Below, piece by piece: positions 1-64,000 of a stretch of 64,000 bases of DNA (positions are counted from its first letter, which is position 1; every line of letters starts with the position of its first letter). The position numbers and the translations under genes were made by a program. Under the pieces are notes generated by a model. The model was not told the DNA's origin. It saw only the letters and a program-made list of their open reading frames with translations, and searched no databases. Source of the stretch: an uncultured Planctomycetales bacterium (GTDB lineage Bacteria > Planctomycetota > MHYJ01 > JACPRB01); assembly GCA_964619955.1 (NCBI GenBank), contig CAZUJF010000027.1, positions 1,134 to 65,133 of the forward strand. The letters run 5' to 3'.

Positions 1-2
1 GG

Positions 3-272
3 CGGGACGGGCTACCCTTCCCGACCGGCCGCGACGGCACGCCGAAGAACTTCGAGATCCTGGGCACGGCCCCGGCGATCTGGCACCCGGACGACTGCGA
101 ATGGTACGAGCGCTGGGAGAAGGGCCGCCAGGGCAACGCGGTGCTCGGCAGCTACACCCGGGGCGGCACGGTGGTCAGCACGGGCACGACGGACTGGTCG
201 CATGGCCTGCGCGGCAACGATCCGGCGGTCGTCCGCATCACGCGCAACATCCTCGAGAAACTGGGGCGCTGA
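3..272 (+). CDS. 3' end of a gene truncated by the window edge; resembles the N,N-dimethylformamidase beta-subunit family C-terminus
   Basis: My translation of the frame starting at base 3: ...GTPKNFEILGTAPA...GSYTRGGTVVSTGTTDWSHGLRGNDPAVVRITRNILEKLGR, stop TGA 270-272. Family call is from memory of the GTV..GTTDW...L...D..V..ITRN.L motif. Confidence 0.5.
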   Translation, partial: RDGLPFPTGRDGTPKNFEILGTAPAIWHPDDCEWYERWEKGRQGNAVLGSYTRGGTVVSTGTTDWSHGLRGNDPAVVRITRNILEKLGR

Positions 273-276
273 CGGC

Positions 277-1116
277 TCATCCGCCCGCGCGGGTCAGCCC
301 TTCGGTCGCGATCTCCCGGACGTAGGCCTCGGAGGCGTCTTCGCGCGTCTCCTTGAGGTGCCGGTAGATCTTCGCGGATTCCGCCTTCTTGCCCGCCGCC
401 AGAAGCCTCTCTGCAAGCAGCAGCGCGCTCGACGTTGCCTTGATGCGCTCGTAGCCGGGTTCGGCCCCCGCCGCCTTCAGGATGAGCTCCACTGAAGTAG
501 CATCCCCGATCCGCGCGAGCCCCCAGGCCGCGGCGAGGCGGGTGTCGCGATCCGCATCCGCGACGGCCTCCCGCAGCATCCCCGCTGAGTCCACGTCGGC
601 CAGGACACCCAGGGCCTGAATCACGGTCAGTCGTTGACCCGCCTTCAGGTCGGGCAGCGCCTTGCGGAATTCCGCCGCGGCGCCGTCCCGAATCGAGAGC
701 AGGGCTTGAGTGGCATACTCGCAGAGTTCGGCGTCCGCGAGCAGCTTCCCCAGGGCCGGGACCGCGCTCTTGTCGCCGATCACCTGAAGCTGCCGGGCCA
801 GATACCCGACGGCGCTCTTGGAGCGCTCGGCACCCAGCTGCGAGGCCAAGGCCTCCACGAAGAGCGTCCGGCCCGCCTCCTTCCCCGGCCGTCCCAGGTA
901 CTGCGCCAGGGCGTGCAGCAGGTAGCGCGCCTTGTAGTCCGCGCCGTCGTCGACGTCCTTCAGGAGCGCGACGACCCCGATCAGACTCTCCCGGCCCCCG
1001 GCCAGCAGGCCGTCGAGCACGGGAATGATTTCCTCCCACGCGGGACCCGTGAAGGTGCCCCGCTTGTCGAGGGGCGGGACCCGGTCCACCAGTTCGGCCA
1101 GTTTGTCCTGTCTCAT
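277..1116 (-). CDS. HEAT-repeat (PBS lyase-like) protein
   Basis: Repeated helical units (AVPALGKLL, YATQALLSI, VIQALGVL, TRLAAAWGLARIG); directly downstream of two Gfo/Idh/MocA genes. Confidence 0.75.
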   Translation of the reverse strand: MRQDKLAELVDRVPPLDKRGTFTGPAWEEIIPVLDGLLAGGRESLIGVVALLKDVDDGADYKARYLLHALAQYLGRPGKEAGRTLFVEALASQLGAERSKSAVGYLARQLQVIGDKSAVPALGKLLADAELCEYATQALLSIRDGAAAEFRKALPDLKAGQRLTVIQALGVLADVDSAGMLREAVADADRDTRLAAAWGLARIGDATSVELILKAAGAEPGYERIKATSSALLLAERLLAAGKKAESAKIYRHLKETREDASEAYVREIATEGLTRAGG

Positions 1117-1126
1117 GATCGATCCC

Positions 1127-2350
1127 TTACAGATGCCACGGGGCGCGCATCGGCGGATTCACATAGCGGTTGGCGAGTTCGTCGCCGATGTACTCCTCCT
1201 TCACCGGGTCGTAGCGCAGCTTCCGTCCGGTGCGGATCGCGGTGTTCGCCAGGTGCAGCAGCGTCGCGCAGCGGTGCGCTGCCTCGGCGTTGCCCCCTGG
1301 CTGCTTCCGCGTCTTCACCGCCTCGGCGAAGGTCACCAGCGGCTCGGGATCCGGCAGCGCCTGAATTTTCGTTCGGGTCTCCTCGTCCAGGCCCGCCAGC
1401 GACACGCCCTTCGATGCCTTTCGGTCGTATTTGTTGCCCCACTCGCCGCTCTCCAGCACGAGCGTGAAGCCGTCCGCGTACTTCATCTCGATCCAGCCCC
1501 ACATTCCGCAGACTTCCGGATGCGCGGGAGGCGCGTAGGCCTCGATCTCCACGGGACTCGTGTCGTCCTTGCCGTAGATCCACTGGTAGGGGTCGAGCGT
1601 GTGCTGGGCCATATCGGCCAGCCCGCCGCCCTCATAGTCCCAGTAGCCGCGGTGCGTGCCGCCGTGCCGCGGCGGCACGTAAGGTTTCATCGGCGACGCT
1701 CCGACGTAGAGGTTCCAGTCGAGGTTCGCCGGCGCCGTCTGGGGCGCCACGTTGACGCGCCCGCTCCACTCCTTGACCTTGAGGCCGCCGCTCTTCACGT
1801 AGACGCCCGGGTTGTCCTTCACGAGCCCGCTGCGCATGATCTTGTGCGTCTCGATGTTCTTCTTGTCCCGGCTCGCGCCGAAACGCCCGAACGTGCCGAT
1901 CTGGAAGATGCGCTTGTAGCGTTTGAACGCATCCGCCACGGCGCGCCCTTCCGCGATGAAGCGCGTCATGGGCTTCTCGCAGAGCACGTCCTTGCCCGCC
2001 TCGGCGGCGGCGATCGAGATGATCGAATGCCAGTGCGGCGGCGTGCCGATCGCGATGAGATCGATGTCCTTCCGCTCCAGGACCCGGCGGAAATCCGTGT
2101 AGAACGTCTTGTTGTCCGCCTTGTCCCCGAACTTGACGTCGCACTGCGCGCGCAGCTCGACGTTGAGGTCCTTGCACATCTCCTTGTAGGTGCTCGGACC
2201 GCGCCCGCCGCAACCGATGAGCGCGCCGCCGAAGACCTCGCTCGGGGGCGTGTGCCGCGGGCCGCCCAGCACATGGGGCGGGACGATCGTGAAGAGGCCC
2301 GCGGACGCCGCGGAGCCTTTGAGGAAGGAGCGCCGGCTGATGTTGGCCAT
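1127..2350 (-). CDS. Tat-exported Gfo/Idh/MocA family oxidoreductase
   Basis: SRRSFLK Tat motif; IGCGGRG Rossmann motif; GTPPHWH and CEKP motifs. Confidence 0.9.
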   Translation of the reverse strand: MANISRRSFLKGSAASAGLFTIVPPHVLGGPRHTPPSEVFGGALIGCGGRGPSTYKEMCKDLNVELRAQCDVKFGDKADNKTFYTDFRRVLERKDIDLIAIGTPPHWHSIISIAAAEAGKDVLCEKPMTRFIAEGRAVADAFKRYKRIFQIGTFGRFGASRDKKNIETHKIMRSGLVKDNPGVYVKSGGLKVKEWSGRVNVAPQTAPANLDWNLYVGASPMKPYVPPRHGGTHRGYWDYEGGGLADMAQHTLDPYQWIYGKDDTSPVEIEAYAPPAHPEVCGMWGWIEMKYADGFTLVLESGEWGNKYDRKASKGVSLAGLDEETRTKIQALPDPEPLVTFAEAVKTRKQPGGNAEAAHRCATLLHLANTAIRTGRKLRYDPVKEEYIGDELANRYVNPPMRAPWHL

Positions 2351-2363
2351 CCGTCAAGCCCCC

Positions 2364-3920
2364 TTAAAGTCCCGGGACTTCCCAGCCCTTGCGATACGTG
2401 CGCCGCAACAGCGCGGCGGCCTCCGGCGAGCCTTCGAGCTTCATCTCGGCGGCGTTCCAGGTCAGCTTCTTGCCCGGCACCCGGTTGGCGATCACGCCGA
2501 GCAGGACGAATTCCGTGAGCGGGCCCGAATAATCGAAGTTCGCCGACGGCGTCCCCTTCCCCAGGCAGGCGTCCACCCACTGGTGCCAGTGGCTGGCCCC
2601 CTCGGCCTGGGGCAAAACGTAGTCCTTGAACTTGTCGGCGGGCAGCAGCTGCGGACGCGCGACGTGCGGGAGCAGCATGAAACCCTTCTCGCCGATGAAC
2701 ATCGACCCCTGGTCGGGGATCTTGTCCACGGGCCACCCCTTGAGATCCGGCATCGCGTCGCCGTCGTACCAGGTCAGCGGGAGAGGATCGACCGTGTACT
2801 TCGTCCCCGGGAACGTGTAACGGACCTTGTTCTTGGTGGCGAACGATTCCGGCGGCGGCACGTCGCTCTCCGACAGGATCGTCAGCGGCTGCGTCAGCGC
2901 CAGCGCGCCCGCGATGGGGTCGAGGATGTGGATCGACATGTCGCCCATGGTCCCGCAGCCGAAGTCCGTCCATTTGCGCCAGTTGCCCGGGTGGTAGAGG
3001 CCCCTTTTGTACGGGCGCTCGGGCGCCGTGCCCAGCCAGAGATCCCAGTCGATGTTCGCCGGGACCGGGTCCGAGCCTTCGGGACGCGCCCCGTCGAAGC
3101 CCCACTTCTTGTTGCTCCAGCTGTGGACTTCCGTCACCTTGCCGATGGCGCCGTCCTGGATGACCTTGACGGCCAGCCGGTACTCCTTCCCGGAGTGCAC
3201 CTGGATGCCCATCTGGGTCATGAGCTTCTTCGAACGCGCCGTCTCGGCCAGCTTCCGCGCCTCGTAGACGTCGTGCGTCAGCGGCTTCTGGCAGTAGACG
3301 TGTTTGCCCGCGTTCAGCGCCGACATCGCCGCCGCGGCGTGCATGTGGTCGGGGGTGCCGACGTTGACGATGTCGATCTCCCCGGCGATCTCCGAGAACA
3401 TCTTGCGATAGTCCCGGTACAGCTTCGCTCCGGGGTATTTCTTTCCGGCGCTTTCGAGGTTCTTGAGGTCCACGTCGCAGAGCGCGACGACCTGGACGGC
3501 GGGATGGCCGGCGAGGTTGCCCAGGTCCGCCCCGCCCATGCCGCCGCAGCCGATGGTGGCCAGGCGGAGTTTCTTCCCGGCTTCCTGGCGGGCGAAGGCC
3601 CGCGGGCCGACGTTGACGATGTCGATCTCCCCGGCGATCTCCGAGAACATCTTGCGATAGTCCCGGTACAGCTTCGCTCCGGGGTATTTCTTTCCGGCGC
3701 TTTCGAGGTTCTTGAGGTCCACGTCGCAGAGCGCGACGACCTGGACGGCGGGATGGCCGGCGAGGTTGCCCAGGTCCGCCCCGCCCATGCCGCCGCAGCC
3801 GATGGTGGCCAGGCGGAGTTTCTTCCCGGCTTCCTGGCGGGCGAAGGCCCGCGGGCCGAGCAGGAGGGAGCCGGCGGCGGCGCCCGTGCCCGCCAGGAAG
3901 CCTCTGCGGCTGATCGTCAT
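2364..3920 (-). CDS. Tat-exported Gfo/Idh/MocA family oxidoreductase carrying an in-frame 83-aa internal duplication
   Basis: Start MTISRRGFL (ATG 3920, GAGAGG upstream); IGCGGMG, GTPDHMH and CQKP motifs; N-terminal domain segment present twice. Confidence 0.9.
   Translation of the reverse strand: MTISRRGFLAGTGAAAGSLLLGPRAFARQEAGKKLRLATIGCGGMGGADLGNLAGHPAVQVVALCDVDLKNLESAGKKYPGAKLYRDYRKMFSEIAGEIDIVNVGPRAFARQEAGKKLRLATIGCGGMGGADLGNLAGHPAVQVVALCDVDLKNLESAGKKYPGAKLYRDYRKMFSEIAGEIDIVNVGTPDHMHAAAAMSALNAGKHVYCQKPLTHDVYEARKLAETARSKKLMTQMGIQVHSGKEYRLAVKVIQDGAIGKVTEVHSWSNKKWGFDGARPEGSDPVPANIDWDLWLGTAPERPYKRGLYHPGNWRKWTDFGCGTMGDMSIHILDPIAGALALTQPLTILSESDVPPPESFATKNKVRYTFPGTKYTVDPLPLTWYDGDAMPDLKGWPVDKIPDQGSMFIGEKGFMLLPHVARPQLLPADKFKDYVLPQAEGASHWHQWVDACLGKGTPSANFDYSGPLTEFVLLGVIANRVPGKKLTWNAAEMKLEGSPEAAALLRRTYRKGWEVPGL
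3357..3859. repeat. Exact tandem duplication, 249-bp period, with 5-bp GCCGA microhomology at the junctions
   Basis: Identical units start at 3357 and 3606; GCCGA at 3357-3361, 3606-3610 and 3855-3859. Confidence 0.95.
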
Positions 3921-4021
3921 CGTGGTCAAGCCTCTCAAAAGGGACGCCTATAAGACACTCGGGGGGGCACCGGAGTCTCGAAATCCCGCACGAGAGCGAC
4001 CCCTCCGTCTCCTCGCGCCCT

Positions 4022-4050
4022 TTGACCATTTCCGCCCGGGAAAGTAGGAT
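4022..4050 (+). promoter_or_regulatory. Putative sigma70 promoter for thrC-hom-lysC
   Basis: TTGACC(4022-27)-17 bp-TAGGAT(4045-50); ATG at 4062. Confidence 0.6.
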
Positions 4051-4061
4051 GGGCGGCTCTT

Positions 4062-5240
4062 ATGGACCTCCGCTGCACCGCCTGCGGGGCCCGGTTCAAG
4101 CCCGAGCCCACCCTGTACTCCTGCCGCGCCTGCAACGACCCGCTTGAAGCCGTCTATGACGACGCGGAGTTCGCCCGTGCCGTCTCCTTCGAGGGCCAGG
4201 GCGTCTGGCGCTACCAGCCGCTGCTGCCCTTCCCCCGTGCGGTGACGCTCGGCGAAGGCGCCACGGGGCTGCATGCCTGCGAGCGCGTGGGCAAGGAGCT
4301 CGGCATCTCCCGGCTCTTCGTCAAGAACGAAGGCGAGAACCCGACGGGCTCGTTCAAGGACCGCGGCATGACGGTCGGCCTCGCCGCCGCCAAAGCCGCC
4401 GGCGCGCGCGCGGTGGGCTGCGCCTCGACGGGCAACACCTCCGCCTCCATGGCCGCCTACGCCGCCCGCGCGGGACTGAAGGCGCTGGTCCTGCTCCCCG
4501 CCGGCAAGGTCGCCCTCGGAAAACTCAGCCAGGCCATCGCCCACGGCGCCCGCATCGCGCAGGTCGAGGGCAACTTCGACGACGCCATGCGCCTCATCGT
4601 CGAACTCTCCGTGAAGGAACAGGCCGTCTACCTGCTCAACTCCCTGAACCCGTACCGCCTCGAGGGGCAGAAGACGCTCGCGTTCGAGGTCTGCGAGGCC
4701 CTCGGGAAGGCGCCGGACGTGCTCGTGCTCCCCATGGGCAACGCGGGCAACATCAGCGCGATCTGGAAGGGCTTCCTCGAATGGAAGCGCCTGGGCCGCA
4801 TCCAGAAGCTGCCCCGCATGATCGGCGTGCAGGCCGAGAAGGCCTCGCCGCTCGCCCGGGCCTGGCGCGACAAGACCGAGTACCGGCCCCAGGCCGACCC
4901 CGAGACCCTCGCGACCGCGATCCGCATCGGCTCGCCCGTGAACTGGCGCAAGGCGATGGCCGCGCTCAAGGACTCCGGCGGCGACGCCGGGACCGTCACG
5001 GACGACGAGATCCTCTCCGCCCAGCAGTACCTCGCCCGGACCGAGGGGCTCTTCGTCGAGCCCGCGAGCGCGGTCCCCATCGCCTGGCTGCGCAAGCAGC
5101 GCCTCGCGGACGCGGAGACGGTGGTCTGCGTCACGACCGGTCACGGGCTCAAGGATCCCGACGCGCTCTCGAAAGCGCCCGTGATCATGCAGCAGGTCAA
5201 GCCCACGCTCGACGCCCTGAGAAAGGTCCTCGAGGCATGA
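4062..5240 (+). CDS. thrC: Threonine synthase (PLP-dependent) with N-terminal Zn-ribbon
   Basis: NPTGSFKDRG PLP-lysine motif; ASTGNT; PMGNAGN; EPASA; N-terminal CxxC...CxxC. Confidence 0.93.
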   Translation: MDLRCTACGARFKPEPTLYSCRACNDPLEAVYDDAEFARAVSFEGQGVWRYQPLLPFPRAVTLGEGATGLHACERVGKELGISRLFVKNEGENPTGSFKDRGMTVGLAAAKAAGARAVGCASTGNTSASMAAYAARAGLKALVLLPAGKVALGKLSQAIAHGARIAQVEGNFDDAMRLIVELSVKEQAVYLLNSLNPYRLEGQKTLAFEVCEALGKAPDVLVLPMGNAGNISAIWKGFLEWKRLGRIQKLPRMIGVQAEKASPLARAWRDKTEYRPQADPETLATAIRIGSPVNWRKAMAALKDSGGDAGTVTDDEILSAQQYLARTEGLFVEPASAVPIAWLRKQRLADAETVVCVTTGHGLKDPDALSKAPVIMQQVKPTLDALRKVLEA

Positions 5241-6259
5241 AGATCCTGCTCGTCGGCTTCGGCGTCGTGGGACGCTCCACCCTGGAACTGTTCGAGGAGC
5301 AGCGTTCCAAGCTCTACTCCCGCCACGGCCTCTCCCCGCAGATCGTCGGCGTCATCGACTCGAAGGGCGCGGCGATCTCCCCGGCGGGCCTGGACGTGCG
5401 GACGCTGCTCGAGGCCAAGGACAAACACGGCTCGGTCGGCGCGTATCCCGCGCACGGCGTTCGCGGCGCGAAGGAGTCCGACCTCATCGCCGAAAGCGAG
5501 GCGCAGCTCGTCATCGAGGCGACGCCGACGACCGTGAAGACGCCGGGCCCCTCGCTCGAACGGCTGAAGGCCGCGTTTCGCACCGGCAAACACGTGATCT
5601 GCGTCAACAAGGCGCCGCTCGCGGTGGCCTTCCCCGCGCTGCAGGAGCTCAGCCGCCACAACCGCAGCCTGTTCCGCTACTCGGGGACGGTGGGCGGCGG
5701 GACGCCCGTGCTCGCCCTCGCGGAGGAGGTCGCCCGCGGCAGCGAGGTGACCGCCGTGCGCGCCATCCTCAACGGGACCACGAATTTCATCCTCACGCGC
5801 ATGGACAAGGACGGCTGGGACTTCGACACCGCGCTCAAGGAGGCCCAGCGCCTCGGCTACGCGGAGGCGGACCCCTCGTCCGACGTGGACGGCGTGGACA
5901 CCGCGACGAAGATCGTGATCCTCGCCAACGGCGTGCTCGGGCGTCCCTGCACGATCTCCGACGTGAGGATCGAGGGCATCCGCGGCGTCACCAAGGCCCG
6001 CGTGGACGCGGCGAAGAAGGCCAGCAAGGCGGTCAAGCTGATCGCGCGCATCGGCGAGGCGGGGCTGTCCGTCTCGCCCGAGGAGGTGGATGCCGACTCG
6101 CCGCTGAACGTCGGCGGCAGCCTCAACTGCCTCTCGCTCACCCTGAAGACCGGCGGCGACGTCTCGCTGACCGGGCGGGGCGCGGGCGGTCCGGAGACCG
6201 CGACCGCGGTGATGCGCGATCTCATCGACATCTGGCATTCCATCGGGAGCGCGCGATGA
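5237..6259 (+). CDS. hom: Homoserine dehydrogenase (no C-terminal ACT domain)
   Basis: ATG 5237 overlaps thrC stop (ATGA); GFGVVG, NKAPLA, TVGGGTP, LNGTTNFIL, GYAEADP, GAGGPETA. Confidence 0.92.
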   Translation: MKILLVGFGVVGRSTLELFEEQRSKLYSRHGLSPQIVGVIDSKGAAISPAGLDVRTLLEAKDKHGSVGAYPAHGVRGAKESDLIAESEAQLVIEATPTTVKTPGPSLERLKAAFRTGKHVICVNKAPLAVAFPALQELSRHNRSLFRYSGTVGGGTPVLALAEEVARGSEVTAVRAILNGTTNFILTRMDKDGWDFDTALKEAQRLGYAEADPSSDVDGVDTATKIVILANGVLGRPCTISDVRIEGIRGVTKARVDAAKKASKAVKLIARIGEAGLSVSPEEVDADSPLNVGGSLNCLSLTLKTGGDVSLTGRGAGGPETATAVMRDLIDIWHSIGSAR

Positions 6260-7635
6260 AACTCGTCATGAAATTCGGCGGCAGCTCGGTGGCGGACGCG
6301 GCCCGCATGCGCCGCTGCGCGACGCTGGTGAAGGAACGCACGCCGCAGGACCGCGTCGTCGTCGTCGTCTCCGCCCTCGACGGCATGACGGAGGAGCTGC
6401 TCGCCCTGGCGGAGGCGGCGGGGACCTCCAACGCCCCGGCGATGAAGGCGCGCCTCGACGAGCTCCGCACGCGGCACCAGGCCGCCGCGAAGGAGCTGGG
6501 CAAACCCGCCCTGCTCGACGGGCTGCTCGAACAGCTGGACCGCCTGGCCCTGGGCATCTCGATGGTCGGGGAGCTGACGCCGCGGTCCCGCGACGCGGTG
6601 GTCTCCTTCGGCGAACGGCTGTCCGCGCCGCTCTTCTCCCGCGCCCTCGAGCTGGAGGGCCTGAAATCCCGCGCCTGGACGGGCCAGGAGATCGGGCTCG
6701 TCACGGACGAGCGCTTCGGCGAGGCCGAGCCGCTGATGGAGCTCTCGCTCTACCAGATCGCCGGCGCGCTCAAGGCTCCGCTCGAGGCGGGCGAGGTCGC
6801 CGTCGTCACGGGCTTCATCGCCGCCACGCAGCACGGGGTCGTCACCACGATCGGCCGCGGCGGCAGCGACTACACGGCGACCATCGTCGGGGCGGCGCTC
6901 AAGGCCGACGAGGTCTGGATCTGGAGCGACGTGGACGGCCTGATGACGGCGGATCCGCGCATCGTGCCCGGGGCGCGCCTGCTGACGCAGATCCGCTTCA
7001 TCGAGGCGATCGAGATGGGGCTCTTCGGGGCCAAGTCCATGCATCCGCGCGCGCTGGAGCCGGCGGCGGACCGGAAGATCCCGGTCCGCATGAAGAACAC
7101 GTTCAATCCGCAGGGCCCGGGGACGCTGATCTCCGACGACGGCGGACGCCCGAACGAGATCATCCGGTCGGTGCTGCTCGTCAAGGACGCCGGCCTGATC
7201 AACATCCAGGGCGCCGCCATGATGGGGCGTCCCGGGACGGCCGCCAAGATCCTCTCCCTGCTCGCGCGCGAGCTGATCAACGTGCGCATGATCATCCTGT
7301 CGGTGTCCGAGGGCGGGATCTCCCTGGCGGTCAACGGCGCGCAGGCGGCGCAGTCCAAGGCGCTGCTCGAGGCGAACCTGCTGCGGACGGGCGACGCGCG
7401 CGAGATCCAGCTGATCGAGAAGGTGTCGATCGTCGCGGTGATCGGCAGCTACATGCGCGGCTATCCCGGCACGGCGGGGCGCGTCTTCACGGCGGCCGGC
7501 CGCGCAGGCGTGAACGTCATGGCCATCGCGCAGGGCTCGTCGGAGCTCTCGATCTCCTTCATCGTCAAGGGCGAGCAGGGGCCGGACGCGGTCCGGGTGC
7601 TCCACGAGGAGTTCCTCGGGACGAAGGCGGTTTAG
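6256..7635 (+). CDS. lysC: Aspartate kinase with ACT domains
   Basis: MKFGGSSV; GRGGSDYTA; DVDGLMTADP; two ACT-like C-terminal repeats. Confidence 0.93.
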   Translation: MKLVMKFGGSSVADAARMRRCATLVKERTPQDRVVVVVSALDGMTEELLALAEAAGTSNAPAMKARLDELRTRHQAAAKELGKPALLDGLLEQLDRLALGISMVGELTPRSRDAVVSFGERLSAPLFSRALELEGLKSRAWTGQEIGLVTDERFGEAEPLMELSLYQIAGALKAPLEAGEVAVVTGFIAATQHGVVTTIGRGGSDYTATIVGAALKADEVWIWSDVDGLMTADPRIVPGARLLTQIRFIEAIEMGLFGAKSMHPRALEPAADRKIPVRMKNTFNPQGPGTLISDDGGRPNEIIRSVLLVKDAGLINIQGAAMMGRPGTAAKILSLLARELINVRMIILSVSEGGISLAVNGAQAAQSKALLEANLLRTGDAREIQLIEKVSIVAVIGSYMRGYPGTAGRVFTAAGRAGVNVMAIAQGSSELSISFIVKGEQGPDAVRVLHEEFLGTKAV

Positions 7636-8585
7636 CGCGGCAGGGGGCGGAATTCGAGCGTGACCGGGCGCCCGGCGCGCTCCACGGTGATCTTCATGCC
7701 CTGCTGGCTCTTCATCGCGGGGTTGTTCAGCATCGTGCGCACGTCCGCGACGTTGCTGAGCGGCTGTCCATTGACTTCCCGGATCACGTCCCCCGCGGCC
7801 AGGCCCCGCGCCGCGCCGATCGAGCCGGAATTGACGTTCTCGATGCGGAGGCCTCCGCCCGCGTACGGCGAGACCCGGAAGTCCTGGTCCAGGACCCGCT
7901 CCGAATTCTGCATCGCCCAGTCCAGTTCGTCGGGATCGATGCCCCAGACCTGGCGGCCGTCGCTCGACGACAGCAGGCGGCTCTTGAAGTTTTCGCTCGT
8001 GTAGGCCTGGCCGAGGCGGTTGGGCTTCGTGCCGAGCGGGGTGCGCAGGGGTCCCCCGGGCCCGGGCTCCGCGCCCGCCGGCGGAGGGGTGACCGCCTGG
8101 TCGATGACCAGTTCCTCGCGCCGTCCGTCCTTCGTGGCGAAGACCGCGCGGTCCCGGAACACGTCCTGGAGCAGCCAGCCCCGGAACTCGTCGAAGGTCT
8201 TGCCCTCCTGGAGGATCTCCTCGCCGACGTAGGCGACCAGGTCCAGGTTCCGGCTCGTGGAGCGGATGAAGGCGACGCCGCGGGCGGGCTCCTTCTCGCT
8301 GGGCAGCGTGCCTTTGAGCAGCGCCTTGAAGAGGGAGGGCGCCTTGACGCCGGACTCCACGGCCTTCTTTTCGAGGGGGTTCGGGAGCGATTTGAGGGCG
8401 CCGTCCCCCGAATCCTGCAGGCGGGCCGGCGCGCTGCGGGACGCCCCCTCCTCGGGCTGGAAATCCGCGAGGGATCCGCCCGGCGGGGCGAAGAGGAGGA
8501 ATTTCCAGGCGAAGACCGCGATGGCGGCCCCGAGGATCAGGTTGATCCCCCAGAGGCCGCGGTTCAGGGCCCGTACGTCGTTCAT
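7632..8585 (-). CDS. GspC-like membrane-anchored PDZ protein (type II secretion/type IV pilus associated)
   Basis: N-terminal TM; LKGTL...GVAFI HR-like domain; C-terminal PDZ (GLAAGDVIREVNG); next to a PilT-family ATPase. Confidence 0.6.
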   Translation of the reverse strand: MNDVRALNRGLWGINLILGAAIAVFAWKFLLFAPPGGSLADFQPEEGASRSAPARLQDSGDGALKSLPNPLEKKAVESGVKAPSLFKALLKGTLPSEKEPARGVAFIRSTSRNLDLVAYVGEEILQEGKTFDEFRGWLLQDVFRDRAVFATKDGRREELVIDQAVTPPPAGAEPGPGGPLRTPLGTKPNRLGQAYTSENFKSRLLSSSDGRQVWGIDPDELDWAMQNSERVLDQDFRVSPYAGGGLRIENVNSGSIGAARGLAAGDVIREVNGQPLSNVADVRTMLNNPAMKSQQGMKITVERAGRPVTLEFRPLPR

Positions 8586-8624
8586 GATCTCACCAATCCC
8601 GGTTCGCGCCGGGATCCCGCGGGA

Positions 8625-9749
8625 TCACCGGCGTCCGCCGCCCATGCCGCCCCCGCCGCCGACCCCGAAGTTGCGCTGCGCATCCTTCGAGATGCCCCGC
8701 AGCTCCAGCTTGAGCTCGTCGGGGCTGTCCGCGGCCGAGAGGGCGTCCTCCAGCGTGATCAGGTCGCGCTCCAGAAGCGACTTGAGCGACTGGTTGAACG
8801 TCATGCAGCCGTAATAACTGCCTTCTTTCAACGCCTTGTACAGCTCCCGGGTTTTCCCATGGAGCAAAAGTTCCTGGACGGTCGGGGTGGCGGCCATCAG
8901 CTCGATGGCGGGCATGCGCGCGGTGCCGTCCTTGGTGGGCAGCAGGCGCTGGGAGATCACGCCCTCCAGCAGGGTGGACATCTGCAGCTGAAGGAAGGCG
9001 TGGGAGCTCGGCGGGAAGAAATTGATGATGCGGTCCACCGTCTGCATCGCGTTGAGCGCGTGCAGCGTGGAGACGACGAGGTGGCCGGTCTCCGCCGCAT
9101 GGACCGCGGCCTCCATCGTCTCGATGTCGCGCATTTCGCCGATGAAAATCACGTCCGGCGACTGGCGGACCGCGTGCTTGAGCGCCGCGACGAAGGAGTC
9201 GGTGTCCTGCCCGATCTCGCGCTGGTCGATGACCGACTTCTTGTCCGTGAACGTGAACTCGATCGGATCCTCGACCGTGATGATGTGCTTCTCCTCGGTC
9301 TCGTTGATGTACTCCAGCATCGAGGCGATGGTCGTGGACTTGCCGGAGCCCGCGGTCCCCGTCACCAGGAGCAGGCCGCGGGGCAGCAGCGCCAGGCGCC
9401 GGAGCTGGTCGGCCGGCAGGCCCAGCTCCTCCATGCTCGGCACCTTCGCGCGGATGTGGCGGAACACCATGCCGATGTAGCCGCGCTGGCGGAAGATGTT
9501 GGCGCGGAAGCGGCCGACGCCGTAGATCTCGTACGAGACGTCGACCTCGCCCTTCTCTGCGAATTTCTTCTTCGCGAAGTCGTCGCAGACCTCGTTGAAG
9601 ACCTCGAGCATGTTCTCCTCGGTGAGCGGCTGGCCGCCCATCGAGACCACGCGTCCGATCACGCGCATGGCGGGGGGCACGCCCACCTTGAGGAAGAGGT
9701 CGGAGGCGTCCTCCTTGACCATGGCGGCGAAGATGCTGGCGACTTCCAT
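8625..9749 (-). CDS. PilT/PilU family type IV pilus retraction ATPase
   Basis: ASDLFL; GRFRANIF; Walker A GTAGSGKST; EDPIEF; PDVIFIGEMRD; GHLVVSTLH. The PilT AIRNLIRE motif is not conserved (TVQELLLH). Confidence 0.88.
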   Translation of the reverse strand: MEVASIFAAMVKEDASDLFLKVGVPPAMRVIGRVVSMGGQPLTEENMLEVFNEVCDDFAKKKFAEKGEVDVSYEIYGVGRFRANIFRQRGYIGMVFRHIRAKVPSMEELGLPADQLRRLALLPRGLLLVTGTAGSGKSTTIASMLEYINETEEKHIITVEDPIEFTFTDKKSVIDQREIGQDTDSFVAALKHAVRQSPDVIFIGEMRDIETMEAAVHAAETGHLVVSTLHALNAMQTVDRIINFFPPSSHAFLQLQMSTLLEGVISQRLLPTKDGTARMPAIELMAATPTVQELLLHGKTRELYKALKEGSYYGCMTFNQSLKSLLERDLITLEDALSAADSPDELKLELRGISKDAQRNFGVGGGGGMGGGRR

Positions 9750-9821
9750 GGGTGGATCTCCCGGTAGCGGCTGAGCGGGCGGCCCGTCGACGTCCGCGAA
9801 AGGGCGGACGCGGCACCGAAG

Positions 9822-10826
9822 CTAGTTTATCCCATCCGGCGAGTGGAGGGTCCGGAAAAGCTCCTGGATGAGCTCCTTCAGGCCCGCCCCGGTCACCGCC
9901 GAGATCTGCAGCAGGGTCTTGAGTTTCAGCTTCTTCTTCAGGGCCTTCGCGCCCTCCGCGGCGCCCGTCGCGTCCATCTTCGTGGCCACGACGATCTCGG
10001 GCTTCGCGCCGAGCACGGCGCTGTAGCTCTCCAGCTCCTTCCGGATCGCGGCATAGGCCTTCGCCGGCGGCTGCAGCGCCTCCGGCGAGCAGTCGACCAG
10101 ATGCACGATGAGCCGGGTCCGCTCGATGTGCTTGAGGAATTGGTCCCCGAGCCCCTTCCCCTCATGGGCGCCCTCGATGATGCCGGGAAGATCGGCGACG
10201 ACCACGTCCCGGTAGTCGGATCCGCGGATGACGCCGAGGTTCGGGATCAGCGTGGTGAACGGATAGTTGGCGATTTTCGGGCGGGCCGACGAAACCCGGC
10301 CGATCAGGGTGGATTTCCCGGCGTTGGGCAGGCCGACGAGGCCCACGTCCGCGATCATCTTGAGCTCGAGCTTGATGTGGCGCTCGACCCCCGGCTGGCC
10401 GAGTTCCGCCTTGCGGGGCGTCTGGCGGGAGGCGGTGGCGAAATGCTGGTTGCCCCGGCCGCCCCGGCCGCCCTTGCACACGACGAGGCGGTCCCCCGGC
10501 CGGGCCAGGTCCTTCAGGAGCACGTTCCGCTCGATGTCCCGCACCAGGGTCCCGACGGGGACCCGGATCAGCAGGTCCCGGCCGCCCTTCCCCGAGCAGT
10601 TCTTGTTCGATCCGTTCTCGCCGCTCTGGGCGACGAAGCGGGGCTGGTGGGTGAGATGGTAGAGCGTGTTGTAGTTTTCGTCCGCCACGAGGATGACGTC
10701 GCCGCCCCGGCCGCCGTCGCCGCCGGCGGGCCCCCCCTTGGGCATGTTGCTCTCGCGGATGAAGGCGACGCTGCCGTTGCCGCCGGACCCCGCCTTCATG
10801 CGGGCGATGTGCTCGTCTCGGAACAT
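9822..10826 (-). CDS. obgE: GTPase Obg/CgtA
   Basis: Gly-rich Obg fold (GGDGGRGG); GLPNAGKST; YPFTT; DLPG. Confidence 0.96.
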   Translation of the reverse strand: MFRDEHIARMKAGSGGNGSVAFIRESNMPKGGPAGGDGGRGGDVILVADENYNTLYHLTHQPRFVAQSGENGSNKNCSGKGGRDLLIRVPVGTLVRDIERNVLLKDLARPGDRLVVCKGGRGGRGNQHFATASRQTPRKAELGQPGVERHIKLELKMIADVGLVGLPNAGKSTLIGRVSSARPKIANYPFTTLIPNLGVIRGSDYRDVVVADLPGIIEGAHEGKGLGDQFLKHIERTRLIVHLVDCSPEALQPPAKAYAAIRKELESYSAVLGAKPEIVVATKMDATGAAEGAKALKKKLKLKTLLQISAVTGAGLKELIQELFRTLHSPDGIN

Positions 10827-10960
10827 GGGAAGTGAAGCCTACCGCGCCCGTCGGGAAAAAATCAACGGGAAGGCCGGCCCGACGCGGACCCGTCCCGGGC
10901 TGGAAAGGAAGCGTCCCAAGGCGCCGCCGGGAACGTCAGCCGCCGGGTTCGCGAAGGGGC

Positions 10961-11275
10961 TTAGCCCTTCACGATGTCGGTGATCTTGACGGTGGTGAGG
11001 CGGGACCGATGGCCGCGCAGGCGGTGGTACCCCTCGCGGCGACGATACTTGAAGACGCGAACCTTCTCGCCCTTGAAGTTCTTCACCACCTCGGCCAGGA
11101 CCTTGGCGCCCTTGACGAGCGGCTTCCCGATCTCGGCCTTCTGACCGTCGTGGTACAGGACCACGTCGGTAAACTCGACCTTGGAGCCCTCATCCGGGCC
11201 CTGGCGGTCGAGCTCGAGGGTGACGCCCTTCTCGGCGCGGTACTGGCGTCCGCCGTTCTTGAAAATCGCGTACAT
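10961..11275 (-). CDS. rplU: 50S ribosomal protein L21
   Basis: MYAIFKNGGRQY...FKYRRREGYHRLRGHR. Confidence 0.96.
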   Translation of the reverse strand: MYAIFKNGGRQYRAEKGVTLELDRQGPDEGSKVEFTDVVLYHDGQKAEIGKPLVKGAKVLAEVVKNFKGEKVRVFKYRRREGYHRLRGHRSRLTTVKITDIVKG

Positions 11276-11322
11276 AGGGCCGATCTTTATATCAGAGGGT
11301 CGGATCCAACACAAGGCCTATT

Positions 11323-12858
11323 TCAACGGACGAAATCGTAGACCTTCTCCCCGGCCGGATTGTAGCAGGAGAACTCCACCCGGTTGGACGCCAGCTCCCG
11401 CGTGGGCGTCAGATGGATGCGCTTCTTGTGCTTCTCCTCGAGCGCCTTGAGCTCCTCGAGGCGTCCCTTGAAGTAGCCCGCCACCTCGGGGCTCACCCGG
11501 GCCTCCACGAGGGCGATGTCCTCGCGGTCGAGCGTGCCCTTGAGCGCCCGCATCACCTCGAGGCCCATCGACTCGATGTTCTTCACGAATCCCGTGCCCC
11601 CGCAGGCCGGACAGGGCTCGCTGGAGACCACCTGCAGGCTCGGGCGGGTCTTCTGCCGGGCGATCTGCAGGAGGCAGAATTGCGACAAGGGCAGGATCAC
11701 CATCTGCGCGCGGTCCTTCTTGGACTCCTCCCGGACCAGCGCCTCCAGCTCGCGGCGGTGGCGCTCCGCCTTCATGTCGATGAAGTCGACGACGATGATG
11801 CCGCCCAGGTCGCGCAGGCGGAGCTGGCGCATGAGCTCGACGGCCGCCTCCTGGTTCGTCTTCAGGGCGAGGTCCTCGGGGCTGGCCTCCCGGACGAGCT
11901 TCCCCGAATTCACGTCGATCGCGGTCATCCCCTCGGTGGGCTCGATGATGAGCGAACCGCCCGAAGGCAGGTGGACGACCCGGCTCGCCAGCTGCTCGAT
12001 CTGGTATTCCAGGTCGTGCCGCTGGAAGAGCGGCATGGGGTCCTCGTAGAGTTCGAGCCGGTCCCGGAAGCGGGGCATCACGTGGTCGAAGAACTCGCAG
12101 AGGCGCGCGTGGACCGTCTTGTCGTCGACGATCACCCGGCGGATGTCGGACTGGAAGAAGTCGCGCACCGTGCGAAGCACGAGCTCCGTCTCCTGGTACA
12201 GCGTCGCCGGGGCGTGCGCCTCGCGGGCCCGCTGCTCCACGGACCCCCAGACCCGCTGGAGGTACTCGAAGTCGTTGCGGAGGTCCTGCGCCGTGGTGTC
12301 CGCGGACGACGTCCGCACGATGAAGCCGACATTCGAGGGCTGCTCCCCCGTCAGCTCCTTCATGAGGGATTTCAGCTGCGCCCGCTGTTCCGGCTGCGTG
12401 ATCTTCTTGGACACCCCCACCTTGGTCGTCAGGGGCGTGAGAACGAGAAAGCGTCCGGGCAGCGAGATCTCCATCGAGACCGAGGGGCCCTTTTCGCCGA
12501 AGGAATCGCGGATGACCTGGACGACGACCTCCTGCCCCGGCTTGAGCAGGTTCTGGATGAGGCGACGGGGCCCCGGGGAGGCCTTGCCCCGCTGCGGCCG
12601 GTGGTAGGGCTCCTCCCCCTCGCCCACGGTCTCCGAGACGTGCAGGAAGGCGTTCCGGTCGAGCCCCAGGTTCACGAAGGCGGCCTGGAGGCTCGCATGC
12701 ACGTTCTCCACCCGGCCCTTGTAGAGGTTGCCGACGAGGGTTTCGTGGCTGCTCCGCTCGACATGCAGGTCCTCGAGCCGGGAGTCCCGCGCCACCGCGA
12801 TCCGGGTCTCCTCCTTCTCGCGGGCGTTGACCAGCATCCAGCGCTCGCCGCCGCTCAT
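11323..12858 (-). CDS. rne: Ribonuclease E/G family
   Basis: Start MSGGERWMLVN; S1 domain (GNLYKGRV, LQAAFV, AFLH); DVNSG; DLGGIIVVDFIDM; C-terminal CxxC. Confidence 0.9.
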   Translation of the reverse strand: MSGGERWMLVNAREKEETRIAVARDSRLEDLHVERSSHETLVGNLYKGRVENVHASLQAAFVNLGLDRNAFLHVSETVGEGEEPYHRPQRGKASPGPRRLIQNLLKPGQEVVVQVIRDSFGEKGPSVSMEISLPGRFLVLTPLTTKVGVSKKITQPEQRAQLKSLMKELTGEQPSNVGFIVRTSSADTTAQDLRNDFEYLQRVWGSVEQRAREAHAPATLYQETELVLRTVRDFFQSDIRRVIVDDKTVHARLCEFFDHVMPRFRDRLELYEDPMPLFQRHDLEYQIEQLASRVVHLPSGGSLIIEPTEGMTAIDVNSGKLVREASPEDLALKTNQEAAVELMRQLRLRDLGGIIVVDFIDMKAERHRRELEALVREESKKDRAQMVILPLSQFCLLQIARQKTRPSLQVVSSEPCPACGGTGFVKNIESMGLEVMRALKGTLDREDIALVEARVSPEVAGYFKGRLEELKALEEKHKKRIHLTPTRELASNRVEFSCYNPAGEKVYDFVR

Positions 12859-13484
12859 GGCCGCTCCGCCAGTTGCGTGAAGGTCTTCTTGATGCGCACC
12901 CGGCCGTCGACCGCGATGCCGATCGAGCGCAAAACCTCCTCGGGTTTCGCCGTCCCCTGGTCCGTCACCCGGATCCGCAGATAGACCCGGCCCCCTTCGC
13001 CCTCGACCGCCAGCGCATACTTGCGGACGTCCACCATCTTGGACCCCTTGTCGCTCTTGCGCTCGACGGGACACTCCTTGAGGGCCAGGAAGGCCCGGAC
13101 GCGTTCGCTGAAATCCGCGGCCGGGTCGGGACAGAGGGCCTCGTATTCGACGTAGTCCACGTAGGAGCGCTTCTTGTGGTCGAAAGCCTCCGCGGACGTG
13201 ATCCCGACCCCCTCCGGAAGCTGCTCCCGCAGCCGGGATTCGATCTGGCGCGGGGAAACCCAGCTCGTCAGCTCGAATTCGAGGATCTCGTCCGAGGACT
13301 CGATGCCCAGCCCCAGGGCCGTGGGAAAGGCCAGGATGGGATGGGGGTTGTACCCCTCGGTCATGCGCAGCGGAAGCTCGGTCCGCCGGAACGTGCGCTC
13401 GAACAGCCGCATCAGGTCGTGATGCGACAGAAAGCGCATCCGCCCGGTCTTCGAAAAGCGGACCCGGAACGCGAATATGTTCAT
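12855..13484 (-). CDS. TIGR03936-type radical SAM-linked protein (DUF2344)
   Basis: RVRFSKTGRMRFLSHHDLMRLFERTFRR...GYNPHP..AFPTALGLG; usual position upstream of rne. Confidence 0.85.
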   Translation of the reverse strand: MNIFAFRVRFSKTGRMRFLSHHDLMRLFERTFRRTELPLRMTEGYNPHPILAFPTALGLGIESSDEILEFELTSWVSPRQIESRLREQLPEGVGITSAEAFDHKKRSYVDYVEYEALCPDPAADFSERVRAFLALKECPVERKSDKGSKMVDVRKYALAVEGEGGRVYLRIRVTDQGTAKPEEVLRSIGIAVDGRVRIKKTFTQLAERP

Positions 13485-13654
13485 GCCTCGGCGGGGAGGG
13501 AGAGGTGGGGACGCAGCGCCGGCCGGCAGGGCGGATCCGCCCGGCCGTACAACCAAATTTTATCGCGCCCCCCGCCGCGGCGGGGCGACGCCGTCCCCAG
13601 CGCTCCCCGCCCGTCGGGGCACACGCCGTCCGGGCCCCTCGGGCCCGGTTCATG

Positions 13655-13692
13655 AAAACCCCCGGCCGCCCCTTCTCAGGGACGGCCGGGGG
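13655..13692 (-). terminator. Intrinsic terminator after the secretin gene
   Basis: Minus strand CCCCCGGCCGTCCC-TGAGAA-GGGGCGGCCGGGGG followed by TTTT. Confidence 0.75.
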
Positions 13693-13716
13693 AATCTTGT
13701 CCTGGTGCCGCCCGCC

Positions 13717-15597
13717 CTACTTCTGGGGCTGGGCCGCTTCCTTCTTGCGGGATTCCTCGAACTCCTTGCGCTCCTGCTCCTCCCGGAGCTTCAGGAGCTG
13801 CTGCAAGGTCTCGCTGGCGCCGCGCCCGCGGCGCACGATCCGCGGCGTGAGGAAGATGAGCAGATGCTCCTTCGTCACGTCGTCGGAACGCCGCTTGAAG
13901 AGGTAATTGATCAGGGGGATGTCCTTCAGGACCGGGACGCCCTTGTCCTCGTACGTGGTCCGCTCGACCACCAGGCCGCCGAGCACCGCGGTGCGGCCGC
14001 TCTCCACCACCAGCCGGGAGACGACCTGCGTCTGCGAAATGCGGGGCAGGTCGATCGACTGGTCGGCCCCGTTGCTGACCAGGGTGAACCGCACGAAGCC
14101 CGGCACCGCCGCGCCCGTCGAGGGGCCCGACAGGACCTCGTTCTGCGGGATCACCGTGAGGATGACCCGGTTCGACTCGGAGACGATCTTCGGCACCACG
14201 AAGAGCTGGAAGCCGACCTTCACGGGCGACTTGGCCGCCTCGCCCAGCGAGAATTCCAGGCCGCCGAACTGGTTCGTCGTCGTCCGGACTTCCGCGTAGC
14301 TGATGGTCTCGCCCACGAAGATCGTGGCTTCCGTGTTGTCGAGCACCGCCAGCGTGGGCTCCTGCAGGATGCGGGAATACTGGTCCTGCTTGAAGGCGCG
14401 GAAGAGCAGCGTGCCGTCCCAGGACGACAGGAAGAGCTGCTCCTGACCCACGCCGCCCGTCTCCCGGCCCAGGCCGAAGGGCAGCTTCGTGATCTTGCCG
14501 GAAACCGTCTCTCCCTGCACCGTGGTGTAGGAGGTCGGGTTCAGGATCCGGGTGCTCGTCTCGAAGCCGTCCTTGCCGCCGAAGGACCAGTTCACGCCGA
14601 ACTCCAGCAGGTCGCGGTTCGTCGTGGAGACGAACTTCACGTCCAGGATCACCTGCTCGGGCTCGATGTCCAGCTGGGCGATGACTTCGCCCACCTTGTC
14701 CAGAACCACCTTCGTGTCGCGCACGACGAAGATGTTCTGCTGGGGGTCGAAATCCAGCTTGCCCAGCGTCCGGTTGCTGGCGTCGCGGGAAAGCACGGTC
14801 TCAAGGACCTGCTTGAGGACGAAGCGCTTCAGGATTTCCTCGATCGTCGTCGGAGGCGTCACCGGCTTGCCGCTGAGCGTCTTGCCCTCCTCGACCTTCG
14901 CCTGGTACAGCGAGGGAGGCTGGATGTACTTCAACGGGAACACCCGGGTCTCCATCTGCTTGAGCAGTTCGTCCGGATGGATGATCCGGATGATGCCGAA
15001 GCTTTCCCGGACCGTCGTGAAATTCAGCGTCTTCACGACCGCGTCCAGGACCTCGGACCACGGCACGTTGTTGATCGACAGGGTGATCGTGCCCTTCACG
15101 TCGGGCGAGATGATCAGGTTGGCCCCGGACACCCGGGCGATCATGTCGATGACCACCTTGATGTCCGCGTCCCGGAAATTGAAGGTCAGGCGCGGGGGAC
15201 GGGACAGCATAATGAGCGACGCGCTCACCTGCTCGAGCGAGAGTTCCGCCTTCGCGACGAACGCGTCCAGCGCCGAGCGGACGAGCTCCTTCTCGACGAT
15301 AAACTCGTCGATCCGGAAATCCTCCGGGATGTTCTTCTTGTCCACGACGATGTTCCGGCCGGTCTGCCGGCGGAACTCGTCCACCACCTGGTCCACGGTC
15401 GCGTTGCGGACCTTGATGGTGACTTCCTGGCGCTCCCGCTGAAGCTGCTCCTCATAAGCCTCGCGAACTGCCTTGGCTTTGGGATCTTCAGCCTGCGCAT
15501 CCGCCTTGGCGGCGGCGGGCTTGGGTTCCTGGGACCAGGCGGCGGAGGCCCCCAGGGCCAGCGCGAACAACGTCAGCCAGACACGAGCGCCGTTCAT
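13717..15597 (-). CDS. Secretin (PilQ/GspD family)
   Basis: Signal peptide; N-domains (NFRDADIKVVIDMIARVSGANLII); secretin core (PTLAVLDNTEATIFVGE, VESGRTAVLGGL, PVLKDIPLINYLF, LLIFLTPRIV). Confidence 0.9.
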   Translation of the reverse strand: MNGARVWLTLFALALGASAAWSQEPKPAAAKADAQAEDPKAKAVREAYEEQLQRERQEVTIKVRNATVDQVVDEFRRQTGRNIVVDKKNIPEDFRIDEFIVEKELVRSALDAFVAKAELSLEQVSASLIMLSRPPRLTFNFRDADIKVVIDMIARVSGANLIISPDVKGTITLSINNVPWSEVLDAVVKTLNFTTVRESFGIIRIIHPDELLKQMETRVFPLKYIQPPSLYQAKVEEGKTLSGKPVTPPTTIEEILKRFVLKQVLETVLSRDASNRTLGKLDFDPQQNIFVVRDTKVVLDKVGEVIAQLDIEPEQVILDVKFVSTTNRDLLEFGVNWSFGGKDGFETSTRILNPTSYTTVQGETVSGKITKLPFGLGRETGGVGQEQLFLSSWDGTLLFRAFKQDQYSRILQEPTLAVLDNTEATIFVGETISYAEVRTTTNQFGGLEFSLGEAAKSPVKVGFQLFVVPKIVSESNRVILTVIPQNEVLSGPSTGAAVPGFVRFTLVSNGADQSIDLPRISQTQVVSRLVVESGRTAVLGGLVVERTTYEDKGVPVLKDIPLINYLFKRRSDDVTKEHLLIFLTPRIVRRGRGASETLQQLLKLREEQERKEFEESRKKEAAQPQK

Positions 15598-15711
15598 CGT
15601 CCAAGCTCCACTAAAAGATTTCCCTGCCATCTTCGGCCCCCGGCAACACCAGTACAGGCGCCGGCCCGATCCCGCAAACCCTCCTGTCCCCTCTCCGCAC
15701 GGTTGCCGGCC

Positions 15712-17373
15712 CTACTTCTGCCGGATCGGGATGTCCCGGGTCTCCTCCCGGAGCGACACCTGGATGCCGTGCGCCCAGATCTTCTCGACCCGGACCCCCT
15801 CGCCATCCACCGTGTCCCCGACACGATACATCTTCTCGTTCACCACCGCCAGTCGATCCGGCTTCATGAACCGGACAGGATGAATCGCGCCCACATGATG
15901 CCCGAACACCACGACCCGGGCATCCACGGGAATGAACTGATAGCTGTCATGAATGACCGTGCCGGTCAGGACCACCCGCTTCCGCGCCAGCTCCTGGCGC
16001 GTGCGGCATTTCGCCACCAGCGGCTCCAGCTCGCCGATCCAGCGGTTCACCTCGAGCAGCTCGGGCCGGTCCACGAGCTCCTTGCGCTCGAGGGCCGTCT
16101 TCTTCAGCTCGTCGATCCCCTTCTGCATCTCCTCGCACTCGTCCTTGTCGAAGTGCTGGAGCACCTTCACGTACACGCCGCGCAGCTTCTTCATGAGGCG
16201 GTCCAGGCCGCCCCAGATCTTTTCGGCCTCGTCCCGCAGACGCTCCACCTGCGCCAGCACGTCCGGGGGCTGGGGCTTCTCCGAATGCGACTTCTTCAGC
16301 GCGATGTAGACGTTCAGGATGCCGTCGTAGAGCTTCTGACCCTCGACCTCTCGATTGTCCTCTTTCGCGCGTCGCAGGTCCTCCAGGGTTTTCTGGGCTT
16401 CTTTCAGGCTGGTCAGGAACGTGTTTTCGTCGATGACGATCTGCGTCTTTTCAGCACCCTCTTTTCCGCCCCCCGTGGGACGGTTCATGACCGCCAGCTT
16501 GTCGAAGGGGTCCCGGCGGGCCCCCTGCCGGATGCGGGTGTCCTTGCCCACCGCGTCCAGCTCGTCCTTGACCAGGATCCGGCGCAGGCCGCTCCGGCTG
16601 ACTTCCTCGACGATGCGGCCGTACTTGTCGATGAACGCCTCCGTCAACTCCATGTCCCGCGTCGCGGACGGCGGCGGCTTCAGGTACACCACGTGCGTCA
16701 CGGGGATGTCCTTCTTGCCGAGATATTCGCGCTTCACGAAATCCTTGATCTCGATCTGCACCTCGGCGATCGGCGGCTTGTCGTCCTCGCGCGGCGCAAA
16801 GAGGGACACCTTCCGCGGGCCCGCCTTGGCCAGGTTCCCGCTCTGCCGGAGCGCCAGGAACATCAGAAAGCGGGAGAAGTAGATCTCCTCGTCGGCGATC
16901 GGATGCACCTTGCGGTTGGTGGACGACAGGGCGATCTCGATCTTCCGGCCCGAATCCTCCGGGAGGATCCGCGAATTGACGATCACGCCGTTGCGGATGT
17001 CCGTCCGCTCCATGTCCAGCGGGGAGAACGTGTCGTCCAGATGGGACTTCACCTTCAACGACTCCGTGAAGGGGAATTCCTTCTTCGTCGCCCCCGTGGG
17101 ATCCGGGAGCATCATCTCGAGTTCGGAATCGGCGTCGTACTTGTATTTCCAGGGCGTCCCCGGGGTGCCCTTGGCCACGGTCTCGTGGACGAAACCGACG
17201 TGGACGTCGCCCTGAAAAATCTTGTACCAGGAATCCAGGGACCCCACGAGCGTGACCCGGTCCTGGAGTCCGGCATCGGCGGGGACGACCGGCTTCTCCT
17301 GCCGGGCCTCGACGCCCAGACCCGCGGCGAAACACGCCGCTGAAGCGACAAGCACTCCCCAAACCCGACCCAT
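15712..17373 (-). CDS. Exported hypothetical protein with a C-terminal PilP/GspB-like domain
   Basis: Signal peptide; C-terminus LTGTV...LAVVNEKMYRVGDTVDGEGVRVEKI; immediately upstream of the secretin. Confidence 0.5.
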   Translation of the reverse strand: MGRVWGVLVASAACFAAGLGVEARQEKPVVPADAGLQDRVTLVGSLDSWYKIFQGDVHVGFVHETVAKGTPGTPWKYKYDADSELEMMLPDPTGATKKEFPFTESLKVKSHLDDTFSPLDMERTDIRNGVIVNSRILPEDSGRKIEIALSSTNRKVHPIADEEIYFSRFLMFLALRQSGNLAKAGPRKVSLFAPREDDKPPIAEVQIEIKDFVKREYLGKKDIPVTHVVYLKPPPSATRDMELTEAFIDKYGRIVEEVSRSGLRRILVKDELDAVGKDTRIRQGARRDPFDKLAVMNRPTGGGKEGAEKTQIVIDENTFLTSLKEAQKTLEDLRRAKEDNREVEGQKLYDGILNVYIALKKSHSEKPQPPDVLAQVERLRDEAEKIWGGLDRLMKKLRGVYVKVLQHFDKDECEEMQKGIDELKKTALERKELVDRPELLEVNRWIGELEPLVAKCRTRQELARKRVVLTGTVIHDSYQFIPVDARVVVFGHHVGAIHPVRFMKPDRLAVVNEKMYRVGDTVDGEGVRVEKIWAHGIQVSLREETRDIPIRQK

Positions 17374-17466
17374 ACCGCCTCCGTGTGGTGACTCGGAGCC
17401 TGAACTGTAGTCGAGTAATTATAGATCAGCGGGTGCCCATGTCAAATTTTTTCCCCGATAATGCCT

Positions 17467-17496
17467 TTGACCCCCTTTTTGGGCCCTTGATAGAAT
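17467..17496 (+). promoter_or_regulatory. Putative sigma70 promoter, probably leaderless
   Basis: TTGACC-18 bp-TAGAAT; ATG 8 bp downstream at 17505. Confidence 0.55.
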
Positions 17497-17504
17497 CCCA
17501 CCCC

Positions 17505-18527
17505 ATGGGCTCGCCCGCCATCCCCTGCGGCCAGTGCGGCACCCCGATCGTGGAGGCCGATCTCGAATCCGGCGCCGCCATTCATCTCAAGGGCCGCAGC
17601 TTCTGCGGCGCCTGCAAGGCGGATGCGGCCAAGGCCTTCTCCATCGAAGATCTGACGTCGACCAAGAGCGCCTCCGCCGGAAAACCGCCCGCTCCGCCCG
17701 CTCCCCCGGTGAAAAAAAAGCCGCCTGCAGCGCCCCCCGGACCGCCCGAACCTTCGCGCCTGCAGACCCGGAGGCGTCCGTCCCTCCCCTCCGCCTCCCC
17801 CCGGCATCCCCTGACGTTGCCCCTCCTCGGAGGCCTGGGAGCCGCCGCGGCCGTCGGAGGTTTGATTTTCTTCATCGTCGGCAGCCGGAACCCGGATCCG
17901 CCGCGGGGGGCGGCCACGAACCCGGCTCCCGTCCCCGCCGCGCAACCCGACCCCGCCCTTTCGCCGGCGGAGCAGGCCCGGCAGCTGTTCAAACAGGTCG
18001 AGACGCTGGCACGGAACGCGGACATCCCTCCCGACGAGATCCTCGCCCGGCTGGACAAGATGCTCCCCGCCCTCAAGGGCACCGAGTACGCCGCCAAGGC
18101 GGCCGACTTCCGCCAGGCGATCCAGAAGGAACGGGACGCCGCCCGCGGAGCGCTGGAACTGGAACCCGTCATCGCCGAGCTCAAGAAAAACGTCGCCGCC
18201 GACCCGGAGTTCCGGAATTTTCCGGCCCTGCGGGACCAGTTCCAGAAGGCGCGCGATCTCGCCGCCCGCTCCGCCCCGGCCCGCACCCCGGAGATCCAGC
18301 GGCTCCAGTCGGACTACAACACCCGCTACGAAAAAGCGGCCGAGCCCTACTACGCCGAGATCCATGAAGCCGCCACGGTCTACGCCGACGAGCGCCGCTA
18401 CGCCGACGCCCTGAAAAAGATCGAGACCTTTCCCGCCCACCTGCGTCACTCCGGCACCTGGAAGGGCCTCGCCCAGCTCAAGGCGGACGTCGAGAAGCGC
18501 GCGAAGATCCTTCCTCCGAAGAAATAA
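17505..18527 (+). CDS. Bitopic membrane hypothetical protein with an N-terminal CxxC...CxxC zinc-finger-like domain
   Basis: CGQC...FCGAC; Pro-rich linker; one TM; helical C-terminal region. Confidence 0.65.
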   Translation: MGSPAIPCGQCGTPIVEADLESGAAIHLKGRSFCGACKADAAKAFSIEDLTSTKSASAGKPPAPPAPPVKKKPPAAPPGPPEPSRLQTRRRPSLPSASPRHPLTLPLLGGLGAAAAVGGLIFFIVGSRNPDPPRGAATNPAPVPAAQPDPALSPAEQARQLFKQVETLARNADIPPDEILARLDKMLPALKGTEYAAKAADFRQAIQKERDAARGALELEPVIAELKKNVAADPEFRNFPALRDQFQKARDLAARSAPARTPEIQRLQSDYNTRYEKAAEPYYAEIHEAATVYADERRYADALKKIETFPAHLRHSGTWKGLAQLKADVEKRAKILPPKK

Positions 18528-18530
18528 TCG

Positions 18531-19133
18531 ATGATCCTCGTCGTCGACAACTACGACTCCTTCACCTGGAACATCGTCCAGGCCCTCGGGACCCTCGGCG
18601 CCGCCGTCGACGTCGTCCGCAACGACGCCCTCACCCCCGAAGAAGTGGAGGAGCGCGCCCCGGAACGGATCATCCTCTCCCCGGGCCCCTGCACCCCCGA
18701 CGAAGCCGGCATCTGCCTCCGCCTCCTGCAGCGTCTCGCCGGACGCCTCCCCATCCTCGGCGTCTGCCTCGGCCACCAGTGCCTCGCCCGGGCCTTCGGC
18801 GGCCGCGTCGTCCGCGCCGCCCGCCCCGTCCATGGAAAAACCAGCCTCGTGCGGCACGACGGCCTCGGTCTCTACGCGGGCCTGCCTGACCCCTTCGAAG
18901 CCATGCGCTACCACTCGCTGATCGTCGAGGAATCCTCCCTGCCGGCCGGATTCATCGTGAGCGCGCGAACGGAAGCCGGCGAGATCATGGGCCTCCGGCA
19001 CCGTCGTTGGCCCCTGGAGGGCGTCCAGTTCCACCCCGAGAGCTACCGCACCGGCGCCGGCCCGCAGCTGCTCCGCAACTTCCTCGCGCTCCCCGCCCCG
19101 GACGCTGGACTGCGCCCCCTTCAACGGATATAG
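18531..19133 (+). CDS. trpG: Anthranilate/aminodeoxychorismate synthase component II (glutamine amidotransferase)
   Basis: DNYDSFT; SPGP; GVCLGHQ; RYHSL; QFHPES. trpG and pabA cannot be distinguished from sequence. Confidence 0.88.
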   Translation: MILVVDNYDSFTWNIVQALGTLGAAVDVVRNDALTPEEVEERAPERIILSPGPCTPDEAGICLRLLQRLAGRLPILGVCLGHQCLARAFGGRVVRAARPVHGKTSLVRHDGLGLYAGLPDPFEAMRYHSLIVEESSLPAGFIVSARTEAGEIMGLRHRRWPLEGVQFHPESYRTGAGPQLLRNFLALPAPDAGLRPLQRI

Positions 19134-19134
19134 T
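19106..19134 (+). promoter_or_regulatory. Putative sigma70 promoter, probably leaderless
   Basis: TGGACT-17 bp-TATAGT; ATG 8 bp downstream at 19143. Confidence 0.5.
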
Positions 19135-19142
19135 TTTCGCCC

Positions 19143-19925
19143 ATGAACGATCTCCAGGGACAGTGGGCGCTCATCCTCGGCGCCTCCAGCGGCTTCGGCG
19201 AAGCGACCACCCTCGAACTCGCCCGCCGCGGCATGAACATCTGCGGCATCCACATGGACCGCAAGCAGACCCAGCCCAACGTCGAACGCATCACCGGCGA
19301 GATCCAGAAGCTCGGCCGGCAGGCCCTCTTCGTCAACATGAACGCCGCCGACGAGCTCAAGCGCAAGGAAGCCCTCGACGAGCTTGCGAAGAAGACGCCG
19401 ACCGTCAAGGTCGTCATGCACTCGCTCGCGTTCGGAACGCTGAAGCCCTTCCTGGCCGCCAAACCCGAGGACGCCATCAACAAGGCGCAGATGGACATGA
19501 CCCTCGACGTCATGGCCAACTCCCTCGTCTACTGGGCCCAGGACCTCTGGCAGCGCAAGATGCTCGTCAAGGGCTCGCGCCTCTTCGCGATGACCTCCGC
19601 CGGCTCGACCCGCATCTGGGCGAGCTACGGCGCCGTCTCCGCCGCGAAGTCCGCCCTCGAGAGCCACATCCGCCAGCTCGCCTTCGAGTTCGCCCCGCAC
19701 GGCGTCTCCGCCAACGCGATCCGCGCGGGCGTCACCGACACCCCCGCGCTGCGCAAGATCCCGGGCAACGAGCAGATGCTCGAGGGCACCCTGCAGCGCC
19801 ACCCCGCGCACCGCCTCACGACGCCCCAGGAGATCGCCTGCGCCATCGCCGCGCTGTCCGCGAAGGATCTCGACTGGATCACCGGCAACACCATCGGCGT
19901 CGACGGCGGCGAGATCTTGATCTAG
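19143..19925 (+). CDS. SDR-family enoyl-ACP reductase-like protein (FabI/FabL type)
   Basis: GASSGFG; Y-x6-K motif (YGAVSAAK); AGVTDTPAL. Confidence 0.75.
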   Translation: MNDLQGQWALILGASSGFGEATTLELARRGMNICGIHMDRKQTQPNVERITGEIQKLGRQALFVNMNAADELKRKEALDELAKKTPTVKVVMHSLAFGTLKPFLAAKPEDAINKAQMDMTLDVMANSLVYWAQDLWQRKMLVKGSRLFAMTSAGSTRIWASYGAVSAAKSALESHIRQLAFEFAPHGVSANAIRAGVTDTPALRKIPGNEQMLEGTLQRHPAHRLTTPQEIACAIAALSAKDLDWITGNTIGVDGGEILI

Positions 19926-19943
19926 CCCCCCGAAGCCCCTACG

Positions 19944-21536
19944 ATGCTCTCCATGCGCGCTCGGAGGGGGATGGCACTGCTGCTCGCCGCCGCACTCGCG
20001 GCGTGCGACGCCCGCAAGGACCCGGCGCCCGCCGACCCCGCCCAGGCCGCCCGCCTCAAGAAAGCCCGCGAGCTGCTCGCCGAAGCCGGCTTCCCCGGCG
20101 GCAAGGGCCTCCCCAGGCTGGAACTGCTCTACAACGACGACGAGGGCCACAAGCGCGTCGCCGCCACCCTCCAGGAGCAGTGGCGCAAGAACCTCGGCGT
20201 CGACGTCGAACTCCGCAACAGCGAATGGCGCGTCTACCTCGACGACATGAGCAAGATGCGCTTCCAGATGATCCGCCGCGGCTGGATCGCCGACTACAAG
20301 GACCCCACCACCTTCATCGAGGTCTTCGGCTCCCACAGCGGCAACAGCAACACCGGCTGGTCCAACGCCGAGTTCGACCGCCTCGTCGAGGAGGCCGAAA
20401 AGCAGGCGGATCGCGCCAAGCGCTACGAGCTGCTGAAGCAGGCCGAGGCCATCCTCTGCGACGAGGTCCCCGCCATCCCCCTCTACTTCTACGTCAACCA
20501 GAACTGCTGGCCCGACACCGTGAAGGGCATGCACTCCACCCTGCTCGACGTCCACCCCCTCGCGGGCGTCCACATCGAGGGCAAGGACACGCTCGTGATC
20601 AACAACGGCACCGAGCCCCAGAGCCTCGATCCGGGCCTCGCCCGCGGCCAGCCCGAACACCGGATCACGCTGGCGCTCTTCGAGGGGCTCACGACCTACG
20701 ACCCCAAGACCCTCGAACCCCGGCCCGGCGTGGCAGAACGCTGGGAGGTCTCAGAGGACAAGAAGAAGTATGTCTTCCACCTGAGGGACTGCACCTGGAG
20801 CGACGGCCGAAAACTCACGGCCCGGGACTTCGTCGACAGCTGGCTGCGGGTGCTCGATCCCGCGACGCCCACCGACTACGCGCACGCCCTCTTCTATATC
20901 CGCGGCGCGAAGGACTTCAACCTGAAGAAGGGCCCCCGCGAGGGCGTCGCGGTGCGCGCGCGCGACGAACGCACGCTGGAGGTCGAGCTCGTCAACCCCA
21001 TCCCCTTCTTCCTGGAACTCTGCGCCTTCTTCACGTTCGCGCCGGTCCGCATGGATCTGATCGCGAAATTCGGCACCGACTGGACGCGGCCGGCGAACAT
21101 CGCCAGCAACGGCCCCTTCAAGCTCAAGTCCTGGAAGCCCACCGAGGCCGTCGTCGTCGAGAAGAACCCCGCCTACTGGAATGCGGCCCAGGTCCGCCAG
21201 CCGTTCGTCCGCTTCGTTCCGATCACGAACCGCGCCACCGCGTGGAATCTCTACACGAAGGGGGAGATCGACATCGCCACCACGATCCCGCTCGACATCG
21301 TCGACCAGGTCGTGAAGCGCCCGGACTACCGCGGCGGCGCCTACCTCGCGGTCTACTACTACGCGCTGAACGTCACGCATGGACCGCTCAAGGACAAACG
21401 CGTGCGCAAGGCCCTCGCGCTCGCGGTCGACCGCGACGTCCTCACCTCCAGAATCACCCGCAAGGGCGAAGTGCCGGCCTTCCACATCACCCCGCCGTAT
21501 TTCGAGGGCTACACCAGCCCCCGCATCGACGATTGA
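19944..21536 (+). CDS. oppA: Oligopeptide ABC substrate-binding lipoprotein (SBP family 5), circularly permuted
   Basis: Lipobox LAAC; the OppA C-terminal third (ARELLAEAG...GWIADY...) precedes the N-terminal part (TLVINNGTEPQSLDP...LFEGL...). Confidence 0.9.
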   Translation: MLSMRARRGMALLLAAALAACDARKDPAPADPAQAARLKKARELLAEAGFPGGKGLPRLELLYNDDEGHKRVAATLQEQWRKNLGVDVELRNSEWRVYLDDMSKMRFQMIRRGWIADYKDPTTFIEVFGSHSGNSNTGWSNAEFDRLVEEAEKQADRAKRYELLKQAEAILCDEVPAIPLYFYVNQNCWPDTVKGMHSTLLDVHPLAGVHIEGKDTLVINNGTEPQSLDPGLARGQPEHRITLALFEGLTTYDPKTLEPRPGVAERWEVSEDKKKYVFHLRDCTWSDGRKLTARDFVDSWLRVLDPATPTDYAHALFYIRGAKDFNLKKGPREGVAVRARDERTLEVELVNPIPFFLELCAFFTFAPVRMDLIAKFGTDWTRPANIASNGPFKLKSWKPTEAVVVEKNPAYWNAAQVRQPFVRFVPITNRATAWNLYTKGEIDIATTIPLDIVDQVVKRPDYRGGAYLAVYYYALNVTHGPLKDKRVRKALALAVDRDVLTSRITRKGEVPAFHITPPYFEGYTSPRIDD

Positions 21537-21546
21537 GGGGACGACT

Positions 21547-22481
<935 letters not shown>

Positions 22482-22485
<4 letters not shown>

Positions 22486-23348
22486 ACGTGCAGAGCCCCG
22501 CGAAACGCTCGCTGCGCCGCTTCGTCAGGAACCGCCGCGCCGTGATCGCCGCCGCCGTGCTGCTCGTGCTGGGCCTCTCCACGCTGCTCGTCCCCTGGAT
22601 CTCGGCGCACGACTACCGGGACCAGGACATCGACTACACGTCGGGCGCGCCGACGGGGCGCCACTGGATGGGGACCGACGTGCTGGGCCGCGACCTGCTC
22701 ACCCGGCTCTTCCTGGGGGGACGCATCTCCTTCGCCGTCGGCCTGATGGCGACGACCGTCAGCCTCGCGATCGGCGTCGCCTACGGGGCGGTGTCCGCCT
22801 TCGCCGGCGGCCGCACGGACCAGCTCATGATGCGCTTCGTCGACGTCCTCTACGGCCTGCCCACCATGCTCGTCATCATCATCGTGATGGCGTTCGTGCG
22901 TTCGCGCAGCATCGTCTGGGTCTTCCTCGTCATCGGCGCCTTCGGCTGGCTCACGCTCGCCCGCATCGTCCGCGGCCAGGTGCTCTCGGTCCGCGAACTC
23001 CAGTTCGTCGAGGCGGCCCGCGCGCTCGGCGTCACGAGCGTCCCCATCCTCTGGCGCCACATCCTGCCCAACATCCTCGGCCCCGTGGCGGTCTATGCCA
23101 CGCTCTCCGTGCCCGCCGCCATGCTCTCCGAATCCTTCCTCTCGTTCCTCGGCCTGGGCATCTCGGAACCGGAGACCTCGTGGGGCGTGCTCATCAGCGA
23201 AGGCGCCGGCGCCGTCGCCAACGGACGCAACCTCTGGTGGCTCGTCGGCTATCCCGGGGCCGCCCTCGCCGCCACGCTCTACTGCCTCAACTCCGTCGGC
23301 GACGGCCTTCGGGACGCCCTCGACGTGCAGCAGAGGCCCGGCGCGTGA
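22482..23348 (+). CDS. oppC: Oligopeptide ABC permease
   Basis: HWMGTDVLGRD; FVEAARALG; HILPN; ESFLSFLGLG. Confidence 0.92.
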
Positions 23349-24877
23349 GGGTCGCGACGGCGCTCCTCGTCCTCCTGGCCGGCTGCGGGAAAAGCGATCC
23401 GCCCCCGGAGAGCGAGGCGCGCCGCCTGCTCGCCGAGGCGGGCTTCCCCGGCGGCAAGGGCTTTCCGCGCCTGGAACTCGTCTACAACACCTCGGAATCC
23501 CACAAGAAGATCGCCGCGCGCCTGCAGGAGAACTGGCGCCGCGGGCTCGGCATCGAGGTCGGCCTCGCCAACGCGGAGTGGAAGGTGTTCCTGGACCGGG
23601 TCCAGCAGAAGGACTTCGACATCGCCCGCCGCGCCTGGATCGGCGAGTACCTCGACCCGCACGCCTTCCTCGACCTCTTCACCGCGGGCAGCCTGCAGAA
23701 TCCGACGGGCTGGACCTCGCCCGAGTACGACCGCCTGGTCTCGGAGTCCAACGGCGTGAAGGACCCCGCCGCTCGCCGAGTCCTGCTCGAGCGCGCCGAG
23801 CGGCTCCTGCTCGACGAGGCGCCCATCTTCCCCGTCTACCACTACGTCGCGCACAACTGGGTGAAGCCCTTCGTGCAGGGCGTGCACTCCAACTCGCGCG
23901 ACATGCATCCGGTCCAGCACCTGCGCCTCGAGGGCCCCGGGGCGCCCGCCGACGGCACGCTCATCTTCAATGCGGGCGAGGAGCCCGGCTCGCTCGACCC
24001 GGCGGTCTCCTCGGATCTCGCGGGCCTGAAAGTGCTGATGCACCTCTTCGAGGGCCTGGCCGCCTACGATCCGAAGGACGCGACCCCCGTGCCCGCCGCG
24101 GCCGAACGCTGGGAGGTCTCCGACGACGGCCTGACCTGGACCTTCCCTCTGCGCGAGGCGCGCTGGTCCAACGGCGACCCGGTCTCGGCCGCCGACTTCG
24201 TCTACGCCTGGCGCCGCGTCCTCGATCCCGCGGTGCGCTCGACGTACGCCCACCGCCTCTTCCTGATCCGCAACGCCCGTGAGATCGCGGCGGGCAAGGC
24301 GGATGCCGCCACGCTCGGCGTGCGCGCCGAAGGGGACCGCAAGCTCGTCGTGGATCTCGTCCATCCCGCCCCCTATTTCCCCCAGCTGCTCTGTCTGAAC
24401 CTCTTTTATCCGCTGCACCGCGCCACGGTGGAGAAGCTGGGGCGGGACGCCTTCAAGCCCGAAAGCCTGGTGGGCAACGGGCCGTACCGGATGACGGAGT
24501 GGCGGGTGAACGACCGGAAGATCTTCGAGAAGAACCCGGCCTGGCGCGCGGCGGCGGACGTGAAGATCGAGCGTTTCGTGTTCCTCTCGATCCCGGATGC
24601 GGCGACCGCGCTGCGGGCCTACGAGGCCGGCCAGATCCACTGGCTCTTCCAGGCGCCGACGGACCAGATGGACCGCCTGCGCGCGCGGCCGGACTACCAG
24701 GCGGGGCCGGCGAACTCGGTCTACTACTTCGCGTTCAACACGCGGCGCAAGCCGCTCGACGATCCCCGCGTGCGCCGGGCCCTCGCGCTCGTGGCCGACC
24801 GTGAGGGCATCGCCATACACCTGCTGCGCGGCGGCGAGACCCCCGCGGACCGCCTCGTGCCGCCCTCGTCGCGGTAG
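23345..24877 (+). CDS. oppA: Second circularly permuted oligopeptide ABC substrate-binding lipoprotein
   Basis: GTG overlaps oppC stop; lipobox LAGC; same permuted order (ARRLLAEAG...then TLIFNAGEEPGSLDP...LFEGL...DREGIA). Confidence 0.9.
   Translation: MRVATALLVLLAGCGKSDPPPESEARRLLAEAGFPGGKGFPRLELVYNTSESHKKIAARLQENWRRGLGIEVGLANAEWKVFLDRVQQKDFDIARRAWIGEYLDPHAFLDLFTAGSLQNPTGWTSPEYDRLVSESNGVKDPAARRVLLERAERLLLDEAPIFPVYHYVAHNWVKPFVQGVHSNSRDMHPVQHLRLEGPGAPADGTLIFNAGEEPGSLDPAVSSDLAGLKVLMHLFEGLAAYDPKDATPVPAAAERWEVSDDGLTWTFPLREARWSNGDPVSAADFVYAWRRVLDPAVRSTYAHRLFLIRNAREIAAGKADAATLGVRAEGDRKLVVDLVHPAPYFPQLLCLNLFYPLHRATVEKLGRDAFKPESLVGNGPYRMTEWRVNDRKIFEKNPAWRAAADVKIERFVFLSIPDAATALRAYEAGQIHWLFQAPTDQMDRLRARPDYQAGPANSVYYFAFNTRRKPLDDPRVRRALALVADREGIAIHLLRGGETPADRLVPPSSR
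24791..24837 (+). repeat. Left copy of an imperfect 47-bp direct repeat (inside the oppA2 3' end)
   Basis: 41/47 identical to 26161-26207 by manual alignment. Confidence 0.85.
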
Positions 24878-24888
24878 GCCCCTCCCCC

Positions 24889-26079
24889 TCAGGATCTGCG
24901 GCCCAGGAGCTGGGGCAGCCGCCCCCAAGGCAGGGCCAGGCCGGACCGAAACTTCTGCTCGCGAGCCACCCGGCATACGAGCACGGCTTGGTCGCACGAC
25001 TCCCTTTTCTGGAACGCCGCCAGACCGGCGAAATCCCCTTCGTTGGGACGCTCGGTCCATTTCACTTCGAGCGCCAGCACCTTCCCGCCGTGCTCCACGA
25101 TGAAGTCCACCTCCTCCCCCGCCTTGGTGCGCCAGTAGGAAACGGCGGGAGCCGGGAGGGTGGCGATGAGCTGCAGGAGGATCAGGTGCTCAAAGAGAAG
25201 TCCCGCCTGGAGCGTCAGGACGGCCGGGCCATGCTCGACTCCGGCCGCGGCATTGCGGACGCCCAGGTCGAAAAAATAGAAGCGGGGCCTGCGCAGCAGA
25301 TCCGCACGGCTCCGGCCGAAAGCCGGGATCCGGTGAAGGATGAGGCTGTCTTCCAGGATCTGGAAGTACTGCCCCAGCGTCGTATGGCTGACGCCCACGT
25401 CCGACGCCATCCGGCTCAGATTCGGACTTCCTCCGGACTCCAGGGCGGCCAGCTTCAGAAACCGCGCGAACGGCGGGAGCCGCCGGACCACGGCCTCCTG
25501 GCGGATCTCCTCCTCCAGATAGATCGAGGTGTAGCTGCTCAGAATTTCTCTGCGGACGTCAAGGTCGGGCTCGCGCAGGATCCCGGGAAGGCCGCCGAAG
25601 AGGAGCCGTTCATTCAGGCGATCCGACGCCGAACCCTCTGCGGATAGGAGACGACTTTCCTCCCAGCTGAGAGGATGAAGATGCTTGAGGAGGATCCGGC
25701 CCGGAAGCCAATTCTGGACCCCGTGACGCATCTTTCGCGCAGAGGATCCGGAGGCGATGAGCGTGCAGCGCCCCTCATCGAGCAGGTACTGCAGAACATC
25801 GAGAATTGCCGGCACTTTCTGGATCTCATCGATGAAGATCAGGGGGCGACGCTTCTCCCCAAGCGCATCCACCTCCCGCCGGATGATTTCAGGATCGCTT
25901 TCCAGCTTCATCCGGACGGAAGGTAGCTGCAAAGGATACTCGAGACGGTCGGGGAATGACTGAAGCACCTCCTTGATCAAGGTGGACTTCCCCGTCTGGC
26001 GAGGCCCAAGGAGCAGGAGGGATCGCCCCTTGCGCAGATCCTGGGCCAACTCTTCCACCTTTAACCGTTTGAAATACAT
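24889..26079 (-). CDS. AAA ATPase with C-terminal DUF4143-like domain
   Basis: GPRQTGKST; IFIDEIQK; SGSSA; FGGLP; FYFFDLG; YWRT..GEEVDFIVE; less GC-biased codon use than neighbours. Confidence 0.85.
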   Translation of the reverse strand: MYFKRLKVEELAQDLRKGRSLLLLGPRQTGKSTLIKEVLQSFPDRLEYPLQLPSVRMKLESDPEIIRREVDALGEKRRPLIFIDEIQKVPAILDVLQYLLDEGRCTLIASGSSARKMRHGVQNWLPGRILLKHLHPLSWEESRLLSAEGSASDRLNERLLFGGLPGILREPDLDVRREILSSYTSIYLEEEIRQEAVVRRLPPFARFLKLAALESGGSPNLSRMASDVGVSHTTLGQYFQILEDSLILHRIPAFGRSRADLLRRPRFYFFDLGVRNAAAGVEHGPAVLTLQAGLLFEHLILLQLIATLPAPAVSYWRTKAGEEVDFIVEHGGKVLALEVKWTERPNEGDFAGLAAFQKRESCDQAVLVCRVAREQKFRSGLALPWGRLPQLLGRRS

Positions 26080-26160
26080 ACTTTCAATAATACTATCTGA
26101 TTGCATTATGTACTTGCAAATGGTTTTACACCCACGGAAAGACGCGGAACGCTCCCGTTC

Positions 26161-26207
26161 GTGACCGACCGGGAGGGCATCGCGCAACACCTGCTGCGCG
26201 GTGGCGA
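26161..26207 (+). repeat. Right copy of the direct repeat; orphan remnant of an oppA 3' end
   Basis: Translates as VTDREGIAQHLLRGGD versus VADREGIAIHLLRGGE in oppA2. Confidence 0.85.
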
Positions 26208-26226
26208 TGATCCCGAGAATGCCCCG

Positions 26227-27705
26227 TTACTTCACCCGCAGCCGGCGCAGCGCGACGTGGCCGAAGGGGTTCGCCTGAACACCCGTTAGGCCCGGGGCAA
26301 CGGCGAAACTTTCCCAAGCGCCGCTGAGCGGAACGAGCAGTCCCGTCCGGAGCAGATGCTCTTCGGCCTTAGCGAGCGCCTCCAGGCGGCGCGCGCCGTC
26401 CAGGCCCGACGCCTCGAGCAACGCGCGGGACGTCGACGCATCCGCGGCCGCCCAGGGATCCAGGAAGGCTTGGGGATCGTAGTAGTCCCCGCCCCAGCCC
26501 GCGAGCGCCGCCGCGAAATCCCCCGCCGCCAGCGCCCGCGCGTACGCAGGAGGCTTCATCACGACCGCCTTCACCTTCAGTCCCAGACCCTTCCCGAGCT
26601 GAGCCTCCAGCCGGCCCGCCAGCGCCGTGAATCGCGGCGCATCGGGCAGCAACAGCTCCAGAACCGGCAGCTTCGAAAGATCCAGCCCGCTCTCGCGCAG
26701 CAGGGACTCCATCGCGGCGGCGCGATCGAAGGAAATCCCCGCCGCCTCCGGATAACCCGCGAAACTCGGCGGCACCAGACTCCTCCGCGCCTTCGCGGGA
26801 GTTCCCTCAACCAGCGCCGCCCGGTCGATCCCCTGTGCCAGCGCCTTCCGGATCGCCTCGCGATCGAAGGGCGCCCGGGCGGGATTCAGCCTCAGGAACA
26901 GCGTCCCCCAGAGGTCGACGTCGACCCGCCCCGGCAGCGGACCCGCCGGGTCCTCGGGAACCTGCTCGGCCCCCAGCATCGCGAAGTCCCCCGCGCGATA
27001 GCGCTCCAGCGCCACCGCCGGCGTGTGCAGCGCCAGCGAAATCCGGGCCGGCGCCTTCGAGAGCTCCGGATCCCAGTGCTTGGGATTCCTCCGCAGCGAA
27101 AGCTCCGCCAGCGACGATCCGTCGAAGAGATACGGACCGTTCGTCGTGATCTGACCCGCCCGCGTCCAGTCCCGCCCCTGCGCCGCCAGCGTCGGCGCGT
27201 GCAGCGGCACGAAGGGATGGAACGCCAGCAGGTGCGGCAGCCAGGGCGCCCGGACCGCCGCGTCGACGACCATGGTGCGCTCGTCCAGGGCCCGGAATCC
27301 GAGCTCCGCCGCCTCGGGATCCGGACGCCCCTCGCCGAGGTCCAGCCAGGGCCCGACGCCCCTCAGGTGCCGGAAGAGTTCCGTGAACGGACCGCCCAAG
27401 CGCAGCGCACGGCGCCACGCAAAGACGAAGTCCCCCGCCTTGACCGCCTCCCCGTTCGACCAGCGCGCCTCGCGCAGATGGAAGGTCCAAGTCCTCCCGT
27501 CCGCCGCGGACTCCCAGCGCTCCGCCATGCCCGGCTCGACCGTGACGCCGTCCGGGGCGAGCGTCGTCAGCCCCTCGAAGAGCGCCCGCACGATCCGCGC
27601 CTCCGAGCTGCTCCCCGCCAGCGAGGGATCGATCGTCGACGGCGGCCCCCACGACACCCGCAGCGGCGCCTCCTGGACAAACAGTAGCGCCAGCATCCAG
27701 ATCAT
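26227..27705 (-). CDS. SBP family 5 peptide-binding protein, canonical domain order, divergent
   Basis: STIDP...LFEGLTT...PGMAERW...WTFHLREARWSNG at the N-terminus; GWGGDYYDP near the C-terminus. Confidence 0.8.
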   Translation of the reverse strand: MIWMLALLFVQEAPLRVSWGPPSTIDPSLAGSSSEARIVRALFEGLTTLAPDGVTVEPGMAERWESAADGRTWTFHLREARWSNGEAVKAGDFVFAWRRALRLGGPFTELFRHLRGVGPWLDLGEGRPDPEAAELGFRALDERTMVVDAAVRAPWLPHLLAFHPFVPLHAPTLAAQGRDWTRAGQITTNGPYLFDGSSLAELSLRRNPKHWDPELSKAPARISLALHTPAVALERYRAGDFAMLGAEQVPEDPAGPLPGRVDVDLWGTLFLRLNPARAPFDREAIRKALAQGIDRAALVEGTPAKARRSLVPPSFAGYPEAAGISFDRAAAMESLLRESGLDLSKLPVLELLLPDAPRFTALAGRLEAQLGKGLGLKVKAVVMKPPAYARALAAGDFAAALAGWGGDYYDPQAFLDPWAAADASTSRALLEASGLDGARRLEALAKAEEHLLRTGLLVPLSGAWESFAVAPGLTGVQANPFGHVALRRLRVK

Positions 27706-28667
27706 GCCGGCCCCCCGGCGATTCGGCGCGCCGTCGCCTGGTGCGCCGCGCAGCCGACCACGCGCTCGGCGTTGGCCACATCCGTCGTCCGCTCCGCGAA
27801 GAGTCCCAGCCGCTCCTTCGCCACGAGCAGACGACGCAGCGCGCGGTCCAGCACGGACTCCGCCAGACGTTTTGCGGCCAGGGCGGCCTCGAGCACATCG
27901 ATCACCGCCAGCGCATCCTTCGGCTGCAACAGCAGATCCGCCCCGGCGTTGAGCGCCGCCTCCGCGGCGGCGTCCTCCGGCAGCGACGCCGCGATCAGCC
28001 CCCCCATTTTCAGCTCACCTCGAAGCACGCCCTGCAAGACACGGCGGGACATGCAGACGGGGGCGTGTTCGTCGAAGGCTCGCAGCGTGACGGGACCCAC
28101 CTGCAGCACGTCCGTCTCCGCCGCCAGCCCGGCAAAAGGGGCGAGCAGCCCAGCGCGCAGTTCCTCCTCGCCCGCCTCCGAACCCGGCAGCGGCCCCAGC
28201 GCCAGCAACACGCGCGCGCGCGACGCGCCCTCCAGCGCCGCGTGCCCCAGCCGGACCGCCGTCGCCGCGTCCGCCGCAAAGGCGCCCGGGTCCACACCGA
28301 GGATGCAGCGCACCCCGAGCGCCTTCGCTTCGAGTGCCGTCTGACGCGCCTTCGAGCCGGCGAATTCCTCGGATCCCACCGCGGCCGCCGGCGGATAACG
28401 CGTCGCTCCCGCGACCTGCGTCCCGGCCCCGTCCGCATAGTCCGCCGCGACCAGCAGCGGCACCCGGGAAACCTTCTGCGCCCAGTTCACGAACGACGGC
28501 AGATCGAAGACCGAGCCCCCGTGGACCACCAGCCCGCCCACGCCCTGCCGCTTCACCCACTCCGTGGCCACATCGTAGTCCGCGTCGTCGAAGCGGAACG
28601 CCGGGACGACCAGCTGCGCGCACTTCTCGCGCGGCGTGAGTTTGCCCATCCACTCGAGCGCGTTCAC
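27702..28667 (-). CDS. GH3 N-terminal domain (NagZ-like) protein lacking the catalytic motifs
   Basis: GH3 scaffold (EKCAQL, VGGL, PLLVAAD, LRGELKMGGLI, ALNAGADLLL, KERLGL) but no KHFPGHG and no nucleophile Asp. Confidence 0.7.
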   Translation of the reverse strand: MNALEWMGKLTPREKCAQLVVPAFRFDDADYDVATEWVKRQGVGGLVVHGGSVFDLPSFVNWAQKVSRVPLLVAADYADGAGTQVAGATRYPPAAAVGSEEFAGSKARQTALEAKALGVRCILGVDPGAFAADAATAVRLGHAALEGASRARVLLALGPLPGSEAGEEELRAGLLAPFAGLAAETDVLQVGPVTLRAFDEHAPVCMSRRVLQGVLRGELKMGGLIAASLPEDAAAEAALNAGADLLLQPKDALAVIDVLEAALAAKRLAESVLDRALRRLLVAKERLGLFAERTTDVANAERVVGCAAHQATARRIAGGPA

Positions 28668-29725
28668 CGCGGCCTCCCCGCCGGCACGATCTTGCCGAGC
28701 ACGGCGGGACGTCCTCCCGTCACCGAGGACAGGTTCCCAGCGCGGCCCGCCAGCGTCTCCGCCGCCAGCAGCGCGAACGCCGCCGCCTCCTTCGCCATCG
28801 GATGGATCCCGTAGACGCTGACCGGGCGCAGCGCGGCGGGCCAGACCAGCGCCTCCAGATCCCGCATCAGCGTGCGGTTGTAGACGCCGCCCCCCGAAAC
28901 GATCACCTCCTGCACGTCGCTCTTCACGAAGCGCGCCAGCGCGCCGGCCACCGTCAGCGCCGTGAAGCGCGTCAGCGTCGCCACGACGTCCGCCGGAGCC
29001 CGCCGCAGCAGCGGTCCGGCGCGCTCAAGGAGGAAGGCCCGGCTCCAGAGCTCGCGGCCCGTCGACTTCGGCGGCGGCTTCCGCAGCCAGGGATGCTCCA
29101 GCCGTTTCAGCAACGCGCCATCGACGCGCCCCTTCGCCGCCACCCGGCCGTCGCGGTCGAAGCCCTTCCCGAACGCCTCTCGCATCGCGGCGTCGATGAG
29201 GCAGTTGCCGGGACCGGTGTCGAAACCGAGCGGCGCCTTCGAGAGCACCGTGACGTTGGCGATGCCGCCGAGATTGAGCGTGAGCGCGGGACGCACGCCG
29301 AAGAGGAAGCGGTCGAAGTGCGGCACGAGCGGCGCCCCCTGCCCCCCCGCCGCGATGTCGGCGGGACGGAAGTCCGCGACCGTCGTCACGCCCGTCGCGG
29401 CGGCGATCTCCGCGGGCTCGCCGATCTGGAGCGTGTGTCGTCCCGGCTCATGCCAGACCGTCTGGCCGTGGGAGCCGATGACCGCGACCCGTGCGCGGCC
29501 GATGAAGCGGCACGCCACCCGGCCGAAGAAGATCCCCAGGTCCCGGTTCAGCGCGGAGAGCTCCGGCACCCGGGCCTCCCCGGCGGCGAGGATCCGTGCG
29601 CGCAGCGCCCGGGGATACGGCGTCGTACGGTACGCCAGCAGCTTCAAGCGCCGGCCTTCGATGCGCAGGCCGGCCGCCGACACGCCGTCCGCGGAGGTCC
29701 CCGACATCAGGCCGACGGCGATCAC
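28664..29725 (-). CDS. anmK: Anhydro-N-acetylmuramic acid kinase
   Basis: GLMSGTSADG; GSHGQTVWH; TLQIG; DFRPAD.AAGGQGAPL; NLGGIAN; FDTGPGN; SGGG. Confidence 0.93.
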   Translation of the reverse strand: MIAVGLMSGTSADGVSAAGLRIEGRRLKLLAYRTTPYPRALRARILAAGEARVPELSALNRDLGIFFGRVACRFIGRARVAVIGSHGQTVWHEPGRHTLQIGEPAEIAAATGVTTVADFRPADIAAGGQGAPLVPHFDRFLFGVRPALTLNLGGIANVTVLSKAPLGFDTGPGNCLIDAAMREAFGKGFDRDGRVAAKGRVDGALLKRLEHPWLRKPPPKSTGRELWSRAFLLERAGPLLRRAPADVVATLTRFTALTVAGALARFVKSDVQEVIVSGGGVYNRTLMRDLEALVWPAALRPVSVYGIHPMAKEAAAFALLAAETLAGRAGNLSSVTGGRPAVLGKIVPAGRPR

Positions 29726-30618
29726 CCGAGCAGCTTCCTCAGCTGCCCGCCCGCGCGCGCGAGCAGGCGCTCCGCCTCCGTGCGGCCCACGCCGCGACGC
29801 AGCATCACGACCGCCGTCTTCGCCCTCCCCCCGGCGGACTTCAGCGCACGGGCCGCGTCGGCCTCGGAGGCCCCCGCGAGCTCCCCGACGATGCGCCGGG
29901 CGCGCGCGACGAGTTTGTCCGAGCGCGTCTGCAGGTCGACCATGAGGTTCCCGTAGACCTTGCCGAGCCGGATCATGCTCGCGACCGTGATCGTGTTGAG
30001 CACCAGCTTCGTGGCCGTGCCGGCCTTCAAACGCGTCGATCCGGCGACCACTTCCGGCCCCGGCAGCGGCGCGACCAGGACGTCCGCCGACCCGGAAGGC
30101 ACGCCCTTGCGGTTGCACGCGACGAGGATCCGCCCCGCCCCGCGGCGCTTCGCCTCCGCCAGCGCGCCGTGCACGAACGGCGTAATCCCGCTCGCCGTGA
30201 TCCCGATGACGACGTCGCCGCGGCGCAGCTTTCGCACCCGAAGCTGCCGGGCCCCGTCGCGGGCGTCGTCCTCGGCGCCCTCCTTCGAGGCCCACACGCA
30301 CTCGGGCCCGCCGGCCATGACGGCCTGCGCGAGTCCCGGGGCCGTGTCGAACGTCGGCGGCAGCTCCGCGGCCTCGAGCACGCCGAGACGTCCGCTCGTG
30401 CCCGCCCCGACGAAAAACATCCGCCCGCCCTTGGACAGCCGCGCGACCACGAGATCCACCGCGCGCACGAGGGCGGCGCGCTCGCGGGCCACGGCCCGCG
30501 CGACGCCGGCGTCCTCCCGGAGAATGGCCCCCACGACGCCCGCCGTGCCGAGCGCGTCGATGCGCCGCGTGCGGGGGTTGCGCTGCTCCGTGCTCAGGCG
30601 CCCGAACGGACGGCTCAC
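29722..30618 (-). CDS. murQ: N-acetylmuramic acid 6-phosphate etherase
   Basis: TEQRN; GAGTSGRLGVLEAAELPPTF; GAED; GPEVVAGSTRLKAGTA; GKVYGNLMVD. Confidence 0.95.
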   Translation of the reverse strand: MSRPFGRLSTEQRNPRTRRIDALGTAGVVGAILREDAGVARAVARERAALVRAVDLVVARLSKGGRMFFVGAGTSGRLGVLEAAELPPTFDTAPGLAQAVMAGGPECVWASKEGAEDDARDGARQLRVRKLRRGDVVIGITASGITPFVHGALAEAKRRGAGRILVACNRKGVPSGSADVLVAPLPGPEVVAGSTRLKAGTATKLVLNTITVASMIRLGKVYGNLMVDLQTRSDKLVARARRIVGELAGASEADAARALKSAGGRAKTAVVMLRRGVGRTEAERLLARAGGQLRKLLG

Positions 30619-31787
30619 CGCGCCCTCCGGGGCAGCGCGCGCAAGCGTTTCGCGGCCTCCCTCAGCGTCGCGAGCTTCTTGCAGAACGCGAAGCGCACGA
30701 GGTGCGAGCCGTCGCGGCGATCCCGGAAGAACGAGCTGCCCGGCACCGTCGCGACGCCGCCCGTCTCCACCAGCCACTGCGCGAACGCGGTGTCGTCCTG
30801 GAACCCGAAGCCCGAAATGTCGCACATGACGTAGTAGGCCCCGGCCGGACGGCCGAGCGGACGGAATCCCGTCTCCTCGAGCACGGGATACAAGAGCTCC
30901 CGCCGTTCGAGATATTCGCCCGACAGGGACTCAAACAGTCCTTCCGGCCGGTCCATCAGCTCCGCCGCCGCCACCTGCAGCGGGTGCGGGGCGCCGACCG
31001 TGGTGAAGTCGTGCATCTTCCGGATCGCCGTCGCGATCTTCTCCGGGGCGATCGAGTACCCGAGGCGCCAGCCGGTGACGCAAAACGTCTTGGAGAGCGA
31101 GGTCACCGTGATCGTCCGCTGCGCCATGCCGTCGAGGGAGGCCATCGCGACATGTTCGCCCTCGTAGAGGATGTGCTCGTAGACTTCGTCCGTCACCGCG
31201 AGCGCGTTCCATTTCCGGCAGAGCCGCGCGATGCTCCCCAGCTCCCGGCGCGAGAACACCTTCCCCGTCGGGTTGTGCGGCGTGTTCACGATCACCGCCT
31301 TCGTGCGGCGGTTGAACGCGGCGGCGAGTTTTTGCTCGTCGAAGGTCCACGTCGGCGCGTGCAGGCGGACAAACCGCGGCTTCGCCCCCGTGATCAGGAC
31401 GTCCGGTCCGTAGTTCTCGTAGAACGGCTCGAAGATCACGACCTCGTCGCCGGGGTTGATCACCGCGGCGAGGGCGGTCAGCATCCCCTCGGTCGCCCCG
31501 CAGGTGACGGTGATGTTCTTTTCGGGGTCGGCCTTCATCCCGTAGTGCCGTGACACTTTGCGCGAGATCGCGTCGCGCAGCGGCTTCGCCCCCCAGGTGA
31601 TCGCGTACTGGTTCACGTCCCCGCGGATCGCGCGGCAGGCCGCGTCCTTGATCGCCTTCGGGGCGGGGAAATCGGGGAAACCCTGGGAGAGGTTGACCGC
31701 CCCGTGGCGCAGCGCGAGGCGCGTCATTTCGCGGATGACGCTCTCGGAGAAGAGGCCGGTTTTCCGGTTGATCAGGTCCCGCAGCAT
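30615..31787 (-). CDS. PLP-dependent aminotransferase class I/II
   Basis: NLSQGFPDF; NTPHNPTGKV; DEVYEH; SLSKTF.VTGWRLG; VRFAFCK. Confidence 0.9.
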   Translation of the reverse strand: MLRDLINRKTGLFSESVIREMTRLALRHGAVNLSQGFPDFPAPKAIKDAACRAIRGDVNQYAITWGAKPLRDAISRKVSRHYGMKADPEKNITVTCGATEGMLTALAAVINPGDEVVIFEPFYENYGPDVLITGAKPRFVRLHAPTWTFDEQKLAAAFNRRTKAVIVNTPHNPTGKVFSRRELGSIARLCRKWNALAVTDEVYEHILYEGEHVAMASLDGMAQRTITVTSLSKTFCVTGWRLGYSIAPEKIATAIRKMHDFTTVGAPHPLQVAAAELMDRPEGLFESLSGEYLERRELLYPVLEETGFRPLGRPAGAYYVMCDISGFGFQDDTAFAQWLVETGGVATVPGSSFFRDRRDGSHLVRFAFCKKLATLREAAKRLRALPRRAR

Positions 31788-31823
31788 CCCTGCGAGCGTA
31801 TCCGTCGCGCGCCCGCGCGGCAA

Positions 31824-32534
31824 CTACTTGCGGAGCTCCTCGAAGACCTCTTCCGGCGCGGGGCGGATGCGGATGTTGCCGGCGGTGCGGATCCAGCGGA
31901 TCTTGCGGTCCTTGTCGATGAGGATCGTCGCGGGGCGCGGAACGTCCATGGACGCCAGGCCCTTCTCGTGGAAGAGCCCGTACTTCTTCGACACCTCGAG
32001 CCCCTCGTCCGAAAGGACCGGGAACGGCAGACCCAGCCCCTTCCCCTGCGCAGGCGTCTGGGGGCCGACGGCGACCACGCTGACGCGCGAGGCCTTGAAA
32101 TCGTCCATCCGCTTCGCGAGCTCGCCGAGCTCGGCCCTGCAGATGATTCAGTAGTGCCCGCGGAAGAAGAGCAGCAGCACCCGCCCCTGGTCGCTGAGGT
32201 CGGAGAGGCGCACGTCCTTCCCGTCCGCGTCCTTCAGCATGAAGTTCGGCGCGAAATCGCCGACCGCGACCGCGGGGCTCCCCTCCAGCCTTCCGACGAG
32301 GCCCCGCACCGCGGCATACCCGCCCGCGCCCAGCACGAACACGATCCAGGCGACCGCCCGCAGCCTGTTCCGCCCCTCCACGCCCTTCGCCGCGATGAGC
32401 AGCAGCAGCGGCACGATGAAAAACGTCAGCGGCAGCCAGGTGTTGCGGAAGAGCGGCACCCCGAGGAGGAGCATGTCCGCGACCCACGCGCCGAGCGTGG
32501 CCAGGATCGCCAGGACGAGCGCCGCAGGCTTCAC
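31824..32534 (-). CDS. Membrane-anchored peroxiredoxin-like (AhpC/TSA) protein, predicted selenoprotein (UxxC)
   Basis: ORFs 32148-32534 and 31824-32147 are in the same frame, separated only by TGA at 32148-32150: LLFFRGHY-U-IICRAEL; hairpin just downstream of the UGA. Confidence 0.8.
32106..32147 (-). promoter_or_regulatory. Putative bacterial SECIS element
   Basis: mRNA after UGA: lower stem CAUCUGC/GCGGAUG; upper stem CGAGCUC-GGC-GAGCUCG; G-first apical loop 21 nt after UGA. Confidence 0.65.
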
Positions 32535-33091
32535 GACTTCACGAAGCGGAAAAAGTCGATGTCGCCGATGCTCTTCGACTCCCCTTCCTTGTCCATCACG
32601 CAGCGCATGACGTAGCGCCCGGCGCGGAGCTTGAGCCCGGGCTTCGCGAGCGGCTTCATGAACTGCCAGCCGCCCGTGTCGGGGATCTCGACCGGACCGC
32701 TCACGTCGAGTCCGTCGAACTCCAGGTGGAAGATGCCGCCCTTCCTGGCCGAGGCCACGCGGGTCTCGAGCAGATAGGTCCCGCTCTCCTTCACCTCGAC
32801 CGTGTAGGCGACCCATTCGCCCGCGCGCGTCCAGCCGATGTTGTAGCGGTTGCTGGCGTCGGCGCGGGGCTCGATGTCGACCCCCGTCTCGCGATACGGC
32901 GCCCCCTGGTTCTTCGGCTCGAGATCGTGGTAGGCGAAGCCCTCGCCGCCCTCGTCGAAATCCTCCGTCTCGATCGTGCCCGGGATGGCGTGGATGCGGC
33001 CCTGGAAGGGGCGGCCGGGCCCCGGCCAAAGCTCCTGCGCCGGGCAGCCGGCGAGCGCCAGGAAGAGGACGGCGGAGGCGGCTCGTCTCAT
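32531..33091 (-). CDS. Carbohydrate-binding module (CBM6-like) lipoprotein
   Basis: Lipobox LAGC; IPGTIETEDFD.GGEG.AYHD; GWTRAGEWVAYTV; TGGWQ. Confidence 0.75.
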   Translation of the reverse strand: MRRAASAVLFLALAGCPAQELWPGPGRPFQGRIHAIPGTIETEDFDEGGEGFAYHDLEPKNQGAPYRETGVDIEPRADASNRYNIGWTRAGEWVAYTVEVKESGTYLLETRVASARKGGIFHLEFDGLDVSGPVEIPDTGGWQFMKPLAKPGLKLRAGRYVMRCVMDKEGESKSIGDIDFFRFVKS

Positions 33092-33099
33092 GAACGCTC

Positions 33100-34485
33100 C
33101 TATTCGGACGGCCGGGCGGACAGGTTCTCGAACCGCGTGTACTGCTTGAGGAAGGCCATCTCCATGTTGCCCACGGGGCCCGTGCGGTTCTTGAGCAGGA
33201 GGACCTCGGCGACGCCCTTCTTCTCGGTGTCGGGCTTGTAGTACTCCTCGCGGTAGAGCGCCATGACGGCGTCGGCGTCCTGCTCGATGGCGCCCGATTC
33301 GCGGAGGTCGGAGAGCATCGGACGGCGCTCCTCGCGCCCCTCGGCGCCGCGGTTGAGCTGGGCGAGCGCGATGACGGGCACGTTGAGCTCCTTCGCCACC
33401 GCCTTCAGGTTGGAGGAGATCATCGCGATCTCGAGCTGGCGGGACTCCGGCGCCTTCGAGCCCTGGCGCGCGTTCATCTTCTGCAGGTAGTCGACCACGA
33501 TGAGCTCGATCCCCTCGCGCGCCTTCATGCGGCGCGAGCGCGTCCGCACCTCGAGGGCCGAGAGGTCGGCCGAGTCGTCGATGAAGAGCTTCGAGTCGTT
33601 GAAGAGCCCCGCGGCCTGCAGCAGCCGCGCGAAGTCCTCCTCCGAGACCCGACCGGTGCGCAGCAGGCTGGAGTCCACGCGCGCGTGGGAGCAGAGCATC
33701 GACTGCGCGATCTGCTGGGACGCCATTTCGAGCGAGAAGAGCAGCACCGGCTTCTGCTCCCGCAGGGCCACGTGCTCCGCGATGTTGAGCGCGAAGCTCG
33801 TCTTGCCCATCGAGGGGCGGCCCGCCACGATGTAGAGCTGGCCGGGCTGCAGGCCGGAGATCTTGTCGTCCAGCTCGAAGAAGCCCGTCGAGAGCCCGAG
33901 CAGGCGGCTCTTGCGGTCGTGGATGTCCTGGATCTGCTGGAAGGTCTCGTGGAGGATCTCGGACATCGTGCGCACCGCCGTCTTCTCGCCCTTGCCGAGG
34001 GCGATGAAGAGGGCCTTCTCCGCCTCGTCCCGGACGGCGTCGACGTCCTCGGTCACCCGCGTGGCGGTGTGGATGATCTTCTGGCACGTCTCGATGATCG
34101 TGCGCAGCATGTACTTCTCGTGGATGACCCGCGCGTACTCCGGCGCGTTCTCCACGTTGGGCACGCCGTCGACGAGCAGCGCCAGGTACTCGGCGCCGCC
34201 CACCTGGTCGAGCTTCCGGTCCTTGGCGAGCTCGTCCCGGAGGACGACGAGGTCGATGGGCTTGCGCTCGAGGTGCAGCTTCAGCACCGTCTCGAAGAGG
34301 GTGCGGTGCGCGGCGAAGGCGAAGTAGTCGGGATTCTGGACGACGTCGACCACGTCGCCGATGACGTTGTTGTCGAAGATCATGGCCCCGAGCAGGGCCA
34401 TCTCGGACTCGCGGCTGTGGGGCAGCGAGGTGTCCCGCAGGACGTCGGCGGGGGCGACCGGATTGCGGGCGGCGGACGTCGACAT
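33100..34485 (-). CDS. dnaB: Replicative DNA helicase
   Basis: LPHSRESE; GRPSMGKT; VVDYLQ; AQLNR; RPMLSDLRESGAIEQDAD; KNRTGP; no intein. Confidence 0.97.
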   Translation of the reverse strand: MSTSAARNPVAPADVLRDTSLPHSRESEMALLGAMIFDNNVIGDVVDVVQNPDYFAFAAHRTLFETVLKLHLERKPIDLVVLRDELAKDRKLDQVGGAEYLALLVDGVPNVENAPEYARVIHEKYMLRTIIETCQKIIHTATRVTEDVDAVRDEAEKALFIALGKGEKTAVRTMSEILHETFQQIQDIHDRKSRLLGLSTGFFELDDKISGLQPGQLYIVAGRPSMGKTSFALNIAEHVALREQKPVLLFSLEMASQQIAQSMLCSHARVDSSLLRTGRVSEEDFARLLQAAGLFNDSKLFIDDSADLSALEVRTRSRRMKAREGIELIVVDYLQKMNARQGSKAPESRQLEIAMISSNLKAVAKELNVPVIALAQLNRGAEGREERRPMLSDLRESGAIEQDADAVMALYREEYYKPDTEKKGVAEVLLLKNRTGPVGNMEMAFLKQYTRFENLSARPSE

Positions 34486-34564
34486 CAGTTCCCCCCGGAC
34501 CTCAGGGCTCGCGGCGCCCGGGGCCCCCTGCGCGGGGGCCCCGGCGCCGCGGATGAATATTAGC

Positions 34565-35065
34565 CTACGCCTTGGCGGGCGGCTCGGACTTTCTGGGGTC
34601 CGACGCGGGCTTGACCGCCTTGGTCGAGAGCACCCAGACCTTGACCTTGGGCTGGACGTCGCGATGCAGCACGACCGTGACCTCGAAGGTGCCGGTCTGC
34701 TTGATCGGCTCGGCGATCTCGATCGCCTTCCCGTCGACCTTGACGCCCTGCTCCTTGAGCGCATCGGCGATCATGGAGGGGGTCACGGCCCCGTAGAGGT
34801 GGCCTTCCTCGTTGGTGTTCACCTCGATGGACACCGACGTGATCGCGGCGAACTTCTCCGCGAGCAGTTTGGCGTCGCTCACGAGCACGGCGTCCTGCTT
34901 GGCGGAGCGCCGCTTGGTCTGCTCGAGCTCCTTGTACATCGCGGGCGAGGGCTTGGAGGCGAGCTTGCGGGGGAAGAGGTAGTTGCGGGCGAAGCCCTCC
35001 TTCACCTCGATCTCCTGACCGCGGCGTCCGACCTTGTCCACGTCCTGCCACAGCAGCACTTTCAT
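34565..35065 (-). CDS. rplI: 50S ribosomal protein L9
   Basis: VKEGFARNYLFP; LYGAVT; PIKQTG. Confidence 0.95.
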   Translation of the reverse strand: MKVLLWQDVDKVGRRGQEIEVKEGFARNYLFPRKLASKPSPAMYKELEQTKRRSAKQDAVLVSDAKLLAEKFAAITSVSIEVNTNEEGHLYGAVTPSMIADALKEQGVKVDGKAIEIAEPIKQTGTFEVTVVLHRDVQPKVKVWVLSTKAVKPASDPRKSEPPAKA

Positions 35066-35110
35066 GGCATCCTCGTCTAATTCTGAAATCCGGCGATCAT
35101 GTCCGCCCGC

Positions 35111-35422
35111 TTACAGCGAGCCGGTACCCACATAGGGCATCATGGACATGTAGCGGGCGCGCTTGACGGCGGCCGTCGCGCTCCGCTGGTGGAACGCGCA
35201 GTTGCCGGAGCGCTTCCGGGAATACAGCTTCCCCTGCCCGGTGCAGAGCTTGAAGAGCACCTGCAGATTCTTGTAGTCCACATGGAGCGTCTTCTCGCGG
35301 CAGAAGCGGCACCGGTTGTCCTTGCGGAACTTGGTGTACTTCTTGCGGCGCTCGTCGCTCTCGCGGTCCCGGTCGTTATCCCGGTCCCTTCCGCCCCTGC
35401 GGTCCCGATCAACTCTCGGCAT
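35111..35422 (-). CDS. rpsR: 30S ribosomal protein S18 (Zn-binding type, RD-rich N-terminal extension)
   Basis: CRFC; VDYKN; GNCAFHQR; AVKRAR. Confidence 0.93.
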   Translation of the reverse strand: MPRVDRDRRGGRDRDNDRDRESDERRKKYTKFRKDNRCRFCREKTLHVDYKNLQVLFKLCTGQGKLYSRKRSGNCAFHQRSATAAVKRARYMSMMPYVGTGSL

Positions 35423-35475
35423 CTCGATCTCCTCGACTTACGTTCCCAAATATTTACGGTACGGAGGACGCGCCC

Positions 35476-35916
35476 TCAGAACGGGATGTCCTCTTCGCTG
35501 CCCGGGGAGGGCGGCTCCTCGGCCGCGCCCTCCGCGGGCGCCCCCGCCCCCCGGGGCCCCCCCCCCCCCCCCCCCCCCCGCCGCCCGGCCCCCCCCCCCA
35601 ACAACATGGCGGCGGTCACCCGGATCTTGCTCATCTTCTTGCCTTCGGGCGACTCCCAGCGGTCCTGCTTGAGCCGGCCCTCGATGAAGACCTGCCGGCC
35701 CTTCTTCAGATATTCCGCGCAGATCTCCGCGGTGCGCCCCCACGCCACGATGTCGATGAAGGACACCTCCTCCACCTTCTGGCCCGTCTGCTTGTTCGTG
35801 TACGTGTGGTTGAGCGCCAGGGCGAACTCGCACACGGCCGAACCCTGCGGGGTGTACCGCAGCTCGGGGTCCCGGGTCAGGTTCCCCAGCAGGATGACCT
35901 TGTTGACGGACGCCAT
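35476..35916 (-). CDS. ssb: Single-stranded DNA-binding protein
   Basis: NKVILLGNLTRDPELRYTPQG; C-terminal EDIPF; in the rpsF-ssb-rpsR cluster. Confidence 0.95.
   Translation of the reverse strand: MASVNKVILLGNLTRDPELRYTPQGSAVCEFALALNHTYTNKQTGQKVEEVSFIDIVAWGRTAEICAEYLKKGRQVFIEGRLKQDRWESPEGKKMSKIRVTAAMLLGGGAGRRGGGGGGGPRGAGAPAEGAAEEPPSPGSEEDIPF
35557..35579. repeat. C23 homopolymer (poly-G on the coding strand) inside ssb
   Basis: Direct count of 23 C, with a further C run at about 35589-35599. Confidence 0.9.
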
Positions 35917-35941
35917 CGCTCGACTCCTTCCTTACCCGAAA

Positions 35942-36361
35942 CTAATGAGCCATCCCGACCGAGAGGCCGTGCGGCACGACCATCGGGGGCGCGCCCATGC
36001 CGAAGCCCGGACGGTCCGTCTTCGGGGGCAGCGGGCCGGCCGTCTCGAAGTCCTTCGGCGGCTCCTTCGCCAGCTCGCCTTCGTGGGCGAGGATCAGGTT
36101 CCGCAGCAGGATCTCCGAGAACTGAAAGTCGGACCGGATTTTCGCGAGCGCCGTGTCCGGCGCCGCGAAATAGGCCACGACGTAGGTCCCGCGGTTGCTC
36201 TTCTTGACCGGGAACGCGAGCTTCCGCTCGCCCCACCTGATCACCGAGAGCACCGCCCCGCCGTTGCGCTTCACGATGCGCTCGACTTCCTCGCCGACGC
36301 GGGCCCATTCCTTCGCCGCGACCGTCGGGTCCACCAGCAGCATCGCCTCATAAGTCTTCAT
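35942..36361 (-). CDS. rpsF: 30S ribosomal protein S6
   Basis: MKTYEAMLL; WGERKLAFPV; GTY. Confidence 0.93.
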   Translation of the reverse strand: MKTYEAMLLVDPTVAAKEWARVGEEVERIVKRNGGAVLSVIRWGERKLAFPVKKSNRGTYVVAYFAAPDTALAKIRSDFQFSEILLRNLILAHEGELAKEPPKDFETAGPLPPKTDRPGFGMGAPPMVVPHGLSVGMAH

Positions 36362-36918
36362 GTCTCACTCCTACGGTTGAATCTCGTCATGGCCTTCTCG
36401 AGGCCCTCGTCCATCCAGCAGCGCAGGGCCTCGCACGCCTCCGCCACCATCGTCGTCACCTTCGGCTCCTCTTCCTTCGTGAAGCGTCCCAGCACCCAGG
36501 AGGGGTCCGGCCTCCCGCCGCCCACCCCCAGGCGCATCCGCGCGTACTTCGAGTGCCCCAGCGCGGCCTCCACGGACTTCAGCCCGTTGTGGCCCCCGCT
36601 CGAACCCTCCTTCCGCAGCCTCAGGCTCCCCAGGGGCAGGTTCACGTCGTCGCAGACGACCATGAGCTCCCCCCCGAAGCGCTTGTCCAGCTCCGGAAGC
36701 ACGCGTCCCGTCTCGTTCACGTAGGTCCAGGTCTTCACCAGCACCGCCTCGTGGCGCCCCAGGCGCCCCTCCGCGGCCCAGAATTCGAATCCGGACTTCC
36801 TGAACTTCTGACCCATCTTCTCAGAGAGCGCGTCGACCAGCCTCCAGCCGACGTTATGCCGCGTTCCGGCATATTTCTCGTCCGGGTTTCCGATCCCCAG
36901 CACGACGAACTTGGCCAT
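36358..36918 (-). CDS. pth: Peptidyl-tRNA hydrolase
   Basis: GIGNP..KYAGTRHNVG; DD; GSSGGHNGLKS; RLGVG. Confidence 0.95.
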   Translation of the reverse strand: MAKFVVLGIGNPDEKYAGTRHNVGWRLVDALSEKMGQKFRKSGFEFWAAEGRLGRHEAVLVKTWTYVNETGRVLPELDKRFGGELMVVCDDVNLPLGSLRLRKEGSSGGHNGLKSVEAALGHSKYARMRLGVGGGRPDPSWVLGRFTKEEEPKVTTMVAEACEALRCWMDEGLEKAMTRFNRRSET

Positions 36919-36942
36919 GGCGGCCCCGGCGAAAACGCCGGG

Positions 36943-37659
36943 CTATTTCTTGTCTTCCTTCTTGGGGGCGTCCTTCTTCGGCGCCTCCTTCTTGGCGCCG
37001 GCGGCGTCCTTCTTGTCCCCTTCGGCGGCCTCGTCGCCCGCCTTCTCCTTCTTGATGACCTCCGGCCCGGCGGCGGTCGTCGCGGCCGTGGCGACCACGA
37101 CCTCCTCGACCTTGTGCTCCTGCACGACCGCCAGCACGAGGTCCGCGTCGTGCGCGGCCTTCACGCCCGCCGGCAGCACGAGGTCCTTCACGGTGAACTT
37201 GACGTCCTTCTTCAGGCCCGTCACGTCCACCTCGATCTGCTCCGGGATCGCGTCCGGCAGACACTGGATCTTCAGCGTCTTGACGAACTGGTCCAGGACG
37301 CCGCCCTCGTCGGACACGCCCACCGGCTTGCCCTTGAGGATCAGCGCCACCTCGAGCGTCAGGACCTGGTCCATCGCGATCCGCGTGAAGTCGATGTGGA
37401 CCAGCTTCTCGTCGAGGTGGTCGTACTGCACCTCCTTGAGGAAGACCTTGTCCTTCCCGGACGGGTGCGTGAGGTTGATGATGCGCGCGTGCTTCTTGAG
37501 AAGACGCTCGAATTCCCGGGCGTCCACGAGCAGGTGCACGGGCGCCTCGCCCTTGCGGGCGAGCACCGCGGGGATCTTCCCCGCGATGCGGTAGCGCCGC
37601 GACACCCGCGTGCCCAGAAGATCGCGCTTCTCCGCGCTGAGCGACAGCTGTTCGGCCAT
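36943..37659 (-). CDS. rplY: 50S ribosomal protein L25 / general stress protein Ctc
   Basis: GKIPAV; VQYDHL; HIDF; GVSDEGG; CLPDAIPE.IEVDV. Confidence 0.93.
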   Translation of the reverse strand: MAEQLSLSAEKRDLLGTRVSRRYRIAGKIPAVLARKGEAPVHLLVDAREFERLLKKHARIINLTHPSGKDKVFLKEVQYDHLDEKLVHIDFTRIAMDQVLTLEVALILKGKPVGVSDEGGVLDQFVKTLKIQCLPDAIPEQIEVDVTGLKKDVKFTVKDLVLPAGVKAAHDADLVLAVVQEHKVEEVVVATAATTAAGPEVIKKEKAGDEAAEGDKKDAAGAKKEAPKKDAPKKEDKK

Positions 37660-37674
37660 GGTGTTCTCCCGTGA

Positions 37675-38610
37675 TTACAGAAAGAGGCTGCTAACCGACT
37701 CCGAGTGATGGATGCGCCGGATCGCCTCGCCCAAGAGGTTGGCGATCGAAAGGACCCTGAGGTTGGGGAATTCCTTGCCCGCCACCGGGATCGTGTCCGT
37801 GACGACGACCTCCTTGACGGGCGCCTTGGACAGCTTCTCCACGGCCTTGCCCGCGAAGACCGCGTGCGTGCCGCAGATGTAGATGTCCTTCGCGCCGTGT
37901 TTGCGGCAGGCCCGGGCCGCCTCCGTGATGGACGTCGCGGTGGAGATCATGTCGTCCACCAGGATGACGTTGCGCCCCTCCACCTCGCCGATGACGTGCA
38001 TGACCTCCGTCTCGGTCGGCCCGCTGCGGCGCTTGTCCACGATCGCCAGGCCGGCGTTCAGGCGCTTCGCGTACGCGCGCGCCATCTTGATGCCGCCCAC
38101 GTCGGGCGTCACGATCGTCAGGTCCTTCAGGTCGAGGCGCCGGAAGTATTCCACGAGCACCGGCGCCGCGTAGAGGTGGTCCATCGGGATGTCGAAGAAG
38201 CCCTGCAGCTGCGCGGCGTGCAGGTCGACGGACAGCGCCCGGTGCGCGCCCGCCGCCGCGATGATGTTCGCCACGAGCTTCGCGCTGATCGGCACGCGCC
38301 CCTCGGCCTTGCGGTCCTGCCGCGCGTAGCCGAAGTAGGGCATCACCGCCGTGATCCGCTCCGCGCTCGCCCGGCGCAGGCAGTCGATCAGGATCAGCAG
38401 CTCCATCAGGTTCTCGTTCACCGGCGGGCAGGTCGGCTGGATCACGTAGACGTCCGCGCCGCGGACGTCCTCCATGATCTTCATGTCGATCTCGCCGTCC
38501 GGGAAGCGCGTGATGTCGACCTTGCTCAGGGGGAGGTGCAGGTAGTCGCCGACCTTCTTGGCGAGCACCGGGTGCGCGCCGCCGGAGAAGACGAGCAGCG
38601 AGTTCTTCAT
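37675..38610 (-). CDS. prs: Ribose-phosphate pyrophosphokinase
   Basis: RFPDGE; PYFGYARQDRK; DLHAAQLQGFF; PDVGG; VDDMISTATS. Confidence 0.96.
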   Translation of the reverse strand: MKNSLLVFSGGAHPVLAKKVGDYLHLPLSKVDITRFPDGEIDMKIMEDVRGADVYVIQPTCPPVNENLMELLILIDCLRRASAERITAVMPYFGYARQDRKAEGRVPISAKLVANIIAAAGAHRALSVDLHAAQLQGFFDIPMDHLYAAPVLVEYFRRLDLKDLTIVTPDVGGIKMARAYAKRLNAGLAIVDKRRSGPTETEVMHVIGEVEGRNVILVDDMISTATSITEAARACRKHGAKDIYICGTHAVFAGKAVEKLSKAPVKEVVVTDTIPVAGKEFPNLRVLSIANLLGEAIRRIHHSESVSSLFL

Positions 38611-39932
38611 GCCTGACGCTTCTTTCCCTTCTTCGCGGGCGCCGCTTTCACGACGCTCATGCGGCTCCGGGACTGCAGCGGCCGCGCCGGCACGCCCACG
38701 ACGACCGCGCCGGGGGCGACCTCGCCGCGGACGACGACCGCGCCGGCCCCCGTCTTCGAGCCCTTGCCCAGGCGGACCGGGGCGACGAGCACGGTGTTGG
38801 AGCCGACGTGGACGCCGTCCCCGATGATCGTGGCGTGTTTGTTCACGCCGTCGTAGTTGGCGGTGATCGTCCCGGCGCCGATGTTGACGCGCGCGCCGAG
38901 CGTCGCGTCGCCGAGATAGCTCAGGTGTTTGGCTTTCGAGTGCGCGCCGATGCGCGACTTCTTGACCTCGACGAAGTTCCCGACTTCGGCGCCCTCGTCG
39001 AGCACGGTGCCCGCGCGCAGCTGGCTGAACGGCCCGACCTCGCAGCCCTGACCGATGACCACGCCGCGGCGGATCACGGTGAAGGGCTGGATCACGCTGT
39101 CCTGCCCGATCGTGACGTCCTCCTCGATGTAGGTGGTGGAGGGGTCGACGATCGAGACGCCGTTGTCCATGTGGTATTGGAGGTTCTTCCAGCGGAGATA
39201 GTTCGTGCAGGCGACCAGGTCGCGGCGCGTGTTGATGCCGTAGATCTCGTTCGGCGCGGAGGACTTCACCCCGTCCACGGGGCGGCCCTTGGCGACGAGG
39301 ATCCCGAGGGCGTCCGTGAGGTAAAGCTCGCCCTTCTTGTTGTCGGGCTTGACCTCGCGGAGGGCCTCGAAGAGGGCGGGCGCGCGGAAGACGTAGGCGC
39401 CGGAGTTGCATTCGGGGATGAGCCGCTGCTCCGGAGTGGCGTCCACCTCCTCGATGAAGCGGAGGAAGCGGCGGGTCTCCTTCTCGCGCAGGACCCGGCC
39501 GTACCCCGTGGCGTCGTCGAGGCAGGCGGAGAGGAAGGTGGCGTCCCGGCCGTGGGTGCGGTGGTCCTCGATCAGGCGGCGGATCGTGTCGGGTCCGATG
39601 AGGGGCGCGTCGCCGGCGACCACGACGAGATCGCCTTTGAAACCCTTGAGGCGGGCCTCGGCGCAGAGGAGGGCGTGGCCCGTGCCCTTCTGTTCGGTCT
39701 GTTCCGCGTACGCGCAGTCGGGGGCGGCGGCTTTGACTTTGTCGGCCTGATGGCCCACGACGAGGACGAGATCCCGGATCCCCGCGAGGCGGAGGTTGCG
39801 GAGGACGAAGTCCAGCACCGGACGGCCGAGGATCTCATGCAGGACCTTGGCACGGTCGGACTTCATCCGAACGCCCCTGCCTGCGGCGAGAACCACCGCC
39901 TTCACGTTTTGCTGAGACACGGGGAGCCCCAT
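38607..39932 (-). CDS. glmU: Bifunctional UDP-GlcNAc pyrophosphorylase / GlcN-1-P acetyltransferase
   Basis: LAAGRGVRMKS..AKVLH; QKGTGHA; GYGRV; GNFVEVK; HLSYLGD; GAGTITANYDG. Start is approximate. Confidence 0.95.
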   Translation of the reverse strand: MGLPVSQQNVKAVVLAAGRGVRMKSDRAKVLHEILGRPVLDFVLRNLRLAGIRDLVLVVGHQADKVKAAAPDCAYAEQTEQKGTGHALLCAEARLKGFKGDLVVVAGDAPLIGPDTIRRLIEDHRTHGRDATFLSACLDDATGYGRVLREKETRRFLRFIEEVDATPEQRLIPECNSGAYVFRAPALFEALREVKPDNKKGELYLTDALGILVAKGRPVDGVKSSAPNEIYGINTRRDLVACTNYLRWKNLQYHMDNGVSIVDPSTTYIEEDVTIGQDSVIQPFTVIRRGVVIGQGCEVGPFSQLRAGTVLDEGAEVGNFVEVKKSRIGAHSKAKHLSYLGDATLGARVNIGAGTITANYDGVNKHATIIGDGVHVGSNTVLVAPVRLGKGSKTGAGAVVVRGEVAPGAVVVGVPARPLQSRSRMSVVKAAPAKKGKKRQA

Positions 39933-40039
39933 CGATCTATCCAAGCTCCACATCTCACGGCCCCATCGCGGTAAACGGCCGCCGCTGTCACTAGCCGGCG
40001 CCCGCGCAGACGGGCGTTCACTTCCGGAGAAGGAGGGGG

Positions 40040-40068
40040 AGTTTATAAGGGGCCCCCCGGCAAGTCAA
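40040..40068 (-). promoter_or_regulatory. Putative sigma70 promoter of the glmU block
   Basis: Minus strand TTGACT-17 bp-TAAACT. Confidence 0.6.
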
Positions 40069-40088
40069 GGCCCCCCTTCGGGATTCGC

Positions 40089-40520
40089 TCAGGTTCCGAT
40101 CCAGTCGACCTGGAGCAGGCCGTCCGCCTCGAGACGCCGAAAGTCCGGATCCCCCGTCACCAGCGGGGCGCCGGCGCGCCGGGCGCTTTCCGCCGCGACC
40201 GCGTCGGCATAGGAGATCGGAAAACGCGCCTTGAGCCGGGCCGCGGCGAGGAGGAGCGTTCCAGGAACGGGGACGCTCCGGACGGGCATGCGGCGGAACT
40301 CCCGGAGGAAGTCCTCCGCATCCGCAAGGCCGCTCTTCTTCGCGAGGATGTAATAGACCTCGCCGAGATTGATGAGGCTCATCAGGAGTTCCAGGCGGCC
40401 CGCTTCGGATTCCTCGAGGAGCCTACGGACCTCGTCGGCCGCCCGGGGCGCCCCTTGGAGCCAGGAGAGGATCGCCCACGAATCAAGGACCTTTCTGGAG
40501 CTCGTGTTTTTCTTCGGCAC
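40089..40520 (-). CDS. PIN-domain (VapC-type) toxin
   Basis: VLDSWA; NLGEVYY; ISYADA..A; LVTGDPDF; GGAGG upstream of GTG. Confidence 0.88.
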   Translation of the reverse strand: MPKKNTSSRKVLDSWAILSWLQGAPRAADEVRRLLEESEAGRLELLMSLINLGEVYYILAKKSGLADAEDFLREFRRMPVRSVPVPGTLLLAAARLKARFPISYADAVAAESARRAGAPLVTGDPDFRRLEADGLLQVDWIGT

Positions 40521-40728
40521 GATGGTCCTCCTTCAAGGCCTTCGTGAGATCGACTCCGGAATACTTTCCCTGCCAGGCACGCCACGCGGAGGAGCTCCGG
40601 GCTTTCCGGAGGACGACGCAGGCGTCCCCGACCTCGATCTCAAGCTCGCTGCCTTCCGTGAAATCCAGCCGCTCACGGACCTGCTGGGGGATGACCACCT
40701 GGCCCTTCGACGAGACGCGAGTCTTCAT
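40483..40728 (-). CDS. AbrB/MazE-fold antitoxin
   Basis: MKTRVSSKGQVVIP..VRERL....G..L; overlaps the PIN gene. Confidence 0.88.
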   Translation of the reverse strand: MKTRVSSKGQVVIPQQVRERLDFTEGSELEIEVGDACVVLRKARSSSAWRAWQGKYSGVDLTKALKEDHRAEEKHELQKGP

Positions 40729-40741
40729 GGCGGCCTCCGAC

Positions 40742-40764
40742 AATCTTACTACTAGTGTAAGATT
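40742..40764. promoter_or_regulatory. Inverted repeat, probable TA autoregulatory operator
   Basis: AATCTTAC-7 bp-GTAAGATT, 13 bp upstream of the antitoxin ATG. Confidence 0.7.
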
Positions 40765-40983
40765 ATCCGAAGTCCGCCTCGAAGTCCAGTCGGATCGTGC
40801 GCGAAGGATCATCTCACTCCTCCACTATATGTAGGAGCTCCGAACTGCGGCCTACAACGGGGGGCGGGAGCCCCGCGGACCGGATCCGCGAACCAGGCGC
40901 CCCGCCCCCCGGACCTCTGCCAAACCGGAGATCTATCTCATCGGAGCGCCGCCCCGGCAGGAACGGCCTCCGCAGTTTGCACG

Positions 40984-41388
40984 CTACTCCTCCGCTTTCT
41001 CATCCTCGCCGGCGTCCTCTTCCGCGGCGGCCGGCGGCGCCTCTGCCGTCTCGGGTTTGGGACCGAGGAACTGCACCGACTGGGCGACGATCTTCAGCTT
41101 GGAGCGGTTCTGCTGGGTCTTCGCATCCACCCAGCGGTCCTGGCGCAGCGAGCCCGTGATGAGGATCTCGCGGCCCTTCTTGAGAAACTGGGCGCAGATC
41201 TCGGCCGCGCGGCGCCACACATCCACGTCCACGAACGTCGTCGTCTGGACTTTCTGCCCGTCGCCGCGAGTGAAGCGCCGCGACGTCGCCACGCTCAGAG
41301 TGCAGAGCGGGGCCCCGCCGCCCACGTACTTGAGTTCGGGATCCCGCGTCAGCCGTCCCACGATCACCACGCTTGAGTAGTCCGCCAT
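40984..41388 (-). CDS. ssb: Second single-stranded DNA-binding protein
   Basis: VIVGRLTRDPELKY; GSLRQDRW; acidic tail lacking the terminal (D)IPF. Confidence 0.88.
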   Translation of the reverse strand: MADYSSVVIVGRLTRDPELKYVGGGAPLCTLSVATSRRFTRGDGQKVQTTTFVDVDVWRRAAEICAQFLKKGREILITGSLRQDRWVDAKTQQNRSKLKIVAQSVQFLGPKPETAEAPPAAAEEDAGEDEKAEE

Positions 41389-41473
41389 CGTTCACCTCCG
41401 GTTTTTCTCTGGAGGAACGAGAGCAAGCCCCGTGCCAGCAATCTCCCTAGGGAAAGCTGCGGCGCGCCTCGTC

Positions 41474-41575
41474 CCCGCGTTACGTGGCGTAACGTCACGT
41501 TTCAAAACGTAACATCGAATTCCCGGATCCCCGAATCTCCTCCCCGGCTGACGCGCGGCACGGCGCTTGCTCGCT
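41474..41575. repeat. Intergenic repeated element, copy A (43-bp core with palindrome CGTTACG-TGG-CGTAACG)
   Basis: Core 41474-41516 is 39/43 identical to 47331-47373; weaker similarity extends about 60 bp further. Confidence 0.85.
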
Positions 41576-41584
41576 CGTGCGTTG

Positions 41585-42079
41585 ATGAGCGATTTGCCGG
41601 CGCTGGAATCGAGGATCTTCACGATTCGAGGCCATCGGGTCATGCTCGACAGCGACCTGGCCGTCTTGTACGGAACGGATACTCGCAGCCTGAACCAGCA
41701 GGTCCGCCGCAATCTGGATCGCTTTCCGGATGATTTCGCCTTCATTTTGACCGCCAAGGAGGCGGGAAACTTGATGTCACAAACTGTGACATCAAGTTAT
41801 GGCGGAAGGAGGAAGCCTCCCCGGGTATTCACCGAGCACGGAGCCGTGATGCTCGGCAACGTGTTGAGAAGCCGCGTGGCGGTGCGGACGAGCATCGAAG
41901 TGGCACGGGCGTTCGTGCGTCTTCGGATGCTGATCGGCACTCAACGCGAGCTCGCCAAGCGCCTGGATGACCTGGAGCGGAAATACGATCGGCAATTCAA
42001 GTCTGTGTTCGAAGCCATTCGCGCGCTGATGGAGCCGGAGGATGCTCCGCCGAAGGCACGGATCGGATTTCATCCTTGA
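41585..42079 (+). CDS. ORF6N domain-containing DNA-binding protein
   Basis: IFTIRGHRVMLDSDLA.LYG; LNQQVRRNLDRFPDDFAF.L; FTEHGAVML..VLRS; C-terminal RIGF. Confidence 0.88.
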   Translation: MSDLPALESRIFTIRGHRVMLDSDLAVLYGTDTRSLNQQVRRNLDRFPDDFAFILTAKEAGNLMSQTVTSSYGGRRKPPRVFTEHGAVMLGNVLRSRVAVRTSIEVARAFVRLRMLIGTQRELAKRLDDLERKYDRQFKSVFEAIRALMEPEDAPPKARIGFHP

Positions 42080-42231
42080 AGAAGACCGCCCTGCACGCCG
42101 TAAATATCTTCCCCGTGTTTGTCAAAGCTTCGCGCTTGAAGTCTCTCCCAAAGCTGCCCCTCCATCAGGAGAATCATGGTCCCCGGGAGGGGATAGTTAC
42201 CGAGCTCTGGCTTCCCAGCCCAGAGGGGCGC

Positions 42232-43278
42232 CTATGAGAGAGCCACATCGAGCGCTTTTAGAAACTGACGCGTATCTGCATAGTAGTTCGGATAAGCTGC
42301 CCTGAGGAAGCGGGCACCAGGGACCCACACAAGGACGGCATCCATATCCTGCGACTTATTCTTCTCTAGATTGGCAATTGCACGCTGGGCCTCTTCACGA
42401 TCTTTGTACCCAGTTGCTTGGATTGTGCTCGCGGCGACATTTAGCACAAGAAGTAACCATTTGAAGTTTTTCACATTGCGACTTGGAAGGGTTTGAAGGA
42501 CATCAGTCCAACCTTGCAGTCGCTCTCGAACCTTCAAGCTGTTCGCGGCTTCCTTCAACTCATCACGTAGCGCCAGATTATCGATAGGCGTACTGTCGAC
42601 TTGCGGCGTACCTTCGCGCCTGGCCAATGCTGAGCCCATCAACGAGAAAAATCGGCGCCACTCCTGAGGGCCAGCCCCAAACTTCAACGGTTGCCGCGTG
42701 AAGGTCGTGACTGTCTCAACCGCAGTTGCAAAGGCATGCTGCAATCGCGTCCTTAGCTGAATCTCGATTCTCTGCCCATTCCAGGCTTCATGACGTGGAT
42801 CACGAGCCTGGTAGCGCCCAATCAAGTGAATGCCTCTATATCCATCGCCTTTCGGCGCTTGGATATAGTCGTAACATTTCGGGTCAATTTCTGGCCGAGA
42901 ATGGGTCGATTCGTCGCAATACCGTTTACAGACTTCATAGACCGAATCGATGCTTGAGAGTATAGCGCGACACCCACCAAGATCTTGCATCTGTGTCAGC
43001 TTCATGGTGGGCTCACGAACGAGCTTGTTCGTGACAGAGGAGAATCTTTTCAGCCGTTGAGCCACCAGCGCCTTTGATTCAACTCTGCTTGCGCGCTGCC
43101 TCAGACTCATCTGAAACGTGTTGAGAGGAAATGAATGACAGGTGCGCCAATTCTCTACGGTCATAAAGGAAGCGCCGAGGTCGGCTGGAGGAGTTCCGCC
43201 TCTCCACCAAGGTACCAAGAGCTCACCGGCACGATCAATTGCGCCTTTGCCGTACCCACGCTTGACCCATTCGGACAT
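42232..43278 (-). CDS. Fused CapRel-like toxic small alarmone synthetase (RelA/SpoT domain plus C-terminal sensor)
   Basis: AQRLKR; MQDLGGCRA; DYI..PK.DGYRGIH; IEIQLRT.LQHAFATAVE; EWRRFF; C-terminal AYPNYY; visibly AT-richer than its flanks. Confidence 0.75.
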   Translation of the reverse strand: MSEWVKRGYGKGAIDRAGELLVPWWRGGTPPADLGASFMTVENWRTCHSFPLNTFQMSLRQRASRVESKALVAQRLKRFSSVTNKLVREPTMKLTQMQDLGGCRAILSSIDSVYEVCKRYCDESTHSRPEIDPKCYDYIQAPKGDGYRGIHLIGRYQARDPRHEAWNGQRIEIQLRTRLQHAFATAVETVTTFTRQPLKFGAGPQEWRRFFSLMGSALARREGTPQVDSTPIDNLALRDELKEAANSLKVRERLQGWTDVLQTLPSRNVKNFKWLLLVLNVAASTIQATGYKDREEAQRAIANLEKNKSQDMDAVLVWVPGARFLRAAYPNYYADTRQFLKALDVALS

Positions 43279-43318
43279 TCAGGTCAAGTCTACTGCAAGC
43301 ATCTAGCGATATCTACCG

Positions 43319-43813
43319 GTGGTAGGGTCTTGGGGGATCGAGACGCGTATCCTCGCGTTTCGGGGGCAACGCGTCCTGCTGGGCCAGGACTTGGCGCGTC
43401 TCTACCAGGTCCGGGTCAAGGTTCTGAACCAGGCGGTGAAACGCAATGGACGGAGATTCCCCGAGGACTTCGTCTTCCGGCTCACCCCGAACGAAGTCCG
43501 GGAGCTCCGGTCACAATCTGTGACCGCATCCCGGCGCAACGCGCGCCACCTTCCCCTCGCCATCACCGAGCACGGCGCCCTCATGGCCGCCAACGTCCTG
43601 CGCAGCCCCGTGGCGGTCCGGGCGAGCCTGGAAGTCGTGCGCGCCTTCGTCCGTCTCCGCTCGATCATCAGCTCCCATCGGGACCTGGCACGGCGCCTCG
43701 ATGATCTGGAGCGGCACTATGACCGGCAGTTCAAGCCCGTCTTCGACGCCATCCGCGGCCTGATGGAGCCGGAGGAGGACCCACCGAAAACCCGGATCGG
43801 ATTTCACCCCTGA
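43319..43813 (+). CDS. Second ORF6N domain-containing protein
   Basis: ILAFRGQRVLL..DLA.LY; LNQAVKRN..RFPEDFVF.L; TEHGALMAANVLRS; RIGFHP. Confidence 0.88.
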   Translation: MVGSWGIETRILAFRGQRVLLGQDLARLYQVRVKVLNQAVKRNGRRFPEDFVFRLTPNEVRELRSQSVTASRRNARHLPLAITEHGALMAANVLRSPVAVRASLEVVRAFVRLRSIISSHRDLARRLDDLERHYDRQFKPVFDAIRGLMEPEEDPPKTRIGFHP

Positions 43814-43861
43814 GGAGGTGCCGGATCCCTCACTGAAAATCGCCCCTTCCGATGGGCCGCC

Positions 43862-43890
43862 TTGCCCGGCCCTTTTAAAGAGGATAAAAT
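43862..43890 (+). promoter_or_regulatory. Putative leaderless sigma70 promoter
   Basis: TTGCCC-17 bp-TAAAAT; ATG 7 bp downstream at 43898. Confidence 0.55.
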
Positions 43891-43897
43891 CATGGGG

Positions 43898-44137
43898 ATG
43901 GAGTACAGCTCGCTCTACGCCGCGATCGATGCGAGGCCGTTCCGACCCTTCAAGCTCGAACTCGTCAGCGGCCGGCAGGTCGAGGTCAGACATCCCGAAA
44001 ACGTCCTGATCCTGCCCGACCGGAATCGGGTGCAGCTCATCGAGGTGTACCAGTCGGACCCCTTCGACATGGTCCTGATCTGGTCCGGAGGTCTTGTGGG
44101 GCTGCTGTATCCCGCCTCGGATGCGCCCGCAGCCTGA
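43898..44137 (+). CDS. Small 'RPFxPF' family protein, paralog 1
   Basis: ARPFRPFKLELVSGRQVEVRHPEN; similar to 47498 and 47762. Confidence 0.75.
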   Translation: MEYSSLYAAIDARPFRPFKLELVSGRQVEVRHPENVLILPDRNRVQLIEVYQSDPFDMVLIWSGGLVGLLYPASDAPAA

Positions 44138-44167
44138 ACGACGCCTCCCATCCGCTATACTTGGGAC

Positions 44168-45730
44168 ATGGTTAAGCTGTTTGCCCTGCTCCTGCTCTCC
44201 CAGGCGGCGGCCGATCCCGCCCCCGAGGAGATCCAGAAGGCCCGAGAGGAACTCCGCGCGCTGCTGCGCGACCAGTACGCGCGTCCCCAGCCGGAACAAC
44301 GCCAGGCGCTCGCCCGCAAGCTGCTGGGCGCGGCGGAGACGGAGCCCCAGCCCGCCCAGCGCCTCGCCATGCTCCTGGAGGCGGGCGACGTGGCCGTGGA
44401 CGGCGGCGACCTGCCGGACGCCGTCGCCGCGCTCGAGACGCTTTCCAAAGGACGCGGACGCTGGCCCGCCCTCCGCCTCAAGGTCCTCGAACTCCAGGAG
44501 CGCAAGGACAAGGCCGGGGCGGCGCCCGAGGGCTGGATGCGGCTCTGCAGGGAGGCCCTCGAGGACGACGAATACACGCTCGCCCAGAAGGCCGCGGACA
44601 AGGCGGAGTCGACGGCCTCCCGCCGGAAGGACGCCGCCTCCCTGGAACAGGCCAAGGCCCTCAAGGAACAGACCCGCTCCCTGGCGAGGGAGTTCAAGAA
44701 CGTCGAGGACTCCTTCCGGCGTCTGAAGGAGGCGCCCGAGGATCCCGCCGCCTCCGACGCGGTCGGCCGCTTCCTCTGCTTCACCCGGGACCGCTGGGCG
44801 CAGGGTCTGCCCCATCTGGCCCGCTCCGCCGATGCGGCGCTGGCCGAGGCCGCCGCGGCCGAGCTCGCCAAGCCTGCGACGTCCGAGGCGCAGGCCAAGA
44901 CCGCCCGGGCCTGGCGCCAGGCGGCCGACAAGAAGCCGGCACGCCTCAAGACCGCCTGCGAGGAGCGGGCCCTGGAATGGTACGGGACCGCGCTGCAGAA
45001 GGCGGCGGGGATGGCGCAGATCGAGCTGCAGCAGGAAGTGGACGCTTTCGTCAAGACGTTCCCGGCGAGCGAGGCGCCGCTCCCGGGCCTGGTCTTCTGG
45101 GTGGAGCCCGGACGGAATCCCGGCACCCCCTTCCGCGAACTTCAGCGCGGGCTGACGGGGGAGAACCTCGGCGTCACGCCGGGGCCCGCGGGCACGCCCG
45201 CGCTGCACTTCAACGGCAAGAGCTCGGTGGTCTATCCCGCGGCGGGGCCGGTGGGCGCCGTCACCCGCGGCGGCTCGGTCTTCGCGTGGATCAAGGTGGA
45301 GGACCCCACCCAGTTCGGGACCATCGTGAACCGCTGCGAGAACAGGTTCGAGGGCCCCGAGGACTTCGGCCTCTACGTCCACGCCGGCCACCTACAGTGC
45401 TACATCAACTGGGAGCCGCCGGACCGGCCGCCGATCGGGTATGGAACGGCGGCGGTGCCCGCCGGAAAGTGGTTCCTCGGGGGCTACACCTGGGATGAGT
45501 CCCGCGTGACGTTCTACGCGGACGGGAAGAAGGACAACTCGATCGCGCTCGCCAAAAACACGCCGCTGCCGCGGGGCTCGAAGGTGGTCCTCGGCGTGAG
45601 CACCCCCGCGGGGCCCGCGGGCATGGAGCACTTCATCGGGCTCACGGGATCGGTGATGATCTTCAACCGCACCCTCTCGGACCCGGAGGTCGAGCGGCTC
45701 CACACGCTCACGCTGAGGCGATTCCGTTAG
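44168..45730 (+). CDS. Exported protein, helical N-terminal region plus C-terminal LamG/concanavalin-A-like domain
   Basis: Signal peptide; ALHFNG; SVFAWIK; GKWF...YTWD...FYADG; GSVMIFNRTLS. Confidence 0.75.
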   Translation: MVKLFALLLLSQAAADPAPEEIQKAREELRALLRDQYARPQPEQRQALARKLLGAAETEPQPAQRLAMLLEAGDVAVDGGDLPDAVAALETLSKGRGRWPALRLKVLELQERKDKAGAAPEGWMRLCREALEDDEYTLAQKAADKAESTASRRKDAASLEQAKALKEQTRSLAREFKNVEDSFRRLKEAPEDPAASDAVGRFLCFTRDRWAQGLPHLARSADAALAEAAAAELAKPATSEAQAKTARAWRQAADKKPARLKTACEERALEWYGTALQKAAGMAQIELQQEVDAFVKTFPASEAPLPGLVFWVEPGRNPGTPFRELQRGLTGENLGVTPGPAGTPALHFNGKSSVVYPAAGPVGAVTRGGSVFAWIKVEDPTQFGTIVNRCENRFEGPEDFGLYVHAGHLQCYINWEPPDRPPIGYGTAAVPAGKWFLGGYTWDESRVTFYADGKKDNSIALAKNTPLPRGSKVVLGVSTPAGPAGMEHFIGLTGSVMIFNRTLSDPEVERLHTLTLRRFR

Positions 45731-45783
45731 CCGGATGAGATGAACTCCCTCCCGGCCTTGTAGGTACTTCCGGGAGCCCCGAC

Positions 45784-46638
45784 ATGAAGACTCTGATCGC
45801 CGTCCTCGCCTTCGCGGCCCCGGCGGCCGCCCAGGACGTCGCACGCGACGTCCCCTACGCGTCCCCCGCGCTCGAGCGGCAGGTGCTGGACATCCACGCC
45901 CCCAAGGACGCCAAGAACCGGCCCGTCGTCTTCTGGATCCACGGCGGCGGCTGGCAGGCCGGGGACAAGACCGCCGTGCAGGAGAAGCCGAAGGCGTTCA
46001 CGGACCGGGGCTTCGTGTTCGTCGCGACGAACTACCGCCTGCTCCCCCACGTGGAGATGGAGACGATCTTCCGCGACGTCGCGAAAGCCCTGGGCTGGGT
46101 GCACCAGAACATCGCCGCGCACGGCGGCGATCCCACGCGCATCTTCGTGATGGGGCACTCCGCGGGGGCGCAGCTCGCCGCCCTGCTCTGCATCGACGAC
46201 CGCTACCTCAAGGCCGAAGGGGTGCCCTTCTCCGTCCTCCTGGGCTGCGTCCCCGTCGACGGCGACACCTACGACGTGCCCGCGATCATCGAGACCGCCG
46301 AGACGCGCCGCCGCGTGCACGGCGAGCCGCAGGCGAAGGTCGGCCATCGCGAGAAGTTCGGCAACGACCCGGCGAAACACCGCGATTACTCGGCCGTGAC
46401 GCACGTCGCGAAGGACAAGGGGATCCCGCCGTTCCTGATCCTCCACGTGGCCGAGCATCCGGACACCAGCGCCCAGGCGCGGCGGCTGGCCTCGGTCCTC
46501 AAGCAGGCCGGCATCCCGGCCACCCTCTTCGGCGGCAAGGACACGGGCCACTCCAAGCTCAACGAGACGATCGGCACGGCCGACGACCCCGGGACGAAGG
46601 CGATCGACGCCTTCATGGCGGGGCTGCTGAAGAAATGA
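45784..46638 (+). CDS. Alpha/beta hydrolase (carboxylesterase-like)
   Basis: LDIHAP; HGGGW; NYRL; GHSAG nucleophile elbow; C-terminal His. Confidence 0.88.
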
Positions 46639-46645
46639 GGATGAG

Positions 46646-47323
46646 ATGCTGACGTGGATGCTGCTGCTGGCGGCCGCCCAGGACGATCTCGGCAGTCTTG
46701 AACAGTGGAAGAAGGCGGGCGCCTGGTTCGAGGCGGGCGACGCGGCGCTGGACCCTGCGAATCCGAAGCTGCTGGCCGGCACGGACGGCAAGGGCGTGCT
46801 CGTCAACGGGAAGGACGGAAAGACGTCCAACCTCTTCAGCCGCGCCGAGTACGGCGACGTCGAGGCGCACGTCGAGTTCATGGTCTCGAAGGGCTCCAAC
46901 TCCGGGATCTATTTCTGCGGCCGCTATGAGGTCCAGGTGCTCGACAGCTTCGGGAAGAAGGACCCCACCTACACCGATTGCGGCGGCATCTACCAGCGCT
47001 GGGACCCGAAGCGCGGCAAGGGCAAGGAGGGCTTCGAGGGGCACGCCCCGAAGGTCAACGCCTCGAAGGCCCCGGGCGAATGGCAGTCCTTCGACGTGGT
47101 TTTCCGCGCGCCGCGCTTCGGCCCCGACGGGAAGAAGACCTCGAACGCGACGTTCGTGAAGGTCCTGCACAACGGGCAGCTCGTGCACGAGAACGTCGAG
47201 GTCACGGGCACGACGCGCGCGGGGGCCTGGGAGGACGAAAAACCCGCGGGCCCGCTCATGCTCCAGGGCGACCACGGCCCCGTGGCCTGGCGCAACCTGA
47301 AGCTCCGCGCGCTCAAGGAGTGA
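46646..47323 (+). CDS. DUF1080 (3-keto-disaccharide hydrolase-like) protein
   Basis: NSGIY; YEVQVLDS; GEWQSFDV; HNG; LQGDHGPVAWRN. Confidence 0.85.
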   Translation: MLTWMLLLAAAQDDLGSLEQWKKAGAWFEAGDAALDPANPKLLAGTDGKGVLVNGKDGKTSNLFSRAEYGDVEAHVEFMVSKGSNSGIYFCGRYEVQVLDSFGKKDPTYTDCGGIYQRWDPKRGKGKEGFEGHAPKVNASKAPGEWQSFDVVFRAPRFGPDGKKTSNATFVKVLHNGQLVHENVEVTGTTRAGAWEDEKPAGPLMLQGDHGPVAWRNLKLRALKE

Positions 47324-47330
47324 GCGCCAG

Positions 47331-47431
47331 CCCGCGTTACGTGGCGTAACGTCGCGTTTCGAATCGTAACGTCAGGACCCAGTCCGGATCCCGCTCCCCC
47401 TCGGAGCGCGACGGGCACGGGATTTGCTCGG
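47331..47431. repeat. Intergenic repeated element, copy B
   Basis: CCCGCGTTACGTGGCGTAACGTCGCGTTTCGAATCGTAACGTC, same orientation as copy A. Confidence 0.85.
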
Positions 47432-47497
47432 AGATTCCACGGCACCACGGCTTGCCGCCCCGACGCGGCCGGGGTACCCTTCTTGAGGAGTATGACC

Positions 47498-47722
47498 ATG
47501 GATGTGAGCCGCGTCTTCGAGCTCCTGGATCGCCGTCCCTTCTTCCCCTTCGAGGTGGATCTGGAAAACGGCCACCGCATCCCGGTGACCCACCCGGAAA
47601 ATGTGGTCATCTTCCCCGACCGGGCGAGGGTCCGGGAGATCCTGGTCTACTACCCCGAGCAGGACAGGCGCTCGATCATCTGGCCCGAAGGGATCAGAGC
47701 CCTCCACGTCGAGGGCCCCTGA
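47498..47722 (+). CDS. Small 'RPFxPF' family protein, paralog 2
   Basis: RRPFFPFEVDLENGHRIPVTHPEN; GAGGAG SD; upstream TTGCCG-17-TACCCT. Confidence 0.75.
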   Translation: MDVSRVFELLDRRPFFPFEVDLENGHRIPVTHPENVVIFPDRARVREILVYYPEQDRRSIIWPEGIRALHVEGP

Positions 47723-47761
47723 CGGCCCGGGCCCCCCTTGGAAAGGAGCTATACTTCCATG

Positions 47762-47995
47762 ATGCGAAAAGAGGATCTTGACAAGTTTGCGCTGGCCCGG
47801 CCCTTCAAGCCGTTCGAGATCCGCCTCAACGACGGACAACGCTTCCGCTTCCGGAAAATCGAGCAATTCATCGTCGGCCGGACCACGGTCGTGACCGCGA
47901 ATCGCAGCGGCGATTTCAAGTTCATCAACATGAGCCTGATCTCCACGATCGGCCCTATCACCCGGGGCAACCGCCGCCGCCCTGGGTCTGGATAA
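47762..47995 (+). CDS. Small 'RPFxPF' family protein, paralog 3
   Basis: ARPFKPFEIRLNDG...INMSLISTIGP; TATACT 6 bp upstream of ATG. Confidence 0.72.
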   Translation: MRKEDLDKFALARPFKPFEIRLNDGQRFRFRKIEQFIVGRTTVVTANRSGDFKFINMSLISTIGPITRGNRRRPGSG

Positions 47996-48005
47996 GGGAG
48001 CGTCC

Positions 48006-49235
48006 ATGCAGGCCCGCTTCCCGACTTGGAAAATCGCCGCCCTCGTGGCCGGCGCGGCGCTTGTCTTGCTCGTCGGGTTCATTGTCTGGGTGGAGTCCGT
48101 CGCTTCCCGCCGCTGGGCGGAACTGCAGCAGCGCGTGCCGGTGCTCATCGCGGAGGCGCGGGCGAGGGAGAAGCGGCGCCCCGTGCTGCGCGGGGAGGCG
48201 CTGCCCGGCAACGCGTGGGACGACTACGCGCAGGCGCTGGCCGCGATCACGGGACTCAAGACCCACGAACTGCGCGAGTTCGTGAATCGCACGCCCAAGG
48301 CGGACCGCGCCAAGGCTGAGGCGACCGTCGCGGCTTTTGAGGGCTGCCTGGCACACGTGAGCACCGGCGCGCAAAGGGCCGAGGGGACCTACCCCCTGAA
48401 TTATGAGAAGGGATTCGAAGCGAACCTGCCCTATCTGTGGGGCGCGACGTGCCTGGCGGAACTGACGGCCTGCAAAGCGCGCTTCCTCGCGGAGGCGAAA
48501 AGGCCGCAGGAAGCGATCAGCCTCCTGCTCGACGGCCTGCAGTTCAGCCTGGATCTCGGCCGAAACACGATGCTCACCGCGGAGATGGGTTCGTGGTTGA
48601 TTCTGAAGACGGTGATGGACGAACTGAAGGACGTGGCGCTGGATCCCCTCGTGAAGGACGTCGCCTGGGCGGACCTGGCCCGCGCCTTGGAACGGCTGGA
48701 TGAGGGCTTCCCGAACCATGGAGAGTCGCTTCTGGCCGAGACGGCGGTCTATGCGGCGAGCGCGTCGCAAAAGGCGATGGGGAATCTCTTGGAGCATCCA
48801 GAGCTGTGGTCCCAATGGCGCTTCGGCTTCTCGGGCCGGATCGTGCTCGCTGACGCGGTCCGGACCCACGAGGCCTGGAGCCGGCGGGCGGCGAAGGTCT
48901 GCCGCGGAACCTGGATCGACCTGGGCCGGATGGCGGGGGAACTCGAAGGCCTCCGCCAGTCGGAGAAAAATCCGATCCTAAAGAATAACCTGCCAAATCT
49001 CTTTATGGCCCGCGCCGGCCTCGAACGGCGCGCGCAGCTGCGCCTGCTCCGGATGGCCGTGGGACTCCGGGCCTCCGGCGCGCTCAAGCCGCTTGAGGAC
49101 CCCTTCGGCGGTAAGCTGCACGGCGACAGCGGCAAACTCTGGAGCGTCGGGCCGGATGGGGTGGACGACGGCGGCGTGGGCTATTGGCAACACCAGCACA
49201 CGGGCGACATCGTCCTGAACCTTCCCAAGCGCTGA
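48006..49235 (+). CDS. Membrane-anchored helical hypothetical protein with a pseudopilin-like C-terminal motif
   Basis: N-terminal TM; C-terminal DPFGG...LWSVGPDGVDDGG resembling GspG-type tails. Confidence 0.55.
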   Translation: MQARFPTWKIAALVAGAALVLLVGFIVWVESVASRRWAELQQRVPVLIAEARAREKRRPVLRGEALPGNAWDDYAQALAAITGLKTHELREFVNRTPKADRAKAEATVAAFEGCLAHVSTGAQRAEGTYPLNYEKGFEANLPYLWGATCLAELTACKARFLAEAKRPQEAISLLLDGLQFSLDLGRNTMLTAEMGSWLILKTVMDELKDVALDPLVKDVAWADLARALERLDEGFPNHGESLLAETAVYAASASQKAMGNLLEHPELWSQWRFGFSGRIVLADAVRTHEAWSRRAAKVCRGTWIDLGRMAGELEGLRQSEKNPILKNNLPNLFMARAGLERRAQLRLLRMAVGLRASGALKPLEDPFGGKLHGDSGKLWSVGPDGVDDGGVGYWQHQHTGDIVLNLPKR

Positions 49236-49317
49236 GGCCGAGCCGCCGCGCTGCGCGCCGTAAGCGGAGCGATGGAGAAGCCTCGAACTTTCCGGCCGCC
49301 CGGGCTACTCATCGCGC

Positions 49318-50472
49318 ATGAATTCGATCCGCCTGGCCTGCCGCAGCGGGGCGCTGCTCCTCCTGCTCGCGGGGCGTTCGCTCGGACAAGCGGCCGACGC
49401 CGGAGAAATCCTGCGCGACCCCGGCTTCGAGGCCGTGCCGGCCGGCCTCCTGCCCTCCCCCGGTCCGGGCCGGGACTGGGAGGTCCAGCGGCACGGACGC
49501 GCCGTGATCCAGGACCGGCTCGTCGTCGCCTGCGTCGAAGGTCCCGAGACGGCGAAGTCGGGACGGAAATCGCTCTCCCTCTCGATCCCCAAGGACACCG
49601 TCGGCTTCGAGTTCGTCACGGTCGGCCAGCGCCACCGGATACCCGCGGCCCTCGAGGTCGAGGCCTCCGTCTGGGTCCGCTGGACCGGCGGCCCCGCAGC
49701 GCCGCCTCCAGGCGCGAACGCGACGTCGGGCCACCCCTCCGCGATCGTCTCGTTCTGGGCGCGGCACCGGGACGGCACGGGCGACTTCGCCGGGCGCGAC
49801 GAGTGGCTCTTTGACGGACGCTGGACCCGGCTCTCCTTCCGACTCCGCGCGACCGACCCCGGAGAGGCGACGCTCGTCTACGTCTCCCTGCTCCCGAACC
49901 AGAAGCCCGCGGACACGACGGTGCTCGTGGACGACTTCTCGCTCCGGACGATCGACGAGCCGGGGGAGGCGGAGCTGCGCGAAGGCGAACTCGTGAAGGA
50001 CGCCGGCTTCGAGGGCCAGAAAACCGGGACCGTGTCCCCGCCCTGGTCCTATGCGGGCATCGGCGGCACGGGCATCCCGGGTCTGATCGTCGGGGACGCG
50101 GGGGCGCGCCACGTGAGGATGTCCATGGGGCGGAACACGACGAACTTCGAGTCCGCCCAACTCTGGCAGCCGCTCGACCTGCGGGAGGGCGTGCGGTACG
50201 AGATCCGCGCGAAGATCCGCTGGGACGATCAGGCCGCCGGCACTCCCGCCCCCATCGTCAACTACGGGATCTATCACGAGGCTTCGCGGACCTGGTACGG
50301 GCCCGTCGACCAGGTGCTCGAGAAGACCCCCGACTGGAGAACCTACCGCTTCGCCCACGTCCCGCCGTATGGAGGACCCTGGAAGCTCTACGTGCAGCTC
50401 AACGGCTGGGGCAACTTCGGCAACGGGGTCACGGTGTCCGTCGACGACGTCGGCTGCCGCCCGGCGAAGTGA
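49318..50472 (+). CDS. Secreted protein with two carbohydrate-binding-like (CBM4/9-type) domains
   Basis: Signal peptide; two repeats starting (L/V).D.GFE...W. Confidence 0.6.
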   Translation: MNSIRLACRSGALLLLLAGRSLGQAADAGEILRDPGFEAVPAGLLPSPGPGRDWEVQRHGRAVIQDRLVVACVEGPETAKSGRKSLSLSIPKDTVGFEFVTVGQRHRIPAALEVEASVWVRWTGGPAAPPPGANATSGHPSAIVSFWARHRDGTGDFAGRDEWLFDGRWTRLSFRLRATDPGEATLVYVSLLPNQKPADTTVLVDDFSLRTIDEPGEAELREGELVKDAGFEGQKTGTVSPPWSYAGIGGTGIPGLIVGDAGARHVRMSMGRNTTNFESAQLWQPLDLREGVRYEIRAKIRWDDQAAGTPAPIVNYGIYHEASRTWYGPVDQVLEKTPDWRTYRFAHVPPYGGPWKLYVQLNGWGNFGNGVTVSVDDVGCRPAK

Positions 50473-50556
50473 CCCTGCAGCCCTAGCGCCACATCCCGAA
50501 TCGGCCACTGAGGAGTGGGTTTCTCATCACGTCACGTGGTAGCATTGCATTGGCTC

Positions 50557-51042
50557 ATGTTCTCAAGAACACCGCCGTCGCCTGCCGTAGTAGCTGTACT
50601 TGGAATTGTTCTTGATTTGCTGGCATTCGCAACAGGCATCCTTACTGAAAACGTCGCAGTGGCTGGCGACTTCAGAGCTTCGGGAATCTTCTTGGTCATG
50701 GTAGTCCCCTATCTACTTGGCAACGTTCTTGCAATCCGCTACTGCCATCGCTCATTCCTGGAGCCCAATGCAAAGAGGTTTCTAGGGATGGCAGTCTATG
50801 GCGTCTATCTTGGGGTTTTCGTTTCAACTTTGGCATTCGCTCTGCCCTATATTGGCCTCTACCCCTCCGTGCCTGCGCTAGGAGTGCTGCTTCTTCAGGA
50901 AGTCTTTACCCAAATACCTCTGACTGCCACCAAGAATCGGGAGCTCTTCTGGCTCTGCGTGCTCACCCTCAACGCGGGCACCTGGGTAGGTGTGATGAGC
51001 ATTTACTCATGGACTGTGCGAGGCAGACGGACCCTGCTGTGA
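50557..51042 (+). CDS. AT-richer multi-TM hypothetical protein
   Basis: About four hydrophobic segments; codon use unlike its neighbours; start is approximate. Confidence 0.6.
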   Translation: MFSRTPPSPAVVAVLGIVLDLLAFATGILTENVAVAGDFRASGIFLVMVVPYLLGNVLAIRYCHRSFLEPNAKRFLGMAVYGVYLGVFVSTLAFALPYIGLYPSVPALGVLLLQEVFTQIPLTATKNRELFWLCVLTLNAGTWVGVMSIYSWTVRGRRTLL

Positions 51043-51091
51043 GGGTCGATGATCCGGAGCGGGACTGCTTCAAGGCGTAAGCGCCCTTCGA

Positions 51092-52984
51092 CTACCTCGA
51101 GAGCGGCGCGCCTTCCTTCAGCCAGGCCTCGGTGTAGACGACACAGCGCAGAGTGGACCCGGACGAGCCCAGATGGTAGATCAGACCGCCGGGCGCCTGC
51201 GCCAGCGACAGGTAGCCGCCGGGACCCTCGACCTTGCGCAGCCGCCAGCTCCGGCCGTCGTCCTGAGAGAACGCGGCGAACGTGCCGCCGCCGGGCAGCA
51301 ACTCCTTCTTGTTGTCGAAGCTCACGAGGAGCAGCGCGCCGCTCGCCAGCTTGAGCGCCGCCGCCTTCTGTCCGACGCCGATCCCGGGGAACGGCGAGGG
51401 CAGCGCCTGCCAGCTCTCCCCTGCATCCCCGGACAGCAGGATCGGCAGCGGATTCGGTCCGCGCAGGAACGCGAGATAAGCGCCGTCGTCGCGCTGGACC
51501 ACCGCGGGATGGATGGCGTACGCGCCCGCCGCCTTCCGCATATCCCCCTGCCCCACCGTCCAGGTCTTGCCGCCGTCGCCGCTGCCCAGCACCCGCTCGT
51601 CGCGGTGGCCGAAGTCGCCGTCCGCCGCCAGCACCAGCCGGCCGTCCCGGGCCACGAACGCCGAGCAGGGCTGGCTCATGCGCCGGGGATCCTCGCGCGT
51701 CAGGAAAATCCGCGGCGCCGACCAGGTCGCCCCGTTGTCGTCGGAACTGCGCAGCCCTTCCGCAGCGTCGTCCCAGCCGCTGAGCGACTGCGTGAAGAAG
51801 TGGTGCAGCCGGCCGCCCTCTCGCAGCAGCACCGGCGCGTGCGTGTTGCAGTCCGCGACGCCGAAGAAGAACGACGGCGCATCCCAGCGCTCGGCGCCCG
51901 CCCGCAGCCGCGACGCCGCCTGGGCCGTCTCGCGCCCCTCCTCCTGCGTGCAGGTGTACCAGACCGCCAGCACGTCGCCGTTGGGACAGACCGCCAGCGC
52001 CGTGTAATGATTCCAGGCGCCGTAGATCGGCCCCCACTGGTCCTTCGCGACCGCCAAACCCTGACTCAACGGCGCGAAGTACGGCTGCGCGGGATCCGGT
52101 CCTCCCTGCGGCGCGGGAGTCTGCCTCACGTCCCGCTGGTTCAGCGGCGCTTCCTCGGCCGGCAGCGGCTTCGTCGCGGGGGCTTCGCCCAGCACGACGC
52201 GGAACCCGGTCGCGCGGTGGGCGTCCTCGGGGAGTTGGGCCGAGCGGTTCGCGGAGCGGGCGTAGCGGACCGCGCCGAGCTTGTGGGACGCGGACAGGAA
52301 ACTCCAGCCCCGGGTCACGCGCGCCGCGGCGTCCGCGCGGCCGACGGGGTCCGTCTGCAGTCCGGCGACATACGGCCCGTAGCCGTCCAGACACCACTCG
52401 GCCACGTTGCCGTGCATGTCGTGCAGACCCCAGGGGTTGGGCGGGTACGCGCCCACGGCCACGGGACGACTGAGGCGCTTGCCGTCCGAGCCGATGCCGA
52501 AGTGGGCCTGCTGCGCTGTCAGCGTCTCCCCGCCGGAATACGGCGTGGTCGTGCCGGCCCGGCAGGCGTACTCCCACTCCGCCTCCGTCGGCAGACGGTA
52601 GGGCCGGCCTTCCTGCTTCGAGAGCCAGGCGCAGAACGCCACGGCCTGCGTCCAGGTCACCAGGACCACGGGTTCGTCGTCCGCCCGGCTGCCCGAGTGC
52701 CGCCCTCGATGGCTCTTGTGCGCCGGATCAAAACGCTCGTACTGGGCGTTCGTGACCTCGGTGGCTCCCAGGTAAAAAGCCCGGCTGATGCGGACCGGAT
52801 GGGCCGGCGCCTCGTCCCAGTCCCGAAGATCCCACTCCTCCCGGGTCCGGGGCGGCGTCTCCCCCTGCCCCATGACGAAGTCCCCGGCCTCGATGCGGAC
52901 CAGCTTCATGCCCGCCGAGTTGTCGATGACCCGGTCGGGCTCCTGTCCGAGAGCAGCCAGGCAGAGCAGGAACACGGATTCCAT
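51092..52984 (-). CDS. FGE-sulfatase (SUMF1) domain fused to a BNR/sialidase-like propeller
   Basis: EVTNAQY; RLPTEAEWEYACRAG; NPWGLHDMHGNVAEWC; GFRVV; Asp-boxes SDDNGATW, SGDGGKTW, SGDAGESW, SQDDGRSW. Confidence 0.82.
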   Translation of the reverse strand: MESVFLLCLAALGQEPDRVIDNSAGMKLVRIEAGDFVMGQGETPPRTREEWDLRDWDEAPAHPVRISRAFYLGATEVTNAQYERFDPAHKSHRGRHSGSRADDEPVVLVTWTQAVAFCAWLSKQEGRPYRLPTEAEWEYACRAGTTTPYSGGETLTAQQAHFGIGSDGKRLSRPVAVGAYPPNPWGLHDMHGNVAEWCLDGYGPYVAGLQTDPVGRADAAARVTRGWSFLSASHKLGAVRYARSANRSAQLPEDAHRATGFRVVLGEAPATKPLPAEEAPLNQRDVRQTPAPQGGPDPAQPYFAPLSQGLAVAKDQWGPIYGAWNHYTALAVCPNGDVLAVWYTCTQEEGRETAQAASRLRAGAERWDAPSFFFGVADCNTHAPVLLREGGRLHHFFTQSLSGWDDAAEGLRSSDDNGATWSAPRIFLTREDPRRMSQPCSAFVARDGRLVLAADGDFGHRDERVLGSGDGGKTWTVGQGDMRKAAGAYAIHPAVVQRDDGAYLAFLRGPNPLPILLSGDAGESWQALPSPFPGIGVGQKAAALKLASGALLLVSFDNKKELLPGGGTFAAFSQDDGRSWRLRKVEGPGGYLSLAQAPGGLIYHLGSSGSTLRCVVYTEAWLKEGAPLSR

Positions 52985-53110
52985 CCCGGATAAGGTAGCG
53001 CAACGGGGGAAGCCCGGGGGTTCGAATGTGATTTTTCGGCTTCTGTTTTCTCTCCGCCGGCGGTGTATCTTGGAGGAGAGTCCGACTTCCCTCCCGACCC
53101 CGGAGGCTTC

Positions 53111-54010
53111 GTGAATCGACGTCGCTTTCTCGCCCTCGCCGCGGGCGCCGCCGGACTCAGCCTGGCGAAGCCCCTTGAGCGCGTCGAACGGCGCGCCCAC
53201 GCCCTCGGCAGCAAGATCTCCCTCGTCGCGTATCACGAAGATCGTGCGAACGCTGAAGCCGCGATCGACGCCTCGTTCGCCGCCCTCGACGCCATCGAGG
53301 ACGTCATGAGCCTCTACCGTCCAGGCAGCCAGCTGCGCCGCCTCAACAGCGACGGCGTCCTGGATCAGCCCCATCCCGATCTCGTCACCGTGCTCCAGGC
53401 GGCGATCGACTGGTCGCGCCGCACGAACGGCGCCTTCGACCCGACCGTGCAGCCGCTCTGGGAGTCGGACGACTTCGAAGCCGCCCACGCCCGCGTCGAC
53501 TGGCGCAGCGTCGAGGTCGGCCCCCACCGCCTCCGGCTCGCGCCCGGTCAGGCCGTCACGCTCAACGGCATCGCCCAGGGTTTCGCGGCCGACCGCGTCC
53601 GCGACGTGCTCCGCGCCCACGGCGTCCGCCAGGCCCTCGCCGACACCGGCGAGATCGCCGGACTCGGCCGCCCCTGGCGCATCGGCATCCAGCACCCGCG
53701 CCTCCCCGACGCCTACGTCGCCCTCGCCGAACTCCGGGACCGCGTCATGGCGACCTCCGGCGACTACGCCACCACCTCCACCCGCCACCTCGTCGATCCT
53801 GCGACGGGCCGCGCGCCGACGACCCTCTCGAGCGTGACGATCCTCGCGCCCACGGGACTCGAGGCGGACGCGCTCTCGACCGCCGTCTGCGTCCTCGGTC
53901 CCGAGCGCGGCCTGGAGCTGCTCCGCTCCCGGCCGGACGTCGACGCGCTGCTCATCCTGAAAGACGGCCGCAGCATCGCCACCCCGAAGTTCCCGGAGCT
54001 GCGCGCATGA
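53111..54010 (+). CDS. apbE: FAD:protein FMN transferase, Tat-exported
   Basis: RRRFL Tat motif; GAFDPTV; LNGIAQGFAAD; ATSGDY; ADALSTA. Confidence 0.88.
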   Translation: MNRRRFLALAAGAAGLSLAKPLERVERRAHALGSKISLVAYHEDRANAEAAIDASFAALDAIEDVMSLYRPGSQLRRLNSDGVLDQPHPDLVTVLQAAIDWSRRTNGAFDPTVQPLWESDDFEAAHARVDWRSVEVGPHRLRLAPGQAVTLNGIAQGFAADRVRDVLRAHGVRQALADTGEIAGLGRPWRIGIQHPRLPDAYVALAELRDRVMATSGDYATTSTRHLVDPATGRAPTTLSSVTILAPTGLEADALSTAVCVLGPERGLELLRSRPDVDALLILKDGRSIATPKFPELRA

Positions 54011-55044
54011 CGCCGCTCGCGCTCGCCGTCCTCTGCCTCCTCCCGCTCCAGGCCCCCAAGGACAAGCCGAAAGCGGAGATCCAGGCGCTCATCAAGAAGG
54101 TCGGCACGACGCCGCCCGACTGGTTCGCGGCGACCCCGCTCAACTATCCGAAGACGCTGGACCTCAGCTGGCCGGACCCCCCGCCGGGCAGTCCCTGGGA
54201 CCCGAGCAAGAACGTCGGGCAGTTCATCTGGACCTCGATCAACGAGAACGAGGGCCGCTGGAAGGAGGGCGTCCGCTTCCTGCACCACCTGCTCACCGTG
54301 AACCAGAAGAACCCGGTGCTCGTGAAGCGCACGATGGCCGCGCTCGCGAACATGTACCACAACCTGCACGAGGACTGGGCGCGCGCCGCCTTCTGGTGGG
54401 AGAAGGCGGGCGAGCTCACGAACACCGACCTCGCCCATTGCTACTTCAAGCTCGGATCGAAGGCGATGGCGGCGGAGATCCTCAAGGGCTACCCCGCCGA
54501 CAGCAGCCGCCACTGCAACGTCGCGCGGCTCTGGGCGGAACTGGGCGACATCGACAAGGGGCTCAGGATGGCGCTGCAGACGGCGCAGTCGATGCCGGAC
54601 GTGGGCTTCCTCGCGGCCGGCGACATCTGCCGCGTCGCGGGCCGCTTCCCGGAGGCGCTCGCCCACTACCAGAAGGTCGTGGACGCGCCGTCGGGCGGAC
54701 GGGATCTCAAGCAGTCGAAGGACCGCGCGACGGCGAGCCTCCAGGCGATCAAGCTCGTCGACACGCTCGACCTGAAGCGGGTGCCGGACGGGACCTACCG
54801 CGATTCCAGCATCGGCTACTCGGGCCAGGTGACGGTGGAGACCACGATCGCGGGCGGGAAGATCACGGGCGTCCGCGTCACGCAGCACACCGAGAAACAA
54901 TACTACTCGGCGATCACGGACACGGCGCGCCAGCTCATCGCGAAGCAGGGGGCGAAGGGCGTCGACGCCACCAGCGGCGCGACGATCACGTCCGAGGCCA
55001 TCATCAACGCCTCCCTGAAGGCCCTCAGCAAGGGCCAGAAGTGA
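54007..55044 (+). CDS. Exported TPR-like protein with a C-terminal FMN-binding (flavinylation) domain
   Basis: GYSGQVTV...GGKITGVRV...VDATSGATITS. Confidence 0.82.
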   Translation: MTPLALAVLCLLPLQAPKDKPKAEIQALIKKVGTTPPDWFAATPLNYPKTLDLSWPDPPPGSPWDPSKNVGQFIWTSINENEGRWKEGVRFLHHLLTVNQKNPVLVKRTMAALANMYHNLHEDWARAAFWWEKAGELTNTDLAHCYFKLGSKAMAAEILKGYPADSSRHCNVARLWAELGDIDKGLRMALQTAQSMPDVGFLAAGDICRVAGRFPEALAHYQKVVDAPSGGRDLKQSKDRATASLQAIKLVDTLDLKRVPDGTYRDSSIGYSGQVTVETTIAGGKITGVRVTQHTEKQYYSAITDTARQLIAKQGAKGVDATSGATITSEAIINASLKALSKGQK

Positions 55045-56840
55045 TCCGGCTCGACGTCTTTCTCCCCTTCTTCCGGAAGCGGAAGAAGACCGAAGCGCCC
55101 GGCCGGCCGATTCCTGTGCTCTGGAGGCCGCTGCGCTCGGATCCGGAGACGGGCCGCAAGGGCCTCATCCGCCGCGCGCTCCTGAAGATCGGCGGGACCT
55201 GGCTGTCCTCGCCCGTGCGCCGTCTCGTGCAGGCCCTGTGCTTCCTCGCGTTCGTCGCGCTCTTCGTCTGGGTCTGCTGGCCCTACGGCGGGACGAACTA
55301 CGCGCAGCACCGGGAGTCGAAGGAGAAGATCGCCGCCGAGTTCTTCCTCATCATCGATCCGCTCGTGAGCCTCTCGACGGCGATCGCGGCCCGGAGCTGG
55401 GTCTGGTCGCTCACGGCGGCGGGCGTCGTCCTCGCCGTCTGCATCTTCATCCCGCGGGGGTTTTGCGGCTACGTCTGCCCGCTCGGAACGGTGATCGACC
55501 TCTTCGACTGGGCGGTGGGCAAACGCTTCAAGCGCTGGAAGCTGCCGGACGGGAATCGGGGCTGGTGGGTGCATCTCAAATACTACCTGCTGCTCGCCTG
55601 CCTGGTCGCCGGGCTCTTCGGCGTCCTGCTCACCGGCTTCGTGGCGGCGATCCCCGTCGTCACGCGGGCCTTCCTCTTCCTCGTGAAGCCCCTGCAGCTC
55701 GGGATGACGAAGGGCTGGTACCTCAACACGGGCTTCAACGCGGGCCACGTCGTTTCGATCCTGCTCTTCCTCGGGGTGCTCTTCCTCGGCGTCTTCCGCC
55801 GGCGCTTCTGGTGCCAGTACGTCTGCCCGACGGGCGCGGTCTTTTCGCTGGGCAACCTCTTCCGGGCGACGGAGCGCAAGGTGGAGGCCTCGTGCATCTC
55901 CTGCAACAAGTGCATCGAGATCTGCCCCTTCGACGCCATCAAGGCCGACTTCACGACGCGCGGGACGGAGTGCACGCTCTGCCAGAGCTGCGGCGGGGTC
56001 TGTCCGACCCATTCGATCAAGTTCGTGGACCGCTGGGATCAGAAGGATTTGAAGAAAGAGGAGACGGGCGCGGAGGGACGTCCGACGCGGCGCGGCTTCC
56101 TCACGGGCGCGCTGGCGGGATCGGCGACGGCCGTCACGATGCCCGTGGCGTGGGGGAGCTCCGGGAAGCCGCTGCCGGTGCGGCCGCCCGGGAGCCTCCC
56201 GGAGCGCCAGTTCATGGGGGCCTGCATCCGCTGCGGCGCGTGTTTCCAGGCCTGTCCGAACGACGTCCTGCAGCCGATGGGCTTCGAGCAGGGCCTGGAG
56301 GGTTTGTGGACGCCGCGGGTCGTCGCGAACTGGGCGGGCTGCGAAGCGACCTGCAACAACTGCGGCCAGGTCTGTCCCACCGGCGCGATCCGCGCGCTCC
56401 CGATCGAGGAGAAACGCGTCGCGCGCATGGGGCTGGCGCGGGTCGAGTCGAGCTGTCTGCCGCTCGCGGGCAAGGAGGCCTGCCGGCTCTGCGTGGACGA
56501 ATGCACGGCGGCGGGCTACCACGCGATCGAGTTCATGCGGGTGCATCCGACGCTCGACGACAAAGGGTTGCCGATCGACGGCTCGGGCTTCGCGGCGCCG
56601 GTGGTGCTCGCGGACAAGTGCGTGGGCTGCGGCCTCTGTCAGACGCGCTGCCACGTGATCAACGTGAAGGAGAAGCGTCTGCTCTCCTCGGTCGCCATCG
56701 TGGTCGAGGCGGGCGCCGGCCTGGAGGACCGGATCTCCCATGGTTCCTATCTCGCGTTGCGCGAGCAGGAGCGCAAGGCCAAGGCTCCGGCGCCGCCCTC
56801 CGACGACGCCTATCTCCCGGATTTCCTGAAGGACAAGTAG
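55041..56840 (+). CDS. NapH/MauN-like membrane polyferredoxin fused to a NapG/MauM-like domain
   Basis: FCGYVCPLG and FWCQYVCPTG motifs; several CxxCxxCxxxCP clusters; internal RRGFL. Confidence 0.85.
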   Translation: MIRLDVFLPFFRKRKKTEAPGRPIPVLWRPLRSDPETGRKGLIRRALLKIGGTWLSSPVRRLVQALCFLAFVALFVWVCWPYGGTNYAQHRESKEKIAAEFFLIIDPLVSLSTAIAARSWVWSLTAAGVVLAVCIFIPRGFCGYVCPLGTVIDLFDWAVGKRFKRWKLPDGNRGWWVHLKYYLLLACLVAGLFGVLLTGFVAAIPVVTRAFLFLVKPLQLGMTKGWYLNTGFNAGHVVSILLFLGVLFLGVFRRRFWCQYVCPTGAVFSLGNLFRATERKVEASCISCNKCIEICPFDAIKADFTTRGTECTLCQSCGGVCPTHSIKFVDRWDQKDLKKEETGAEGRPTRRGFLTGALAGSATAVTMPVAWGSSGKPLPVRPPGSLPERQFMGACIRCGACFQACPNDVLQPMGFEQGLEGLWTPRVVANWAGCEATCNNCGQVCPTGAIRALPIEEKRVARMGLARVESSCLPLAGKEACRLCVDECTAAGYHAIEFMRVHPTLDDKGLPIDGSGFAAPVVLADKCVGCGLCQTRCHVINVKEKRLLSSVAIVVEAGAGLEDRISHGSYLALREQERKAKAPAPPSDDAYLPDFLKDK

Positions 56841-56943
56841 GCTCCGGGTAAGAGCGGGAGGCTTCTTACGGCGGGCTTGCCATTTCCCTTCATGAACCGT
56901 AATTCATCTCCGCCTCACGTCCCCCTCATCTCCTTGGGAGAGT

Positions 56944-57885
56944 ATGAGGGTGAAGACAGAAGTGAGGTCCCTCATGGCGTATCTGATGCTGGTCCTGTGT
57001 GCCGTCCTTCCGGATCACCCGCTCGGGAACGACCTGCCGGTCTCGCTCGCCGTGGCCCCGCCGCGCCGGCGGCAGCAGGATGAACCGATGGAGCGTCCGC
57101 CCCGCTTCGATCCCGCCCCGCCGGCGGCCGGGGGCGGCCACCTGTCCGTCAGCGGGGCGCTGGAGATGAAGTTCCTCTCGGGACGCACGAAGGTTCGGGA
57201 GCGCGACAGCCGGCCCGAATGGCTGGACCTGGACGGCGACCTGGGCCTCGGAGAGGCGCCCGGGTTCCGCGTCTCGATGTCCCTGGAATCGCGCCGCTTC
57301 CGGGGCTTCCTCGAGTTCGAATCGGCGCAGGCGGGCGGGGAGGGCGTCTCCGACCGGGACTTCGCCTACGACGAGGGGGAGTTCAAGGCGGGCATTCCGT
57401 ACGAAACCTCCGTCAGCATCTACTTCGCGCGCGCCGGGCTTTCGTTCAAGCGGGCCTTCGTGGACCGGCCCACGGCCTCGTTCGGATTCATGATCGGCCT
57501 GGAATACCCGAGGATCAGCCTCGGCATCGAGCAGCCGGGGTCCGGGGAGTCGACGTCGGAGCAGTACGACCAGTTCCTGCCCGTCCCCATCGTGGGCCTG
57601 GAGGGAGAACTTCGGATCACGTCCTCGCTCACGCTCTCAGGGCGGGCCTTTTTCGGCTATGTGAAGGATCTGCCGACCCCGTTCACGGAGGGCGGGACGC
57701 TGGTCATGAGCGTCGAAACGTTCACGGTGGAGGCCGCGCTGACCTGGCAGGCCACCGCGGCGCTGCGCTTCACGCTGGGCGTGGGCTACCAGCGCTGGGC
57801 CGGCGAGCTCCACTCGGGCGAGGACGGCAACCAGCTGACGTTCAGCGCCCCGCAGATCACGATCGGCCTCGAGCTGCGGTGGTAG
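56944..57885 (+). CDS. Putative outer-membrane beta-barrel protein
   Basis: Alternating beta-strand pattern; DLDGDLGL; C-terminal IGLELRW; start uncertain. Confidence 0.6.
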   Translation: MRVKTEVRSLMAYLMLVLCAVLPDHPLGNDLPVSLAVAPPRRRQQDEPMERPPRFDPAPPAAGGGHLSVSGALEMKFLSGRTKVRERDSRPEWLDLDGDLGLGEAPGFRVSMSLESRRFRGFLEFESAQAGGEGVSDRDFAYDEGEFKAGIPYETSVSIYFARAGLSFKRAFVDRPTASFGFMIGLEYPRISLGIEQPGSGESTSEQYDQFLPVPIVGLEGELRITSSLTLSGRAFFGYVKDLPTPFTEGGTLVMSVETFTVEAALTWQATAALRFTLGVGYQRWAGELHSGEDGNQLTFSAPQITIGLELRW

Positions 57886-58348
57886 GGGCCGCGTAGCCCG
57901 GCAGCGCCGCCGCCCGGAAGTGCTCGAAGATGAGCGAGGTCTCAATGTGCGAGACCAGCTTGTGGTTCGTGAACGCCTCCGCCCCCAGATCTCGCAGCTG
58001 CGCCACGTCCTTCACCGCCACGTGCGCGATGAAGTCGATCGCCCCGCTGACGTGGTAGAGCGCCACCACCTCCGGACGCTTGAGCAGCGCGTCCCGGAAC
58101 GCGTTGAGCTGCGCCTCGTTGTGCCGGCTGAAGCGCACCGAGACCAGCGCCTCCAGCGCGATCCCCAACGCCGCCGGATCCACCTCCGCGTGCGCCCCCT
58201 TCAGGACCCCCGCCCGGCGCAGCCGCCGCACCCGCAGCAGACACGAGGACGGCGCCAGGTCCACCAGCTCCGCGAGCTCCTTGTTCGTCAGCTCCGCGTT
58301 CTTCTGCAGCGTGTCGAGGATCTCGAAGTCCGTTCGGTCCAGGCGCAT
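57857..58348 (-). CDS. Lrp/AsnC family transcriptional regulator
   Basis: LDRTDFEIL..LQ; ELAELVDLAPSSCLLRVRRL; VSGAIDF. Confidence 0.92.
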   Translation of the reverse strand: MRLDRTDFEILDTLQKNAELTNKELAELVDLAPSSCLLRVRRLRRAGVLKGAHAEVDPAALGIALEALVSVRFSRHNEAQLNAFRDALLKRPEVVALYHVSGAIDFIAHVAVKDVAQLRDLGAEAFTNHKLVSHIETSLIFEHFRAAALPGYAAPTTAARGRS

Positions 58349-58458
58349 TCCAGTCTCCAATTATGCATCTTATTCTATATTCTTCATTCTATACGATATT
58401 ATCTACTGTTTTCAGCATTGCTACGGAATGCCGTTAGTCCCCGGTGTTCCATAGCTGC

Positions 58459-59376
58459 ATGGAGCACTTCCCCCCTTCCTCCCGGGTGGCCGCCCGCTGG
58501 CTGCTGCTGGCGAGCCTGCTCTGGGGCGCCAGCTTCTTCTCGATGAAGGCGGGCCTGGACGCGACCGCGCGCCACGCGGGCGAGACGGCGGCGCCCCTGG
58601 TCTTCCTCCTGCTCCGCTTCGGGGTGGCCGCCCTGCTCTTCCCGCTCCTCTTCCCCGCGGCGGTGAAGGGGCTCACGCGGGGGGCGGTCCGGGACGGCCT
58701 CCTGCTCGCCCTGCCCTTCCACGCGGGCTTCCTCCTCCAGGTCTTCGGGCTCGCGCGCATGCCGTCCTCGGTGGCGGCCTTCCTCACGAGCCTCACGGTC
58801 GTGCTGACGCCCGTGCTCGGCCGGCTCTTCTTCCGGGAGCGGCCCACGACCGGGACCTGGATCGGCGCGCTGCTGGCCTTCGGGGGCATCGCCGTGATCT
58901 CCGGGGCGGGCGCCGCCGGGCTCGGCACGGGGGAGTTGCTCACCGCCCTGGGGGCCCTGGCGTTCGCGGCCCACATCCACCTGACGGGCCCGATCACGAG
59001 CCGGCACGCGCCGGAGCCGCTGACCTGGATGCTCTTCGTATCCGGAGTCGCGATCGACGGCGCCGCGGTGGCCGCCCTGCGGGTGCCGCCCTCCGTGCTG
59101 GGCTCCTCGCTGACGGACCCCTCGGTGCTCTGGGCACTGCTCTTCACCGCCACGCTCTGCTCGGTGGCGGCGAACACGATCGTCAACCGGCATCAGAAGT
59201 CGGTGAGCCCGACCGAAGCCGGCGTCATCTACGCGCTGGAACCCCTCTTCGCGGCGGTCCTCGCGGCCGCGTTCGCGGGCGAGCCGTTCACGACCCGGAC
59301 GGCCCTCGGCGGCGCGGCCCTCCTCGCCGGCCAGTGGGCGGCCTCGCGCGGGAAAGCGCCCGAGCCTCGCCCCTGA
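58459..59376 (+). CDS. EamA/DMT family transporter
   Basis: LLWGASF; AAFLTSL.VV.TP; EAGVIYALEPLFA; divergent from the Lrp gene across an AT-rich spacer. Confidence 0.9.
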   Translation: MEHFPPSSRVAARWLLLASLLWGASFFSMKAGLDATARHAGETAAPLVFLLLRFGVAALLFPLLFPAAVKGLTRGAVRDGLLLALPFHAGFLLQVFGLARMPSSVAAFLTSLTVVLTPVLGRLFFRERPTTGTWIGALLAFGGIAVISGAGAAGLGTGELLTALGALAFAAHIHLTGPITSRHAPEPLTWMLFVSGVAIDGAAVAALRVPPSVLGSSLTDPSVLWALLFTATLCSVAANTIVNRHQKSVSPTEAGVIYALEPLFAAVLAAAFAGEPFTTRTALGGAALLAGQWAASRGKAPEPRP

Positions 59377-59403
59377 GCCTTCCGCCTGTTAAATTGCTCC
59401 TGG

Positions 59404-59898
59404 ATGCCGAACCTCATCGTCACCCTGCAGGACAAGCGCGTGGTGTTCCCGGATGGGATCCCGATATGCCTGGCCTGCGGCGGAGAGGTGGCCGGCACCC
59501 GCCGGGTGACCTTCGAGCCGGTGGACGATTTCGTCATGCCCACCCACGCCGGAAAACTCATCTCCCACTTCAGGGCGCTGCGCGAGCGCACCGCCTTCGA
59601 CGCCCCGCTCTGCGAGGCGCATCTCCGACGGGCGGCGGCGCTGGCTTGGAAGGCGCCGCTGCACCTGTTCGGCGGTGCGATCCTCCTCGGCGCCGCCGTG
59701 ATGACCGTGCTTGGACTCAAGCTCGATGAGAAGTCCAAGGCGAGCTGGCTGCTGGCGCTTCCGGGCTTCGTGTGGTTTGCGATCGGCTACTTCACCTGGA
59801 TCGCCAAGGACCGCGGCGGCCTGCCCTGCGAGGCGACCCGACTCGAGGACGGCAGCGTCCTCCTGAAATATCCGGACCCGGATCCCGCCGCCCCCTGA
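59404..59898 (+). CDS. Hypothetical membrane protein with possible Zn ligands
   Basis: CLAC...LCEAH; two TM segments. Confidence 0.6.
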   Translation: MPNLIVTLQDKRVVFPDGIPICLACGGEVAGTRRVTFEPVDDFVMPTHAGKLISHFRALRERTAFDAPLCEAHLRRAAALAWKAPLHLFGGAILLGAAVMTVLGLKLDEKSKASWLLALPGFVWFAIGYFTWIAKDRGGLPCEATRLEDGSVLLKYPDPDPAAP

Positions 59899-59995
59899 GG
59901 CTCCGCCTCCGGGCTACGCTCCCCATTGATCGCCTGGCGGGTTCACTCCCGATACGACCTGTGGTACACTTCGAACGTCCTGAAGGATTGAAGCC

Positions 59996-60226
59996 ATGAC
60001 CCACACCGCCCGGGCGATCCTGAAGCAGGCCCTCCGGCTCGATCCGGTCCAGCGTGCCGAGCTGATCAACAGCCTTTTCCAGAGCTTCGACACGGCTCCG
60101 GACGCCCGGCTGGACGCAGAGTGGGCCACTGAGGCTGAGGATCGTATCGACGCCGCCCGCTCCGGCAGGATCCCTTCGGCTCCCGCCAAGACCGTTTTCG
60201 CCCGGATCGCCAAGTCAAAGCGATGA
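59996..60226 (+). CDS. Addiction module antitoxin (TIGR02574-like)
   Basis: AL.L...QRAEL...L..S.D.....AEW..EAEDR. Confidence 0.8.
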   Translation: MTHTARAILKQALRLDPVQRAELINSLFQSFDTAPDARLDAEWATEAEDRIDAARSGRIPSAPAKTVFARIAKSKR

Positions 60227-60531
60227 ACCTTCGCATCCTTGCCTGCGCTGAGCTCGAATTGACCGAGGCGGTGGACTACTACAACGGCCAGAGCGCGGGG
60301 TTGGGCTTCGAGTTCGCAGCTGAAGTGAAGGCCACGCTGGGCAGGATCGCAGCCTGTCCCGAAGCGTGGCCGGCCTTCTCGAAGCGGTCACGCCGCTGTA
60401 TCGTCACTCGTTTCCCCTACGGCGTTCTCTACCAGGTCAGCGACCGGGACATACTCGTCGTCGCCATCATGCACCTCCGCCGTTCACCCCGGAAGTGGAA
60501 GGCAAGCCTCAAGCGTCCAGACCGGCGCTGA
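60223..60531 (+). CDS. RelE/ParE family toxin
   Basis: AELELTEAVDYY; GLGFEF; RFPYGVLY; VVAIMH; ATGA overlap with the antitoxin. Confidence 0.88.
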   Translation: MNLRILACAELELTEAVDYYNGQSAGLGFEFAAEVKATLGRIAACPEAWPAFSKRSRRCIVTRFPYGVLYQVSDRDILVVAIMHLRRSPRKWKASLKRPDRR

Positions 60532-60607
60532 ACCGCCGTCCACCGCTTTTTCCCTACCTCCCCCACCCCGCGCCTCCTACAATCACCCCCGTAAAAAAGG
60601 AGTCCGT

Positions 60608-63379
60608 ATGAATTCGCTTTCCGCCGCCCTGGCCCTGCTGCTCTCCGCCCAGGACTTCCCCGTCGAGCGCCTCGAAGCTCTGCCCGGCTTCAAGATCGAA
60701 CACGTCCTCAAGGCCGACCCCAAGGCCCACGGCTCCTGGATCAACCTCGCCCGCGATCCCCAGGGCCGGCTCCTCCTCGCCGGACAGCGCGGCCAGCCCC
60801 TCACCCGCCTCACGCTCAAGGACGGCCAGGTCGTGAAGCAGGACGACCTCAAACTCCCCGTCAGCGAAATCATGGGCCTGCTCTGCGCCTTCGACAGCCT
60901 CTACGTCAACGGCATGGGCAAGAACCCCGCCGGCCGCGACGTCTACGGCCTCTTCCGCTGCAAGGACACGAAGGGCGCGGACCAGTACGACCAGGTCGAG
61001 TTCCTCCGCGAATGGAAGGGCGGCTCCGGCGAACACGGCGCCCACGGGATCGTCCTCGGCAACGACGGCAAGCTCTACATCGTCGCCGGCAACTTCACCG
61101 ACATCTCCGCGGACCTGCTCCCGAGTTCGCCCCACCGGAACTACGCGGACGACCGGATCCTTCCTCGCGCGGAGGACGGCAACGGCTTCGGCGCCGGCCG
61201 CAAACCGCCCGGCGGCTGGGTCATCCGTGTCGACCCCGACGGCAAGAACCCCGAGCTCTTCGGCGCCGGCCAGCGCAACACTTACGACATCGCGTTCAAC
61301 GCCAACGGCGACCTCTTCGGCTACGACAGCGACATGGAATGGGACTGGGGCACGCCCTGGTACCGCCCCACGCGTGTCTTCCACATCGCGAGCGGCGCCG
61401 ACCACGGCTTCCGCGAGGGCAGCGCCAAGTGGCCCAACAGCTACGCCGACAGCCTGCCCACGACCGTCGACATCGGCGTCGGCTGCCCCACCGGCGTGCT
61501 CTTCGGCAGCGGCGCCCGTTTCCCCGCGAAATACCAGAAGGCGCTCTACATCCTCGACTGGACCTACGGCCGCCTCATCGCGGTCCACCTCTCCCCCAAA
61601 GGCGCGTCCTACACGGCGACCTGGGAGAACCTCGTGGCCCCTGCCGGCCTCAAGGGCAAGGGACCGAAGACGCCGCTGAACCTCACGGACCTCATCGTGG
61701 GCGCGGACGGCGCGCTCTACTTCACCGTCGGCGGCCGCGGCACGCAGGCCCAGCTCTTCCGCGTGCGCTACGTCGGGACGGAGTCCACCGAGCCCGCCGT
61801 GCTGGCCGACAGCGAGGGTGCCGAGGCCCGGCTCCGCCGCCGCGCGCTGGAGTCCTTCCACGGCAAGGCGGACCCCGCGGGCCTCGAACTCGCCTGGAAG
61901 AACCTCGGTGACGGCGACCGCTTCATCCAGTACGCCGCCCGCATCGCGCTCGAACGCCAGCCCGTCGAGTCCTGGAAGACCCGCGCGCTGGAGGAGACGA
62001 ATCCCCGCGCGGCCCTCGTCGCCCTGCTCGCCCTCGCCCGCGTCGGCGGCGCGGAGGCGCAGCCCGCCCTCCTCAAGGCCCTTGCGCGGATCCCCGCGGC
62101 CGCGCAGACCGTCGACAGGCTCCGCGTGATCCAGGTGAGCGTCGCCCGGCACGGCAGACCCGCCGATGCCGCCGCGCTCGTCGCGGAACTCGACCCGCTC
62201 TACCCCTCGAAGGACGTCCTGCTCAACGCCGAACTCTGCCAGGTCCTGATCGCGCTCGACGCGCCGCAGGCCGTCTCGAAGACGGTCGCCCTGCTCGCGG
62301 CCGCGCCCACGTTCGAGGAGCAGATCGGCTACGTGCTGCACCTGCGCGGCGTCACGAAGGGCTGGACGCCCGAACTCCGCAAGACCGTCTTCGCCTGGTT
62401 CACGAAGGACCGGAACAAGGCGGGGCACAGCGACGAGGTCCTCAAGTGGTTCGAGGACGCCGGCCGCGGCTTTTCCGACGGGGCCAGCCTTCCCAAGTTC
62501 ATCGGAAACCTCCACACCCAGCTGAAGTCCGGCCTCAGCCCCGAAGAAACGACGGCGCTCGCCGACCTGCTCGCCGCGTACGTGCCCCCCGGGCAGAAGC
62601 CCCGGACCCCGGCGAAGGCGCGGGCCTTCGTGAAGGAATGGAAGATGGAGGACCTGCTGCCGGCGCTGGAGGGCGTCGCGAAGGACCGCAACTTCGAACG
62701 CGGCCGCGAGATCTACGCATCCGCCCAGTGCGCCCAGTGCCACAAGTTCGGGAACGAGGGCGGCGCGGTGGGCGCGGAGCTGACGGCGGTGGCGAGCCGC
62801 TACTCGCGCCGCGACATCCTCGAGGCCCTGATCGAACCCTCGAAGGTGATCTCCGAGCAGTACCAGAACACGATGATCCTCACGCACGGCGGCAAGATCC
62901 TCGACGGCCGCGTCCTCGAGGAGAACGCCGAGCGCCTCATCCTGCAGCCCAATCCGCTCCTCCCCGAGAAGATCGAGGTGAAGAAGAAGGACATCGACAA
63001 GCGCGCGGCCTCGAAGGTCTCGCCGATGCCGGCGAACCTGATCAACACCCTCAACAAGAACGAAATCCTGGACCTGCTGGCCTATCTCGAATCCGGAGGA
63101 AAGAAGGACTTCCCCGCATTCGCCTCCATGAGAAAGGCCTCCGACGTGACCGACACGGTCGCGGCGAAGCTGAAGAACAACCGCCTCAGCATCGAGGCGA
63201 GCAACGACGCGTTCGGGGGGGACCCCGCACCCGGCGAAGTGAAGCGCCTCAAGGTCGAGTACCTCGAGGGCGGCGAAGCGCGCGTCAAGCTCGTGGGCGA
63301 GAACGCGACGCTGGAGCTCCAGGCGCCCGAAGGCAAGAAATTGAGCATCACGAAGGCGGTCTACGGCGTATTTCCATAA
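60608..63379 (+). CDS. PVC-type membrane-bound dehydrogenase-like protein (beta-propeller, HEAT repeats, cytochrome c)
   Basis: GEHGAHG; RNTYDIAF; DSDMEWD.GTPWYRPTR; heme motif CAQCH; SPMP axial Met; extra C-terminal NDAFGGDPAPG domain. Confidence 0.85.
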   Translation: MNSLSAALALLLSAQDFPVERLEALPGFKIEHVLKADPKAHGSWINLARDPQGRLLLAGQRGQPLTRLTLKDGQVVKQDDLKLPVSEIMGLLCAFDSLYVNGMGKNPAGRDVYGLFRCKDTKGADQYDQVEFLREWKGGSGEHGAHGIVLGNDGKLYIVAGNFTDISADLLPSSPHRNYADDRILPRAEDGNGFGAGRKPPGGWVIRVDPDGKNPELFGAGQRNTYDIAFNANGDLFGYDSDMEWDWGTPWYRPTRVFHIASGADHGFREGSAKWPNSYADSLPTTVDIGVGCPTGVLFGSGARFPAKYQKALYILDWTYGRLIAVHLSPKGASYTATWENLVAPAGLKGKGPKTPLNLTDLIVGADGALYFTVGGRGTQAQLFRVRYVGTESTEPAVLADSEGAEARLRRRALESFHGKADPAGLELAWKNLGDGDRFIQYAARIALERQPVESWKTRALEETNPRAALVALLALARVGGAEAQPALLKALARIPAAAQTVDRLRVIQVSVARHGRPADAAALVAELDPLYPSKDVLLNAELCQVLIALDAPQAVSKTVALLAAAPTFEEQIGYVLHLRGVTKGWTPELRKTVFAWFTKDRNKAGHSDEVLKWFEDAGRGFSDGASLPKFIGNLHTQLKSGLSPEETTALADLLAAYVPPGQKPRTPAKARAFVKEWKMEDLLPALEGVAKDRNFERGREIYASAQCAQCHKFGNEGGAVGAELTAVASRYSRRDILEALIEPSKVISEQYQNTMILTHGGKILDGRVLEENAERLILQPNPLLPEKIEVKKKDIDKRAASKVSPMPANLINTLNKNEILDLLAYLESGGKKDFPAFASMRKASDVTDTVAAKLKNNRLSIEASNDAFGGDPAPGEVKRLKVEYLEGGEARVKLVGENATLELQAPEGKKLSITKAVYGVFP

Positions 63380-63428
63380 CGATGGAGGCACGCCGCGGGT
63401 ACCATGAGTCCCCTTGGAGGATGAAGCC

Positions 63429-64000
63429 ATGAGCAAGAAGAGCCTGTCCCGCCGCCAGTTCCTGGGATCCGCCGCGGCCGTCGCGGCCCCGATGATCGTG
63501 CCCGCGTCCGTGTTCGGACGCCCGGGCCGCCCCGCCCCCGCCGACCGCATCACGATGGCCCTCATCGGCTGCGGCGGGCAGGGCAACTCCGACATGGGCG
63601 GCTTCCTCAACATCGCGGAGGCCCAGGTCGTGGCCGTCTGCGACGTGGACAGCTCCAAGGCGGAGGGCTCCAAGAAGCGCGTCGAGGACAGCTACACCAA
63701 GAAGAACGACAAGGACTTCAAGGGCGTCACCGTCTTCAAGGACTACCGCGAACTCTGCGCGCGGAAGGACATCGACGCGGTCATCGTCGCCACGCCGGAC
63801 CACTGGCACTACCTCACCGCGGTGACGGCCGTGCGCGCGGGCAAACACGTCTACGGCGAGAAGCCGATCACGCGCACCTACCCCGAGGCCAAGAAGCTGG
63901 TCGAGGAGGTCAAGAAACACGGCGTGACCTGGCAGACGGGAAGCCAGCAGCGCTCGGAGTTCAAGTTCCGGCGCGCGGCGGAAATCGTCCGCAACGGGCT
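63429..64000 (+). CDS. Tat-exported Gfo/Idh/MocA oxidoreductase, truncated by the window end
   Basis: MSKKSLSRRQFL; IGCGGQG; ATPDHWH; GEKP; QTGSQQRS. Confidence 0.88.
   Translation, partial: MSKKSLSRRQFLGSAAAVAAPMIVPASVFGRPGRPAPADRITMALIGCGGQGNSDMGGFLNIAEAQVVAVCDVDSSKAEGSKKRVEDSYTKKNDKDFKGVTVFKDYRELCARKDIDAVIVATPDHWHYLTAVTAVRAGKHVYGEKPITRTYPEAKKLVEEVKKHGVTWQTGSQQRSEFKFRRAAEIVRNG

Follow-up and report, generated by a model that had tools for sequence, protein, structure and literature searches.

Among described systems, the closest are the Prx-like thiol:disulfide oxidoreductase selenoproteins, which combine a PF00578 domain with a UxxC or UxxU redox motif and occur in Geobacter, Syntrophus, and Desulfotalea (PMC1088965; PMC2398784; PMC1794560; PMC9312934; PMC13188914). 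The Sargasso Sea study lists them as "Prx-like protein", and the GOS study, where this pfam00578 group with its UxxC motif comprised 225 sequences (PMC2398784), as "Prx-like 1" (PMC1088965; PMC2398784). Members of the class have abundant homologues with Cys in place of selenocysteine (Sec) and a SECIS hairpin directly after the UGA codon, and their function is a prediction. For selenoprotein prediction in general, at least two Cys homologues are required (PMC1088965). Repeated replacement of Sec by Cys has been described for bacterial selenoproteins, with SECIS-like remnants in the Cys descendants (PMC1794560), and the use of Sec by planctomycetes is already documented (PMC4807772).

Here, we describe a gene of this kind on the minus strand of a stretch of 64,000 nucleotides (the window) from an uncultured planctomycete. 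The first-pass annotation had proposed that an in-frame TGA splits one gene into two open reading frames, and that read-through gives FFRGHY-U-II-C-RAEL with Sec at the first Cys position of the motif. The features at issue are as follows.

31824..32534, minus strand: complete predicted selenoprotein gene, with GTG start, 236 codons, and TAG stop
32148..32150, minus strand: UGA codon 129, predicted to be read as Sec, first position of UxxC
32139..32141, minus strand: TGC codon 132, predicted resolving Cys at the second redox position of UxxC, invariant in three alignments

Both proposals were borne out. The frame opens with a GTG whose first base is 32534, closes with the TAG at 31826..31824 and contains only one TGA, at codon 129; otherwise it is free of stops and frameshifts. 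The GTG start is supported by the alignment of the N-terminus VKPAALVLAIL with MKQLALVLAIL of the orthologues. The read-through protein of 236 residues contains the segment RVLLLFFRGHY-U-II-C-RAELGELAKR, and the thioredoxin fold that had been recognized on both sides of the TGA appears as one Pfam AhpC-TSA match (residues 91-214, 2.1e-27) that runs across the codon; the Pfam family Redoxin also matches. Judged from the sequence, the mid-gene "stop" almost certainly encodes Sec and the locus one intact membrane-bound redox protein, and the interpretation of gene 32534..31824 as a hidden selenoprotein is supported. The full reading, which we hold to be very probable, is a single 236-residue selenoprotein in which UGA-129 would be recoded by way of a stem-loop, and in which a three-helix module precedes a peroxiredoxin-fold domain with a U129-x-x-C132 center.

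That Sec-containing Prx-like proteins are an established group, as the annotation had stated, agrees with the catalogued PF00578 UxxC class, which was predicted in 2004-2008. The window protein passes the PF00578 gathering score (95.9 vs. 26 bits) and has Sec at the first position of UxxC (U129-I-I-C132). By this domain and motif it fits as a new membrane-embedded sub-family within these known, predicted UxxC Prx-like selenoproteins. Two features set the window sub-family apart from the class, a conserved three-helix N-terminal module in the membrane and, throughout an uncultured planctomycete family, a fixed gene position behind dnaB; of these, only the module counts as distinctive. The understanding of Sec decoding is left unchanged by this gene.

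Directly 3' of the UGA, the annotation had described a stem-loop with a G-first loop 21 nt away, and both of its stems and the GGC loop were found.

32106..32145, minus strand: SECIS-like stem-loop, +3..+42 after the UGA
+3..+9 and +36..+42 after the UGA, minus strand: lower stem, CAUCUGC/GCGGAUG
32127-32133 and 32117-32123, minus strand: upper stem, CGAGCUC/GAGCUCG, 7 bp
32124-32126, minus strand: apical loop GGC, starting 21 nt after the UGA

Recoding of UGA-129 to Sec would be carried out by SelB with Sec-tRNA(Sec), guided by this stem-loop a few nucleotides after the UGA. The folding energy of the 69 nt that follow the UGA is no better than that of shuffled sequences (z = -0.09), and hairpins about equal in energy are also formed by the Cys forms of the GC-rich clade. 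Because folding energy is uninformative in such GC-rich DNA, a structural criterion was used instead, modelled on published bacterial SECIS descriptions and with numerical ranges set after the data had been seen: at least six uninterrupted pairs, no more than one of them G-U, and a loop of 3-7 nt that has a G in its first two positions and starts 13-25 nt after the codon. Such a hairpin is present in nine of ten Sec forms and in none of five Cys forms, counts that lend support and do not amount to proof, because shared ancestry links the ten Sec forms. As background, 5.5% of random positions in the genome qualify with stems of at least 6 bp, and 1.8% with stems of 7 bp as in the window. A scan against Rfam returned no SECIS family and only chance-level sRNA matches.

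The hairpins of the Sec forms occupy at least three registers, within which three compensatory double changes were identified. One distinguishes the window (L021) from the Sec form L025, where a G-C pair has become C-G; one of the two base changes turns Glu into Gln, and the other is silent in a Leu codon. The others, C-G to G-C and C-G to U-A, lie between L029 and L028. The 7-bp stem of the window is perfect and has the same design as in the Sec forms L025 and L194. At the corresponding place, the closest Cys orthologue (L190:3379-4089) encodes the identical peptide RAELGELAKR with GAA for GAG in both Glu codons, and two central pairs of the stem are thereby broken. Read at the nucleotide level, this looks like a SECIS-type element that decayed by synonymous changes after Sec had been replaced by Cys.

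The homologues show what the annotation had led one to look for, namely either Cys or a conserved TGA at this site. About 57 full-length orthologues were collected (235-238 aa, 55-70% identity), all from Planctomycetota metagenome-assembled genomes and annotated as "peroxiredoxin family protein"; every one has Cys at the position of codon 129, and C132 is invariant. With 57 Cys orthologues, the gene exceeds the two that the published rule asks for. The Cys:Sec ratio of this collection is biased and undersamples the Sec forms, because the homology search applied a length filter of 0.55x the query, under which gene calls split at 128 aa fall. Six-frame searches of 60 relatives recovered the gene in eight, six of which have a single TGA at exactly codon 129. 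These six relatives, two species of the window's genus and one species from each of four further genera in the family, thus five genera in all, show 31-56% identity to the window protein. When the N-terminal 90 residues were compared with 1.84 billion representative proteins, only seven clusters were obtained. Three of them consist of 128-129-aa proteins that end in FFRGAG, FFRGPG, or FFRGKG, and on their contigs a TGA comes next, followed by a separate AhpC-TSA open reading frame of 84-94 aa. Sec-form loci with such split calls in public data are listed here.

L194:1501-2211: Sec-form locus, split call
L195:1501-2214: Sec-form locus, split call
L196:788-1501: Sec-form locus, split call
L193:105-698: Sec-form locus, split call

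In total, TGA stands at codon 129 in nine other orthologues (the six relatives and three metagenome lineages), and in no Sec orthologue does the part after the TGA match the window protein less closely than the part before it. Only a single base change (TGC or TGT to TGA) would be needed for a nonsense mutation to have inactivated a Cys-type peroxiredoxin-like gene in the window lineage, and such an event would be in keeping with the Cys forms found in P0002/L190, the closest orthologue at 70% identity, and in most database orthologues. We nevertheless consider a pseudogene very unlikely, given a TGA shared at the same codon by nine orthologues down to 31% identity, a downstream half as conserved as the upstream half, a window gene devoid of further stops or frameshifts, a perfect 7-bp stem kept as in L025 and L194 but lost from the Cys sister, and a complete Sec machinery in the genome (see below).

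For public annotation, the practical consequence is that the window gene and the Sec forms related to it are recorded as a 128-aa membrane stub and a separate 84-94-aa AhpC/TSA fragment, and these split gene calls hide a full-length membrane redox enzyme and distort the counts of Sec and Cys forms. In the maximum-likelihood tree, the three most divergent Sec forms are basal, followed by a mixed grade of Sec and Cys forms that holds the window protein; the Sec forms are paraphyletic, and the crown is a clade made up of 53 Cys forms. The window protein is sister, with support of 100/100, to the Cys form P0002/L190, which at 70% identity is its nearest known orthologue. This topology, with Sec basal and the window sister to a Cys form, fits an ancestral Sec that was retained in some lineages and repeatedly replaced by Cys, the course reported for bacterial selenoproteins (PMC1794560), as far as can be read from the sequences. 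Among the relatives, selA was found in all six that have the TGA and is missing from one of the two Cys forms. That genome (G001, same genus, 88% complete) yielded no selA, which would fit a loss of the Sec trait together with the replacement by Cys. The family is a tidy example of Sec-to-Cys turnover, with Sec basal, Cys appearing repeatedly, and one Cys sister with a decayed SECIS stem.

Upstream of the gene lie two further genes on the same strand.

32531..33091, minus strand: CBM_6 lipoprotein gene, 186 aa, lipobox LAGC (CBM_6, 1.2e-16)
33100..34479, minus strand: dnaB (DnaB_C, 1.3e-99), the last gene of an rpsF-ssb-rpsR-rplI-dnaB block

The GTGA overlap at 32534..32531 places the TGA stop of the upstream CBM_6 gene over the GTG start of the selenoprotein gene. 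This overlap with a CBM lipoprotein gene downstream of dnaB, which the annotation had pointed out, is real in the window. As a trait of the family it is limited to the window's sub-clade: the CBM_6 gene intervenes only there, the same arrangement being seen in L190, L194, and L195, and members of the large Cys clade have the gene immediately behind dnaB. The conserved gene order gives no clue to function. Across the family, the order rpsF-ssb-rpsR-rplI-dnaB-(CBM_6 lipoprotein)-Prx-like gene is kept (31824-36361, minus strand, in the window; L190, L191, L194, and L195).

The source genome (5.6 Mb, 71 contigs, 95% complete) encodes the complete set of Sec genes that a functional reading of the TGA calls for, that is, selA (571 bits), selB (325 bits), selD (313 bits), and a tRNA-Sec (69.8 bits) with anticodon UCA (ARAGORN). 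Its selD is itself a selenoprotein gene with the TGA at the classical GG-U-AGK site, and the selD hairpin GAGUCC-GUU-GGACUU begins 17 nt after the UGA. This hairpin is an in-genome comparator for what the host SelB recognizes. The genome has 17 AhpC-TSA matches, seven of which, the window gene included, carry a TGA at the redox position; they include 2-Cys Prx and BCP (TxxU) and TlpA-like and Prx-like2 (UxxC). The selD gene and the six other genes are the following.

C15:97338-98249, minus strand: selD with in-frame TGA, AKSGG-U-AGKLSP
C58:27161-27559, minus strand: AhpC/TSA-superfamily gene with TGA at the redox site, FFYPLDFTFV-U-PTEI
C9:77388-77768, minus strand: AhpC/TSA-superfamily gene with TGA at the redox site, FFYPQDDTPG-U-VKEA
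C9:4955-5308, plus strand: AhpC/TSA-superfamily gene with TGA at the redox site, SIYPKDDTGG-U-TRQA
C34:511-831, plus strand: AhpC/TSA-superfamily gene with TGA at the redox site, LDFWTYC-U-VNC
C42:29339-29653, minus strand: AhpC/TSA-superfamily gene with TGA at the redox site, YLVEEG-U-PGC
C10:56334-56609, minus strand: AhpC/TSA-superfamily gene with TGA at the redox site, LVFLRHLG-U-TFCRD

With at least seven AhpC/TSA-superfamily genes and selD bearing apparent Sec codons, the organism looks like a soil planctomycete rich in selenoproteins. These genes also bear on the possibility of an assembly or sequencing error. A metagenome-assembled genome in 71 contigs may contain errors, and the true codon could in principle be a TGC or TGT for Cys; such an error would, however, have had to hit by chance the very codon at which nine independent assemblies show TGA, and to do so next to an intact SECIS-type stem, in an assembly in which six other AhpC/TSA genes and selD show TGA at redox sites. 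We regard it as highly improbable. As for the meaning of the codon, the frame is open under any sense assignment for TGA, which would also accommodate Trp or Gly inserted through an alternative code or general read-through. TGA is nevertheless a normal stop in this genome, and an altered genetic code is excluded because TGA terminates the neighboring CBM gene and selD; the homologues have Cys at the site and not Trp or Gly, and a dedicated tRNA-Sec (UCA), SelA, and SelB are present. The chance of a Trp or Gly reading is, in our estimation, close to nil, and Sec remains the preferred meaning of codon 129.

The catalytic part of the protein has the following extent.

31893..32264, minus strand: AhpC/TSA (peroxiredoxin/thioredoxin-fold) domain, residues 91-214, from Pfam, AlphaFold2, and Foldseek

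AlphaFold2, run on an alignment of 67 sequences, gave a pLDDT of 95 and a pTM of 0.88 for the whole chain. The top Foldseek matches of the model are Bcp4 (3hjp) and AhpE, with TM-scores of up to 0.86 on the target, and by profile the closest solved folds are likewise BCP/PrxQ and AhpE (2cx3, 3hjp, 1xxu; E 1e-23). With these peroxiredoxins the window protein shares the fold and a Cys, C132, at the peroxidatic position. In the profile alignment to BCP 2cx3, FFPAAFSPVCTKEL is set against fFRGkyclvCraeL, so that the catalytic Pro of peroxiredoxins corresponds to R125, the Thr/Ser to U129, the peroxidatic Cys to C132, and the catalytic Arg to P201. The triad is thus lacking, R-G-H-Y-U-I-I-C standing in place of PxxxT/SxxC and Pro201 in place of Arg; of the strict peroxiredoxin signature (PxxxT/SxxC plus catalytic Arg), only the peroxidatic Cys is kept. 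A strict peroxiredoxin mechanism was rejected on these grounds, with R125, U129, and P201 standing in for Pro, Thr/Ser, and Arg. U129 lies at the very start of the helix formed by residues 130-140 in the AlphaFold2 model, just as the attacking Cys does in CxxC proteins of the thioredoxin type. Judged by alignment and model, the active-site layout is thioredoxin-like (UxxC) and not that of the true peroxiredoxin triad.

The best NCBIfam match of the window protein (residues 57-216, membrane helix included) belongs to the ResA/TlpA/CcmG proteins, thiol-disulfide oxidoreductases that are anchored in the membrane and act in the periplasm (B. subtilis ResA, 1st9). Shared traits are the CxxC-type site at a helix start, Pro201 at the position of the thioredoxin cis-Pro loop, the membrane anchoring, and the availability of a DsbD/CcdA-type reductant in the source genome. 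The protein is not a ResA member, because it scores 60 bits with the ResA model NF002854 against a cut-off of 170; it differs in having three helices rather than one, Sec for the first Cys, and a topology that is a prediction, and its gene has no link to cytochrome c maturation genes. PrxU (NF040737) and the SelL-related proteins (NF040769) are selenoproteins of the same superfamily. The window protein is neither, because its scores are far below the respective cut-offs (38.4 vs. 270 and 47 vs. 120), and in PrxU the Sec occupies the peroxidatic position (TxxU) whereas here it occupies the first position of UxxC.

The part that distinguishes the sub-family precedes the redox domain.

32280..32534, minus strand: N-terminal three-helix membrane module, residues 1-85

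The annotation had noted about three N-terminal transmembrane helices and had regarded them as unusual for this gene. The helices themselves are supported by three hydrophobic segments (>1.6, Kyte-Doolittle) and by AlphaFold2, which places helices at residues 2-22, 34-48, and 56-79. They are not special to the window gene, since they are common to the whole family, Cys forms included. The module as such is rare, with only the seven representative clusters recovered among 1.84 billion proteins, and Pfam has no family for it. As a whole, it comes close to the catalytic domain in conservation. Within the planctomycete family, D20, halfway along helix 1, and the loop residues R30-N31 (R30-N31-G-W-W) are invariant, and R77, where helix 3 ends, is near-invariant. 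Neither a conserved Cys nor a known cofactor motif occurs in the module. Three-helix relatives at 31-38% identity (P0061 and the Sec form L112) have a similar R-D-V-P-W loop after helix 1. The constraint on the module exceeds what a plain anchor would need.

The redox domain most likely faces outward, into the periplasm, although the charge bias is neutral at the level of the family. An odd number of helices together with four K/R in loop 2 of the window protein argues for this orientation, the positive-inside rule favoring it for the window protein and being neutral across the family. The resemblance to ResA and the coupling to a lipoprotein gene point the same way, as do several distant Sec homologues, which have signal peptides or single anchors and not three helices.

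For the chemistry, we propose that the selenolate of U129 would attack an oxidized substrate, which may be a disulfide and possibly a hydroperoxide. C132 would then resolve the intermediate to give an intramolecular selenylsulfide, and a thiol reductant would regenerate the reduced enzyme. If the domain is periplasmic, the reductant could be supplied by the single DsbD/CcdA-type transporter of the genome (one DsbD_TM gene).

A real selenoprotein might instead be a peroxidase that acts on membrane or lipid hydroperoxides, the module presenting the substrate, rather than a thiol:disulfide oxidoreductase. The fold is closest to the BCP and AhpE peroxiredoxins and C132 aligns with their peroxidatic Cys, and the conservation of the membrane module (D20 and R30-N31 invariant, R77 near-invariant) and the pTM for the whole chain are in keeping with such a role. 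The catalytic Pro, Thr, and Arg of peroxiredoxins are, however, replaced by R125, U129, and P201, and the module offers neither Cys nor known cofactor motifs; we therefore think a peroxidase unlikely. A bolder proposal makes the three-helix module a working part of a membrane-integral selenoenzyme; the module could bring a substrate residing in the membrane, for instance a lipid hydroperoxide or a quinone, to the Sec-Cys center. We put this forward as a long shot. If true, the protein would be a bacterial counterpart, on a Prx-like fold, of the membrane-directed GPx4-like activity. The predicted thiol:disulfide oxidoreductase, with Sec as the attacking residue, is the function that we prefer.

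Beyond the family, scans of genome and metagenome contigs returned mostly distant soluble Cys homologues from Acidobacteriota; homologues with TGA at this codon were also found in Blastocatellia, Zixibacteria, and metagenomes. These distant TGA homologues have the motif FYRGYW-U-PxC (L039, L063, and L105 from Blastocatellia, L077 from Zixibacteria, and L116, L123, L125, and L129 from metagenomes), and their TGA is often followed by GGUCU-type loops.

Follow-up and report, generated by a model that had tools for sequence, protein, structure and literature searches.

Two ORF6N genes in the window analysed here, a 64,000-nucleotide stretch from an uncultured Planctomycetales bacterium, each carry a perfect palindrome at the same codon position, which raises the question of what maintains such symmetry inside protein-coding DNA. 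The first-pass annotation, which had described this pair, understated the case. We re-found both palindromes in the sequence; three further ORF6N copies or fragments in the same genome also carry one, as do nearly all of ∼285 non-redundant relatives, which come from many phyla as well as from viral contigs and plasmids. No published description of an intragenic ORF6N palindrome was found in the papers mentioning ORF6N.

The features under study are listed in the table below. ORF6N-1 and ORF6N-2 scored 102 and 98.9 bits against Pfam ORF6N (PF10543; gathering cut-off 27.8) and are among four PF10543 matches in the genome; ORF6N-1 could alternatively start from a TTG at 41567. Its product has a winged helix-turn-helix at the N-terminus; a loop and a second conserved half follow, and the long C-terminal helix closes with RIGFHP. 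Palindrome 1 encodes N62-S71 (NLMSQTVTSS) of ORF6N-1, and palindrome 2 encodes RSQSVT of ORF6N-2. Both centres coincide with the first base of the codon following a conserved Gln and lie 1734 nt apart, a spacing divisible by 3. The earlier placement of the palindrome after the ORF6N domain was wrong, as residues 62-71 fall within the Pfam domain span (10-92); in an AlphaFold2 model, the palindrome-coded residues fall in a loop, modelled with low confidence, that links the winged helix-turn-helix to the second domain half.

Table. Coordinates of the two ORF6N genes, their palindromes and predicted recognition helices, and the intervening gene (positions in the window)
Feature	Position	Strand	Description
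ORF6N-1 gene	41585..42079	+	164 aa from ATG; PF10543 E 2.2e-29, residues 10-92
ORF6N-1 predicted recognition helix codons	41681..41713	+	T33-R-S-L-N-Q-Q-V-R-R-N43; readers R34, S35, Q38, Q39, R42
Palindrome 1	41768..41798	.	AACTTGATGTCACA-AAC-TGTGACATCAAGTT; perfect 14+3+14; proposed cognate site of ORF6N-1 dimer
RelA/SpoT-type nucleotidyltransferase	42232..43278	-	348 aa; PF04607 E 6e-15; PDLC04999 E 4e-104
ORF6N-2 gene	43319..43813	+	164 aa from GTG, start codon uncertain; PF10543 E 2e-28
ORF6N-2 predicted recognition helix codons	43415..43447	+	V33-K-V-L-N-Q-A-V-K-R-N43; readers K34, V35, Q38, A39, R42
Palindrome 2	43508..43526	.	CGGTCACA-ATC-TGTGACCG; perfect 8+3+8; proposed cognate site of ORF6N-2

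Palindromes with perfect arms of at least 14 nt around a 3-nt centre are scarce in this 5.6-Mb genome (68.5% GC): only 13 were found, two of them ORF6N sites, and the number expected by arithmetic from base composition is ∼0.1. The 8-nt arms of ORF6N-2 are not significant when taken alone, because the genome has 186 palindromes of that arm length; palindrome 2 draws its weight from its homologous position and the family-wide pattern. Palindrome 1 is a single-copy sequence in the genome, even when one mismatch is allowed. Palindrome 2 has two copies, the second (C35:56254) lying inside a truncated ORF6N copy on contig C35. Cognate sites in the genome are confined to ORF6N genes or fragments.

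We compared arm symmetry with the synonymous expectation across the family, a check that the first-pass annotation had proposed. Counting distances as bases from the palindrome centre, at least 10 of the 11 positions 2-12 formed Watson-Crick pairs in 87% of 158 unique sites, versus 0.1% when synonymous codons were resampled with the protein held fixed; other centres within the same ORFs reached at least nine pairs in 0.05% of cases. Pairing of the arms is perfect at almost all positions between 2 and 13, freely varying ones included, and the outer arm (distances 9-12) is 95-97% symmetric. In 20 members the site is even read in a second frame, where it encodes E-[LV]-[IV]-[TA]-N-C-D with the DNA core unchanged. 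The site within the coding sequence is thus conserved as DNA rather than as protein, and there is strong support for the proposal that selection acts on its symmetry at the level of the nucleic acid. An origin by chance, or as a by-product of peptide conservation and codon usage, might be suggested by the conserved SQxVT peptide and by the 8-nt arms of ORF6N-2, which alone are not rare, but the resampling and the second-frame members refute this origin, and the rare codons TCA and CAA are used at the site despite the high GC content of the genome; we regard its probability as practically nil. The site lies ∼30 codons downstream of the predicted recognition helix, in DNA coding for a tolerant surface loop, and for this reason the family signature 'LRSQxVTS' would largely be a translated DNA site.

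What the symmetry might serve was indicated by the bases that vary. The AlphaFold2 model of ORF6N-1 (mean pLDDT 85) contains strands, a helix-turn-helix and a 37-residue helix, and the residues that covary with the site lie on the second helix of the helix-turn-helix (model residues 28-37, corresponding to protein residues 33-42). Residues 34, 35, 38, 39 and 42 correspond to HMM columns 37, 38, 41, 42 and 45, and residue numbers from here on that refer to the family (Lys37, Glu41, Arg45 and so on) are column numbers. Distance 3 covaried with residue 42, distances 4/5 with residues 35/38/39, and distances 7/8 with residue 34. In the window, R34/S35/Q38 of ORF6N-1 pair with the half-site TG-TCACA, matching the family pattern, and ORF6N-2 combines K34 with GG at distances 8/7 and V35/Q38 with TCACA (site CGG-TCACA). 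The paralogue on contig C22 differs from ORF6N-1 by S35R and Q38E in the helix, and its site reads TCGCA/TGCGA versus TCACA/TGTGA. All three intact ORF6N copies of this genome obey the residue-to-site rules, as do 241/253 internal sites of the family. C at distance 3 accompanies Arg45 in 331/331 cases; A at this position accompanies Asn45, in L322 and two Segatella plasmids.

This correspondence is independent of phylogeny and of the encoded peptide. A tree of 285 sequences was built with the columns of helix and site masked out. Of the 92 changes at distances 4/5 on this tree, 78 shared a branch with a change in column 41, i.e. residue 38 (Fisher p 1.6e-68), a stronger association than that between these bases and the residues they encode; co-change of distance 7 with column 37 gave p 3e-28. 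Control columns between helix and site (46, 47, 48, 54, 58, 60 and 61) gave p 0.006-0.28 on a first, 238-sequence tree, and this weak signal argues against transfer of the whole block. The same switches recurred. Starting from TCACA, the site became TCGCA alongside a Gln-to-Glu change 21 times, TGCCA alongside Gln-to-Arg 13 times and TTCCA alongside Gln-to-Lys 10 times. Synonymous choices follow the helix as well. The AGG codon for Arg67 accompanies Lys37 in 104/110 cases and AGA in 0/29; likewise, in the second reading frame, Cys is encoded by TGC in 10/11 Glu41 members (the eleventh has Phe, TTC) and by TGT in 8/9 Gln41 members, and Asp GAC accompanies Lys37 in 10/10 cases and GAT in 0/7. 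The outer arm fits this correspondence less well: the only protein columns co-changing with it were the encoded columns 66 and 73 and the site-adjacent columns 76-79, the latter possibly reflecting short-patch linkage.

Being kept as DNA and changing together with the recognition helix, the palindrome is most likely the binding site of the protein encoded around it. We therefore consider it probable, from comparative sequence evidence, that the palindrome constitutes a self-encoded operator, with the product of the surrounding gene recognising it as its cognate site in double-stranded DNA. An operator for the encoded protein was one of the mechanisms offered by the first-pass annotation, and base-by-residue covariation that extends to synonymous sites makes it the favoured candidate. 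The winged helix-turn-helix is followed by a long helix that probably makes the dimer, and the two recognition helices of such a dimer would read the two half-sites. Residue 42 (Arg) would read the C:G pair at distance 3; residues 35, 38 and 39 would read distances 4-5 by a putative code in which Ala/Val plus Gln specify TCACA, Arg plus Glu TCGCA, Arg TGCCA or TACCA, and Asn plus Lys TTCCA; and residue 34 would read distances 7-8, Lys going with GG and other residues with A-containing or TG pairs. The bound dimer may block RNA polymerase ∼190 nt into its own gene, which would give tight autoregulation, and/or the bound protein may be anchored at its own locus. Our best guess at the purpose is accordingly of two kinds, autoregulation by roadblock and/or anchoring in cis. 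With the site inside the ORF, reader and site would not be parted as this gene moves, on its own, among widely differing genomic contexts.

Could the symmetry instead reflect pairing within one strand? A DNA hairpin or cruciform, extruded from single-stranded or supercoiled DNA, kept by selection for pairing and recognised at its stem by ORF6N or another factor, would fit arms that are perfect at variable positions too, and as single-stranded DNA the two window sites fold with -14.2 and -10.2 kcal/mol (z-scores -9.7 and -4.2); a stem-reading protein would also give an equal residue-to-base correspondence. However, symmetry depends on the reader and is no general requirement. Distances 7/8 are symmetric in 131/137 sites with Lys37 (96%) versus 84/148 otherwise (57%; p 1.6e-15) and are paired in only 2/18 with Ser37; distances 4/5 are symmetric in 62/62 sites with Glu41 and 25/40 with Arg41. 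As far as covariation in sequence can tell, a pair of half-sites, each read separately on duplex DNA, is thus favoured over a hairpin. Moreover, many viral contigs share an asymmetric site (AAATCACA...TGTGACAT) whose centre has two mismatches side by side, and the Gln codon is CAA, not CAG, in 91% of genes, even where its position cannot pair, which points to readout of sequence or shape rather than pairing. We consider the hairpin improbable. A stem-loop in the sense mRNA, e.g. a processing site, a ribosome pause or an autoregulatory protein-RNA hairpin, is extremely improbable. The palindrome is transcribed, and upstream copies (see below) could fall in that mRNA's 5′ untranslated region, but the 1738 arm pairs hold only 21 G.T versus 32 A.C and 48 other mismatches, without the G:U tolerance of a structured RNA. 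Rfam gave no family at E up to 1. The covarying residues also lie on a helix-turn-helix recognition helix, an element that reads the major groove of B-form DNA. Neither palindrome is an intrinsic terminator (the bases after the arms are GTTATGG and CATCCCG), and promoter, terminator and Rfam searches at the site found nothing.

The other mechanisms suggested earlier, a recombination or inversion site and a hotspot of diversification by template switching, went unsupported. Such a site might shuffle ORF6N halves or regenerate the symmetry mechanically, and some features would suit it: centre triplets occur in both orientations across the family (AAA, encoding Gln-Asn, and TTT, encoding His-Phe; AAC and GTT), ORF6N copies flank a cargo gene at two loci of this genome, and ORF6N-1 looks mosaic, its N-half being nearest to the C22 copy (70%) and its C-terminal part nearest to ORF6N-2 (75%). 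Yet identity between the window paralogues changes gradually, with no sharp break at the palindrome. Among known recombinases, those of the serine type have a crossover of 2 bp and those of the tyrosine type a spacer of 6-8 bp; the centre here is odd, 1-3 nt, and no recombinase is a recurrent neighbour, a phage integrase domain occurring in only 2/140 downstream neighbours. Mechanical symmetrising explains neither the dependence on helix residues nor the linkage across 30 codons, and template switching in particular is unsupported because symmetry follows the residue that reads the site. We judge these readings very improbable.

The self-encoded operator is nevertheless an incomplete picture if taken as one protein and one site, because palindromes of the same kind also lie 20-60 nt before the start codon at about 18% of loci, and their specificity class often differs from that of the protein next to them; the column-37 rule holds in only 21/52. 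Their resemblance to the internal arms is no closer than that of random ones (5.3/10 versus 5.2/10 positions alike). Of the 12 genes with a rule-breaking internal site, five have a rule-obeying one just upstream. The internal site is the sole site in about 80% of genes, and both window genes are without an upstream palindrome. Paralogues in one genome gave no signal of avoiding the same site class: 7/83 pairs were identical versus 8.8 expected, so they are no more different than random picks and give no sign of selection for non-overlapping specificities.

The surroundings of ORF6N genes vary. The 140 downstream neighbours were heterogeneous, with no family in more than two and no conserved operon partner, and cultured phages yielded only four matches, all unannotated. 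In the window, the nucleotidyltransferase gene between the two ORF6N genes is convergent with ORF6N-1 and divergent from ORF6N-2 at 40 nt, and its GC content is about 50-57% versus 68.5% for the genome. Its product matches the defence candidate PDC-S33; we note it as context.

Several known systems share parts of this arrangement. Four iterons and an AT-rich region within gene O of phage lambda form the replication origin ori-lambda. As proposed for ORF6N, the sites of the O protein lie inside its own gene, in the linker-coding part after the N-terminal DNA-binding domain, and site and domain co-vary among related elements. The ORF6N site differs in being a single 27-31 bp palindrome with no sign of an origin, in a mostly solitary chromosomal gene; in the two tiny Segatella plasmids, Rep is encoded by a gene of its own. 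Sites within coding sequence include parS in spo0J/parB and the operators lacO2 in lacZ, galOI in galE and that of PurR in purR, and in spo0J and purR the site is inside the gene of its own binding protein. The operators add to repression jointly with a promoter-proximal operator, and intragenic sites of other repressors are known to block transcription elongation. Like the proposed ORF6N site, all of these are palindromes for dimeric helix-turn-helix proteins in a coding region; however, each is an isolated case in one gene, usually imperfect and accompanied by sites at the promoter, whereas the ORF6N palindrome is near-perfect, defines the family, overrides the amino-acid sequence and occurs in two frames. 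The predicted architecture resembles the MerR family and RacA, in which a winged helix-turn-helix with a long dimerisation helix binds palindromes, except that ORF6N has a second conserved subdomain between the two. Foldseek found no significant structural relative, its best matches being weak MerR-family ones (E above 0.2), and the PDB held no sequence match to ORF6N. Heteroimmune lambdoid phages, whose repressor operators lie in promoters and control lysogeny, likewise have many discrete, co-evolved reader/site classes in one family; in contrast, the proposed ORF6N target is the protein's own gene, and ORF6N paralogues in one genome give no sign of avoiding each other's class.

ORF6N-1 and ORF6N-2 match PADLOC PDC-S05 profiles (E 3.5e-47 and 3.5e-42). 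According to a preprint, plating of T7 and T5 on E. coli B dropped ∼1000-fold with one PDC-S05 member whose annotation includes a RhuM domain (10.1101/2024.09.26.614923). That member differs from the window proteins in its C-terminal domain, and the window genes are defence candidates. A wider reading, possible but doubtful, is that ORF6N genes are autonomous, self-addressed specificity cassettes, each comprising a reader and its only high-affinity genomic site, which would co-diversify by a residue-to-base code into discrete classes; heteroimmunity-like cross-talk or competition among host, phage and plasmid members would then underlie the PDC-S05 defence phenotype. If so, the non-cognate upstream sites would reflect such cross-talk or competition, and the Pfam signature would be a DNA element seen in translation.

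What passes for a conserved 'protein motif' in a very widespread family would thus be mainly a DNA site, with a bearing on motif interpretation, annotation and selection analyses of ORF6N genes. The family would also offer a natural, readable code in which helix residues correspond to bases and which has switched independently dozens of times, and ORF6N pairs may serve as mutually independent repressor-operator pairs. Finally, proteins addressed to their own gene would provide a first concrete handle on the mechanism of the candidate single-gene defence PDC-S05.

The two intragenic palindromes read in the window by the first-pass annotation were both found there, in ORFs that matched PF10543 (ORF6N; E about 1e-29 each) in a profile search and, among the PADLOC profiles, the phage-defence candidate PDC-S05. 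Their centres lie 1734 nt apart and, as had been claimed, occupy the same codon position in both paralogs, namely position 1 of the codon that follows a conserved Gln. Perfect palindromes with arms of at least 14 nt around a 3-nt centre number only 13 in the 5.6-Mb genome, and two of these are ORF6N sites; the ORF6N-2 site in the window, with 8-nt arms, is unremarkable taken alone. No palindrome of this kind precedes either of the window genes. Taken together, the toxin/antitoxin pair, the two PDC-S05 genes and the PDC-S33 gene have the look of a small island of the defence or mobile-element type.

Palindromes, ORF6N genes and neighbouring features in the window, elsewhere in the same genome (contigs C5 to C40) and on plasmids
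Feature	Position	Context	Remarks
Palindrome 1, AACTTGATGTCACA-AAC-TGTGACATCAAGTT	41768-41798	inside ORF 41585-42079 (ORF6N-1)	read from sequence
Palindrome 2, CGGTCACA-ATC-TGTGACCG	43508-43526	inside ORF 43319-43813 (ORF6N-2)	read from sequence
RelA/SpoT-type gene		between ORF6N-1 and ORF6N-2, opposite strand	GC-poorer; matches PADLOC candidate PDC-S33
Inverted repeat CTTGACC-N14-GGTCAAG	43261-43288	over start codon of RelA/SpoT-type (PDC-S33) gene	in 40-nt gap between this gene and divergent ORF6N-2
ACGT-rich inverted repeats GTTACGTGGCGTAACGT / ACGTTTCAAAACGTAAC	41479-41513	between divergent ssb gene and ORF6N-1	differ in kind from ORF6N palindrome
PIN-domain toxin gene overlapping MazE/AbrB-type antitoxin gene	40089-40812, minus strand	adjoining ssb	
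ORF6N copy	C22:61112-61470		truncated after about residue 100
Two ORF6N fragments lacking the helix-turn-helix	C35:56206-57530 (outside window)	flank 251-aa gene with weak pentapeptide-repeat match	resembles window layout ORF6N - cargo - ORF6N; first fragment has site class identical to window ORF6N-2
Palindromes ...TCCAGA-CSG-TCTGGA...	C5:147117, C10:148441, C16:28443, C40:24037	apparently intergenic	perfect 14-16-nt arms, outer parts co-vary
Very long perfect palindromes	C17:69577 and C38:5440		35-nt and 20-nt arms; common sequence AAGGCAACAAAGCAGACGGG
L335, ORF6N locus of Segatella copri plasmid	NZ_CP152354.1	circular, 2955 bp	annotated replication initiator + ORF6N only
L336, ORF6N locus of Segatella copri plasmid	NZ_CP152486.1	circular, 4140 bp	annotated replication initiator + ORF6N only

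The annotation had further proposed that the symmetry itself is selected, and this is borne out across the family. We collected 334 ORF6N loci and aligned the genes to a profile; the sources were this genome, 400 genomes from its phylum, one per species over all phyla, metagenomes, and viral contigs of IMG/VR. The first 194 loci gave 158 unique sites, and in 87% of these at least 10 of the 11 positions at distances 2-12 from the centre formed Watson-Crick pairs, a level reached in 0.1% of cases under synonymous-codon resampling with the protein held fixed; scores of at least 9 occurred at 0.05% of other centres within the same ORFs. The paired fraction runs at 93-99% for distances 2-6 and 9-12, drops to about 85% at 7-8 and to 80% at 13, and has reached background by 16, the consensus site being YTTGARRTCRCAA-W-TTGYGAYYTCAAR. 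Twenty members carry the same core in a second reading frame, as E-[LV]-[IV]-[TA]-N-C-D, with clear protein homology on either side of the site, and A or T occupies the centre in 280 of 285 sites, even though a Leu or Val codon would be a conservative change there. It is thus as nucleic acid that the element is conserved, with the 'LRSQxVTS' motif of the family following largely from it.

When every alignment column was scanned against the variable site positions, columns 37, 38, 41 and 42 were picked out (in both window genes, protein residues 34, 35, 38 and 39). These columns precede the site by about 30 residues, and their scores match those of the residues that the site itself encodes. Ala/Val-38 with Gln-41 corresponds to TCACA, Arg-38 with Glu-41 to TCGCA, Arg-41 to TGCCA or TACCA, and Asn-38 with Lys-41 to TTCCA; Lys-37 goes with GG at distances 8/7, and Arg, Gly or Ser with other pairs. 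Arg-45 is paired with C at distance 3 in 331/331 cases, and in the only Asn-45 proteins that base is A. These rules are obeyed by 241 of 253 internal sites, including those of all three intact genes of the own genome.

The columns of the helix and of the site were masked to build a tree of 285 non-redundant sequences. On it, 78 of the 92 changes inferred for distances 4/5 share a branch with a change in column 41 (P = 1.6e-68), distance 7 is linked to column 37 (P = 3e-28), and identical residue/site switches recur many times. For the control columns examined from between the helix and the site, the first tree, of 238 sequences, gave P values of 0.006-0.28, so transfer of the whole block does not explain the link. 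Co-evolution of the helix with the palindrome-encoded peptide is likewise excluded, because the link persists at synonymous positions: Lys-37 accompanies the Arg codon AGG in 104 of 110 cases and AGA never. In the second frame, the Cys codon is TGC in 10/11 Glu-41 members and TGT in 8/9 Gln-41 members, and Lys-37 occurs with the Asp codon GAC in 10/10 cases and with GAT in 0/7.

An AlphaFold2 model on 120 sequences (pLDDT 85, pTM 0.71) predicts two strands, a helix-turn-helix, a strand, a short helix, a loop, a further conserved unit and a helix of 37 residues. In this model the covarying residues lie on the second helix of the helix-turn-helix (protein residues 33-42), and the palindrome-coded residues 62-71 fall within a low-confidence loop (pLDDT about 60). 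No solved structure was significantly similar; the top matches, weak and below significance, were MerR-family regulators.

Three further ORF6N copies or fragments in the assembly all retain the element. That of the C22 copy, GCTTTGATGTCGCA-GAT-TGCGACATCAAAGC, has arms perfect over 14 nt and differs from the ORF6N-1 site by four compensated differences, one of which replaces Val by Ala (GTG to GCG), matching TCA to TCG. The two C35 fragments have lost the N-terminal domain and kept perfect 9-nt and 11-nt arms. A genome-wide search located cognate sites only within ORF6N genes or fragments: the ORF6N-1 site is single-copy, and that of ORF6N-2 recurs once, in a C35 fragment. By DNA identity the ORF6N-1 gene appears to be a mosaic, its N-terminal half being 70% identical to the C22 copy versus 52% to ORF6N-2, and its C-terminal part 75% identical to ORF6N-2. 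The separate TCCAGA-CSG-TCTGGA palindromes may serve a different family of regulators as operators.

In which form is the element selected? The 1738 arm pairs contain 21 G.T, 32 A.C and 48 other mismatches, and hence show none of the G:U excess that a stem in the sense RNA should have; no Rfam family matches the palindromes, and none has a terminator-like tail. Selection for base pairing as such, in a hairpin or cruciform, would make symmetry independent of the protein, and we found it to depend on the reader residue. At distances 7/8, symmetry holds for 131 of 137 sites with Lys-37 but for only 84 of 148 where another residue stands there (P = 1.6e-15), and for 2 of 18 with Ser-37; at distances 4/5 it holds for 62/62 sites with Glu-41 versus 25/40 with Arg-41. 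This makes a hairpin or cruciform less likely as the selected form, and is what two half-sites, each read by its own subunit, would give. The reader-dependent symmetry, together with the heterogeneity of the neighbours, also leaves the earlier suggestions of a recombination/inversion site or a template-switch hotspot without support. Among 140 family members no downstream neighbour family was common to more than two cases, so the ORF6N gene travels alone; the two Segatella plasmids each hold one palindrome of this kind, within the ORF6N gene.

Further palindromes of the same kind, one to three each, lie 20-60 nt before the start codon in 47 of 262 loci (about 18%), often of another specificity class. 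Of the 12 genes with a rule-breaking internal site, five have an upstream site that conforms. Several loci, L111, L104 and L070 among them, carry two or three upstream palindromes in a row, each of a different class. The differing classes suggest cross-regulation among family members. Separately, three ORF6N genes of different genomes, L330 (G004:C99), L331 (G202:C5) and L286 (G002:C226), share a frameshift at the same place, a poly-C run of Arg-Phe-Pro codons (e.g. TTCCCCCCCCGG), 3' of which the palindrome is perfect in L331 and L286 and has one mismatch in L330; slippage or phase variation may be the cause, or else a fault in the assembly.

The literature we found on ORF6N does not mention the palindrome; one PDC-S05 member protects against phage according to a preprint (10.1101/2024.09.26.614923). 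Sequence comparison establishes DNA-level conservation, the residue-to-base correspondence, reader-dependent symmetry and site uniqueness. As for the intragenic operator proposed at first pass, the bases do track the helix residues, synonymous sites included; that the ORF6N protein binds the palindrome as a dimer is what we infer. We favour, and hold loosely, a role in which the bound dimer would form a roadblock about 190 nt into its own gene and so effect autoregulation, and/or the bound protein would be anchored in cis.
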